64,000 bases of DNA from Setoptus koraiensis (lineage: Eukaryota > Animalia > Arthropoda), in the NCBI GenBank assembly GCA_048013815.1, contig CM106586.1, positions 5,208,001-5,272,000 on the forward strand, in the 5' to 3' direction. A program made the translations under genes and the position numbers. Shown here in pieces: positions 1 through 64,000 of this stretch. The notes under the pieces were generated by a model, which was given only the letters and a program-made list of their open reading frames with translations, made no database searches and was not told the origin of the DNA. Position 1 is the first letter of the stretch. Each line of letters starts with the position of its first letter.

Positions 1-3000
1 ATCGGTATCTTTCTCTCTTCGTGGCTGGCTTGACACTTGTGATAATTGTGGCTTGTGATAATTGTGGCGCGTTGTTAGTGACAATCAATAAATCGAGCCA
101 ACGAGTCTGTTGTTGGCTAGGGGCGTTGGCTGAAAATTGTCTCAATTGCCTATTGATTTGTTGCAAATTAGATGCTCAATTGTGATGATGATTGCGAGAC
201 TTTCCTCATCGGGCAATCTCAATGATGTGCCGTCTGTTTAGGATTAGGCGCACTAATTCGCGCAATCTAGCTCTAAAACTGTCACTTTTTTGCAATAAAC
301 GGGCGCCATTAAGCTCGCAAAACTGAGCTTGCCCCACAGGACAGGCTCAATTTGGCAGAGATTTCGCAGAACAGTTTTATTGAAATTGCTGGAAATCAAA
401 TTCATCACAGCTAAGCCGACACAATCGTTGGTCGTGCCGTCAGCGCCGGATTTATGAATTCGCGGAAAAATATACCGCTGCAAGAGATCAGTTGCAAACA
501 AGTGTAAAAGCCATTGGCGGGACCAAATTGAAGTATCAAGTGCGCTTTGGCGGCGAGCCATAGCGCCTCATGGACAGTGAAAGTATCATGTGTGATATAT
601 GCTGCCGAATCAGTGCGTCGATTGAGAGCCGATCGCAATCTGCTAGACATTAGACAATAAATGTAGATTATTATTAATTAGCGATGAGTGCCGATCACTA
701 TGAGTCACTAATTGTAATTGTGTGCGTTCGAATAGATAGGCTTGAGATCGGAGAGAGCACGCGATCAATTGTATCCATTCAACCTTAAGTAAATAAACAA
801 CATTTGGTTTGTTTGATTAGCTGTCCGATGGAACCACTAATTAACCTAGCCTAACAACAGCAAAACTCAATTAGCGCACAATTAGTCGGGCGACTAGTCG
901 CTAGACTAATTGAGCGCACGACATAGACGCAACAACCAAATGTAGATGTAGCGAACTGACTTGAGATATTCCAATAATTGTTTATTATTTACAGGCAACC
1001 GCAGCAGTTTCATTGTCAATGTTTGTTGTAATTGTAAGACAAATTGTTGTTATTCTGCCAACAATATTTATTATATAATAATAGTTATTATATAATAATA
1101 ATTATTATATAAGTGTTTTTCTATTGACAGTTGTGTGAGTGTTGATGGAGTTATTTATTTGCTCAGTGGCCATGTGTGTTCCCTCATCTACTACTCAACT
1201 TGAGTGTGTCCTTCAAAACAATTCTTCTACTTCGATTTAAGCGGCCTAGTTACATATTGATTTCATAGCGCCACTGATACATTAATAGTCAAACAAAGTG
1301 TTATCACGATGCGATTAGCTAATGAGATGATCACACGACTTTTTGAGCGATCACATTTCGCCCTCCAATACCAGCCATCTCTAACATTTCGACCTCAAAT
1401 GGTGATCAATTGATGGGCGAATTTGATTGCCGCAAACGCCGGTCGTGGTGGCTCTATGAGATTTTGCGACCCATTGGCAAAGCAATTTTGCATTCGAGAT
1501 AAACGAAACTTGTCAATGGCAGCTATATATCAGCTATTTCTGATTACTTGCTGTGGCTCGTCAATTAGTTGCCACTAAAACGTTTGTATCTAACAATTTG
1601 TAAGATCAAATTGAATCCTATCCAATGCTCACGTACGGCTTACGTGGCCTCAATGAGCCGGCAAAAAACAATCAACCTTCATTAATTTCCGTTTTGTCTC
1701 TAGCTTGCACTTGTGATTTATTGCGTGCCGCTTCGATGTGAAAACACAAAACGACAAAGCGATTTGTCTGTTTTCATATTCTTTTATATGTGTCGCCAGA
1801 GTTGTGTTCACTTTTAGTTTTTACCGGTGGCAATGGGTTTTCAGAGCCGGCTCTCTGCGACAAATGGAGCCAATAAACAGACACTATATGCGTACAGTAT
1901 CTCTCAAATTCAAGTTATTGCTCATTGTGACGTCAAGGCATCTTGCTATTATTTCTCACCTCTCGCGCAAGCAGCCTGAAGATGATCAAAAAGAGTCCCC
2001 GGTGGTCCCGTTGATTGTGTTGGGCGATAATTCACGCCGCTGCCGTTCAGATTTAGATTTTTATTTGATTTGACACGATTCGACACGATTATATTGCTGG
2101 ATTTCCCTATAACCATTTCCAACAGAACAGTGGGCGCCGCAGAGCAGTAAACGACTCGCTTCAACAGTATAGTGGCGACCAAAAGTGAGTGTGGCATTTG
2201 AGGTTGCGAACAGGGCACCTCGGGGGCGCTTTCATGTCGCACTTGAACAAGTCTTGCCGCATCTACTATGTAACGAATCTCCGTTGAAGCGTCCCCTACA
2301 AGAGGTAGTTGTAGTTGTTGCGGAGACTGGCAATTGACATGAAAAATCACTACGGTTTACAATTAAGTGGTTAAATCAATTTAATTTAGCTCAGAGCTGT
2401 TAGATTGATGTTTAATTGCAAGTTGGAAAGGCAATTATTGCCTTGTTATTTATTGATGGGCCCAACGGTCGTCGTTCGAGACCTATATCTGTCAAATAGA
2501 TAAGCTTTGGAATTCAATCATGAGTGATGTTTTGAAATCTCATGCGTCATGGTTTATGTGACACACTCATCATGTAACGTAACTCTAACATATTGTGGAG
2601 GTCATGATGGACTGTCCAGTAAACTCATAATCTCTGCTCTAAATAACATTATCATTAATTGTGTAACTTGTGTGTTTACAAGGTTAGTTTCGTGACATTT
2701 CGTTGATTAGATAGTGATTAATTAGTTTTTTAATAGTCATTCGTTGTGAGTTGATTTGAGCAGTTGGTTTGAATAATGATGGATATTACATGATCTTTCG
2801 CGAGCATCATAATAACTATTCTAGATAATCTAGCTCTCTCCATGCAGGTTACTGACAATTTGTTGATCATTTTTGTTGTTTACAAAACAGAGATTAGGCA
2901 TATTGATGTACAGGTATGGGTTTCTATTTATCTGGAAACATTCTAGCTGTCCGTCAAGCTAAACAATATCCGATGTCAAAGCTGGTTTGGTGAACTCACA

Positions 3001-5903
3001 ATCAATGGTTGCGCAGCAACATTATTTTCGCAAACCAATTGGTCATTTTTGAGCTACACCCAGTATGCTGTGCAACTACGATCTCTAAAGACCAATTCGA
3101 AAAGAATTAGTCCGCTGAATCAGAGCATGGTCGCTGTTGGATTGATTCGGCATCGAATCATCACAACCGAGTGCAACATGAATTTGCGAGATGATGATGC
3201 ATGATGAAGCCGTTACACCGGCACAAAACTTGTGGCATCTGTAGAAACTTGAATTGTTTGAGACGAGATTTGGTTCCATTTGAAGCAAATTGGGTGCATA
3301 CATCAGATTTAGCACGTGATTGGTCTCCATCATCATGTTCATCATCAAAAAGTAAATTGGCTTTTGATGTCATCTATTCTGAAAAACATGGGTTTGAAGA
3401 ATTTAGGCCGCCCAACGAGATGCATCGGAAATCAAAGCGAATCGCATGCAATAAAAATTTGCTTAAATGAGTAATTATTTCCACTCAAATTTCGTGACAC
3501 AGTCAGATAAATGACATGAAATGGCAGCTCTTACAACCACAATCTAGTTAACTCTTTTACAGGCCAATCTCAGCAGAAAATTTGGTCGCTTGACAACTCG
3601 ACAACGACCAACAATCACGTCGTGGCGATTGAAGCAATCACTGTTAATTAGTTAATTTGCAGTAATTGTTGAATGGTGCAGTTATTTCTGTTATATTGAT
3701 AATATTACCACAGTCGAGACATGCGAAGAACAATCCAGGGGTGGAAATATCTAGAAACAAATTGGTCGCAAATGAATGAGTCAATCGATTAACTGACTTC
3801 CAGAAAAGCACCAGCAGGCATGGGTATGATACACTTGTTAGTCCGGCCAGCACATGTAATTACGCACCAGCTGCAAGTAAATGTCAAAATTAGTCGATAA
3901 TCGTAATTGTTGCAAGCATTGTCACATGTTGTTGTTGTTGTGGTGACAATATCTCACGCCGCTTTTCGTCTCTTTTTCTGTTATTGTTGCTGTTTTTGTT
4001 ATTGCTGTCGTCGCTCATTGGCGCAATAGGTGAAAATGATAATGAACAACAACACAAAACCAAAATTCATCAAAATCTATCAAGTTGGTTAGCGTGTTAT
4101 CTTGTTGGCGCGGCATAGGTAATTTAAGACGTTTAATCAATGAGATAAGATAATTGAATATTTAATCAGCTGCCAGCTGATTGTCATCTTGCATAGGGCA
4201 CATGTTAATCGCAATTAGATCAGATTTCTCATAAATGCCAGTGAGAGAAACAGTGCAACAAACATGGGGGATTCCTATGGCCGTGAATATTATTATTGCA
4301 AGCCGCTTTTGAGTTTGCAATAGATAACAACACTAATCTTTACTGGAAACAATCAATGCAGGCTAATTTTCATTATGCAACTTAAGTAAATAAATGTAAT
4401 TAAACAAGTAAGGGAAGTGTGTATAGCGACAGATGGTTTGAGTTGAGACAGCTTGGCTCAACAGCAACAACAACAACAACAACAGCATTATAATTGCGCA
4501 AATGTTGTGAGAAATTACACAAATTGTTGCATCATTAGCATCAATTGATAATTGAACGTTGGGACGATATTTGCTTAAAAGCAGCTTATACGTGACCGGT
4601 GATATGCATTTAAAATTCAATACCTATATAATATTCTCTGAATCATATGTTTCCATAACCGCAAGGCAACTACATTTACATGTAATGCCATTAGTTGGTG
4701 TTGTACAATGCAAATATGCCAAATATCATCCAGTGAAAATCGTGACAGTCAGCTGACAAGCATCAGAGTGCTGTCGTGGGATTGGATGATTGAATGATTG
4801 ATGATACAAACGATTTAATCGGGACAGAACCAAGTTGCAGAATGAACTATTTTTGGCTAGTGTTTGTGAGAGATTTTTCACTAGGCAGGCTGGTAGAGTA
4901 TGGTGAGATAAACTTACAAACACTTGCCAAAAATATCCTATTTTGCATCACAACAACCTTCAAACATAAGTTGATACCGACCGATTAGTCCGATTAATGT
5001 AGGACTAACTAGTGTAGGCTGGGCCGTAGCGTTGCTAGGCGGACAGCTATGGAATGAGTGGTGCTCTGGTGTAACTCAATTGATTAAATTCAGTTAAATC
5101 ACTTTCGTTATTTCATCCAATCGGTTAGACCAAAGTGGGTGAAAGTTCGAATGCTTTAAACTGGGGCTTTAAATAAATTTAATAAATAAAAATAAGGAAC
5201 ATTAAGAGCGAGTGAGCTCAAGTATCAACAAGTTTTTGGAGCACCAAACTGGATAATTGATCCGCATAATCACTCTGATTGTGATTGGGTTGAGCAACAA
5301 GCCTGACATCCTGTTGTGACGAAGGCTCTTTTGTGCCCAATTTAGCGGCCTCGCATCGCTCATCAATACAGTGAGCTAATTACCGACGACTGGACTCGAT
5401 CATCTGATTGAACTGCTCAGTCTAAATGACTAACCTATGTCAATTATTTAATTGATAGTGCCAGATCGACTATCACTTGAGAGTGACTGTTTAACTGACA
5501 TTCTAATTGTAAGCTGATTCATGTGAAATATCAGCCAATAGTCAGAGATGATTGATAAATGTTTCTAGCCTCTTTATCAGGCTCACAATCATCATCAAGC
5601 CATACATCGATTGCGCCATTGACATTCATGAGAAAGTCTCTCAATTAGACAATTCAGGCCCTATATTCTAGGGCTTCCATATTTAATATGTGGAGTGAGC
5701 GTCATGATTAGGTCATGACCACATGCACCAAAAAGCCGGTGGGTTCAGTTGAACTGTACCGGTGCGACGATTGTCAATGACAAATATTGTTTACTTGTTT
5801 ACGAAATAGATTTGTTTGCTTGGTACATGATGGCCAATGATACGCTCGACGCAACAAATTCTTTCTCACAGTTTCTCAAAATTGCATCACGGCCCCTATA
5901 ATT

Positions 5904-5967
5904 CTTATGGTGCAATCGATGATGCTTATGGTGCAATCGACAATGCTTATCATGCAAGTGCATGATG
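5904..5967. repeat. 21-bp tandem repeat, about 3 copies
   Basis: cttatggtgcaatcgatgatg / cttatggtgcaatcgacaatg / cttatcatgcaagtgcatgatg. Confidence 0.8.
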
Positions 5968-6090
5968 CAACGATGCTGAAGATGATGAAGATGAGCCAAT
6001 TGTAAATTGTCTATCATCAATAAAACTTGTCGATTTTACTAGACAGATGAACAATTCCATTTGACCGTCCGTCAGTCCGTCGAACAACAA

Positions 6091-6187
6091 CAACTGACAA
6101 CTGGCAACCGCCAACTGACAACTGACACTGACACTGACACTGACAATGACAATGACACTGACAACTGACACTGACAATGACACTGTC
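6091..6187. repeat. Degenerate (CTGACA/ATGACA)n hexamer repeat
   Basis: Directly visible array. Confidence 0.85.
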
Positions 6188-7546
6188 AATGTGTGGTTCT
6201 TCGAACACCCGCACACAAAACATTTGCTCAAGACCATCGTGAATGTCTCATGGTAGGAAAACTATTATGTAACAATTATGGCCACTGCTGCTAGTGGTAG
6301 TTGGTCTGATGTAAATACAAGGATTGTCAAGTACATTGTTGTTGTTGATAGTTGCAACACTGGTCTTACAAATAAACAAAGCTCTTGACAGCGAGAGGAC
6401 CGTCATGACAAACATTGATTTAGGTTGTGTGGACACACATGTGGTTGAGTCATAATAGGTATTGGCCATAGAAAGGGAAGCAGCGCTCATATGTCAAACA
6501 AACGTGACATAATTATTACTATATTGCATGCCCACTGTGCATTACACTGTCACCATTACTCAGGTTATTATACACGTGACCTGATTTATGGGCCTGTCCA
6601 TTCTGTCATAGTTGTTAATTAGTGGTGATGGTGGTAGACAGTGGTTTGTCAACAAGTGAGCATTCAATGTCAACGATTGCCGGCGGCATTGCCGTGAATA
6701 CTATGCACGCCGACTATGCAATAGTCGTCGTCGTCGTCGGCACCATCGGTTGATTAATCAAATATCGATCGTAGCATGCTGATATATTATTACGCAACGA
6801 ATGATGATTACACTTATGATAATGAGCAGCTGCTTAACTAACAAGCTCAACTAATATCACTTATTAGACTGGTGCTAATTAAACAAAGCTGCAAATGGAC
6901 AAATAAACATTGACAACATATCATTAACTATTCACTGACAAGAAAAGTATTCAATACTTGCACTCATTGTCGGGCTCGCCGGCTGGCAATGGGCGATTTG
7001 TTTAACGGGACTATTGTTTGACCAGCAGCAGCAGCAGCAGCAATGAACAATCAATGAACAATCAATGAAAATGGCGCAAAATTAACGCTAATTAGTTTCA
7101 AGCTATGACAGCAATATGCATACCATGCAAATGAGATGCAAATGGCGTCCCAGCAACAGTGCCAATCTTGTCGCACTTGTTATCTCGTTGCATTGTTGCT
7201 GGCAAGACTGTCAGCTCATTGGCTGACAGTTGACAATCGTTGACAAGCCTGCTTGTTTATTGCCAATTTGCTGCACTACAAAGATTACGACTCGGCACAA
7301 AATCGACTCACACATGGTGAGAAAATGTCACCATAAATCACAACCTGTGCATGAATAGTGTTGATTAGCATCGAGCTGATTGCTCTATCTGTGACAATCA
7401 ACAATTGCGCGATGATTTTGTCGCCAATCTTGCAATAAATCGCCGTACTGCATCGCTGCATTAAATGCAAGTCGGCACCAATTAGCGGCTCCATGAGCTG
7501 GCGCTGGGGAATCTTGATTGTGCATAAGCCAGTAAATGATTACAAG

Positions 7547-7586
7547 TGCCTAATGCTGCTGCCTTGCCTAATGCTGCTGCCTTGCC
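7547..7586. repeat. 18-bp perfect tandem duplication
   Basis: tgcctaatgctgctgcct twice, followed by tgcc. Confidence 0.9.
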
Positions 7587-10500
7587 AGCAACAACAATAG
7601 CAGCAGCAGCAGTCTGTTTTCTCGTTGGTTTTATTATCTTTTCGGTTGTTGTTATTGCCTCTGTTGTTGTTAGCAAGCGTTCTTTGTTGTTGGTGCTGCT
7701 GCTGCTGTTGTTGTTATGTCATGTGTTGATGATATTTTCGAGCCGCTGTCACCTATCGTTATAATAGTTTGCCTTTTGGTTTGCGAGTATCATTCTCAAT
7801 TTGCAAGTTAACGTTGCTGACCAACTCCGAGTCACTATGCCAATTACCGACCAACCAACCAAATCACCAAACCAACCAATCAACTTGTCACCAAACAAAC
7901 CAATCAAGATCAGCCATTGCTGTGGCTCAGTGAACAGTTACGGCTAGCGGCATCATAGAAACTTCAAAAAAACAAATGACCAAACAGCTAATTATAACAA
8001 GTTGCTCTAAAGAACCAATTAACGGAATCGTGATGCGAGACCAAACAAGAGGCGACCATCAACGGCATTAATACACACAATAATAATAATAATAAATAAA
8101 CAGCAAGCCAATTGTGCTTGTCTGTCTCGGTGTTGTGTGTTTGTTTCATGTTTCACTGAAATCAATTTATCTACTCTAACAGCGATTCATCGTAGCAAGC
8201 GTTGACGACAGCAACGCCAACAATAAGAAAAAAAAGAAGAGATTTTATCGATCGTCAAACAATCGGTCTGTTTGTCAATCCGTCACCGCCGTGCATACAG
8301 CCACGTCTGTCTCGCAAGTCTCCAAGCATTTCTGTGTCATAAATGTCATATTTGCCTCTTCTATTGGCGCAAAAACCCGTGCCAACGTTTCAAGCTACGG
8401 ACAACAAAAACAGCTAATGGTGACCAGAGCAGACAATATTATCATCAGCTCGCTTATCATCAGCTATCACCTCATCCATGTGTCTCTATGTGTCATCTAT
8501 ATGAGACGCTCTGACTGTCAATGTGTCCTTGCAGCCTGATTAATTCAGGCAATGCTTCAATAGTTGATTACCATGTTGATTGGTTCATCATTAATCAATG
8601 GTCGACTCCCCTGCCCAGCGACATGATGGGCAATGATTCAATCATTCTTTCAACGTGTGTGCGCCTCCCAACTAATTAGTGATGAACAACTGCCTGCTAA
8701 ATAGTCGCACATCATTAATTCACCGTTTAATTAAGTTAGTGTCGCTAATGGTGGCACAGTGTATCATCGTGTTCATTAGCTGGCCTGAATAAAATTGAAA
8801 CAGCACCCACCGAGTGGACGGTCAACGGTGGCTAGCTTGTTCGCAACAGCTTACTCGATTCTAGCCGAAACGCCGCTCAACGTCGCCGCCGATCAGGCTA
8901 GTGTCCTTCGCAGGGACTGTCTCGACAGTCTCAAGTTGGCGAACTGAAACTTTGTTGGCCCTCACTTTGGCCCCTTGATTAAAACCTGTACACTAAATTA
9001 CCATTACAATTATTTAAATTGCTTTAAATTGTGTTTAAGGCCACACGCTGTGACTTGCCGCCCAACACGAGAGAAACAACAAGTGATCATATAATCTATT
9101 ATTGCACCAATCATGGTGGTCATAGTGATAATGAGTGCCGGCCAAGCGGCAACTAGATGGCGCTTGAGTATTATCTACAATCTCCCAGACACAATCAATC
9201 AATTAAAGAGCGAGCCAACAATCAACTAATATGTTTACTTGAACTGTTCTTCTTATCCTAGTTCATTGCAATGACAGTGGCTACCAATCCAGTTAGATAT
9301 ATCAATCTAATTTAGAAGGGGCTTTCGATTATCATCTTCAGCTAAACATGATGCGTCTCTTGCGATAATTATAGACAATTTGTTGCTAGTTTTTGTTGCG
9401 CTCGTAGCAACCACTAATTGATCTCGCAATCAATTGATCAAATTGACACTCCAACACCTATATGGTGCATCTCGGAGGTGAATTTTTATCGACGGTCAAT
9501 TTATGCTACATTGTTACGGCCATTTCCGGCGTTCAGCGTAGCGTCCGAATCAACAGCAACGTGCAGCCAACATTCGAATTGCGCCCGCCGCAGAATCACT
9601 AAATCATTAATTAGTGACGATAATTGGCGCCCGTAACGTTATCATCTGCACTAATTGCAGTAACCACCATCTAGACTTGGGGACCCTTGACTTTTGTTGT
9701 CGAAAAGTAGAAAATTTCCTGCTCTCGACTATGTCTATGCAAATTGATCGCATGCATCAGATGCGGGTGATATTAGTTTTCATCATCATGTTTTCGAAAG
9801 ATAACATTAGATTTGCACGTTGCTAGTCATCATGCAGATGTGCTGTTCTAGATTGTGTTATGTTCCAAACAATGGACAAAAATCATTTAGACAACTGATT
9901 TGGCTCGTCAATATACGTATTTTGCGTCCAAACAAACAGTTTCAGACGCACCATCACGAAGGATCATCTTACATCTATATAAACTTAGTAATGAGTTAGT
10001 CAGCTCGTTGTGAGTTGAAGGTGTACACTCGTGTAAATCTTGGCTAGAGCGCGAGTTGAAGCGGAACTTGGGTGCAAGTCAACAGGCGATCAACTAATTT
10101 AATTTACAATCATCGACAACTATTTTCGTATGCTTGTAAGAGAGGTTTTTCGCTGTTGTTGTTCATCATTCTCACCTCTTGAATATATTGTTCGTGTGAC
10201 ACTCACTAGATCGCCGCAACTTGTTCGCAATGTTCAAGAGTCATGACGTTGATTTGATTTTTATTTGTACACGGACACAAAGAAACAAAATTAGTTGTTT
10301 CACTCAGCTCATTCGCTAATTAAACTCCGCTGGACAATCAGCAATCATCCCTTTGTTTCAGCGCCAAAAAACTGCTCTCTGTCAACAAGCTATCAACTCG
10401 CTACTAACAAGTGTCGTAGTTGTTCGTTATTGACTCGGATTTTGTGCTTTACTTGTTGCAAATCTTACATGTTTACATATGGCAACAAAGAGCTAAAACT

Positions 10501-12293
10501 GCAGGCAAGAGGGAAAAAGAAGGACAAATATTCACATTGTAGCAGTTTGGCAAACACGTTCAGGTTATTACTAGTGTTGAATTTGACGTTTGGGTTTGTT
10601 TTGCGTGATCATCACCACTGATGCCCATGGTAGACATGACACTGATGTTGTTTTAAGGAATATTTCGCTCAGTGCTAACTAATAATACATGACATATCAT
10701 TTAATATTTAGTATGTATTGCACAACAGTGATTCGACTGCAAAGAGTGGTGGCCATTATTGTCTTATTGCGCTCTACGCTCGAGTTGTGTTTGATTAGAC
10801 TGTAATTCTAGAATTTCCATAGATTCCTCCTCACAACATGTTTGAATGGAAAAAAAGATCATCTCTCAGTGGCAGGTCAGGCAGGACGATTGGGATGACG
10901 ATGACCAGATAAAGTCAATACCGATTTTGATGATATCATGAGAGGAAGAGGACATAATCATTATCATTAGGTTAGTCAATTGTCATTTGGATACTTGGCT
11001 TGTCTTACAGCAGTGTAAAGAGAACAGCAGCGATGTTAATATACATCTAGTGTATTAACACTCAGACGTGATAAGTAGATCAGAGTAGAGTGAAGTGAAA
11101 ATCTAGAATAAATGTTAATTTATTATTTCTGTTGTTATTATGTTTGTTGTCTGGCCATCAATTATTATTATTTGTTGGTTTGCGTGATATTGGTTGGCAG
11201 TAATTGACTTTTGCCCCCCTCTGTCTCGATCTTCACCTACAGCAATCGCTTGTTTGGTTACTTGTCTGGTAAGAGAGATGCATTTAGAACAAGGGAGAGA
11301 GAGAGAGAGAGAGAGAGCATCGCTCTATTTGTCTAGTCTCTATAACAATGACTAGGCCCAACGATGTACGGCAAGTACAATAGACTCGCCGAGATGACTA
11401 GCTAGATATATGGCCGACGATGACGATCATCGTCGTCGGCCGCACATAACACAATACGGCAGCATTATTCAAGCAGTCACTAAATCTAGAATGCTCTTGC
11501 CACGACCATTAAAGACAACACTGGCGAACGCACACACTTTATGTTTAATTAGCAATTAGCAATTAGGGGTGACAAAATGGAATAGAACCAAACAAAACTG
11601 TATGAGCAGTTGTTATATGTTAATTCTAGAATCGGCTAATTAGCCAATTATGATCGTCTTTGTTGTCTTAGTCTATTATGCTAGAAGTGCGTGCGTGTTT
11701 GTGTGTTTAATTAGACTGGCCAGTGTTGAAATAAGACAGTGTCGATAAAACAGCAATAGCTATAGCGATGATTGGCTCCGATCAAATGGCATCAAAAGAG
11801 GTCATGTTACTATGTGTGGATAGTCCGCGTTATATCTATCTTCGTAACTTTTCGTATCGTTCTCATATCAATCACTATCATTATTAACATCATCCTATCT
11901 GTCTATATATGATGGAAAAAAGATTTGTTGTGTAAAGTGTCTGTGATCGCTATCACTGTTGCAGCTACCAGTGATCTAGCTGCTGATAACCACAACCGAA
12001 CAGACCCTATGTGCAATATGTGTCAAAATACAGCGATTATCCGTCTCGGAGTGCATGTAACTTGTACTCGGCTGTAATAGATAGCTTTGCGAGCTAATAG
12101 TTGCAAAAAGCCATCAGCTGACAAGCGATGGTGATAACCTGAGTTCAATAATTGGCTACAGATAAATTATACAGTCAACTGTTAATCCAAACGACGCTCA
12201 CAAGATGTTGGCTGTTATCAGGTCATTGTCCGTCAATTTAGTCAATTAATTTGACTAAATTAATAGCTTATCAATCAATGGTTGATTAAACTT

Positions 12294-12297
<4 letters not shown>

Positions 12298-12363
<66 letters not shown>
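12298..12363. repeat. (CA)n microsatellite, about 33 units
   Basis: Directly visible. It is the longest of many CA/GT tracts; others lie at about 20595, 20880, 21090, 48845 and 60890. Confidence 0.98.
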
Positions 12364-12365
<2 letters not shown>

Positions 12366-15300
12366 TTGGCGTCAGTCTGCTAGATACAGCAGCAGAGTAT
12401 GCTCAGACAATCAATCAGATATTCACTGATAGGCTGATGAGCTGGCTGCAGCTCTGACGTGACTTGACGCGCGCGCGTTCATTTATTATTACTGATTCAA
12501 TATATATATTATATTAATTTATAATCACTTCATCACACGTCTGAAATTGCTAGCATTGTCATTAGTTATCTTAAATATCATTATTATTATTATTTTTCTT
12601 GTGTAATCAAGATGATAGGCGCGCGTCGTAGCGCGGCACACACGAAGGCACACTTTGAGTGGCGTCGTCATTGGGCCACAAACGAAATAATAGTAATAGT
12701 AATAATACTAATAGTATAATTCGCAGTAATATTATTGATTAGACATTAAGACTGTCAATGTCAATATTTGAATTTGCAAATTTGTCCCTCAGTCTCGCTC
12801 CCTCTCTTTTTGTCTAGGCAATTTGATTGAGCAAATTACCTCATTTGCTAGCAAGATTGACCGTATCTGGGTGAGGTGGCGCTGGCGTCGCTGTGGCTTA
12901 TGACGAGCGGTCGATGTTTGATGATATCTGTTGTTGTCTTTGGCCGTGATGATTCTCAGAAATATATATTAATAGACAAATGATCTAACAAGAAAATGTT
13001 GCTGCCGATTAATACATCCGAGCAAATAAACGCAACATATAACAATGGCACTTCTAGTGAATAGTCTGGATAATTGAGCAGACTTGTTTGTCCGCTGTTT
13101 AGCCACAAACACAAACATCCATATGCATTGAATTAATTGTCATGTAATTGATTACTATTTTAAGAAACTGCAACAGCAACAATAACAGCTTTTTGTTCTT
13201 GATACATACACACTTTTAGCGTCGCAGCAAAAACTCAATAACAATCTCATTATCCCATAATCAAGTTAATTTGCTAATTATTAATTGGCGTGCCTGCTTT
13301 CAAACTTATTGTGCGCTAGATGGCGGTATACAATAAAAATAGCAAAATTTCCGTCGAACCTGGTATACATGAAATTTTACATCAATTTATCTATCGTATC
13401 CCGTCTGTTTAAGCCCGCGATGACAGAGTCTCGATAATTGGTTCGTATTGATTGTAGAATGTGATAGTCGTATCGTTAGTCGTATGCTCGAGATTCATTA
13501 CATCTGCGTGTGTTATCACCAGCAGCAACAAAAGCGCGATATGCTCGAGCTGACATACAGCGCAAACTATTGCGCGCGAATCAATTATGAGCTATTAATA
13601 AAAATAGCGAGATAGGGGGAACGCGAGGCAGGCTAATTAACACAGAGCACATTAGGCTAATAACTAATCTACTAATGAAGAGATGAGATAACGATTAGTC
13701 TCATGTGACACAGATATAACACACAATTGCACTGCTGACAATCGCAATCGTTTGCCTCGTTGGCTTGGCCAACAGACTGCTGCCTCACAACCATGGACGA
13801 CCAATATTAGCCTCTTTCTCTTTCTCTTTCTCTCTCTCTCTCTCTCTCCCTCTATGCAATTAAGCTTCATTATCTTCCCATTGTCAAAATTATACTCAAT
13901 TATTCACCTAGGTTACTTCGTGAGTGCTGTATGATTGATCCATTACCTTTGGTGTGCGATATCCAACGAGAGCGAGAATAGCAACAACACTCAATGTTGC
14001 AACTAACCACTTCTACATAATGGGACGGTATTATTGTCTGACGTGACTGTCATTATCTGGCTTGTCACTCTCGTCCAAAAACTTGTTGTCGTTTGGATCT
14101 TCCTATCCGTCACCGCCAGCAAGCGCAAATCTTAAAACTGCGACGAGATAGAGTTGTGTCATGATCATCACATACATAAAATTTGCTACTCTTATGACCT
14201 AGCGACTCCGAAATGAAATATCTCTGGAATACATCAATCAATATCTGACTAGATCTCACTATTGATTTCATGTATGTATATATATAAATATAGAGTATGT
14301 TAGTGTGATAATAATATTTAAAGCAAAGGACCCTTGATAAATCTCTACGAAATTTTGTGACGGCGACAACATCGATAACAAACTTATTGAGCCATTTAAG
14401 CTCTTGTGCTGTGGTAGTAGTTTGATTGACTGCATTTTTGTAATCAAACGTTGTTTGTTGCCATTTTCTTTTCTATCCATTACGATTCTATTCATATCAG
14501 TTGTTGTTATTGTTGTTGTGTCAACTCGTCCTTGTCTAAATTGTTCGTTATTAGATGTCGAGTACGCACACCGAGATTGAACAGATTGAATTGTATGCAG
14601 TGCTTGAAAATCACCTGAGAGCATTTATGATAGCACCATTGCTGTACCAAGATAATGTAGCCACAAAGCTTTATTAATGATGGGTCATTAATCGAGCATT
14701 ACAAGACGATTGCTACATTGAGAAACAATAAACACTATCAAGATTAATATTGTTACTATTAAATTCTTGTAAACAATGTGCCGATTGCGTCAACGATCTA
14801 TTTAAGAGATATTGCCTATGCAAACATATGCATAGCTTTCTTGTTAATGCTAATAAGTCACTTATATTGGTTAGTGCGTGTGTCTGTCTAGTCATATGCA
14901 GCATATGGAGAGGCACAAGGCTGAGTCAACTAAGTTACTGGTTTATATGTGACCAGCATGTTAATATGTCAGAGAATCCAGCTAAATTAACCCAGCAAAG
15001 ACTTGCCGCTCCAGATGGATTCATGACTCAACTTCTCTAACCAGGTATTAATATATTGATATTAGTCTGGATATTCAAGCTAGAATTTGCGGGGGCGGCC
15101 ACTGCCAGCAAGCCGCCAGTCGAACCAATCCATCAACTATGTGTATACAGTTGATGTCTCAAATGACGACGTCTGGCGGTGAATGGTAATCGATCACAGC
15201 CCGTTTGGTATATAACAACGATAACATAATAACCAACTAATAATATCAAGACATCGGCGATTGCGTCAAATACTTGACATTCAAACGCTATACGTTCAGA

Positions 15301-18255
15301 TTGAAGTTTCAGTCTACAGCTACTGGGGGGCGAAGGCGAGGGTTAACGTTGTTGATCAGTTGATATATCACCGCCATTAGTTTAACTTTACTTTTTCACG
15401 ATGAACTTGAATAATAATCAACGTCAGGAAGCCAAATGTTTGTCTTTGCAAGTGCTCGCGCTCTCATGGGAATGCAATTTGCTTCCAAGCAAGCTATTAT
15501 TAGATATATGAAAAATTCTATTTATAGACTATGAACACTATTTTGTTGATCATCTTATGTCGATCATTTACGTAGCAACGTTAAAACCCCCATTATTCGA
15601 TTCATTGTTGTTCACTATTATAGTCCATTGTTGCACGAATAATTCAAGTCGTCTATTGAGTCCACTATGTAAATATTTTGACAATAATAAATAATAATAA
15701 TATTCTCGAGTAGCACCTCTCTGTCACTCTCTTTGATTTTCTTCTATCTTGTAGCAATCAGTTTAGCTGCGTCTATAAATAGAAATATAATGAATGACTC
15801 ACTACTACTTATGTCTCTCCATATAGGCAACGCTCCAAATAGAAATGGAGCTTGCATGTGGCCAATGTCAATTTAACTAATTGTTGTTTGCGTATAATCC
15901 GGCTTGAGCCGAGACGGTGTCAGAAGTCTTGGTGGCCCAAGTGCTTATTGTGTCTGACAAATGACAACAGTTGTCGTAATACTATTTTTAAACCACTATC
16001 ACCTACTCATGGAAATGCGCAGCTCTATCGCCAGTGGATAAGATTATCAGATTAATTGTGGTCGCGATTGTTTATAATAGTAATACCATTTTTGTCTGCT
16101 GTAGATATAAGTGTGTATTGATGTTATTGATGTTGCTCTAGGACTCTCGCCAAGACGGCCACAACCGCAAACTATTGTGGTGATGTTGCGATAAAGCGAA
16201 AGCAATTTCAGGATTAGCGAAGAAGCTTGTAATTAGATTAGTTGCTGGTCGATCGGTCTGTCCTGTGCTGATTTGTGATGGCCTTAAGCCAATTGATGGT
16301 GATGACCGATATCTGATATGGTACCTTGTGACCGATATAAAGATATAGTGATTATTGTTGCGAACACGTGGCCGTGCCTCATGATCTTATTCATGTTATC
16401 CACTCATGGATTACTTATGTACATGACCACAGTGACAATTAAATAAGCCAATTCTCTCGCGATCCGTCTGGTCAATTTGTTTGTCAGCTTCTTTCATTGA
16501 CTTGTAATTTCAAATAATCGAAAACTACTCCAGAAAAACAAGCATCAAACTAGCTAAATCTATTCAATCTGGCTCCCTCACCAATTCTACATAATTGACT
16601 TGGTGTTCAGTTGGGCAAATAAACTTATCATTGAGACACAAAACGGATTGTGTCCAGCCATAGGGGTGCGCTATCATGCATTCACGAGGAAAATGTGTCA
16701 AGGGGAACGTTCCGTTTCATTCACACTCTAGCTCATGTTCTATGTTTCTAGGATTAGTCAAACTGTCTAGTATGGGGTTTAGTCCGAGTAGCAGTAGTAT
16801 ATAGTTTGTTTGCTTGCGCCGATCAGGTTGAAATCACTTGATTTGCTGGCTGGCGCATCTTTTCTATACTCATTAGATTAGTTGCTTTCTTTACAAACAC
16901 AGAGAGCACGTGATTCGTTCGTCGGGAATAAAAGGATCCGTCTTATAGTGCAATTTCAAGTGCCGGAGGCTTGTTTGTTTGTCGGTTGCCGACCGCCGGC
17001 CGTCGGTTGTCTGTTATCGGTTAAGGTTTGTAGCTTCTTCTTGATATGTGTGTGTGTGTGTGTTTTTGCTATTGATTCAACAGTGAAAAGTAAATTGACT
17101 CTAGCTCGGAATTCGCAATGATTCCTGAAGGAACACGAACGAAAAAATGCCCGCCAAAATTTCAAGTTACACGTTGGAATGTGAGTGCTAGAACTGAATC
17201 AGATCATGCTTCCAACATGCCGCTCATTGAGCGGTTCTTATTTGTTGTTACTATTCTCAAGTTTTTCTCATTTACTTAAATTCTTTTGCTTTCGCCATCT
17301 ACAAGTTATCTCGAGTTTTATTGAATTTCTCAAGAAATGTTGCCGATTTTGAAAGGCCAAATTGAATATTTTCGTTGCTGATAGAGAATTCCTGATAATT
17401 TCACGTGTATAGTTTATATTTAACTTATGAACGATGAATGTATTTCCAATGAATTTCTTGCTCAGTCAAAATGTCTCATCGGTCAGTTGAATGGTGCACG
17501 ACGCCCCCCTATGTCAAGTCGGCATGACAAGCGCAGTTATTTGCCTAATTTATACCGCATTATATTTGTGCAAAGTTTGCAGGTATACATTTATATTAGT
17601 ACTAAAGGTCTCAAGTGAGTTAAGTCCACTGAGGTCTGACAACTGTTGAAGCTCAGCTCAATGTTACTGAACTGTTACTGTTCTTTTTATCATCATCATC
17701 ATCATCATCTTCATCATCATCATCATGATTATTGAGAATCGGATGATAATCAGTCAATGTCGTTGTTGTTGCTGTTCCAATGTCACTGTCCATGTCAATA
17801 TCGGCAGCAATTTGAATAAATAAAGGTAGATAAGCTCGCCTTCTGTCGCTGTGTATTGTCGTTGTGTTGTTGTTGTTGTTGTTGGTCACACAGCACGATA
17901 AAGATTAATCTCTGTCACAATAACAACCACACATAAATAAACAGCAACGAATACAAATAGTGATTGTAGCCAATCGTTAATTTGTTCGAATAGCAAACTT
18001 TTCTTCTTAATTCCATTCTGTGTTGGTCGTTAGTGCCGAATTGTTGGAATAGACACTGCCGCTGATGATGCCTGTCAGTGGCAGGTTATGGGTGGTTAAG
18101 TTTGAACAACAATCCTAAGTGATGAGTCACCTTTACATGGTAACAAAATTCAATTGAGTTAGAGACCATTCAACGGCAACAGCAACGCCAGAAACTGATA
18201 AACACTGCCTCTGTGTCCGTGTCTGTCTCACTCTCTCATTATCTGTTACTTGAGA

Positions 18256-18257
<2 letters not shown>

Positions 18258-18297
<40 letters not shown>
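18258..18297. repeat. (AT)n microsatellite, about 20 units
   Basis: Directly visible. Confidence 0.97.
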
Positions 18298-18302
<5 letters not shown>

Positions 18303-19190
18303 CGTATATGTATATTGTTACTCACGCGCTGAACTAACAATAAACCAACAACGACGTTATATGCTCACAATGGCAATATGTAAATATAAGCATAAGCACA
18401 CAATAATGGCATCCAATGTTCATGTAAAATCCGATATGATCTGTTCTGGTGTCTCGCGGCTCGCCGTTGCTGTTGCCTCCTGTTTGATATCAATATCTCT
18501 CTCTCTGTGTTTATATATTTATATATCTAGCATATCTAGGAGTATTCACGTGAAGATTTAGATCACCACCAGGTGTTGCTTGGGGAACGGCCGGCGGAGT
18601 TGGCTTTGCGTCACTCAAACATTTCGACTCGGGCCGGATGCCAGTGCGGCAAGAAATTGCGCGCGCAAACAGTGCATCGAGTCCCCAATCGTGACGGAAT
18701 GCAGTTTTCGCCGATTCAATTCTTGTGTGTCCAACATTCACAAACTAAATTACTCGCTATCTGTGACCAGATATGACCAGGTGTAAATTCCTCGAAATTT
18801 CTCTCTCTCTCTCTCTCTTGGCCATTCAGTTGTTCAAATTAAAACAGCATTGTGATTGTGATGATGCATAATTGTATGTTGCTCGTTGTTCCGCGGGCTT
18901 CGTTTGTTCGTTACACGACCGCGCTCGCTCCGGCGGCTCAAATGGCGCTCGTTAGTTAGTCGGCCATGTGGCTCGGTCGATTCGTCGGGCAACAACGTGT
19001 TGCTCGCTCGTATTCGACGCCGACAACAGTTCGCTGGCCGGCAACATTGTCCGACGGTTTGCCATGCTTGCCCCTCCATCCATGTGTGTGTGTGTGTGTG
19101 TCAATCAGCCTTATAAGCCTTATAAGAGTTATTATAAGAGTTAGATGAGGATAAATGATGTGCTTTGGTTGCAGTTGAGCCTTCGCTTGA

Positions 19191-19335
19191 TCGGTGTGTG
19201 GTTGCTCGGATCGGTGTGGTTGCTCGGATCTGCGCGGTCGCTCGGATTGGTGCGGCTGTTGGGAGAGGTTGGTGTAAACTGATTCCAGGAATTATGGCAT
19301 GAATTTCTCAAATTATTTCTCAAATTATTTCTCAA
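19191..19335. repeat. Degenerate ~18-bp repeat (tcggtgtggttgctcgga-like) followed by a 12-bp repeat (atttctcaaatt, about 3 copies)
   Basis: Directly visible. Confidence 0.75.
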
Positions 19336-20592
19336 ATGGCCGCGCTAATGTATTGTGTTCGACAATCTATCGATTGAATGGTGCGAGCGCAAGCGGTGAT
19401 TCATGCACTCACGTTGCATCGCATCACATGACATGAAGGAAGCGAGCAGTTGGAGAAAAGTTCTCTAGACAACGCAGCATTGTCATGTGCGCTGCCGAAC
19501 TAAAAGCACATGACTCGTCGGCAGCCTGTTCGGCAAGTTCAAGCAAGGTGAACCTACCACAAGTTGCACTAATGAGTCATGGGCACCCGAGCACATGTTT
19601 CAGTCACTGATGATCGCAGTGGCTGCAAATCACTCACTGATATTCGGTGTGTGTGTGCAAGTGTGTGCGAGTGTGTGTGTGCCAACATCGAACTCTTGTT
19701 AACTTAACAATGTTAAGTGATCGTTCGTTCGCCCGGTCGAACAATTTCAACAATTTGTTACAACAACCACCGCGCTGTCGAACATTTGAGTTAGACGCAC
19801 TGGCATCATTTGAGCGTCCATGCCGAGTTGAGTTGGTTAAGAGCGCGACTCAACTGTAGTATGACCAGGCATGGGTTCAAGCAAGACTCGCAGCTGGCTT
19901 GACTAGCTCACATTGTCAGCTCTGGCGCATTTGATGAGCACGCCGGCCAACAGGGTTCGTTCGTGGCGGACTCAAGTCATCTCAAGTCAAGTCGGCTGTA
20001 AGTTGTTCAGTTAAATTTCATCATCTGCTGCCACTGCCACTGCCGCATCTTTTTCCCGGTAACGACGACCGTTCACAAGTTCGCTATTTTTGGCGCCACT
20101 TCCATTGTACGTATGCAACTCGCAAGTGTCCATGTCAATCTAGTATCACTGCCATAACGCATCATGAGCGCGCCAACCGACGTGAGCCACTGGCCAGTGC
20201 GCTAACTATTGCATATATACTGTATTTATACAGTAGTTCCATCACCAGCAAAAGCGCTAGCAAACAAGATGGCTCAGCCAAGATGGCGCCTCAGGCTCGC
20301 CCCCTTGAGTTTGGCAATTTTTGCAGGCCGCAACGATGAGACACTCGCACTCGGTAACACATATATATCTGTCTGTAATATAACATAATATAATAATGAG
20401 CCAGCTTGCGCCTGTGATTGTGAGCCAAGTTTCGTTTCGTGTCAGTTGGTTCGCTTATCCAGTGTTATGTTATTTTTACATAGTTATTATAAGTTGAGTT
20501 TGTACATGTGAGTGTGCGTGTTTCTCATCACTACTCATTACCACTACTTACCACCAAAGCAACCAGCGCAGCCAGTGGCAGACGCACATGTA

Positions 20593-20637
<45 letters not shown>

Positions 20638-20779
20638 CGCACTGAGTGCAACGTATAGGAAAGGTTTTTCCACCATCGCCGTCATGATACTTTGATGTTG
20701 TTCAGCCAGATTCGCTTCTAATGAGTGTGAGGGCGAGAGGGGGCTCATCTTGAGCCGGCGCTGCCACCAAGTTTGCATT

Positions 20780-20817
<38 letters not shown>

Positions 20818-20880
20818 CTGCGATGATTGGCTACACTTGTGAGCGGCCGCACAAACACAACGCGCAGACACGCACTTCAT

Positions 20881-20919
<39 letters not shown>

Positions 20920-23742
20920 TGCAAGTTGCAACAAGCCAATTACAATAATGTAATTGGTATGGTTTCAACATCTTCATGATACACGCACTCGTGTCATGAG
21001 GAGTATCATGAGAGTATCATGAAGAGTGAGCGTGTGTGTGTGTGTGTTTGCATTGGACCCGAGAGGCTCTGTGTTCGCCAGCACTCTCGTGTGTGTGTGT
21101 GTGTGTGTGCGTTGTAGCTCAGGCGCTTACAAATAGATATGGCGCGCAACGTGGTCAATTTGTAGCTGCGACTGTTGCAACGGAAAAGTTTATTCGATTG
21201 AGGTTTCCTGCAACAACAATGTGTGAGAGTTCGGCGCGATGGCCCTCCTCGTTCCCCTGCCCCCTCCCCCGGCATAAAAACACACACACGCGTCCCCCTG
21301 ATGAAGCAAGTAAGTTCGTCTCTTGTGCACACTCCACGCGGCTAACTAAGATTCGGCATGGCTCGAGCCGGCAACTCTAAATCAACACATGCAGCAGGCC
21401 GACGCCGTTGTGGTCACACATCATCCGTTCGAGATGATTCGACACAACAAAACGATGATTCTAATAGAGTTGCCCCTATGAAAGTGATTCTAGTGAGATA
21501 AATCACTGGTAAACTGTTGATGGATTTAGAACAACGAGAGCGGCTCACGAGAGAGGCAGTTTTAATGCCACTGTTACGTCTACAAGTTGGTCGAATGGTT
21601 AGTGCGATTGTGCGAGCACCTCCACTGGTGTTCGCTGATACTGGCCAGAGCTGCACAAGGATAAAGATGGTGCTGCAATAGAGAGATAGAGAGAGAGAGA
21701 GAGGATCATAGACCACGTTGGCGCGAGCGCGCGCTCTCTCGAACCATCGCACTGCGCATATATGGAGATTGGTGGGGAGGAGGAGACCACTACGACGACG
21801 CCGCTGCTGCTTGCGGGGCTGCATTACATATGCGCTGTGCCTTCTTCGAACCTATTGTAATAAGCTAGTGGTAAACGCATGTAGATAGTTCGCTCACCAT
21901 CATCGTCATCCCATTTGTGCTGTTGCTTTACATGCGTATAAATATATTTATATATATACATATATATATATATACGTTTGTACGTCTAGTATATTATATT
22001 TATATATATATATATATATAAGAATATAAATATAAAACTGCGATGGAGTGGCGTATGTATGACAGCGCCCCCGTTGTTTGTTCCCCTCCCCCCCTCCAAT
22101 TACTAGCTATACTCAAACTAGCTACACGCTGAAATTGTGCAGGAGTGTGTGTGTGCGTTTGTTCCGGCTAGCACAACATTTGTGTGTGTGCGTGTGTTTG
22201 TTCGCCTGTTCTGTTGGTGAATGCTAGAAAGCGAACCACTACTATACTTATTGAGGTCAGGATATGGTTCACACAAGTCTGTCTCTATCATCATCCAGCA
22301 GCAGCGGCAGCAGCCTCACATACAGAACAGTGTGTGTTCTCTGCGCCATATAATATCAGACCATGACACACAGCTCGTAAGCGCGAGCAAGCGACGACGA
22401 CGCTCTGAGTGAACGGCGATTGATCATTGAATCACGAAGAGAGGGAGAGCGAACGTCTAACGATGATAGAACGAACAATTGCTTAAACACACACACACAC
22501 ACACACACTGCACAAGCGCTGCCACTAGGCACCAGGGAGAGAGAGAGAGCCACTCATACATGAGCAAAGCTGCATGCTAACGCCACGCTGATCATTCGTC
22601 GTCGTCGTCGTCGTCGTCGTCTCCATCATCGGTCGATCATCATAGGTTCGATCACCATCGCGCATCGTTCGCTGATCGTCGTTGCAAACCGAACACATCT
22701 ATACTTGTGCTGCCGATGCTGCTTGCTCTGCCTCTGTCTTCTCCAGCGTCTCTATCGACACCACCAACTACACCGACTCTATCGACTCTAACGTCGTGGT
22801 AGTCGCATCACATAGCATCGCAATGCACCGCTTAAACTAACACTCACTCACTCAATCACCACACGCATATACACACTCGCTCGCTCGCATACAGGCATTC
22901 ATCAAGTAGACACCATCCCATCAACATCAAAAAATCGCGCTCCCTTATCATTGCGTTGATGATTTCACGCTCTTGCTTATTAATATAATAATAATAATAT
23001 TAGTAGTAATAATAATAATCACCACCATCATCACCCTCATCATCCTCCTCCTCCTCATCATCGGCAACTATCACCCAGTTGGGCATATCTGATCTACTAG
23101 ATCCATCAAATGTGAATAATTCTCAAACTAAATCTAATCAAATCATATCAATTAATACACCATAGATAGATACAGTAGAATAGAAGAGCAGAATTTCATG
23201 GAATCAGATCGCATCTAATCTGATTAAATCGCATCATCACTATCGCTACTTTATACGCACATTACCACTACTACTATTTACTTTATATCACTATATATAC
23301 TACCACTACCTCCTAACCGCCACCATTACATTGGCACCATTTGAATTATCACCTCCATTAAGCGCTACATACATGAAATACTTGAGCATATAATTTTCAT
23401 ATATAATTATATTCATATATATACGACAGCCACTGCTTAAAGTTGCCATTTTCAATTTAGCACTCCAACTGACAACAACTACTCAAAGTAAAGACTACTA
23501 AGTATATAAATACTGAATCATTAACTAGTATCGCAAACACTAATCAACTATAAAAACATTTGAATTTAAATTCAATTGCACTCACATCCCTTCAATAGTA
23601 GCATCTTCATATCCATACCATACGCATGTCGCGACGCACACATTTGTACACTTTTTAATTTAAGTCGACAATTGTTTTAGAAAAGAAATTATTGAAAACA
23701 CTATTTATCCACAATAATCAATTGCTACACACATCATAACTT

Positions 23743-25262
23743 ATGGGCCATACAAATTTATTTAAAGCTCCGTCAGGCTATCTAGCTTGTTTTACATTAA
23801 TGATTCAGATAGTAGGCTTGTCGCTATTATTGCCTGGTAGCGATGCAAAACCGCTAAATAATCACATTAAATTTAGGCGCCTGCCACCAAAAGAATATTC
23901 TGCGGCCGTAGGCTCCAGCATCGTCTTAGAATGCGAAGCAGGCGGTTCACCTCCGCCTACAATTCATTGGCTAAAGAACGGCCAGAAGCTAGTTCAGGTA
24001 AGTCATTCGATCTAAAATCCTCAGCATCTATTAATAAACACAATCAGAAGAAAACTGTTTCTTTTCCAACTAGATTATTAATTCTATCGCTTACATTGTC
24101 TATGATCGTCCAATTTGTAGAGCGACTTAGAGAACTCTGTCGATGACATTGGCAAAGGTGACAATGCTCTCATTGGTCTCAGTGCCACACGTTCCAGGTT
24201 ACATATCGATTGCCTCAATAACCAAGATGAAGCTGTTTATACTTGTGTGGCAGAAAACGCCTACTCGAGAGTGAGCGCCCATACCAACTTGATGGTACTT
24301 CAACCTCAACCTCGTGTTTTAAGCGACAATGAGCAAGACGATGTCCCAAACTCTCCTTTAGTTGAATTAGTTGCTCTAGAACTTGGCTCGGAGTCCACAC
24401 CGACTACTTCTCCTGCTTCTGAGATAATCAATGGCAAAGATTTAGCTGCTGTACCTCAATGCACAAGTAAATCCACACAAGGTTAGTTGCATTTAAAACT
24501 CTATGGACACCTGTTGATCCAATTATTCTTCTATTCGACTTCTTTATTACAACATTTCCAAACTTTCATCTTTTAACATTATCCCCCTGTAGGCCCTGTG
24601 AGAATTCACATGTGGACTCACAATCGTTTGGAGAATATGAACAACAATGTGCTTCTCTTCTGTCGGTCTAACAGATTAAGAGCTCCTGCCAAAGTTGTTT
24701 CTTCGGAGAACCAAAGCGGCAAGATTCAACAGAGCAATTCAGCGTTCAATGACCAATTCAATGGACAAACACCAGCTACAATTACCTGGTTGACCCCTGA
24801 CGATAAGGTTATTAAGCCAGATCAAGCAAAATACGAAATCTTAGACACAGGAGACTTGCTAATCCATGATCTCAGGTGGACAGATATGGGATCATATACG
24901 TGCACGGTCTCTGATGATCACAGTACAGACTCAGTAACCGTTTTCGTGTACCCTACTAAGGTTAGTATATGCGCGAGATAAACAATGACGGGATAAATAC
25001 GATATAAATTTTAGGGTTCACTTTTACTTTCCTGACTGAAAAATTTGAATGGTTTCCTTATTGACAGCACCACCCTATGAATGCTCATCACTTGAACCCT
25101 CAACTAATCCCCAACACAACTTATTATTTTCCGTTACTCCCCTTGAATATTCCCAACCTTATTTTGTGTTTTGAATATACCATACCCGAATACCATCCGA
25201 CATTGTTTACTGTTGCCTTGTTTTGTTTGGTTATATCCCACAGCCGGAGGGAGAAGCATTGA
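23743..25262 (+). CDS. ImpL2: ImpL2-like secreted insulin/IGF-binding protein with two Ig domains
   Basis: GT-AG exons 23743-23997, 24121-24481 and 24593-24960 join in frame. The probable last exon is 25068-25262; the alternative is read-through to the stop at 24981. Signal-like stretch MIQIVGLSLLLPGSDA. Ig1 has LECEAGGSPPPTIHW...RSRLHIDC...DEAVYTCVAEN. Ig2 has RIHMWT...LFCR...ITW...GDLLIHDLRWTDMGSYTC...VFVYPT, typical of arthropod ImpL2. Confidence 0.88.
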
Positions 25263-26077
25263 GAGAGAGAATTGTGGACCAAAGGAGATTGGAAACAAAT
25301 AACATAACATAATATTATAGACAGCATCTATGATTATCAAACATTTTAGATGCAGGAAACAAACCAAAAAAAATCACAAACAGAAACAAACCAAAAAATT
25401 ACAACTACCGATCATTTTAGGAAGCACACACAAATTGTTTATCTCCTCCCTCGCACGTTGTCATGGCGACACAAAAAGTAAACTCATCCAGTTAACTACT
25501 ACACACAACTAGTTTTTTCAAATTGTCCATCCTCGCATAATATGAGTTAATAGTATATATGATCTATATAGCATGATTTTCACATCAATAGCATGATGTA
25601 TTATTACTATTTTTATTAGTATCACTATCATTATCAATTATATCTTTATTATCGATTATAATAATTACTATTTATATTAAAACTATGATGTCCTTATCAT
25701 TTATAATGGATATCAAGTAACTCAGCTGGAATCAGACCAAAAAATATCTGATAGAATTTATTACCTATTCAAATTAGCTTAAATCTAACTAGTCATCTTC
25801 CCACAACCAGCCACTCGATTGACCCATAGTTTTGAGATTGTAACATCCTCGTTCTCTGTAGTAAAGACCAATCGTATCAAGCTGTATACTCTAAGGCGGA
25901 CATTTATTTTGATAATTAATCTTCGAATGTGTTCTTTTCACATCGACCTCTCATCTTACCACTAACTACATCACCACAATGACATAGCGGATGTCTTAGA
26001 CTCGAATTGGTTCTTAAAGTATATGTATAGATGTTATCTCTTCTTATTTTTTAGTCTACGTGTATTAAGAAGTGAAC

Positions 26078-28377
26078 ATGGCAGCAAGAGTTGATAATCA
26101 GAGAACATCATATGTTTCATCTGGGATTTACAAGTATTGCGGGGATCCCAGAAAGTTTTCATTCGGGTAATTTTTCTGTTAAGATCATATAACTTTTTGA
26201 GGTTTTAACGTGTTACCTAGGTTTAACGTAGACTTTTATCACGTTACACTATATTCAGATTGATGATCGAGCAGGATGGCATCCGAGAGAATGACTTACG
26301 CATTGACCTATCTAAATCTAAAGTATCACAAGGTGAAAATGAATCCATTATCTCTTCACCCCAGTCTGAATCTAGAAATGAATCATTTTATCAAGAAACT
26401 GATCTAAAATCAAATAATAACGCCTCGCCAGGCGATCCAACTGGATTTATTGGGTATATAATCAAATGGGAGACGACTCATGCTACAGTCGAGAAGGTAA
26501 AACTAATCAACAGCTTGCTTAACTTATTCACAACCACAGAAAGGATTTTAACTTAATTTTCTCCTTCCTGTCGAAATATTTCGTTTGTGGACCGCAGTTA
26601 CAGACAAATCTAGAAAAAAATAATTCTAACGAGCAGATTGGGGGGTACTCTATGAGACAAAATTATAAAATAGTAGCCAAAATTGTACACGATAAAAATC
26701 ATCTTCTACCATACAAGCAAACCAATTACACATTACATCAGCAAGTTAGATGTCACGATACGTCTGTCATGACGCTATCTGGTTCATCGGGGTATCACGA
26801 TGTGATATCTTCAAAACTCTATAATCATTATCATAACCCGACATTAGGCAATAATGATACAAAAACTTATACTGGCGATCTAGTCAACAATAATATAATA
26901 ACAAGAGATAATAGAAACCAATCCTCAACAGACAACTTGAACAAGTCCATAACAATGTGCATCGTTTTAGAAAGGATACAAAACTCAGCGATTTTCGTCG
27001 ATATGGCCAATTCACCATCATCGGCTCCTGTTGGATCATGTAGTGACCTTATTGCACAACCCTCAACAAGTACACAAAACTTTGACGATAACATATCTTC
27101 ATTTATTGATACTCTGAGCCCTCATCAACATGTTCTCGGCTTGATCACAGTTGATGAACAGAGCCGCTTAATCACTATGAAACCTGATTTCGGAACACAT
27201 CTGGATTTTAATAGATCTTCTAAACTTCATAACTTACCTAAGTTTACATATTGGTTCAGATTAAACACAATGGACGATCATGATAAGACACTTCACAGTT
27301 TTATAGACACAGCAAACCCCATGGAAGCTAAAATCAATCTCACTCGTGATCTATTGAGGCCCCAGCTCAACCGGAACCATAGGCCGACCACTAGATCGAA
27401 AAAAGTTTTTTCTTCTCCCATTAATGGATCACTAATAACATGCATACAATTGAATATACAATATGCTCATAGCATTCTTCCAGGAAAAATAGAAAATCTC
27501 TATGTAAGATATAGGTTGTTTAGTAAGCTATCAATGGAAGGCAAGAGTTCAGAAACTCAAGTTAACACCAGCATGTCAAGCCCGGCTAACTCCACTGACA
27601 AGAAGCTCGATTGTAAATTCCAAAATCTGTATCTTGATGGCACAACTGTAACAAGCCTACCAAGCTCAAATGGTATGTTTCACTTTTCTTGTACTGAACA
27701 ACTTTTAATTGAATCAAAGAAGATTATGCAAGACCAACAATTAAATTTGTTGATGGAGTTTTACTCTAGTGATTTCTACAGAAAGAGATTGGAGGGATGG
27801 GCCTTTGTAACATTACCTAGATCAAATCCTAGAAAAATCATCGAGGTTGATATTATCCATTACGATCTGTATCGCCTAGTGGATCGTTTACGATATCATT
27901 TATTGGGGACACTACCGGATGATATGATCGAGATTGAAAAAGTGAGTATAGTCGCTGATTTTTCTAATTAAGAATCTTGAAATTCGTTATCAGAAAACGG
28001 AACTAATTGCTAAATCATCCTCTCCTACTATCAATAGATTGTGCTATCACAAAATAGATACCTTTTGCCTACTAGGTTCATAGGGAGGCTTGTACTCGAA
28101 TACGAAGCTTTTCAACAAGTTAGGTGAGTACCTCAAACAATAACGATAGATTCGATTTTGTCCTCTTTTTCTCATAAAACCATTAGACTGATCCATTTTG
28201 TTGATTGTGTATTTTAAATGTACAATGTTTCTAAATAGCGATCCCTCTTTGGACAAAGCGGCGATAGAGTTACTCAAAATCAGCGATGTAGAAACACGGA
28301 TGGTGAAAATCGACATAGAGTCTGTCATACAAGCTTATAAACTGGCTAGAAAGAAACTTGAGGCTTTAGAATGTTAG
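26078..28377 (+). CDS. MKS1: Meckel syndrome type 1 B9-domain ciliary transition-zone protein, about 640 aa
   Basis: Exons 26078-26166, 26232-26496, 26598-27941, 28038-28123 and 28239-28377 are phase-compatible; the first acceptor is the least certain. N-terminal GIYKYCGDPRKF, B9-like ENLYVRYRL...LLMEFYSSDFYRKRLEGWAFVTLP...RLRYHLLG, and C-terminal SVIQAYKLARKKLEAL resemble MKS1 (NVLEAFRRARRRMQEA). Confidence 0.8.
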
Positions 28378-28718
28378 AGAAAGATGTCACACATAATCAT
28401 TTAAAACTGACTGAGTGAGATGAGATAGAAGTTATAGTTGGTAGCTTAAATTGTTAACAGGAGACAAATATCTTACAAGAAACAATAAAAAATGTATTCA
28501 ACTGAAGTGGGAGTACCAAATTAATTTTTGAAAATTAATTCGCATCGATTTCCATCGATTCGGATCAGTTCTACAAAAAACTCTACCTCCTTCTTGCTCT
28601 CAGTATTTATCTCGTATTCGCTCACAACTTCTTGTTCACTTGTCAAATGAGTGGTAACCAAATAGCAAAGAGAAATTTGGGACTAATTGACTCTAATGAG
28701 TCCGGACAGGTTTTGTTT

Positions 28719-30362
28719 TCAATTAGGTAAGTTTGGTTTACTTTCTAAACGGTCGTATTCAAGATAAAACTCTTTCGGTACTCTTCGCCAATTGTGAGGA
28801 TCGAAGAAATAGTATGTACCTCGTTCGTATGTCTGAGTTTTTTCGATTATGGGCATGCCTGGTGCCCTGGTAATCCATACTTTTTCCTCCTTATGGTAGC
28901 GCCATTCTCGACTGTACAACTCAGCTGCTGCTGCCATCTGTAGCACATCGTTTGGAAACATATAAAACAAGAAAAATATTGTGTCTTCGTGATAACGCTT
29001 GAGTTGTATTTGTGCCAATTTCTCTCTTATGATTGAGTTGACTAAATATTCCGACGGCACGGGATAGTCAATCTCATAAACTTTGAGTGGCCGATCCCAC
29101 CAGGGGCCAGCAAACGATGGATATAGTTTTTCCTGGGCCGTTAGATTTAAACCTAAGGCAGTTAAATCTGTACCAAAAGTAACGCTGGCTAGATTTGGGT
29201 CAGTTTCAGCTGCTCTGAGAAAGGCTAACAGCCCTATCATACCGAACTGGTCTGTCACCATACTAGATGGTATATTTGTGACGCGACCATCGTTGGATAT
29301 TTGAACGCCTTTGCTGTTGTTGTTATTGATCGGCGTGTTCGCATTGTCGTTCGGAGCAGGTTTGGGGGCTGACGTATTTTGGGGTATATTTGTCATCGAG
29401 GATGGTGATGCGGATGATGTTTGTTGCAATTTTACTTGATTGTTACTGCTTATCATAGACTGAGCAGCCGTGTTGTTATTATTTAAAAGCATCGAGCCAG
29501 CGGTAGTTCCAGTTGCATTACCCACTGCTGTTGTCGTTGATGTCAGATTGATAAGTGCTGATGTGCTCAAACCTCTAGACGTTCCGGACACCGAAGGTGA
29601 CTGTTGGTGTTGCCTTGATTGCTGGTGCAAATGATGGGCCATACTACTATTCCCAGGACCTTGTATATTAGAGAATGCATTAGAAGGTGGTGAAACGACG
29701 GTGGGAGCTCCAGCAACCGATCCTTGGTTGAGACCAGCCCAGGATTTGGAGCCGATGATGCCAGGTCCGGTAGCAGCTGAATGATTAAGCAATATTGAAT
29801 TTAATGTAATAGCATTACCACTAGTTGAACCACCGCCAGAAGGAGGCGTACCAGGAACACACATCAGACCTTGGTGCTGTGGCGAAGCTATAGAAGCTGT
29901 CGCCGACTGGCTAAAGGGTGACGTTGAAGAGGGAGGCATCATGCTGTTGCCGACGTGGTTAGTAATGGATGTGCTTGATGATTTTGTTGGTGATGGTTGC
30001 TGTTTCGTAGAGCTACTACCCCCACCTAATTGTTGTTGTCCTGGCCCTGTTGTCTGGGATTTGGTACCAATGATACCAGAAGAGGATGGTAATGATCCAG
30101 GTAAAGCTGGAAAATCCTCAGAGCTGATAGTAAATTCGCTCTGCGCGCTGTCTACAGATGTAGATTGATTATCTTTGGCTATGTTGACATAGTTGGCCCT
30201 ATTAGAAGCCTGCATCTGTGACAATAGATTCATCTTGGACAAAGATGGGAATTCATTAATGTCAAATGGTGCCTGTTGTTGGCTGTTGTGAGCCAAGGCT
30301 TGCTGACTGTAACTCCCATTTGTTGGCCTAGAAAAATTGAAAAATTGTGTTAAGTCTGTCAT
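28719..30362 (-). CDS. CNOT2: CCR4-NOT subunit 2 (Regena/NOT2), single coding exon, 547 aa
   Basis: NOT2/3/5 box DQFGMIGLLAFLRAAETDPNL...LGLNL...YHEDTIFFLFY...AAAELYSREWRYHKEEKVWITR...YERGTYYFFD; EFPSL and EDFPALPG motifs in the low-complexity N-terminus. Confidence 0.96.
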   Translation of the reverse strand: MTDLTQFFNFSRPTNGSYSQQALAHNSQQQAPFDINEFPSLSKMNLLSQMQASNRANYVNIAKDNQSTSVDSAQSEFTISSEDFPALPGSLPSSSGIIGTKSQTTGPGQQQLGGGSSSTKQQPSPTKSSSTSITNHVGNSMMPPSSTSPFSQSATASIASPQHQGLMCVPGTPPSGGGSTSGNAITLNSILLNHSAATGPGIIGSKSWAGLNQGSVAGAPTVVSPPSNAFSNIQGPGNSSMAHHLHQQSRQHQQSPSVSGTSRGLSTSALINLTSTTTAVGNATGTTAGSMLLNNNNTAAQSMISSNNQVKLQQTSSASPSSMTNIPQNTSAPKPAPNDNANTPINNNNSKGVQISNDGRVTNIPSSMVTDQFGMIGLLAFLRAAETDPNLASVTFGTDLTALGLNLTAQEKLYPSFAGPWWDRPLKVYEIDYPVPSEYLVNSIIREKLAQIQLKRYHEDTIFFLFYMFPNDVLQMAAAAELYSREWRYHKEEKVWITRAPGMPIIEKTQTYERGTYYFFDPHNWRRVPKEFYLEYDRLESKPNLPN

Positions 30363-31350
30363 ATGTGATAATATGGTGATATTTAAATGTTTACAGGATA
30401 ATGTTGGTATAATAATGATGTTGACGATGTTGTTGCTGTAAGTGATAGTTATTACTCGATAATATTTGTCTTAAATGGGTTTTACTGGTGATGAAAATGG
30501 TGTTATATATAATGATGTAATAATAATATTAATAATAATGGTGTCTGAGATATTTAAATTCAAACCGTTCTATCTCCTAATTTTTGTAATCAAATGTATG
30601 GTATCTCATCATCGGTGATACTTATTTTGATAATAGTATTAATAATAATGGCGCAATCGGTCTCTATCTAATTTTAATATTGATGAGGGTTTTTAGACTC
30701 TTTATTACTGTTGCTGTTTTCTGTTGAGTAGTGAATTTTGTTTTGTGTGTATGTTAGAGAAGCGCAGTGTGTGTTTGTGTATGAACATGGTGTTTGTGAG
30801 TAGAATGAAAACGCACAACTTCAACAGAGTATAAGCAAAGGAGAGTGTCCCAATCAAAACCTACATTCTATAGAGAATTACTGTACTGCCTTTGCCAGTG
30901 TAATCAACTCAAGCACAGGGACTCACATTGTAGAGCGTATAGATTGTGCGCATTCCGAATCGAGAAGCACAGAGATTAAATTCTGTGCCGATTCCAAAGT
31001 GATTACAGATCACATAAGATTTGGCCACTCTACGCGATTAGAAGAAAATATTTATGAGTTAGTTTAATCAAGTCACATGAGCTTGACCGTTTGAATATCT
31101 CAAGAGAATTTCAGTGATTGGCAGGACAGCGATTATTTCAATGAGACTCCATAATTCTAGCACTTTTGTTGCACTTTGGGCAAAGAACAATATGGAAGTT
31201 CTAACAAGCACACTCTGCGCGTTTTCGTTCGTATCGTGGAGGGCATCCTCCGGAGAAACTGTTGAAATAAGCGCGGAACATTTTCCACTGATTCAGGTTT
31301 TAATCGAGATACCCTTCATACAAAGAAGATTTGCAGTGTTGTGTCCCCCT

Positions 31351-31647
31351 TGGCGGTGGCACAGACACCCGTGGCGGGTACCCGACCTGTTCGAATTTTT
31401 TATTTTAAACCCGATCCGTCATTGACCCGCGAAAAAAAAAATTCTTAGGAATAGCCCGCGAATGGTCAACGTATGACACGAAAAATGTATTAAAAATGTC
31501 ATCGCAAAGGTAGGCCATGACGTACATGCAGGTGGAATCAGTGGAAATTTCAAAATCAGTGGTCATTTTTGAGAATATTGGCGGAATTTTGAAGAAAAAA
31601 AAAAACGACCCGAGCCCGTGCGGGTCGGGTATCCGTGCCCACCGCTA
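31351..31647. mobile_element. hAT-like MITE (about 297 bp)
   Basis: Imperfect TIRs TGGCGGTGG-CACAGACACCCG and rc TAGCGGTGGGCACGGATACCCG (18/22). 8-bp flanks gtccccct (31343-31350) and ctccccct (31648-31655) match 7/8, consistent with a TSD. Subterminal ACCCG/CGGGT repeats; no coding capacity. Confidence 0.8.
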
Positions 31648-31708
31648 CTCCCCCTAGCACAAGAGTTTGTGTGCGTGTATAAATGCGCTCAGCGAGGGTG
31701 CTCGCAAT

Positions 31709-32185
31709 TGGAGGTGCGTTTGGATATCCATGAGCACAGATATCCGCCCGGATATTTGATCCTTACGAATTCGAAGCGGATCTCCTTGTGGAATTTTCAG
31801 TGCCGGACAATCCATGGACAGATTTCGGATTCACGAGACTTCATGGATATCCGTGGACATGAGCGAATATGAGAGATCGCCCGTGGATGTCTATCATCCG
31901 CGGCTATCGGAATACTTCTTGGATGCTTGCGTATATCTCTACGCTCGGCTTAAGTTTGCTATCCCCACTTTTGCTTGTGACAAATTTATTTCCGTGAGCG
32001 TAAAGATAAGGGTAGTTGAGGCCGAGTAACGCAAAATACGTACGGATGCGTCTAAATATCTTTCAGTGTTGCGAATATCCACGACCGTTCAGAGGGGCGG
32101 AAATCTATGGAGAAGCTATGGTAGGGCGTGGAGAACTGAGAGCCGCGCGGATAGTTCATCATAGGTATCCACACGCATCTCGCTA
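31709..32185. mobile_element. Degenerate hAT-like non-autonomous element rich in GGATA/TATCC
   Basis: Left end TGGAGGTGCGTTTGGATATCC and right end rc ...GAGATGCGTGTGGATACC. The left end matches the TIR of the element at 48536 at 16/21. Candidate 8-bp TSD ctcgcaat/ttcgcaac (6/8). Many internal CGGAT/GGATA motifs. Confidence 0.65.
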
Positions 32186-34045
32186 TTCGCAACCAGTAGA
32201 TTGTTGTTCGTTCACGTAGACGTCGTCAGGGGCTGCAACATTCCTCGTCTAGACATATAGCGCAGAGTTCCTCGCCTCCGATCAATGGGAGTTGTGCCAC
32301 CTGTAGTTCACACACTTGAGCTCTATTCGAGAAATGAAATATCTCAAGCAAGCTCAAACAGACTGTCTGTCTGTTGTTGCAAAAGTCAAAAGAAAAAGTT
32401 TGTTCCCGACACAGCCACGGCTCTATCGAATATGCAGGTAGGATGGATATAGGGTGGTCTTGTCAAGTTGGCATACAAGAAGGCGCTGTGTGCGGCACAC
32501 AACCACAAATTGTTCAGTTGCTCTGTGTTCGTCACGTCCGCTCGAATAGTTGCAGGTCTTGAGTGCGTTGTGAGTGAATCCAAGCTAACGCTGTCAGTGC
32601 GCTGTATCTGTGGCGACCAGAGTCTAGCACACACTTGGTGTGCTCATGAACAATCTGTGCTTGCGTAAGCTCCACACTGCATGCTCGAAAATGCGCTGCA
32701 CAAGGCGTCTTAGCATAAACAGTAGGGTTCGAGCAACTTGATCACGCCACCTATAGTCAGGGGTGTCCATATCGAATTTTCGAATCGGAGCACACATTGT
32801 GCCGCACACAGCACAATATAGGTAGTTGCATGGGCTGGCCGCCAGTGCCACTGAAATTGTTCAACGCGTTTTGAGCATTGTGCTTGCGTCCGAAGCTTGC
32901 CTCTGGGAAGCATGCGGAATAAGTAAGCCAAAAATCGTAAAAATGAATTTGTCTGGTGGCTTTATTTGGACTCCTTGTGCATCGATAGTGATTGTACAAT
33001 TGACTAACAACTTGTAAAGGTAAACAGCACCTTTTCTGCGGAATTGTGCAGAGGTGCACGTTGAAGGCATAGACTGAATGGCATTTGCAACTGCGACTTC
33101 TAGCATCGGGTGCATAATCAACCTGGTCCAGCAAACAAAACCATGCACTGCACACACGCACAGAATGTCCAATGGATCCATGCGCGCTGCCTGTACTAAT
33201 TCTATCCAGTGTAATGCGTGTGCCATAAATTTGTTCTCTTTGTTAAATGTTCGATGTATCCCAACACGAACTGTGCCTTCGTGCAAACCATGGTGCATCC
33301 AATAGACACGCACCAGAGAAGGCGGCGCATGGTCTACAGTGATTCTGCCACCCAATACAACATAAAAACACATTTCTGTCTTGCAAACAACACTTTGCCT
33401 ACTTTTCCCAAGGCAGACGCATCAACAATCCGCCAATGCGGCACTTTCACACTGTCAGTGTGTCAGTATCCACGTTGTAAACTACAACATGGATCCAACA
33501 ACCAGTGACAAACATATTGGTCTTCAGCCGAGTTGTACCAGTGACCAAATCATAACTTGTTGGCTTATTGGGTTCAACACAAAAAATACAGTCAGTGAGA
33601 ATGGCATTCGCGCCGGTAGTATTTAAATGATCAGCTGAGTGCTACCCAAGTCGATAGAGTGGATATGTCCTGTGGGTCAGTATATTGCTGACAATATTGT
33701 GGGGCCGTGATAAAATAAGTTGCCCAGGGTGGTGTTTACTTCAAACATTGTTGTATTGGAAAATGCACACTGAACCATGTGCATGCGCATAGACATTTGT
33801 AAATACACGCGGATCTGAGCAGCGTCCACATGATCAAATTTCTAAACACATGTACAAACACACCTTACAATTGCAGCGTGTTTGTTCTAGCATCAGTAAA
33901 ATCTTGCGACTCCGTCACTAATGTTATCTCGTGGGATCTGATAAATAGTCTGATATTTATTCATCAGAGCTTGCCTTAGTCCTTTGCATTCATCTTTATT
34001 TCCAGACGTACGTCAACAAACAGGATCATTTGCACAATTACTTAG

Positions 34046-36128
34046 ATGTCACTAAAAGAGATACAACTACTAACGGGCCACACTGAAAGAGTCTGGGCTC
34101 TCGCCTGGAATCCCGACGGTACTAATCTAGCATCATGCGGAGGAGACAAGACAGTACGATTGTGGGCCAAAGAAGGTGAGGGATTAATAATCATAACTAG
34201 AACAATACTTATGCCTATATTATCGATAACAGTGGCTTTAATATTTCTTATTTTTAAAACATCTCTATCTAGGAAACAAGTGGAGATGTCAGGCAGTCCT
34301 GACGGATGGCCATATGAGGACGATCAGAAGCATTTGTTGGTCGCCTTGCGGGAACTATTTGGCATCGGCTAGTTTTGACTCGACTATATGTATTTGGCAA
34401 AAATCAGATGATGGTAGTTGGAATAGTGTTGGCAACCTCGAGGGCCATCAGAGCGAAGTCAAAAGTGTCAGCTGGTCGGCTGATGGTAAATTCCTAGCCA
34501 GTTGTAGCCGCGATAAAACAGTTTGGATATGGGAGAAGGTGGAAGATGATAACTTTGAGTGTGCAGACTTAAAAGACGATCACACCCAGGATGTAAAGAG
34601 AGTTGTTTGGCACCCCAAAGCAAATGTCCTTGCGTCTTGTAGTTATGATAACACAATCAAATTTTTTACTGAACAAGGTGAAGATTGGAAATGCTCACAA
34701 ACGTTGAATGCTCACACTTCCACTGTATGGTCTATTGATTTTAATCTGACCGGTGAAATGTTAGTTTCATGTAGTGATGACAAGACTGTCAAGATTTGGA
34801 AGAATCAATCTGTCGATTCTCAACAGTGGAAATGCATAGCGACTCTTCAAGGATACCATAGTAGACCTATCTATGATGTATCTTGGTGTAAACTAACAGA
34901 TCTCATCGCTACCTCCTCGGGCGACGACTCCATCTGTGTTTTCAAATCAAGCCTTCAATCCACTGAAACTAACGGCCCAGTATTTAATTTTTCTACTAAA
35001 GTACACAAGGCTCATAATGGTGAAGTAAATAGCTTGAAATGGAATCACAAGCAAAGTGGTTTGTTGGCCTCTTCGAGTGACGATTTTACTATAAAACTGT
35101 GGCAGTTCGAAAGTGAGGATACAATGAAGGATAATCAAACAGGTATCATAACTCAATTCATCCTAGACAATATGAAAGTGGAAGCTCAACAGATAAAAAA
35201 GAGCGAAGTCTCGTTAGAAATAGGTTTAAACTTAACCGATTTCTCTGATTTGCTACAATCCTTACAGGCAATACAACACTTGCAGAGCGAAATTGAACGC
35301 CACAGTTTACCATCTGGAAAGGAAATTCGTATACCCTCCGCTGATACTGCCCGTCATTTAGACATATTAGATCTAGAGTTTGATAATGATGACATATGTA
35401 CCAAGTTTTCTTTGGACGTAAGAAATTATTGTGATGCTCTGATTTGTAAATTCAATTTCGTTTGTTACTTACCTCTACCCAGGAGATCCACCAAGCTTAT
35501 GTTGGTAGCGAACCAGCTTTTGGTTGCCGATAAGCCTGGCGATTTGTTCTTGATTCATCGTGAGAGGAAAGATTTTCTACTCGGACATCTCACAATGTTC
35601 ACAGCAATCCAATTCTTGCTGGACGGAAACAATATAAAATACATAATTTCTGCAGATAGAGACGAAAAGATCAGGATATCTTTATTTCCCGAATCTTTTA
35701 ACATAGAAAGATTTTGTTTTGGCCACAAAAAGATGGTTACGCATATTCTAGCATTGGACTCCAAAATGTTCATCTCGCTGGATGAAGACAACGAACTTCT
35801 TCTGTGGGACACAGACGATCTAACTAAACATGCTAGCAAAGGATTAGTACCAAAAATGCGATTTGGTCTGGATAAACTTCTAATGCTCAGAAGGGTAGAT
35901 GGAAAACGGTTGGAATCAAACGATGGAGATCATCATGATAAGAGACATAAAGCCAGCAGTACAATCGAAAGAATTTTCTTACTTGCCCAAAATCTGAGTC
36001 ACGGGTGGCAACACCCAGAGTTCTTGATAGGCATCAAAGTATCTATGGAAACAAGTTTGCAGTTACTCAGAATAACGGAAGAAACTGTCAACTATTCGGA
36101 TAGAGTGGAACTCCAACAACAAAGTTAG
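34046..36128 (+). CDS. CIAO1-WDR4: CIAO1 (cytosolic Fe-S assembly WD40) fused in frame to WDR4/Trm82-like WD40, about 661 aa
   Basis: Exon 1 34046-34175, a 97-bp GT-AG intron, and exon 2 34273-36128 join in frame (WAKEG-NKWRCQ). CIAO1 motifs [42 protein letters not shown] and [12 protein letters not shown] end near 35112. The same ORF continues without a stop into the WDR4 motifs [29 protein letters not shown] and IERFCFGH. Confidence 0.88.
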
Positions 36129-36173
36129 GAAGGAACAAGCTGTTTATTATTGCCTTTTTCTACAATTGGATTA

Positions 36174-39100
36174 CTACGTTTTTAGCTTATTCCAGTCTTC
36201 CACTTTAACAATTTCAGCCATTATGGTCTTGATTTCTGATTTAACCTTGTTATTTAATTTATCACTAACATCTTCTGTGATATCAATCATCGTAAGGAGT
36301 CTGCCATCGATACCGGACTTCACAGGCTCAATTTGTTTGAGCACGTCAAGTTGTTGAGGTCCCATCTGTCTCCCAATAAACTTATTGATCTGACTGATCA
36401 ATATTGTGTCATCCTGTGGACAATCCAATCTTGCGCCATACACGACTGAGTGAAGAAACATCGACAACCTCTTGCGTAAAGACTCTACTTTATCTCTAGA
36501 CTCCGCACCAGTATAGAGTCTTCTAAAGATACTTAGCGATTGTAGAAATTGGTCGTAGTCAAAGTCATACTCTTGTGTCCATCCGAAAGGGACGTACTTG
36601 GTCCTTTCTTGGCAAGCGGAATGAAATAGAATCAATTGTCCAACTAAAGAGTCTTTAACACGTTGTGGATCCGCATTAATTGATTGAGCTAGAGCGTTAA
36701 ATCTTGTGAGAATGTCTTGTGCGCTCCCATCATAATAAAACTTTCGTGCCATTTCCAGTAGTCTGACATCCATACCCTCCGCCGTTTCGGCAACCAATAT
36801 AATAAGTTTCGTGTTGTTAGTTGACACATTTCCTATTCTGGTTATGGTGTCAGATAGACATTTTGTCCAATTCATAATCATGTGTACATTAATCAAGCAT
36901 AGACAGCTTAAATTTGCAGATTTATTGATATCGACTAAATAGTTAATTTTTTCAATCGCAGTTGATGAGGCAAATATCTTGTAGTATTGCTGATCGCTCA
37001 TTTTTTTCATGGTTTCTTCGATCTCGAACATGGGTGTTGCTCGTGATCCATGAATTACCACAAGAACTTTATACGGTGATTCCAAAGGGTCGCTATCAGA
37101 GCCCAGTAATAACCTGATCACATCTGGTAAATTCGGACACGACATAGAAAGGGTATCGACTAAATTAACATCCCCCGCAGAGCTTTCATCTCTCAGATAA
37201 TACTTGAGGATATTCATAAAGGCTATTCTATCTGATGATTTCAATGAGGAGCCGACATAACTGTATAAAAAAGGAATAAAATTTTCTGCTATTGTTCCCG
37301 AAGAATCATTCTTCGACTCTTTGTATCTAAGGAGAAATTCTTTTAACAGCTTGAGACATTCTGTTGAAGAAAAGCTATACAGTGGATCTAGTTTCCTTAG
37401 ATTATGGATAACTTCAAACACTTTTCCTATCTTCGTTCCATCTAACTTGTATTTTTCGCGCTCATGCATAAGTTTTTCCGATGTTAATTTGGATTCAAGA
37501 ACAGTTCTCTCTATAGCGTCCGATGATTCTTTCAGAGTTTTCAGACCATCGAGTAAATCCATATTGAATAAATCATCAGCCCTCTCCGAGGGAATCATTT
37601 CTTTGGATCCTGATGAAGCTTCACCTTCTTTGTGAACTAATATATCATCAGATTTTATCAGCATATCCAAGAATTTCTCGTCATATTTCACAAGATCTTT
37701 TTGACAAGCCTCAAGTTTTTTTTCCAGATCTAGTTTTTTAATCGCCAACTCAGGATTGAGCTCTTTAACCAAAATGTCCAAGATCTCTTCTTCATCTTGT
37801 GACGCATCTTCATTTGCGGAAGATCGAATGATTTTGAATAAATGGACGATGTCATCCGATATTGTACTTGATCTGTTATCCTGTATGAAAATAAGTTGCA
37901 AAGATTTTTTAATAAATACTTTCTGGTTATCTATGATGAACCAATCTCTCAGAGAAGTCGAGTCACCGGCTATCTCACCAAGTTCAGTAGACCATTGAGT
38001 ATGCAATTCATTCCGAAGCATGGGTACAACATTAAGAGCTTGGTTTGCTGCAAAACGCTGATCATCGGAATTGAAGAGAAAATCCTTTATCACAACTATG
38101 TCGCAAAATCGTGCGTTCATTGCTACTTCGTTGAACCACCCAGATCGGCAAGCACTGACAGTGACGCATTTTGAGCTAGATCTAGAATTCAATTCTTTGT
38201 TTAGCCAGAGGTTCATGGCATTGGGTCCATCAAATAAAAGTTTCAAAAGATTCGAGGCGGATGATCTAATGATATGAGTCGATAGTTTCTCGTGGAAATC
38301 GATGTCGAAAAACTCTCTGAAATGCTCCTTCATATCATCAATACCTAATTTATCGATCTCCATTGTTTTTCCGAATTTCTCAATTAATTCTGTAAGATTT
38401 CTTTCTGAAAAATCTTCACAATAGTTACTCAAAGCAGAAAGTAATAGGCATGTCATCTCAAACAAATCGTCTTGCTGGTACACTTCGAGCTTATTCACTT
38501 GGTCGCTCCACCTAGATGATTGTTCATTCAATTTGGTCGATATCTCTTGCGCTGTGTTGAGGATGCGGCGCAATAAGCTTAGATCAAGTTTTAATTGGGT
38601 TGTTTCATGCATTACAGCATCCAGTTGGCTATTAAGGGAATCTACGTTAGATTTGATAGTATCAATCTGATTAGTCAGAATTGATTCTTGTTGATGAGAT
38701 TCTCTCAATCCGATCTCGAGTTTGTCCAACTCATCCTTCATGGGTTTTAATTCGATAATTACCTTACCATAATCTAAAGTGGAAAGCACCCATTGTAGTA
38801 GAGGTAAGACAGCCTGAGAGGCTCTTTTAGCCTGTGATTCTTGAAAGCTCTCACGGCGATCTTGTATAAGTTGCTCCACCTGTTTTATTATTGCTGAATT
38901 CAGATTTCTTTCACAATCAAATGATGTCAATTCATCTTTCAAAGATTTCCTTGCCAAAAATTGTTTCATCGAAGTCCACGACGTGTCGTTAATACCCATC
39001 AATCTAAGTGTGGCCTCTAGTATATCTCTTATGGTGTTGGGAGGAGCGCGTAAGGCCCTGATTTCCGAAAGAGCATCTGTTCTCAAATACTGTTTTATGT

Positions 39101-42100
39101 TTGATTTAGCCTGTTCTACTTTCGGCCTTATGATATCGAGTTGCATACTTAACTCTTTTGCTTGCTGTGATGTCTCATTATTTCTCTCCTCGTGCTCTCG
39201 TTTTGCTATTTTTAATTGGTCATGCTCTGTTTCCGCTTTCTTAACAGACCGGGTAATAGCTTCAACCAACAAATTTGCCTCATTCTCTTTCAACGATATA
39301 CTTCTTTCTTTTTCATTTGCACTTTCCTCTATCATAGATACACTTTTTTGAAACTGACGTAATTTTTCTGCGCCTATGAATAAATTTTTCGAGCGCTCCA
39401 TTAATCGCTTTTGATTAGTCAAATAATTGTGAGAAAAATCGCGCGAAAAGGATAAAAATCTTCTCAGGTCATAACGATACAACAATGGAAAGGTGTATTC
39501 GAGCCAATTTGTGTCGATGAATCTCTTCAATATGTCCCCTATTTTGTACGAGAGGACTCTTTTGTTTGCACATTCTTTACGGCAATTACCTAGCCTTGTT
39601 GAAGTGGTCTTATCAATTGTGTGATCTATGATCAGATCTAGATCGTTTTTCGTCAGTACGGTATCCATGTTTACAACACGTCCCACTGTTGACCACAATC
39701 TTAAATCGTTATAGCCTAATGTTTTGGATAAAAAGATCACCTTTATGTCCATGTATCTGAAAGGATTTGATTGAACCAAGCTGATCATCGTATATATATG
39801 TTCGAATAGCTCAACATCCAGACTCATTTGTATATGACTCAAAACTATCAATATTTTCTTAGACGACGGGTGGCCCCCAGGAGCTGGCGTGTTAACTTTT
39901 GACAATCGATGAATATCCCGGATTATATCTCCAATTTTCCGCTTTAATTCTGTGATACTAAGATAATCTCGAGCAGTCCAAACTTCAGAATAACCCAATT
40001 TGATAGCAATCGATCTAACAGCCATAGACCTTCCAGTACCGTAGCACTTCGAAGTGAGGGTGAGCACCTTGCAGCAGCCATTTCTGTTCGTTGAAAAAGA
40101 ATCCATATCAGTGAGAAAGCATTGGATTATCGAGTATATTCTCAGAAGTTGATCTGTCCAAACAATGTCATCAATTTTTACGACTGACTCATCGTGTTTT
40201 AGCCAGAGTTCTGTTGCTTCCTTGCAAAACTCTATGAATTTCTCACGAGACACATGCTCCATATTAGATGACTCTTCTTCCATGCTACACCACAGAAAAG
40301 TTTGGCAGGGTGTTTGAAAGTCTTTGCCGATGATATTAGCCATTATTCCCATAATATAAAGCTCATTGATCTCTGATATATTACTTGATCTTCTTATATC
40401 GGACAGAAAATTTTCTGCAAACTTTGAATGGTCCGGAAGAGCGCTGCTGATCTCTTTCATCGATCTTTCAATTGCGTTGAACACTTTTGAATAGTTGATT
40501 TCACCAAGCCTGTCTATCATTCCCATCAAATATTTAGTAATTTCTGTCGCACTCAACTCTGGATTCTTAATGTGGACCAGATTGAATTTACACAACAACC
40601 GTGGACTCAAATTAAGGGATTCAGTTGTACATATTATTTGCAGTCTTGGGATTGATATCCATGACAGATTTTCATTTACTTCATGTGAGTCATCAGATGT
40701 CGAAGTTGAATTTATCACTTTATGGTAACCTCCGTATGTCATCATAAATAACAATAGTTCAAGGAACGATCGGCTCATCCATTTATCGTCATAGTCTATG
40801 AGATCAATGTTGTTTGCAAAAATAATAAGTTTGCGTTCAACTTTGTTCATACCAACATCGTTCAAAATACTTGATAGCAAATTCACAAGTGAATTTGAAC
40901 TTGTTCCCCTCGAACAGTCAATTTTGATCAAGTAGGAGTCTATGTGGTTGAGATCATACAAGATCTGCTCTATGATTATCTCTTTATAAATTTGAACTGA
41001 TTTGCCTGTGAGAAGTATGTGCTCGTCTTGTTCGGTGAGAATCTTGCATAAACTAATTTGCTTGGTCAAGTGATCGGGAGGGTTTATCAGGCAAAATTGA
41101 TTTTGGTCAACCGTCGAATATCTCGCCTCTTGGTTGTATCCTTTGTGTTCGATCAAGTGGTGCATTGTGGCTTGTCTACGGGCTATCATTTTCATAGCGT
41201 TGGTAATAGAGAGTGGATCAGTTAATTTGTTTGTTAATCCATTACCAATAAAGTTATCCTTGAATATATTTTCAATCTGTTTTAAAGATTGGCCAATGTT
41301 CACGGTATTTATCCCCTCTATTCCTTCATCCCTGCTAAGAGCCAGCCTGGTGGTATCAAATTCATGATAGATTATTCCTAAGCGAGATATCGACGCAGGT
41401 GACACATATTTCAAGTCGATTGTTTCAAAAATCAATCTTACGTTAGGCTGAAAACGAAATCCCTGCATTCGAGCTTTGCATTCGAACGACTCATGATTAT
41501 TAGGACTCAGATCTATTCTTTCTCCTGACGCCAACGTAAGAACCTGATTATCATCAAGAATAGAGTTTAAGGACTCTATCCACTCAGGATCAATAGGACC
41601 ATCTAACACCAACCAAACTGAATTTCCTTTAAACGTCTTCTCATTGCATGAAGACGAATCATTCATGCAATTTACTGCATTTCTGACAGTATATGAGAAC
41701 AAGCCTTCAACCCATAGTTGTGTAGTCGGATCAATGTAACCAAACAATTCTTTCGGACTCAAACTCTTAGGATTTATGGTCTTAACTTGAACAAATTCGC
41801 GCAAACCGGCAGGAGACAGTGTTGATTCTTGATCATCATAGAAGCCAGAGATGGCCATGTTCAATGCCATTTGCAATATCTGCCATGTTGTGCTTTTACC
41901 GCTGCTTGTTGGTCCAACGACTAGTAAACCCATGTGAGCCTTCATTTGCTGATAAAGTTGCTCAACTTTTTCAGTTTGTTCGAAATTATCAACCAAATTC
42001 AGTTTCGAACATGCCCGTTTGATCAATTTTCTTCTATCTGATTCGAATGAAGAGTCTCCACATCCAGCATTAAAATTGTTATGCTTAATTTCTGCAAGTT

Positions 42101-45100
42101 CTCCAAATACATCAAGTAATGAGCGATTGAATTCTGAGATATCAGAGCCAACTAATTTAGGTTTAATAGTCTGCTTTATCACCTTCAAAAGCTGTAGTTC
42201 TATTTGATTAAGATTCTCAGATTTAGTATCAATAGAATCACTAACCTTGAGCTGACGTATTATGACCATTAGCGTGCGCTGACTCCAATCATAGTGTATC
42301 TGATGACTGATCATGTTTTGCACCTTCTCGAACCATAAAAGTAGTTTCGCTGAGATTTTCTCAGCGCTCACAACATCCAATCCTTTGCTCATAAGTGTCT
42401 TCGAGACGATCGGCCCTGGAGAGGTTTGCATCATAGATATCGGCATAAATAGTGACTTGAGGTTGCTTGGAAGTCGATTGCGACCCAAATATCGTTCACC
42501 GATAGGATTTAGAGTAATGAAAAAAGCCGAATTAAGATCAATACGACTTCTCTTGTACCTGTCCATCATAGAAGCACTTTCTTCGCCGGACATTGCTGGA
42601 TTCTTATATCTGCTACGTTCTAATTCGTTAGCCTCAACTTCATGTGACTTGGAAATCAAGAAATCAACTCGAAGGTACGGATTGTTGTCCTTTATGCACT
42701 GCTGAATCTCTTCAAGGGTTGAAGATAAGGATGACATAACATCTTTGCTCAGTCGATTGAATTCGTCCAAGCAACACCAGAATCCACTCTTGACCATGCC
42801 AATGATGATACGACTTAAAGAGAAGAAATCAACTGTTTCGTCACAGTTAAATACCAAAACATGGCGACCCAAGCATGCTCCCAAGGCTTTTATGGATTCA
42901 GTTTTGCCACTTCCAGCGGGTCCATAAGGATTTGTACCCATTTTGAATTGGCTGACAGCCTGAGTAGACACCAAGAAGCATCGATGAGTTGCAGCGTTTT
43001 CGATTAATTTTCGGCATTGTAATCTTGACTTGGTATTTGTCATCGATGATTGCTGCACGTTTAATGGCAACAAATCAAAGTTATATTCGAAAGAAGCGTC
43101 TAGCATTCTAACATAAACAGTGATATCGTTAGATTTCTCATCGATTTTAGAATAATAGCGCAGTTGTTTTTGCCATTCCCAATCTTCAATATCTTTCACT
43201 TGATTCTCTCTTAAAGACTTGCATATTGTTATGAAATGTACTATATCTAATGTGAGCGAATGCTTTTTGTACTCAAATAGCACAATATCACCAATTTCTG
43301 TCGAAGGTTTATTCATCTGTAGAAGCAACATTAAGCTATTGTGGTAGTCTTGTTCGAGGCGATCGAAAGTACAGTTAGCAATAGCTTGCTCCATTTTCGC
43401 GGAGAAAGTTATCCAGCTCGACAAACTTATAATTTGACACGGAAGAATAAGTAGAGGTGGCTGATGTTGCAAACTGTAAGCCTCCAAACCTACCCCAATA
43501 AGTTTCTTAAGAGTTAACGAGATTTCATTTTTGATAAGGTCTAGCAAATAACAAACTCTAAATCTGTGATCCAGCATATCTGTGGTGCCCTCTCTTTTCT
43601 CATCAATCATTATCCTGTTACGAAACTTTATGATCTCACCATGTACACTTCCGACACCAATGACGGATTTTGAACCTTCGTATTCGGGTGAATCAATAAG
43701 GAATTTATCAATAGAATTGTTGAAGATCTTTCTGATTAGTTGACTTGTTCTGCTACTATTTTGAACAAGTATAAAGTCTTCATCATCGGATAATATATAA
43801 ACAAGTTCTTCGTCACTCAAGAAATAGAATCGCGAAAAATTCTCTCTTACTCTCTCTAGAAGTATGTGCAGTTCTTTTTGAATATGATCCAAAAGTGATT
43901 CGATGGACAGCAGTTTTGGTTTGAGATTAGGCGCGTTTAGTAGTCTTGTGATGCTGAAATTAGTGGTGGCATCTTTGCTTACACGAGATTTTATCAACTG
44001 TGATCGCTTCAACGAATCACCGAAGCCGGCCAATGAATCCATGAGTTCACTGAACAACATCAGAGCTTGAGCGTATTTCGATCCACCCTCTTCTATAGTG
44101 CTGTACTTTTGCTTGGTGGCGGAAAATACTCTGAACGAATTAGTTCGTCGCGTTTTTGTTTTGGACAACTGTCTCTTGAATATAGGCAGCAAGGTGAGCA
44201 GTTTGGACTGTATTCGATTAATTAAGACCAAGTAAGCCTCTAGATCTTTACAAATAATTGACCATTTTTTCAACTCGTCGATTACGTCGTTAGACACTTC
44301 ATACGATGCGTTGTCATCATTCATTTCGGACCCTGCTGCCAATTTCAAACTCTTAAGAACAGACCGACAATGACTGATTTGTTCAAATACTTTCTTGAAG
44401 TCTTTTATGATCCTGAACTGGTAATCACTTTCCATGTCATGGCTCGTGAAGTAAATCACTGCAAGATGCGAACCGTGTACAAGTTGTTCTAATTTACTCA
44501 TCGATTCATTGATATCACTTTCCAAATTGACCTGCGAATTCAATTTGCTGATTAAATGTGAATTAGTTTTGATTTCGTTTATAGATTCCAGAAGGTTTCT
44601 CATTGTCATGGTTTTATAGTTAACTTTCTTGTTCATCTTTATTATCTCCAATAGTTGAGACCAATGTATATCATGAAAATTGTTGCCTCGACATTCCTGA
44701 AGCAATTCGATCTTAATTATCCATTGATCGATGGTTGTTCTTAATGGATCAAGCAAATCATTAACCTGAACTGACTTCAGAGAGTCTTTATTCGTCGTGA
44801 TATAACGATCTTTGTATTCATTGATGTATCGGATAACTTCAGCAATATTCTCGCGACCTTCGGATATCCAATTCATATCTAGATACTTTCGGAGACTCTC
44901 ATTCAGGTCCCGAATTAAGTCTGTCTGATAGCTCTGAGTCTTTATTTGTTTGCGCGCGAGAAAGAATTGCCAAAGTGTTGATTTAGCATCATGGTTGTTT
45001 TGTGCATCCAACCCTTTGTCGTATAGGAGGAGCATTCCAGGAGCAGGAATTCTAAAATATTCATACTCAGCTCGAACGATCATTAAACGATTATGTAATA

Positions 45101-47939
45101 GTTCGGACCGATCTGAGATATTTGCGATGTTAGTTGAGCCGGAATTTCGAAAATCTTGCATGAATTTATCAATATCTGCGAATATATCATCATGTTCTGT
45201 GCTAAGTTTTTCTTTAAATGAAAGCTTCATTCGATCCAATTTCCCTTCCATATCATCAAGCGTACCAAGGAATTGCCTGAAATCTATCTCGATCAAATTT
45301 TTAGTTTCGTCATCAATTACAAAAGATGATTCTTTAACGTTGACTAAACCCTTAAAAGCTTTCCTCCATCTATCAGTGGACTGCGTTTTCACTTCGATTG
45401 CACTTTTTGTAGATTTTACAATCTGTTTGGTCGGCAAGTCTTTATCTTGATGTTGGACGAGGTCGGAGATACTGTTGATTGTGGCACCATTGATGAAGGT
45501 ATCAAGTCTGAACAAATCCATGGTAGTTAATGGCTGTCTTAATATCTGTGTGGACATGGTCAGATAAGTTCGGAGTCGCTCATAATCACAGTGCACAGAA
45601 TATTCTAGATCATCTAAGACAAAGTGAATCAACTCTTCATACGATTTTTCAAGGAAATCTGACACATTTTGAATGTCTAAGTGGATATTCGGATTAGTTA
45701 GCAAACATTTACTAGTGTCCTGAAATTTTCTAGATTCCAACAATTTAGAATGGATGGCTAACAAGACTCTATCGTGTTTGTGATCATCACCAACAAATTC
45801 GCCTTCAAACAATCTGCTCAGTGATTCTAATTTTTGCTCCCTCGCTTTGATGTCTTCGTGGTTTGGTACATCAATTATGATTCTGGTCGCTTCGAGCTGG
45901 AGGCGAGCACTTCTCTCTAGTATGCTTGATATTTCAGCTATTTCCTCGAATACGAAGGATGTATTGCGTACCATCGTAGATGCAATCTCAGCAACGTCTA
46001 TCATTTGATCATCAGCACTATTGTCAATCCTTAATCTCATAATATCATCTACCGTGCTGAGTATTTTTGACTTGAAATGTGATCTGATCAGATCCTCGTT
46101 TGGTGTCACTGTGATGGTACAGGAATCGTCAGAAGTGAACAAAGTGAGGTTGATTCTATTCGAATCTACAGAGTCACCATCTGTAAGCGACGGGATAAGA
46201 ATAGGTCCGATATTTTCAAGTTGATTGATAATTATTGAATCTAATTGTGCGCGCCAGTTTTTCTTCCAAAGCCCACTGTGTTGTCGGATGGAGGGAATCT
46301 CGAAATTCTCTTCTATATTGGTCTTTACAAGAGCACAAATTGCTTCGAGCGCAGATTTCCATTGTGCCGAAATTCTCACAGATTCATCTATGATACGATT
46401 AACTTTAAGCACTTCGAATAGAGACTTCATCTTCTCATTAATTTCTAGCAAAAAATCGGCAAGTTGACGACAAGTTATCATTGTCTTGTCTAAACACTTG
46501 ATCCAATCGACCATATCTTTAGTTTTTCTAGCATTCTGCAACGAGGACTCACTGGGTTCTATCTGAACCTTACTACGATCATCCTCGAGAAAGCCATCAT
46601 AATCAAGCCATGTCAGGTTTTTTGATTGTGACAAACCAATAGTGGCTATCAATCTCTCGGCAGCATCCGCTAGAATTGGTTTGAGCGTGGGCTCATCCAT
46701 TTTCTCAGCCAGACTTTGACGATCATCTATGATTCTGTGCAAAGTGAAAGCCAGACCCAAATAAGGCGATATTGTTTGAACAAGGTCTTTAACATCATTG
46801 TCGATTTCGGTTGTTAGATTTAATCTCGTTAGCAAAGCGTAATCGTCTATGAACATGAATAGATTCTTATCGAAGGTAACATAAGCTGAAAGAGCGCGTG
46901 ATTGACTGTCGTTAGATAGCTTTGCGGCACACCTAATGCAGCAGTCCGATGGTTGGAAGTTTAGAGAGCCAACAAACTGCTTGATCCAACTATTCAGAAC
47001 TTTAATCTTATGCAAATGATGTTCATTTACAGTCACTTGCAGTTGATTGATTTTCTCTTCAACTATTTTGGGTGTTCTATCTGTGTCATCTGCTTTTGCG
47101 TTGTCATTTCTATCTTCAGTTGGATGTGTCGTAAAACGTCTCGTTCTGTATTCCTTGAATACCCATGAGACAGCCTGTTGAAGTGCGATCAATCTCTCTT
47201 GATTAGAGTGTATGATGTTGATTCTGATTACGTAATTGGAGTTGTGTTTGCTACTGCTCATTTTTGCACTACCCTGTGGTAGCGCCACTGTCGAAATGGC
47301 ATCATCATCATCATTGTGCCCTTCTGTTTCACAGAGAATATCGTATAGTTGATCAGCCCAATCAACAACATTATTCAAAAAGTTTGATCTCTCTGTATCG
47401 TTGAGCAAATTCACCAGATCTATTCCGTGTTTTAGTTCATAATCTTGAATACAATCTATTAATCGCAGTATGTACAAGACATTGGTCGTTTTGGGCTCAT
47501 TTTCTGTCAAAACAGTTGATCGAGGAGCAGTGGCCGCTGGGATGAGGCAGTCTTTGAGCCGACCGATGAGCTTGTGTCCGTCGTTTCTGTCTTTGAGAAT
47601 CTCATTCCGTCGACTCTGTTGGAGGTCAGATTGGCCAGAGCTGTTGATAAGAACTAGAGTCAACAATTCACTACCATTATAGCCTGCCGATTGAGCGTTT
47701 ATTTGTTGCTGCGGCTGGGGAGCCAGCTTGAGCACTAGTACGGAGTCTTCATCGATGCCATCAAGCTGATCTTGTTCAACCAGCTCTAGAAAGCGCTCAA
47801 GATTGTTTCGTTGTTTTTCCGACAAACTAGCCGCCAAATTGAACCGTCCACCTGATTGTTGTTTGTCCAGTTTTTGTTGTATAACGTCAACGATGCCTCG
47901 CGTAGCCGAGTGCGGGGTGGCCATCACCTCTTCTTGCAT
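36174..47939 (-). CDS. DYNC2H1: Cytoplasmic dynein-2 heavy chain, divergent and intronless, about 3921 aa from the first ATG
   Basis: One uninterrupted ORF; the first ATG is at 47939 (the ORF track starts at TTG 47969). Linker [10 protein letters not shown]; AAA1 [34 protein letters not shown], which is of dynein-2 type; AAA2 GPTSSGKST; stalk [40 protein letters not shown]; AAA6 [17 protein letters not shown]. Confidence 0.95.
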   Translation of the reverse strand: [3921 protein letters not shown]

Positions 47940-48535
47940 GATGCTATCTGATGTCGACGGGCGAGCCAACAGCTAACGAGCTATATAAGTAGCTTCAAGT
48001 GGCCCCGATGAAAAGCTGCTGGTTGAATGCGGTGCGATAACGTCAATGTTGGCAATATTATCTGGTCTTAGACGATTTGCAATAGTTGATGTGATCATAT
48101 TGTTGCGCTGTACAGACAACAATGACAACAAACAATTCGTCATTGGTTGCGAGGCAAACACGAGCTCTCTGCATAGCAACGTGAACAAGAGCCGGTCGAC
48201 ACGAACCATGTAACGTGTTACGTGATCCGTAATGGCCGCCATTGTGGGAGTGTGCTTGAGAATAAAGTGGCACCAGCACCGCAGCACGGCTGCAAACACA
48301 CGCACACACACACGTTGCGTTGCAATAGGAAGCGCGCGCGCGCCCTGCCATGCTACACACAGCAGGCGCTCCAATGGTTCAGTAGTTCGGCGGCGGCGGC
48401 CGCCGCTCGTTCTCTTGGGCCAATTCAACATTCGTTACTTGCTTGTCTGCCGCTGCCGATCGAATTTTTCGGTGGTTCGCAAATCTCACATTCACGACGC
48501 ATATACTATTGTTATTACAGTGACTATACGTGCAC

Positions 48536-48815
48536 CAGAGATGCGCATGGATATCCAAATGTGTACCCAATCCATAAGCGACTTTGCCGCCACGCCCCGG
48601 TCCCCTCCGTACCCAATATGCGAATGACGGACGGATGTCCACGGATACTGCGCAGAGCTGAAATATACCTGGATGATTATCAGATGTCCGCGACTTTTGC
48701 GCACACCAGCGATCCAGTTCGTGTCCGGTCCGCTCTGGATATGGTACATATCATGTGGAGCAGATTGGATATTTCGCGGATACCCGACGCATATGGATAT
48801 CCATGCGCATCCCTA
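48536..48815. mobile_element. hAT-like MITE (280 bp)
   Basis: TIRs CAGAGATGCGCATGGATATCC and rc TAGGGATGCGCATGGATATCC (19/21). Weak 8-bp TSD acgtgcac/acatgtag (5/8). Internal GGATA/CGGAT repeats. Confidence 0.8.
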
Positions 48816-51512
48816 ACATGTAGTACATTGTAGATGGTGCGGCACGCACACACACACACACACACACACATTCTATTGTTGAGTTGCAATTTACAATTCA
48901 CAGCACTGCAGCCACAAGTACACGTACTATAAGACACTATAGGAGATCGAACACGTGCAAGGCGCTACTCTCTCCCCCTTCTACATATAGTATGCTGATT
49001 ATTGTTGATGGTGATAGTGTTTGCACTTGATCACAATTGAAATAACAAATAAACCAACCTCAACATGCGAAACAGTGAACACACCGCCGCACTTTGGATG
49101 GCTTACAATCTAACTATTCGACAATGATTGTCGATAGAAACACACGCACACTCACACACCTATTGGTGCTGTGTTAACATCTCACACAGAGGAGCGCCTC
49201 GGTCTGCCGTGCCGGCGAATGTATGCGAGCTGATGGCACCAACTATTTCTGGTGAACCTTTTATAGGTCCCTCACTATTCGCATTCTTAGAATATGTGCT
49301 AGTTGCTATTGAATCGCTTACAATTTACCATTTCTCCAACACCACATCCATACTGAAATCACTTCAAAACTCATTTGGATTCATCTTTCAATTCTATACT
49401 ATTAATGTTCATGTCAGTGCAAGCTCAATGGCGAATGGCACACGACGTCAACGATTTGATCAGATATACTTGTCTTATCTTGTGTACTTGCTATCAACAC
49501 CACTGAACACTGAACAATGCCGATGGCAGACGCTGTCCACTAATCAAAGCGGCATCCTTGGCGCCATGTCCAGTGTTCGACAAAATCTCTAATGAAGGAT
49601 AGTTTTCAGATACCACTACAATTGACTAACGGCCAGCACTGTTAGTCATACTCTGCCGAAATCACAAGTGCAGGCTCGATAGGGTTCAGGACTCAAATAG
49701 TTGACTCAAGTGTCGCTATTGTGCTTACAAGAAGTGTGACGTCGTACTAGTGAGAACCAATTAGTGACACGAAAAGCATCAAGTTTTGGCATTATGGCAA
49801 CTAGATGCAAACACACACACACACACAAATCATCATTGAATGTTGGTAAACTTCTGGTAAACTCACTTGTTATCTATTAACATCAACACAGTTGGCAGAG
49901 GCTTATGATTCACAATGATTGGTAATATTTTTAGCTTAGTTCAGTTTAGTTCGATCGAGCAATGAGGCGATTGCGTGGCGCTAATTGTAGTTGTTGCTTG
50001 TTACAACAATTTAGTTGGCGTTCACGCACAACTGTTAGAAGTTGTGGCGTCGGAGCGAAGTTGGTTGCATAATAGATAGGTAGTTAGATAAGAATGTCGC
50101 TCAGGGTGCTCACAATACCGTGACGACCATGCGATGGTCACCAGAATAAAACGATTGCATCTGTTTATTCTCGTCGTTCATACTGATAAGTTCACCATTG
50201 TTTATGACAAAGTACACGCAGCAACTGACAACAATCGCATGGCAAACCAATGAACGCAGCAGCCGATGCAAGACAATTAATTACCGGCGCTGGTTCATGT
50301 GCCGTAGAGCTAACACCACGGACACCATTTTAATCTATAACCTCACCGTGCAGAATTTGTTGTCTTTGTCCGTGCTTTCTCTCTCTCTCTCCCTCACTCT
50401 CTAGTGTGATGGTGACAACCTTGTTTGAGAGGAAGTATTTACACAGCTAGATTAAATTCTGAGGCTTCTTGGTAGACACGCCAATAAACTGTCCGTGATC
50501 GTGATGGCGCCAAAAATCATTTTCAAACGATTGAACACGCATGCGCGACGCTCGTTGGTGACGAATCAAACATTTCTCTAGGCTAAAGTCGTCCTCGTTA
50601 ACGATCGCGCGGCTCTCACTATCCCAAGAGATAGAGAGGGAGAGCGAGCCCATGAATTATGATGATGAGAGCAACATAAAATGAGTGTGTGCCCCTCGCA
50701 CATGTACAGTTCAGTTCGTTGTGCAGGGCTCCAAAATTGCCTGCGTTAGTACAGTGCTGCAGTGTAAAAGTGTGAGCGGTACGTGCGCGTTAGGATGTTG
50801 ATATTGGCCATAGCAGACAGGGCGCACAAAAACACTTTGATATTTTGTTAGCATCGTCAGTGCATTTCGCCCGGCACAGAATCCATTATTCTTTTGCTGC
50901 ATTTTCTCTTTTGGTTCTGTTCTCATGCTTGCTGTTGTGCACAATGCGCATTGTGCATAGGAACGCCGAAAGGGCTCCACTGTACCGACTCAGTAACACT
51001 GAGTCGCGCTGCTGAGTATGCACTGTGTGTGCTACAGTACTTGTTATTTGTATTTATTGTGTGTGTGTGTGTTTGTGTGCTGGAATTCTTGCGCGATTCT
51101 AGCGTCCTTGCACTGTACTAACTAATCAGTTCTCGCCTGTACGTGTTTGTGCCAAGGTGGCAGGTTCTCGAAAAGTAACAGCCTATCTCGACTGCTTTTG
51201 TTGGTGGCAATACGTTATTATTGTTGTTATTTTTTCGATACCTGTTTGTGATGACCATATTATTGTTAGGAAAAATGAAACACTTATCGATTGTTATTGT
51301 GTAACCACCATTTCAATCTGCAGTGGAGTTTCTCCTTATGAATTGCCTTAAAAAAGAAACAGCATATTAATAAAACGATAATTTAACATCAAACATGAAT
51401 TTTCGATATTACATTATTGTTACATCACCATCACAAGAATCTCATCACATCACAACATTAGACCAGTGCTAGCCACTAACTATTAATTCATCACTAGGAC
51501 CCTATCAGGATC

Positions 51513-52610
51513 ATGGCAACATCACCGACAACATTACCCTTGTCCCCCACCAGCGTAGGAGAATATAACATTTCTTCCCATATTGGTAGGGGAAGCTTCG
51601 CAAATGTCTACAAGGGCTTCAAGAAACGCGGACACTATGAGGTAGTTGCTATTAAATGTATTCAGATCTCCTCATTATCACGTACATCGAGAAACAACCT
51701 TTTCAACGAAATAGAAATACTAAAGAAAATTAAACACGATCACATAGTCAAAATGAATAAATTCACCTGGGATTCCAGAAATATTTACCTCATATTCGAG
51801 TACTGCCCAGGAGGGAACTTGGCCGAATTTATTGAAACTAGGAAAACGGTTAAACCGCCTATTTTGAAGCACTTTGTTCAACAATTAGCACTCGGTCTGG
51901 AACATCTCCATTCTCAAAATATCGTGCATTGTGACCTCAAACCGGAGAACATTCTTCTCTCTACACCACCTGTAGGATCACTTAGGAGCGTCAAGTTGAA
52001 GATAGCGGATTTTGGTTTCTCTCAAATAATTAAAAAAGAACATGGATTTACCCACGGATTGAAAGGTTCGCCCTTGTACATGGCTCCTGAGATTTTACGC
52101 CAGCAACCTTACGACGCTAAAGCTGATCTATACTCACTAGGAGTAATAATATATGAGTGCCTGTTCGGCATAACTCCATTCAGGACTGACGACTTTCAAT
52201 TAATGATCGAGCAAATTTTGTCATTCGATCCCATCAGAATACCAAGTACTGTGGATATACCTTGTCAAACCTTATTGAAAAGACTGCTAGTGAAAGATCC
52301 ATCAGAGCGTATGTCATTCTCAGAATTTTTCCACCACGAATTTGTTGATCTCGTACATTGCCCCACAGATGATAACTATCATAAAGGAGTGGACCTAATC
52401 AATCAAGCCGTCATAGAGGATACGCATGGAAATTATCAAGACGCAGCTCACTTCTATACTGAAGGGCTACTTTATTTGGTGCCTGCCTACAATTGGCTAG
52501 ACTCATTTAATGACATACAAAGAAGATCACTTCATTTGCGCATCAAGGAGTATGTGTCTCGTGCAGAAAAAATCAAGCAGCAGTGTTATCAATTCTGTCA
52601 TACACCGTGA
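51513..52610 (+). CDS. ULK3: ULK3-like Ser/Thr kinase with a single MIT domain, intronless, 365 aa
   Basis: GRGSFANVYK, VAIK, HCDLKPENILL, DFG and GSPLYMAPE motifs. C-terminal VDLVHCP...AVIED...FYTEGLLYLVPA...IKEYVSRAEKIK resembles ULK3 MIT1. Confidence 0.9.
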   Translation: MATSPTTLPLSPTSVGEYNISSHIGRGSFANVYKGFKKRGHYEVVAIKCIQISSLSRTSRNNLFNEIEILKKIKHDHIVKMNKFTWDSRNIYLIFEYCPGGNLAEFIETRKTVKPPILKHFVQQLALGLEHLHSQNIVHCDLKPENILLSTPPVGSLRSVKLKIADFGFSQIIKKEHGFTHGLKGSPLYMAPEILRQQPYDAKADLYSLGVIIYECLFGITPFRTDDFQLMIEQILSFDPIRIPSTVDIPCQTLLKRLLVKDPSERMSFSEFFHHEFVDLVHCPTDDNYHKGVDLINQAVIEDTHGNYQDAAHFYTEGLLYLVPAYNWLDSFNDIQRRSLHLRIKEYVSRAEKIKQQCYQFCHTP

Positions 52611-53436
52611 AGTTGTACCTGATTCCATCCTCCTCTTGTTCCTCTTCGGGTACATCCGGACACTTGGTCTCTTTGTAAATGGTGGAGTCAATCTCGGGGA
52701 AGAAGGTGTCACATTCAAACTGTGCGTGTATTCTTGTTAAATAAATTCTTTTGCATTGTGGCAACTTCAGAGCTTCTTCATATATGCTTTCACCTCCAAC
52801 TATCCAGACGGTTCCTTTATTTCTAAGTTGAGAAACTCCCTCTAGAGCGGCGGGTAGCGAGGTAAATATATGGTCAACTGAATCGCGGTCTTCAATGGTC
52901 GATACCGTGTGACTGAGAACGACGTTCGTTCTGTCTTTCAATGGCCTATACTTCGGTGGTATAGATGACCAAGTCTTTCGGCCCATAATCACCACATTCT
53001 TTAGATTAGTTTCGTTAGTCTTAGTTGTCATTTGGTTGAAATATTCAAGTTCGTTCTTCAATCTCCATGGTAATTTGTTTTTGAACCCAATTCCATTGTT
53101 ATAGCAGGCAGCCGCTATAACGAAGAAATCGCTTCTCATTGTTTGTCTGTTAATATTCTCGTCTCTGGTGATTTCGTTCAAATCCATTTGGCTCAACTTA
53201 GATTTAAGTTGATCATGCATGCGTCCAAAATGTACTGTCAAACCGTCTAAATATGCTTTCAGAACGCTTAATTCTTCTAAATACACAGTATCTACATCAA
53301 TTTGAGTAACATGTTTTTCCTCATTATTTCGAGCAAAAAGATTTGGTAAATCGCTGTGTCCAGAGGCTTCCAATAAATTGTCAAGTTGTTCACTCGAGTA
53401 CTTATAGCTTGTGTATTCATTTATCAAATCGTCCAT
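52573..53436 (-). CDS. DHFR: Dihydrofolate reductase with a 99-aa N-terminal extra domain, 287 aa
   Basis: The DHFR domain starts at Met100 (53139): GIGFKNKLPW, VIMGRKTWSSIP, RPLKDRTNVVLS, WIVGGESIY, RIYLTRI and CDTFFP. The frame is open up to the ATG at 53436. Confidence 0.93.
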   Translation of the reverse strand: MDDLINEYTSYKYSSEQLDNLLEASGHSDLPNLFARNNEEKHVTQIDVDTVYLEELSVLKAYLDGLTVHFGRMHDQLKSKLSQMDLNEITRDENINRQTMRSDFFVIAAACYNNGIGFKNKLPWRLKNELEYFNQMTTKTNETNLKNVVIMGRKTWSSIPPKYRPLKDRTNVVLSHTVSTIEDRDSVDHIFTSLPAALEGVSQLRNKGTVWIVGGESIYEEALKLPQCKRIYLTRIHAQFECDTFFPEIDSTIYKETKCPDVPEEEQEEDGIRYNFTVYDRIDNTAA

Positions 53437-53620
53437 CTTTGATGATTTATCTAGTTACTATCCATCAAATGTTTGTTTTATAATATTTACTGATAAACTA
53501 ACAAGTTATTTTTAGGCGTCATGAGTGCTGTGCGCAACCGTCATACAAACAGCTGCTCTCACATTTGTTTCCATTCGTTGTTTCTATGGTTTGTATTCAT
53601 TGGACATTAGGCTGGCAATC
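53437..53620. promoter_or_regulatory. Candidate bidirectional promoter between the DHFR fusion gene and BLOC1S2
   Basis: Only 184 bp separate the divergent start codons. No core motif was identified; inferred from geometry. Confidence 0.55.
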
Positions 53621-54032
53621 ATGTCGTTCGACAAAGTATCGGAATATATCGACTTGGAACTTCGAGGTATGTAAATGTTTATCATTTCAATACCACGCAA
53701 CATGATGCATCTCTATTAATCTAGAACCTCTATCTCTCCCCTTTCCGATGATGGTAACAGCTTCGCTTGAGGACTATGAGTTTATAAAGAACTTGAATAA
53801 GGCAACGTCACAAAGATTTAGCGATTTTCAGGTGGTTGCCGACAGGATAGCTGCCAATGTGATCAAGATAAATGAAAATCACGAGGCCGTGGAAAAACTT
53901 AATAATCTATTTAAGCAAATAGATATGGTCGAGGAAAAAGTAACTAAACTGGAATCGATGGCATATAAAATAGACTCCTACAGCAAGAGATTGGAAGAAA
54001 GATTCAAGCAATTGGACCCAAATAAAAAGTGA
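53621..54032 (+). CDS. BLOC1S2: BLOC-1 subunit 2
   Basis: Exons 53621-53666 and 53761-54032 (94-bp intron, phase 1) give FDKVSEYIDLELR-ASLEDYEFIKNLNKATS...QIDMVEEKVTKLESMAYKIDSYSKRLEERFKQL, which matches the BLOC1S2 pattern. Confidence 0.88.
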
Positions 54033-54122
54033 AACGATTAGAAAATTTTTTCATCGAACAGAGGCTGTTCTATTTATTCATTTGGCTTATATGTATGCTA
54101 GGTAATAAATTTTGGTTCATCT

Positions 54123-54773
54123 TTAAAAACCTCCCGAGTTTAACTGCTCCAATGCCTCCAGTTTTTTCAAGGCCATTTCGGCGGGCTTCTTGTTCCCCTC
54201 TATCTCCGATTCAAGGTTTGATAACTCTGTGCGAATCTGCATCTCGTTGCGATAAAGGTTCGCGGCTGACTCTGAGAGTTGCTCCAATAGACTAAACATT
54301 TTGCTGATACGTTGTTTTGGTATCATATCCGTTTGAGCCATATTGGACGGTACCACGATAGGTGATGGACTTTGAGTTGTCTGACTGACTTGAACAGATT
54401 CTCTCATTTGTTGATGTTGTTGTGGTTCTATTCTTAACAGATCCCAAACCATCTTGGTCCTGTATATATGTTTTCGATTTGATTTCAATAAATTTGAATA
54501 TCCTTCAAGAAACTTCAGTTTTTCGAATGATGTCGACTGCTTTTTTGTTTGTAGTGGAATACTTGTATTTGATATGTTCGTTAGCTGAAATGGAATGAGC
54601 TATTGAGGAATGAGATTTACTGAAACGTTGATAATTCTATTCTATGATTGCTTTGTTCTATGTTACGAATGACTCAACTCTCGTGAGACCAATAGTTCAG
54701 TGGATGAACTTTGCAAGCCCATTTCACACTCAAAACGAAACACGTACTCTCGAGTATCGAACTTTTTCACCAT
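54123..54773 (-). CDS. Hypothetical coiled-coil protein, about 160 aa; 5' structure uncertain
   Basis: A stop-free frame spans 54123-54599 and follows an acceptor-like caatag. There is a candidate ATG at 54773 in gccaagATGG context, possibly an ATG-only first exon. C-terminal heptad pattern MFSLLEQLSESAANLYRNEMQIRTELSNLESEIE. Divergent from PSMD8. Confidence 0.5.
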
Positions 54774-55129
54774 CTTGGCGCTAAAAGACCTAATGCACAC
54801 AGTGCGCAAGCAACGCTGATAATCCTATATACAGATAGGTGCCAAATCCAAATTTGTGCAACGCCCTCTGTCGGACTGACGAAAATATTATCTTGAGCAA
54901 ACTTGAAATTAGCGCCCTTCATGTGCCGATGCACACATTCTGTGTGGCTTTTTCGTATCTAACTCGATCAGCAGATCAAACAGAGAATTAAAAATACAGT
55001 CAAAGAGAAGCATTTTATCTACATCACCTTGGAATAGGTTCGGAAAGAATTTCGCTCAGATACCAGTTCAAGATCTAATATTAAATACCTATCAAACTCA
55101 ATTGAATCAACAATCATACTCAAGACGAG
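54774..55129. promoter_or_regulatory. Candidate bidirectional promoter between the orphan gene and PSMD8
   Basis: About 356 bp between divergent candidate ATGs; inferred from geometry. Confidence 0.45.
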
Positions 55130-56051
55130 ATGGCAACCAACAATGAAATAATTAGCCACCGGAATAGCCTTTTGGCAGAATGGAGCCGTGGACCGTCCAA
55201 GAATATGGCCGTTATCAACGACCACCTCGAGAAGGTCAAGCTGCCCCTTTCTCAGGTGTCTTTCTATTCGGATGGCACTCAGACACCATCAGGGGAACTC
55301 CTGGTGCATTGCAGGGATATTCTGGAAATCGGCACCTTTTTCTCGATCGAGACTAGGCAAATACCGGCTTTTGAACGATACTTGGCTCAATTGAAGTGTT
55401 ATTATTTCGACTACAAAGATCTATTACCAGAGTCTTCCAATAAATATCAGCTTCTCGGCCTGAATCTATTACGCTTACTATCCCAGAATCGTTTAGCCGA
55501 ATTCCATACTGTAAGTTACTTCAAACAATACATGAACTATCATCAAAATAATTTCTTTATGAGAGGCATCTGACCTGATCTTACCTACAATCTTTTATTT
55601 TTCTATCACTCAACATTCACAGGAAGTAGAACTGTTGCCTCCAGATGTCATACAGACGAACTCTTTTATTAGTCACCCGGTCTTACTAGAGCAGTATTTG
55701 ATGGAGGGTAGTTATAACAAAGTTTTTCTAGCAAAAAGTCAGGTCCCCTCACCTTATTACACGTATTTCATAGATCTTTTATTAGATACAATACGAGTAG
55801 AAGTAGCTAGCTGCTTAGAGAGCGCCTTTGACACTATTGGAGTTACAGATGCCGCGAGGTTACTATTTCTCAACGACGTTGACGGTCTTAAAAAGTTTTC
55901 CTCCGATCAAAAGTGGAATATATCACCAGATGGAAAATCAATAACATTCACACTACCTCAGGAACCTACACAACTTACAGCTAAAGTGGCATCACAACAA
56001 ATTGCATCACAAATAGTAGAATATGCATTAGAACTTGAGAAGATAGTTTAA
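55130..56051 (+). CDS. PSMD8: 26S proteasome lid subunit Rpn12, 269 aa
   Basis: Exons 55130-55510 and 55623-56051 (phase 0). RDILEIG...FERYLAQLKCYYFDY...LLGLNLLRLLSQNRLAEFHT-EVELLP...HPVLLEQYLMEGSYNKVFLAK. Confidence 0.96.
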
Positions 56052-56083
56052 ATCTGTTTATTTTTATAAAGTGCATTCAGATT

Positions 56084-58096
56084 CTACCGTACTACATTCT
56101 CGGGCCTTGTCACCCGGAAATTTATGTTCATATAATCATCAAGACCTGTCTCTGCGAAGGAATATGCAATGTCGATTAGGGAAAACTTGTCATCTAATTT
56201 TTTGTCAGAATATAATATGTCCACATTGAAATGTTCTAACCCGTATTTCCTCACAATGAGTTTCCTCAATTGATTCATGGTTACTATAGCGGGGCATTTG
56301 AGGTAACGTTTGTATGTGGTTAGATTATCTTCTAAGGACAGTGGTGGCCCCGACTGCCGATCATATGTTAGGCAAACAAAAATAGTATCATCTGGTTTGT
56401 AATATTGCTTATTGTTCGGCACATCCCCAAACATCTCGTTCTTGTACCTTGTAATAGATGTTGGTCTGGCTTCATAGAATTTTCTCCGCCTAGCCATTTC
56501 ATTTTGGTATAGTCCTGGTACTAATTTATAAACTATACTTTGTTTAACGGTGTCGGGACGGAGTTTATTAAGGGGTCTGGATCCCTTGATCTCTACTTTG
56601 CACTCAGGGCATTCTGGTTTACCACTCATTATCCATTTTCCAACACATGATCTACAGAATGAGTGCATACACTCGGTTATTGTGACAGCATCTATAAGAT
56701 ATCCTTTACACACATAACATCTTATGATATCTAATAGGGAATTTTTTGATTGCGAGGATGAGGCCGCAGGCAGTTGCCTTGTTTGTCTGTCCGAAGACGG
56801 ATCAGCAGGTTGTTTGGCCCTAGAAGGTGAGCCAGGTTGATTGGCTGGAGACTGTTCTCCGGATATTTTTGCCGAGGACGCTAGTCTTGGTCTTCTGGCC
56901 GAGGACTTCGAAGTCGATGGTTTTGGTTGCCCGGTTACATCGGGCGATAAGGAACGCTTCAGACCTTTGGAGGTGTTTGAACAATGAGGTTGTTGTTGTT
57001 GCTTCTGGGGTTGCAGCTGTTGCTTTTGGGATTGCTGATCTTGTTTTTGGGGTTGCTGATCTAGCTTCTGGGATTGTTGTTCTTGCTTAAGCGGTTTCTG
57101 TTCTTGCTTAAGTGGTTTCTGATCTTGCCTCAGCGGTTTCTGATCTTGCTTCAACGACTGCTGCTCTTGCTTGGGCGGTTTTTGATCTTGTTTCAGCAAT
57201 GTCAGCTGAGGTTGGGATCTTTGCGCTGGTGTCGGTTGGGATCTTGGCGCTGGTGTTGATTGTGAGGGGGACGGCCTAGACTGCGAGGGGGCTAGCGGCG
57301 GCTGGGGTTGAGTCTGAGGTGGTGGTGGTGTGTGTTGATGATGCTGTTGTTGCTGCAGCTTCTTCTGCTGCTGAAGCTGTTGCTGTTGTAGCAGCTGTTG
57401 TTGATGTTGTAGTTGTTGCTGCTGTGGATCCCGATGCTGTTTTTTCTGAGGCTGTTGTTGTTGTGGTGATTGTGATTGCGGTTGTGGTAGTGCTGCTGGC
57501 GGAGGTTGTGGTAGTTGTGGTGGTTGTTGCAGCGGTGGTTGTTGCTTCTTCTGTTTTTGCTGGATTTGTTCCTGAGTAAGAATCGCTAAATTTTGATTCT
57601 GATTATGATAAGGCTGGTTTCTATGTTGTTGTTGTTGTTGTTGTTGTTGATGATGATTTTGTTGTTGTTGTTGTTGCTGTTGATGGTGTCGTTGTTGTTG
57701 TTGTTGTTGTTGATTCGGTTGATGTTGGTGATTTTGTTGATGTTGGTGATTTTGTTGTTGCTGTTGATTTTGCTGTTGCTGATGATTTTGTTGTTGTTGT
57801 TGGAGCTGTTGTTGTTGTTGCTGCTGCTGTCGTTGGTGATGGTGTTGGATTTGTTGGTGTTGGTGAATCTGTTGTTGAAGTTGATGTGGATGAAATTGCA
57901 TTGGATTTTGCATGTGATAACTCTGGTACTGTTGATGTGATGGGAACATTGGCGACGACATCCGGCGAATATATTCCAAGAGCTGCATGCTGGATGCAGC
58001 CGCAGTTGGGTCCATCATGCCCCTAGTCGGCGGTGCCGAGCCACTGGCTAGCAGGATATTTTGGATAGATTGATGATTCATTGTGTTATCGTTCAT
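56084..58096 (-). CDS. Polycomb group RING finger (PCGF/Psc/BMI1-like) with a long polyQ N-terminus, intronless, 670 aa
   Basis: C3HC4 RING CYVCKGYLIDAVTITECMHSFCRSC...CPEC; LRPDTVKQSIVYKLVPGLYQNEMARRRKFY; RAWUL-like RYLKCPAIVTMNQLRKLIVRKYGL. About 450 aa of Q/P/H-rich sequence precede the RING. Confidence 0.9.
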   Translation of the reverse strand: MNDNTMNHQSIQNILLASGSAPPTRGMMDPTAAASSMQLLEYIRRMSSPMFPSHQQYQSYHMQNPMQFHPHQLQQQIHQHQQIQHHHQRQQQQQQQQLQQQQQNHQQQQNQQQQQNHQHQQNHQHQPNQQQQQQQRHHQQQQQQQQNHHQQQQQQQQHRNQPYHNQNQNLAILTQEQIQQKQKKQQPPLQQPPQLPQPPPAALPQPQSQSPQQQQPQKKQHRDPQQQQLQHQQQLLQQQQLQQQKKLQQQQHHQHTPPPPQTQPQPPLAPSQSRPSPSQSTPAPRSQPTPAQRSQPQLTLLKQDQKPPKQEQQSLKQDQKPLRQDQKPLKQEQKPLKQEQQSQKLDQQPQKQDQQSQKQQLQPQKQQQQPHCSNTSKGLKRSLSPDVTGQPKPSTSKSSARRPRLASSAKISGEQSPANQPGSPSRAKQPADPSSDRQTRQLPAASSSQSKNSLLDIIRCYVCKGYLIDAVTITECMHSFCRSCVGKWIMSGKPECPECKVEIKGSRPLNKLRPDTVKQSIVYKLVPGLYQNEMARRRKFYEARPTSITRYKNEMFGDVPNNKQYYKPDDTIFVCLTYDRQSGPPLSLEDNLTTYKRYLKCPAIVTMNQLRKLIVRKYGLEHFNVDILYSDKKLDDKFSLIDIAYSFAETGLDDYMNINFRVTRPENVVR
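56999..57195 (-). repeat. Coding 21-bp minisatellite (7-aa units of QDQKPLK/QEQQSQK type)
   Basis: Periodic units visible in the DNA (e.g. gatcttgcttaagcggtttct variants) and in the protein KQDQKPPKQEQQSLKQDQKPLRQDQKPLKQEQKPLKQEQQSQK. Confidence 0.85.
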
Positions 58097-61000
58097 AACT
58101 ATCCTGTTAGGGTACCCATGATATTTGGAAATTTATCTATCATTTGCTCTTCTGTCACTGATATTACTGAGAGAGCTACTATTTTTTTACTATTATTATT
58201 TTATTACTGTGATACCATTAGCAAAAACGTAACAAAATTAGAATTAATACGCTGTTGCTGTGTAATAGGCAAAAATTTTGGTTGTAGTTTGGTTTGGCTA
58301 GGCCGTCTTTCAAAAATTGAACTGTATATGTTATATGCCTGTTATGAGTGTTTGGGGCTGAAACTATCTGAGCATGCTCAAAACGAAACAAAATTTTCGC
58401 ATTTCAGACACATTCGCATTTCGCAGCCAAAACAACATTCGCCAACTACTGCCACTACCACTACCACTACCACTGCCACTACTACTAGTACTGGCACCAC
58501 TACTAGCTCTACACTACTGGTACTACACTACTATACCACTATAATTCGAACAACTACCACCGCTACTACTAACACTGTATTATGATCTTCTCAGCACCAA
58601 TGGTAGTAGGAACGAAATAAAGGCAACAACAACTCAAGCAGCGCGCATGCTGTTGAATTCTCTTTCCCTCCCTCCTCCTATGTCTGTCTGTCCGCCTGTC
58701 AGCTTGCTCTTTCAGCATAGCATGTGCGTGTGTGTGTGTGTGTGAGTTGGTTTATCTTCTTTGTGTAATGTTGGCGTATCATCTGACTCGTCACCACTCG
58801 TCATGCACACACACAAAACTGGAATTCTTGCTTTACGCATTTATCCGCACACACACACACACGCACACATACACGCACACACAAGCGCACACACACACAC
58901 TCTCTCGCTGGTTAATAGTCAGAACTCACTCTATATGCACACAATTCTTGTCCTATCTCTCGTTCGCTTGCATTATATAGCGTTTATATGCGCTGCTGGC
59001 AGCCAAATTATCAGCTAGCAGCGGCGCGGCAGAGGCGCATGCTAGCTCTGCATGAGTTGCAAGCGCGCTTTCCTCTCGCTCTCTTTCTCTCTCTCACACA
59101 CACACACACGCTCGCAGTCGCAAGCATTCTATATCCTACACACCATTAGGCTTGCTCTGTTAGCTTGTGCGTCTGTCACAATCTATCCTAACAAACAGTT
59201 TGCGTGTGCGTGTGTTTGTGTGTGCGGCAACACCAAAAGTACCAACTAGCAGCGGCAGCAACAACAACAACAGCCAAAGCAGCAGCAGCAGAATAAAACA
59301 TGACGAAACTGCCAGTACACACACACACAAGCAGCACAAATATACGGCGTATATTATCGTCGTGGATTAGATTATATAGTGAGCGCAGTGAATGCAACAA
59401 CAGGCACGATGCACATGAAACATCACATCACATTACAGCGAACACACACAAACGGACAGACGTGCACACACACACATTCTACTCTATACTGGATTTCTCT
59501 CTTTCTTTCTCCTCTCTCTCTCTCTCGCTCCTCTCTATCGCACAACACTCGACACACACACACACACTACTCTATACGCTGGATCTGACACACAAGCAAT
59601 TTGAGTTGTCTCATTTCTCTTTTTCGCTCTCTCCGCTCCTCTGTTTCGCTCTCTCAATATAGAACATTTTGGTGCCTATCGCTCTCATTTTTGCTCCTCT
59701 CGCTGCTCAATTTGTCTCTATCGCTCACAAACCACTCTATATAGCATCCTGTCTCTCTTTCTCCTTTCTAGTCACCATTCTTTCAATTCGCAGCAGCATT
59801 TGTTGTTGTTGTTGTTGTTTTTGCTGTTATTGTTGTTGCTGATGCCAGTTGTGCGGCAGATAGGGCTGCCTTTGCCATTGCCTCCCTCTCTCTCTCTCTC
59901 TCTCTCTGCCAGTGTGTGCAAGCGATGTGTTGCTGGCTGTCGCTGCTGCCGCCGCTGCTGTTGCCGATGTTTCCTCCTCTTCTCCACTTTTATCAAACGT
60001 TTCTAAAGCACCAACTGTGAACTCATGTGTGCTCTCGTCGTCGCTGATATACGTTCTATGTTGGCCGACTATTACAATTCCATTACCGCCGCCACCACCA
60101 CCAGCGCCACCAGCGCCACCGCCGTCACTGCTGCTGCCGCCGCTGCTGTCTCTGCTGCAACCACCACAATTTGATCCTATCCAACTCATCATCATGATCG
60201 AATCGGCCATTCATTCAGGCAGGCGCACTCGGCAACAGCAACAACGACAACAACTGCTGCTGCCACCACTGCCGCCACCACCACTGCTGCCAATGCCACT
60301 GTTGTTGTTGTTACCGCTGGCGCCGCTGATGGCGCCGCTGTTGCTGCCATTTCCAATTCTAATTCATATATAATGCCATAATACTATTACCACCGCTACC
60401 ACCAACAACACTATCGCTGACTCACTCGCTACAGCTTGCGCTCTACATGTGTGCCATGTTGATTGGCAATGAAATAGTGCGCAAATCCTCTAGGCGATAA
60501 TATGCAATACAACGCGCGTATATAGAGAACTATCGCACTTTGGGGCCAGCATGCACCTCATCCGCTCACGCACGCACGCACGCAAGCCAGAGCCGCGCGC
60601 TAACTGTCAATGGCGCTCTATAGCCGATCTAGCCTCTCTCTCTCTCTCTCTACGACTAGTGATGTGTAGAGCTGTTAATTGGGCCAAGAGTTACAAACAA
60701 CAAACTCTCTCCACCTTGGTGCCTTTCGCAGCCATTATTTTAGCTAGATAATTGCAACGAATAATAGCTGTTACATGCCACACTAATCAACTTCACTCAA
60801 CTTGGACAAGGCAAGGCTCGCTCGAAATCGAGCCATCTTGCACATCTATTACATAATGACATAATGCTGCACATTTGTTGCGCATCCAAACACACACACA
60901 CACACACACGCTGAAGGCTAGCGAGAGGCTGCGTGATGCGCTGCATATGTGTCGCGATTCTCTCTAGTCAGCCAACTTTTCTTCAATAGAAATTTATGTG

Positions 61001-61633
61001 TGCCTTGTTGTGTCTTCTTCCTGTACAGTAATTCGAAAATTCTCTCGTTCCAGGGAAACCTCTCATAGATAAGTTCACTTTTCCTTTTACACGGAGGGGC
61101 GCACACATACTCTTGAGTCTAACAGCTTCGTTAAGCTTAAAATATTAGCATATCTGCGGCTCAGCATCATCATGTTCGAGGGCACTTATTCACTCCACTT
61201 TCCTTTGCATACATGACTAGGAACAACAACAATTCTAACAAATGATCTGTATGGAGCTGATCAGGGTGAAGCCCCACGCACATACACACAACTGAGCGGC
61301 CCAGCTAGCTAGCTGACTAGTTAGCTTTATTGGATAGATTGCGCTATTGGCCCGCCCAAAGTGTTGATAGCTATTCCAGTGGCTACATAGCTCAGCGTTC
61401 ACACATATTGTTATGGTATGCAAATGGTCTCGTTCTTTAGCTAACAAACAAATAAATTAAAAATCGCACTCATGTCTTCATTCGAATATTAAATTGAAAA
61501 AATTGTCTATTTTATCTTAGCAACAATATTTTTATGTCAATCTATCTATCAAACACTCGAATTAATCAATTAGCATCCAAGATCTTGAGTTGATCCATTA
61601 ACGTTACCAAACAAAATTAAAGTCTCAACCATC

Positions 61634-62946
61634 ATGTCAGCAGAAGATGATAACATCAATCCAACAACAAATACCGAAAATGACGATCTAGACGATGAAA
61701 AGAATGCCTATGATGAAGCAGCAACTCGCGAGGCCGCTCGCAAAAGGTGCTACAAGTACCAGGACCCACCCAAGTTATACCAAGTTGATGTTAGTACAAC
61801 ATGGACCTTGATCTCACTCATACTATTCGATATTTCTTCTTAATTAATATATTGGAACTGACCCATTCTGTTCTAACCATTCCGCTGACAGGGAGATTCA
61901 GCTCTTAAAGGCCTTCAACAGTTAGTCTCCTCTTATATAACAGAACAGGAAATATGTTACATGGCCGAACTACAAGACTACATGACAGATCAAAGTGGCT
62001 CATGGACCGTTGGTGACGAGCACTTGACGATGCTGTCGGAATTTCTAGTCAATAAAGATAACAAATATGCCCCGAACGTACCGTTGCTCACTTTACAAGT
62101 TCTCCAAGGTGAGATATCGCACTCAAACAACTTTCAAACACACTTGAATCAGCACATACAGAATCACTAAGACAGGTTCTAAACGTTTTGCTAGCTAACC
62201 TCATTAACGATCATCTAACTTTTCTCCATTTGTACCCCAATAATTTAATATGGTGATAACAATAATATGTAAAAAAAATGATAATCTAGCGTCTGCACTC
62301 AAAGATGACTTTGTGTTAATACTTCATCAGGATCGTAAAGAACACAGACTAATGTCTTATATGAACACAATGGAGCAATTAACTTTGGCAGAACAAGAAG
62401 AGATTGTAAAATTGTTATGTAACTTGTGCGGGGTGCCGGGTAGTTTTGATTGGCTTATGTACATATCTGAGGTGAGTTTCAAAATAGTGAAAACAAACCA
62501 CTGAAATTTCAATCTGTGCTCCGATATCTAACCAACATATTTTTTTTCAATTCTTTATCCTTCTTATTATTCCCTGATAGTGGACGGATCACGATGGGTC
62601 CGTTACTAGTAACAGTAGAGTTACAACAAAAGCTGCCGTCCATGCAATCTTGAACGACAAGTTAACAACCCTTCAAGATTGCGGTATTAATCTCATGTTT
62701 AATTTGGCCTTGAAAAATGTTTTTGATGATGTTGCATCAGAATTATCAACGGCTATCTTGCAATATCTTCACACTGACATCAGTGAGAAGCACACCCTCT
62801 TGTGTGTGGTGGCTCTGACGAGATTCATCGAAATCAACTCGTCAGACGTGATGGCCCTCGTCAAGATGCTGGGTCCTGATTTGAACAAGCTCAAAGGCAA
62901 AACCGCTGAAATTGATCAACTGGTGGAGGCCATAGAATCTAAATAA
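61634..62946 (+). CDS. PUL-like (ARM-repeat) domain protein resembling the C-terminal half of arthropod PPPDE+PUL proteins
   Basis: Exons 61634-61789, 61892-62108, 62290-62471 and 62581-62946 are phase-compatible. Motifs ELQDYM..GSW, SFDWLMYISEW, SNSRVTTKAAVHAIL, VFDDVASELSTAILQ and LVKMLGP. Confidence 0.75.
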
Positions 62947-63695
62947 AGATAATCAGTCAGTCCGTTCCTGCTTTAGACATGGGTTGTTGTTGCTAAAACT
63001 TCTTAAATTATGTTGAAATCAAAAGTATGATGATTTATATATACAAAAGCACTGTTTTATCTTTGATTGTCAGTCTAGGTACCAAGAGAGATGTTGATGT
63101 GGTACTAGTAATGCTATCTATCTATATATTAAAATAAAGTAAGGCATAAAAAATTTATAAATTAAAATAACTGGTAGTGCAAGATGGATTGATAGTATAC
63201 AAGAAGCGGACATTTTTGTCCATCAACTTTGGGTTTTGTCCATGGATCCTAGTGGCGATTAGAGACGAGCAACGAAAAAAAATTGACATACAAATAATGT
63301 TGGCCAATCAGCACTGTATCGTAACACCATCTCATGTGACCATTATTTATGAACGCGCGATACTTGCAAAAATAACAAATAGATTAACAGGACAAATATC
63401 GTATGAACCGGTCAATAGCACGCGTTGAAACTGCATCATTTTGCACGAACGTTTTTCACATATAAGATATATCCTTTATTTATTGGACTGTCATATGTTG
63501 AGTGAAGCATCTGGTTATTATCCATAAAATATTCGTCTTAAAACATTTGTTTTAAAGAATTTTATTCGAAGCATTCAATGAGTTCTTCCAGAAGAAGAAT
63601 TCTATTCCTCAAACTGCAAAAACGTGGAAATTTGTTTTGAAATTATCAGTGGAGGCTTCATATCAATTTTGAAGATATACACAACTTTCACAATC

Positions 63696-64000
63696 ATGGA
63701 TCGTCATTCCGACCTCGAAGGTCTACTCAAGTATTTTATGGAGAAAATCGAGACTATCGAGATGACTATACCCCTCACAAAGCTTTGTCATCAAACTCAA
63801 ATTAAAACTGACGATCCAAATGCTTTAAAATTTAGATTACCTGTTGGAAACATGGGAGGTCTGATTCACAACAACGGTAGCATATCGGAAGCAATAGATG
63901 GATTCAGTGACGTTGATTTGAAGGCACTAGAACAAAATGTCAATGATATGGAAGAACTCATCGACAAAATAAATAACAAGATCAAGGATCAGGAGATGAA
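63696..64000 (+). CDS. SKA1: Spindle and kinetochore-associated protein 1-like, 5' part running off the window
   Basis: Open from the ATG at 63696 (aatcATGG) to the window end and absent from the ORF track. SDLEGLLKYFMEKIETIEMTIPL resembles my recollection of the human SKA1 N-terminus SDLEQLCSHVNEKIGNIKKTLSL, and a coiled coil follows. Confidence 0.62.
   Translation, partial: MDRHSDLEGLLKYFMEKIETIEMTIPLTKLCHQTQIKTDDPNALKFRLPVGNMGGLIHNNGSISEAIDGFSDVDLKALEQNVNDMEELIDKINNKIKDQEM

What the first reader, a model, noticed from the sequence alone, without database searches (positions are those of the whole stretch)
34046..36128. In-frame fusion of CIAO1 (Fe-S targeting) with WDR4/Trm82 (tRNA m7G46 methyltransferase cofactor)
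Seen: a complete CIAO1 propeller ends at LWQFE (about 35112) and the frame continues about 340 codons without a stop into clear WDR4 motifs ([25 protein letters not shown]). Established: in yeast, fly and human these are separate genes; CIAO1 scaffolds the CIA targeting complex (with CIAO2/MMS19) and WDR4/Wuho partners METTL1/Trm8. I know of no such fusion. Inference: either a compaction-driven polyprotein, or a physical link between Fe-S delivery and tRNA modification, since several tRNA-modifying enzymes are Fe-S clients. This is the best candidate here for a new system.
Basis: partly seen in the sequence, partly recalled or inferred. Interest (0 to 1): 0.85.

Follow-up and report, generated by a model that had tools for sequence, protein, structure and literature searches.

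The report
Conserved CIAO1–mini-WDR4 fusion gene
In this very compact, probably eriophyoid mite genome, the iron-sulfur delivery protein CIAO1 is joined in one reading frame to a cut-down copy of WDR4, the helper of the tRNA m7G methyltransferase, and about 30 related mites have the same undescribed fusion.

Summary
One gene runs from exon 1 (34046-34175), across a 97-nt intron, through exon 2 (34273-36128), and encodes about 661 aa. A complete CIAO1 propeller is followed, with no stop, by a WDR4/Trm82-like module.

It is not an assembly artefact:
- Three other data sets hold every sampled 31-mer of the gene.
- In one RNA run a contig lacks intron 1, and a separate contig crosses the junction unbroken.
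- 31 database protein clusters (519-651 aa) have the same architecture.
- All four segments, linker included, are under purifying selection (dN/dS 0.05-0.20).

On a CIAO1 tree all fusions form one clade (SH-like support 97). Its only named member is Aceria tosichella, so the fusion probably arose once, in early eriophyoid mites.

New here: the WDR4 half is not a full propeller. Only about four blades remain, matching human WDR4 residues ~73-231. These include the blades that bind METTL1 and the invariant DRDEKIR motif that holds R170.

The likeliest origin is intergenic collapse in a streamlining genome, giving a two-module protein. A working link between Fe-S delivery and tRNA m7G is unproven.

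Still untested: separate CIAO1 or WDR4 copies elsewhere in the genome, the METTL1 partner, and whether one or two proteins are made. I found no paper describing this fusion.

The parts
34046..34175 (+). Exon 1, coding the first 43 codons plus 1 nt ([17 protein letters not shown]...AKEG). This is the first WD repeat of CIAO1.
   Evidence: It aligns with the N-termini of the intron-less relatives P0002-P0015. The exon end is fixed by the RNA joint.
34176..34272 (+). Intron 1, 97 nt, GTGAGG...TAG, phase 1.
   Evidence: X7 contig 1 skips 97 nt with GT..AG ends (from 34173 to 34271, cut +2). Sequence.
34273..35111 (+). Rest of the CIAO1 seven-bladed WD40 propeller, ending ...FTIKLWQFE.
   Evidence: Pfam WD40 x6, E 9e-52. 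Named CIAO1 homologues at about E 1e-95 to 1e-99, 51-57% identity. AF2 pLDDT about 90 for ORF residues 1-264. dN/dS 0.05.
35112..35350 (+). Linker of about 80 aa: SEDTMKDNQ..., a helix, one strand, then a second helix. It holds the Met (35124-35126) that aligns with the 'KGMK' Met of the relatives and may be the relic start codon of WDR4.
   Evidence: Conserved motif KGMKxLTIxDEIxxxL and helix LQxLQxEI. Met present in about 20 of 31 relatives. dN/dS 0.16. AF2 gives low to medium confidence here. RNA contig 35033-35297 is continuous across it.
35351..35870 (+). Mini-WDR4: a beta module of about four blades with [27 protein letters not shown] and ERFCFGH. It corresponds to human WDR4 residues ~73-231.
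   Evidence: phmmer against PDB: Trm82 E 7e-14, WDR4 E 3e-11. hhalign to Sarcoptes wuho, probability 99.1%. AF2 pLDDT >=90 and pTM 0.70. Foldseek top 10 are all WDR4 or Trm82. VIA against 7u20_B: Z 13.6, rmsd 2.2 A over 129 residues, 33% identity. dN/dS 0.11.
35871..36128 (+). C-terminal tail of about 85 aa plus the stop codon. Predicted helical or disordered, and about 50-60 aa longer than in most relatives.
   Evidence: pLDDT <50. Present only in the window and P0001. Still constrained, dN/dS 0.20. The stop lies 45 nt from the stop of the convergent dynein gene.

Best explanation
This is a real, expressed gene of about 661 aa. It encodes a complete CIAO1 propeller (the scaffold of the cytosolic Fe-S targeting complex), then an ~80-aa partly helical linker, then a reduced WDR4/Trm82 module.

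The fusion most likely arose once, in an ancestor of the eriophyoid mites (inferred). The two genes would have come to lie head-to-tail, and the CIAO1 stop codon and the intergenic DNA were then lost during genome streamlining. The junction sits where CIAO1 normally ends. A largely conserved Met, followed by a WDR4-N-terminus-like 'MKxLxI', marks the old WDR4 start.

Before the clade radiated, the WDR4 part was trimmed to about four blades. These keep the METTL1- and tRNA-facing blades 3-4 and the DRDEKIR motif that holds R170.

Inferred function: the two modules work side by side. CIAO1 acts in Fe-S cluster delivery, and the mini-WDR4 acts as the non-catalytic partner of METTL1/Trm8 for tRNA m7G46. 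The stable CIAO1 propeller may act as a folding or solubility anchor for the incomplete WDR4 propeller.

Shown: the open reading frame, the transcript crossing the junction, the homology of both halves, conservation across the clade, and purifying selection. Inferred: the origin, the single protein product, METTL1 binding, and any anchor role.
For: - Continuous 604-codon ORF, with a spliced 5' exon seen in RNA.
- An RNA contig covers 35033-35297 across the junction with no gap or mismatch.
- Runs X1, X2 and X4 hold 100% of the sampled 31-mers.
- 31 fusion clusters of 519-651 aa share the architecture, and most are single ORFs.
- On the CIAO1 tree all fusions plus Aceria tosichella form one clade, SH-like support 97, nested among chelicerates.
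- dN/dS against the 79-91%-identical relative: 0.05 (CIAO1), 0.16 (linker), 0.11 (WDR4 core), 0.20 (tail).
- The C part hits Trm82 and WDR4 first by sequence, by profile, by fold and by embedding.
- D-R-D-E-K-I-R is invariant in 16 sequences, and all but the Ile in 31. Human R170 lies in this motif, and METTL1 binds WDR4 blades 3-4 (PMC10300002).
- The genome context is extremely compact, as published for eriophyoids (PMC7738191, PMC11879100).
Against: - No protein-level data: one 75-kDa product is assumed.
- RNA support is a single low-depth run (word depth 3-7) with gaps between four contigs. In this kind of genome, transcript contigs are known to merge neighbouring genes (PMC7738191).
- The Aceria tosichella database CIAO1 (334 aa) ends exactly at the junction. 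At least one member may therefore carry a stop there, or the record may be cut.
- The Met at the junction is kept in about two thirds of members. That could mean it is still used as a start.
- A four-blade WD40 fragment is not known to fold or to bind METTL1. Foldseek TM-scores to WDR4 are low (0.31-0.36), and VIA Z-scores are no higher than for generic WD40 proteins.
- I could not check whether METTL1, or a second canonical WDR4 or CIAO1, exists in this genome.
- CIAO1 and wuho are not neighbours in Sarcoptes, so an extra rearrangement is needed.
Confidence: 0.6

Rival explanations
1. One ORF, two proteins. The fused frame is real, but the cell also, or mainly, makes separate CIAO1 and mini-WDR4. 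Possible routes are internal initiation at the conserved junction Met from a shorter transcript, cleavage in the disordered linker, or alternative splicing from the donor-like GT at the junction (GTGAGG at 35113 in the window, GGTATGA in the relatives).
For: - Met directly after the CIAO1 end in about 20 of 31 members, followed by a motif like canonical WDR4 N-termini (MxxLxV).
- The junction DNA is donor-like in the window and in L001, L002 and L006.
- The Aceria tosichella CIAO1 record stops at the junction.
- The linker has low AF2 confidence.
- There is a weak dip in synonymous change over aa 261-340 (p 0.009, post hoc).
Against: - The RNA contig is unspliced across 35113, and no joint other than intron 1 was reported.
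- About a third of members lack the Met.
- No member among 31 has a stop at the junction, although a stop would be harmless if the halves were made separately.
- The linker is under purifying selection as protein.
- Similar synonymous dips occur elsewhere in the gene.
Confidence: 0.2
2. Functional (Rosetta-stone) coupling. The fusion is kept because CIA targeting and the METTL1 m7G46 writer work together in these mites. For example, the CIA complex might recruit the methyltransferase to Fe-S-dependent tRNA-modifying enzymes, or Fe-S status might gate m7G.
For: The fusion has been retained across a deep clade, with constraint on both halves and on the linker. Several tRNA-modifying enzymes are Fe-S clients of the CIA pathway (general knowledge, not tested here).
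Against: - METTL1 and WDR4 are not known Fe-S proteins.
- No such fusion was found outside this clade among the listed hits of 5.8 and 1.84 billion-protein searches.
- The same genome has several other apparent fusions of unrelated partners (unchecked notes), as expected from neutral intergenic collapse.
- The full-length AF2 model shows no confident packing of the two modules (pTM 0.48 against 0.70 for the C part alone).
Confidence: 0.12
3. The C-terminal module is a decaying or repurposed WDR4 remnant that no longer serves m7G46 methylation. A canonical WDR4 does that job elsewhere in the genome, or the modification has been lost.
For: - Roughly three of seven blades, the N-terminal and the C-terminal ones, are not recognisable.
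- Pfam finds only sub-threshold propeller matches.
- Published eriophyoid genomes have lost many conserved genes (68.6% arachnid BUSCO, PMC11879100).
Against: - dN/dS of 0.11 over the core.
- About 20 invariant positions across 31 sequences. They include the DRDEK.R motif and the GH/FGH motifs that are the most conserved part of all WDR4s.
- AF2 pLDDT >=90 over the core.
Confidence: 0.1
4. Assembly or sequencing artefact: a missed stop or indel at the junction.
For: None beyond the prior that such fusions are often artefacts.
Against: All sampled words are identical in X1, X2 and X4. The RNA contig is identical. The same architecture appears in 31 independent assemblies.
Confidence: 0.01

Closest known systems
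CIAO1 / Cia1 (WD40 scaffold of the cytosolic iron-sulfur assembly targeting complex)
   Same: The N-terminal ~330 aa form a complete seven-bladed WD40 propeller. It is 51-57% identical to named animal CIAO1 proteins and groups with chelicerate CIAO1 on the tree.
   Different: Canonical CIAO1 stops 5-7 residues after the last strand, at 332-347 aa. Here the frame continues for 338 more codons.
WDR4 / Wuho / Trm82 (non-catalytic subunit of the METTL1/Trm8 tRNA m7G46 methyltransferase)
   Same: It is the best sequence, profile and fold match for the C part. The ADKx[15 protein letters not shown](V/I)S and (F)C(F/L)GH motifs are kept. About 129 residues superpose on human WDR4 73-231 at 2.2 A and 33% identity.
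   Different: Canonical WDR4 is a free-standing seven-bladed propeller of 360-450 aa with a C-terminal helix. Here only about four blades remain. The first ~70 and last ~180 residues have no counterpart, helices replace the N-terminal blades, and the module is fused behind CIAO1.
Gene fusions from intergenic collapse in streamlined eukaryotic genomes (Rosetta-stone proteins)
   Same: Two neighbouring same-strand genes merged at the stop/start boundary in a genome with tiny intergenic spacers. Other fusion candidates are noted in the same genome.
   Different: This particular pair has not been described. The fusion is old and clade-wide, and it came with drastic reduction of one partner.

Membership tests
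CIAO1/Cia1 | Seven-bladed WD40 propeller of about 330-340 aa | tested here: met
   Six WD40 Pfam repeats in the 604-aa ORF, plus a seventh in exon 1. AF2 propeller with pLDDT about 90.
CIAO1/Cia1 | Closest homologues are CIAO1 orthologues, and it sits inside the CIAO1 tree | tested here: met
   Named CIAO1 hits at about E 1e-95 to 1e-99. It nests with chelicerate CIAO1 on the tree.
CIAO1/Cia1 | Binds CIAO2B/MMS19 and Fe-S client proteins | not testable with these tools
   Needs co-IP or complementation.
WDR4/Trm82 | Closest homologues by sequence and profile are WDR4/Trm82 | tested here: met
   The four best PDB sequence hits are Trm82 and WDR4, and the next hit is 7 orders of magnitude weaker. 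hhalign to Sarcoptes wuho gives 99.1%. 1082 hits at E<=1e-10, and the listed ones match the same core.
WDR4/Trm82 | Conserved D-R-D-E-K-I-R/K motif holding human R170 / yeast K223, which contacts METTL1/Trm8 | tested here: met
   D182-R188 (numbering of the C-terminal 338 aa) are invariant in 16 sequences, and all but I187 in 31. The role of R170 is taken from PMC10300002.
WDR4/Trm82 | Complete seven-bladed propeller with a C-terminal helix | tested here: not met
   The AF2 model has 15-16 strands, about four blades. Alignment with canonical WDR4s shows about 130-170 C-terminal residues missing and an unalignable N-terminus. VIA covers only WDR4 73-231.
WDR4/Trm82 | Forms a heterodimer with METTL1/Trm8 and stimulates tRNA m7G46 formation | not testable with these tools

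The most novel reading that the evidence does not exclude
The fusion is functional, not just tolerated. Either CIAO1 physically ties the METTL1 m7G46 writer to the cytosolic Fe-S targeting complex, or the CIAO1 propeller structurally replaces the lost WDR4 blades. In the second case a four-blade 'mini-WDR4' is enough to activate METTL1, which would define the minimal WDR4.
Probability: 0.15. Interest if true: 0.8.

Novelty: new variant of a known kind. Interest (0 to 1): 0.55.

Why it matters
Both partners are well-studied, disease-linked human proteins: WDR4 R170 mutations cause microcephalic primordial dwarfism, and METTL1/WDR4 is a cancer drug target. In every well-studied model organism they are separate.

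A natural WDR4 cut down to about four blades, conserved under selection, would show which part of WDR4 is enough to bind and activate METTL1. That is directly testable by expressing the module with mite or human METTL1.

The fusion is also a clean, datable example of how extreme genome streamlining in animals creates new multi-domain proteins. It can serve as a shared-derived marker for eriophyoid mites in contaminated plant sequencing data.

If the coupling to the CIA pathway proves functional, it would link Fe-S delivery with tRNA modification.

Tried and rejected
- **RNA from 'organism C'.** Runs X12 and X15 gave no reads at all. That label is probably the host plant, so they are no test. 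Only X7 and X9 carried mite RNA.
- **Wheat protein P0174 (613 aa).** It scored high but is a tandem CIAO1-CIAO1 model, not a fusion of this kind.
- **P0028 (263 aa).** It looked like a stand-alone C module, but its ORF is open to the contig end, so it is a cut fragment of a fusion.
- **Ancestral adjacency.** The neighbours of Sarcoptes wuho do not include CIAO1. The closest unfused CIAO1, P0213, is followed by a convergent unrelated gene.
- **DNA of the Aceria tosichella record.** It is not on record, so its end at the junction stays unexplained.
- **Literature.** No paper covers a CIAO1-WDR4 fusion or gene fusions in eriophyoids. Nothing turned up in the supplements of the A. lycopersici genome paper, and SRA accession searches gave nothing.
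- **Splicing at the junction.** A donor at GTGAGG 35113 is not supported by the RNA contig.
- **Synonymous-rate dip at the junction.** It is weak and not unique.
- **Structural Z-scores.** On their own they do not separate WDR4 from generic WD40 proteins. The assignment rests on sequence identity and motifs.

Full report
**Observation.** The window holds an uninterrupted 604-codon ORF at 34314-36128 on the + strand. Translated in its own frame, it gives [44 protein letters not shown] and then leaves the frame at a GTGAGG. An RNA contig of public run X7 skips exactly 97 nt there, with GT..AG ends. The gene is therefore exon 1 (34046-34175), an intron (34176-34272) and exon 2 (34273-36128), about 661 aa. 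The CIAO1 part ends at ...FTIKLWQFE, residue 266 of the ORF (nt ~35111), and 338 further codons follow with no stop.

**Identity of the two halves.** The N-terminal part has six Pfam WD40 repeats (E 9e-52). It matches named CIAO1 proteins of spiders, horseshoe crab, insects, molluscs and vertebrates at about E 1e-95 to 1e-99 and 51-57% identity. AlphaFold2 gives a propeller with pLDDT around 90.

For the C-terminal 337-338 aa, the best PDB sequence matches are yeast Trm82 (2vdu_B, E 7e-14) and three human WDR4 entries (E 3-4e-11). The next hit is seven orders of magnitude weaker. A profile of the C parts aligns with Sarcoptes scabiei wuho at 99.1% probability.

The match is restricted to the middle: C-part residues ~120-235 against human WDR4 101-217. 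In a profile search of 1.84 billion representative proteins, the listed canonical WDR4s matched only profile positions ~135-258. Aligned with canonical WDR4s, the fusion lacks about 130-170 residues of the C-terminal blades, and its first ~80 residues do not align.

**Structure of the C part.** AlphaFold2 on 31 aligned C parts gives pTM 0.70 and pLDDT >=90 for residues ~80-250. The model has 15-16 strands, about four blades, preceded by two helices and one strand and followed by low-confidence helices.
- In Foldseek against the PDB, the ten best matches are all human WDR4 or yeast Trm82 chains (E 6e-9 to 2e-7). TM-scores are only 0.31-0.36.
- VIA-align superposes 129 residues on human WDR4 (7u20_B, residues 73-231) at 2.2 A and 33% identity, Z 13.6. 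Generic WD40 proteins reach similar Z at 9-18% identity.
- Protein-language-model look-alikes are arthropod WDR4 clusters, score 0.86, which counts only as a lead.

According to PMC10300002, METTL1 contacts blades 3 and 4 of WDR4. The disease residue R170 (yeast K223) sits in the motif that reads DRDEKIR here. All seven residues of that motif are invariant in 16 sequences, and all but the Ile in 31. The retained piece is therefore the METTL1- and tRNA-facing part of WDR4.

**Not an artefact.**
- Logan contigs of runs X1, X2 and X4 come from studies other than the likely source of the assembly. They hold 100% of the sampled 31-mers of the gene.
- Run X7 is RNA, because one of its contigs lacks intron 1. 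Another X7 contig covers 35033-35297, across the junction, with no gap or mismatch. No other joint was reported.
- Depth is low (word depth 3-7) and coverage is in four pieces, so this shows continuity at the junction, not a full-length transcript.
- The eriophyoid genome paper warns that transcript contigs merge adjacent genes (PMC7738191).

**Conservation.** A search with the C part found 15 proteins of 519-646 aa that also begin with CIAO1. A search with the CIAO1 part added 15 more of 604-651 aa. All come from Logan, JGI or ENA assemblies and none is named. Most are single ORFs without the intron.

On a FastTree of the CIAO1 domain (123 rows), all 31 fusion rows (the window plus 30 relatives) form one clade together with one 334-aa entry from Aceria tosichella. 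SH-like support is 97, and the clade nests among chelicerates. The window plus P0001 are sister to all the rest.

The nearest unfused CIAO1s (P0179, P0213) have normal length, and P0213 is followed by an unrelated convergent gene. Sarcoptes has a normal 410-aa wuho with no CIAO1 next to it.

The following points together make an eriophyoid mite the most likely source, and date the fusion to the base of that clade. This is an inference.
- Notes on this genome refer to two sequence pieces, one at least 17.6 Mb long.
- The neighbouring 3931-aa dynein gene has no introns and lies 45 nt away.
- Only the gene's 5' intron is retained.
- Published eriophyoid genomes have two chromosomes, 32-35 Mb, and 75-84% intronless genes (PMC7738191, PMC11879100, and the bioRxiv preprint read).
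- The mite RNA was found in a run whose organism label otherwise yields no reads, so that label is probably the host plant.

**Selection.** Against the 79-91%-identical relative (L003), Nei-Gojobori dN/dS is 0.05 for CIAO1, 0.16 for the linker, 0.11 for the WDR4 core and 0.20 for the tail. The whole frame, linker included, is kept as protein.

**The junction.** The CIAO1 tail after LW.Y is 4-10 residues long, as in free CIAO1. Then comes 'KGMKxLTIxDEI...', with the Met present in about 20 of 31 members. Canonical WDR4s start 'MxxLxV...', so this Met looks like the old WDR4 start codon. If so, the fusion removed only the stop codon and the spacer.
- The DNA reads GGT ATG A.. in three relatives, and GAA AGT GAG GAT ACA ATG in the window. 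Both are donor-like, but the RNA contig is unspliced there.
- The Aceria tosichella record ends '...KLWKYDNEA' exactly where its 82%-identical sister continues '...TNEGMRSS...'. Its DNA is not on record, so whether that is a real stop or a cut record stays open.

**Interpretation.** The best-supported reading is a bifunctional protein created by intergenic collapse in a streamlining genome and retained for a long time, with secondary reduction of WDR4 to its METTL1-binding blades. The stable CIAO1 propeller may have allowed that reduction, but this is speculation.

Unchecked first-stage notes list other in-frame fusions in the same genome. That fits a genome-wide, largely neutral process.

A functional Fe-S/tRNA link is possible but has no support here. 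The full-length model gives no confident packing of the two modules (pTM 0.48). Production of two proteins from the one frame cannot be excluded.

**Novelty.** Full-text searches found no paper on a CIAO1-WDR4 fusion or on gene fusions in eriophyoids.

**Not done.**
- I could not search the rest of the genome for extra CIAO1, WDR4 or METTL1 copies.
- I could not inspect model coordinates or PAE.
- I could not get protein-level or full-length transcript data.

Noticed in passing
window 36174-47969 (-): A 3931-codon ORF with no intron encodes a divergent dynein heavy chain (AAA_6, DHC_N2, MT stalk, AAA_lid_11). Its stop lies only 45 nt from the stop of the fusion gene, and the X7 RNA contig at the 3' end runs beyond 36250 into it, so the two convergent transcripts probably overlap.
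   Followed up: partly
window 52573-53436 (-): The DHFR domain starts at residue ~106 of a 287-aa ORF, leaving an N-terminal extension of about 100 aa with no Pfam match.
   Followed up: partly
window 35094-35333: Synonymous differences to the close relative L003 drop to 0.14-0.18 here, against 0.29 overall (Fisher p 0.009, post hoc). A similar dip occurs at ORF residues 121-200. It could be noise or a nucleotide-level element at the junction.
   Followed up: partly
L001:10001-11893, L002:10001-11560, L006:4296-6110: In three distant relatives the junction codons are always GGT ATG A.. (Gly-Met), which reads like a GTATGA splice donor. In each case an ORF of 95-121 aa ends 4-378 nt upstream of the fusion gene on the same strand.
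   Followed up: no
P0187 (UniRef, Aceria tosichella): This 334-aa CIAO1 record sits deep inside the fusion clade and stops exactly at the fusion junction. It may be a secondary split, a frameshifted transcript, or a truncated record.
   Followed up: partly
window 1-26600: There is no ORF of 200 aa or more on either strand in the first 26.6 kb. That is unusual for a genome this compact.
   Followed up: no
window 51513-52610 (+) and 52573-53436 (-): A kinase+MIT gene (ULK3-like) and the DHFR gene are convergent, and their ORFs overlap by 38 nt at the 3' ends.
   Followed up: no
P0174 (NCBI, Triticum aestivum): This 613-aa wheat gene model is two CIAO1 propellers in tandem: a tandem duplication merged into one model, or a genuine double-propeller gene.
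   Followed up: partly
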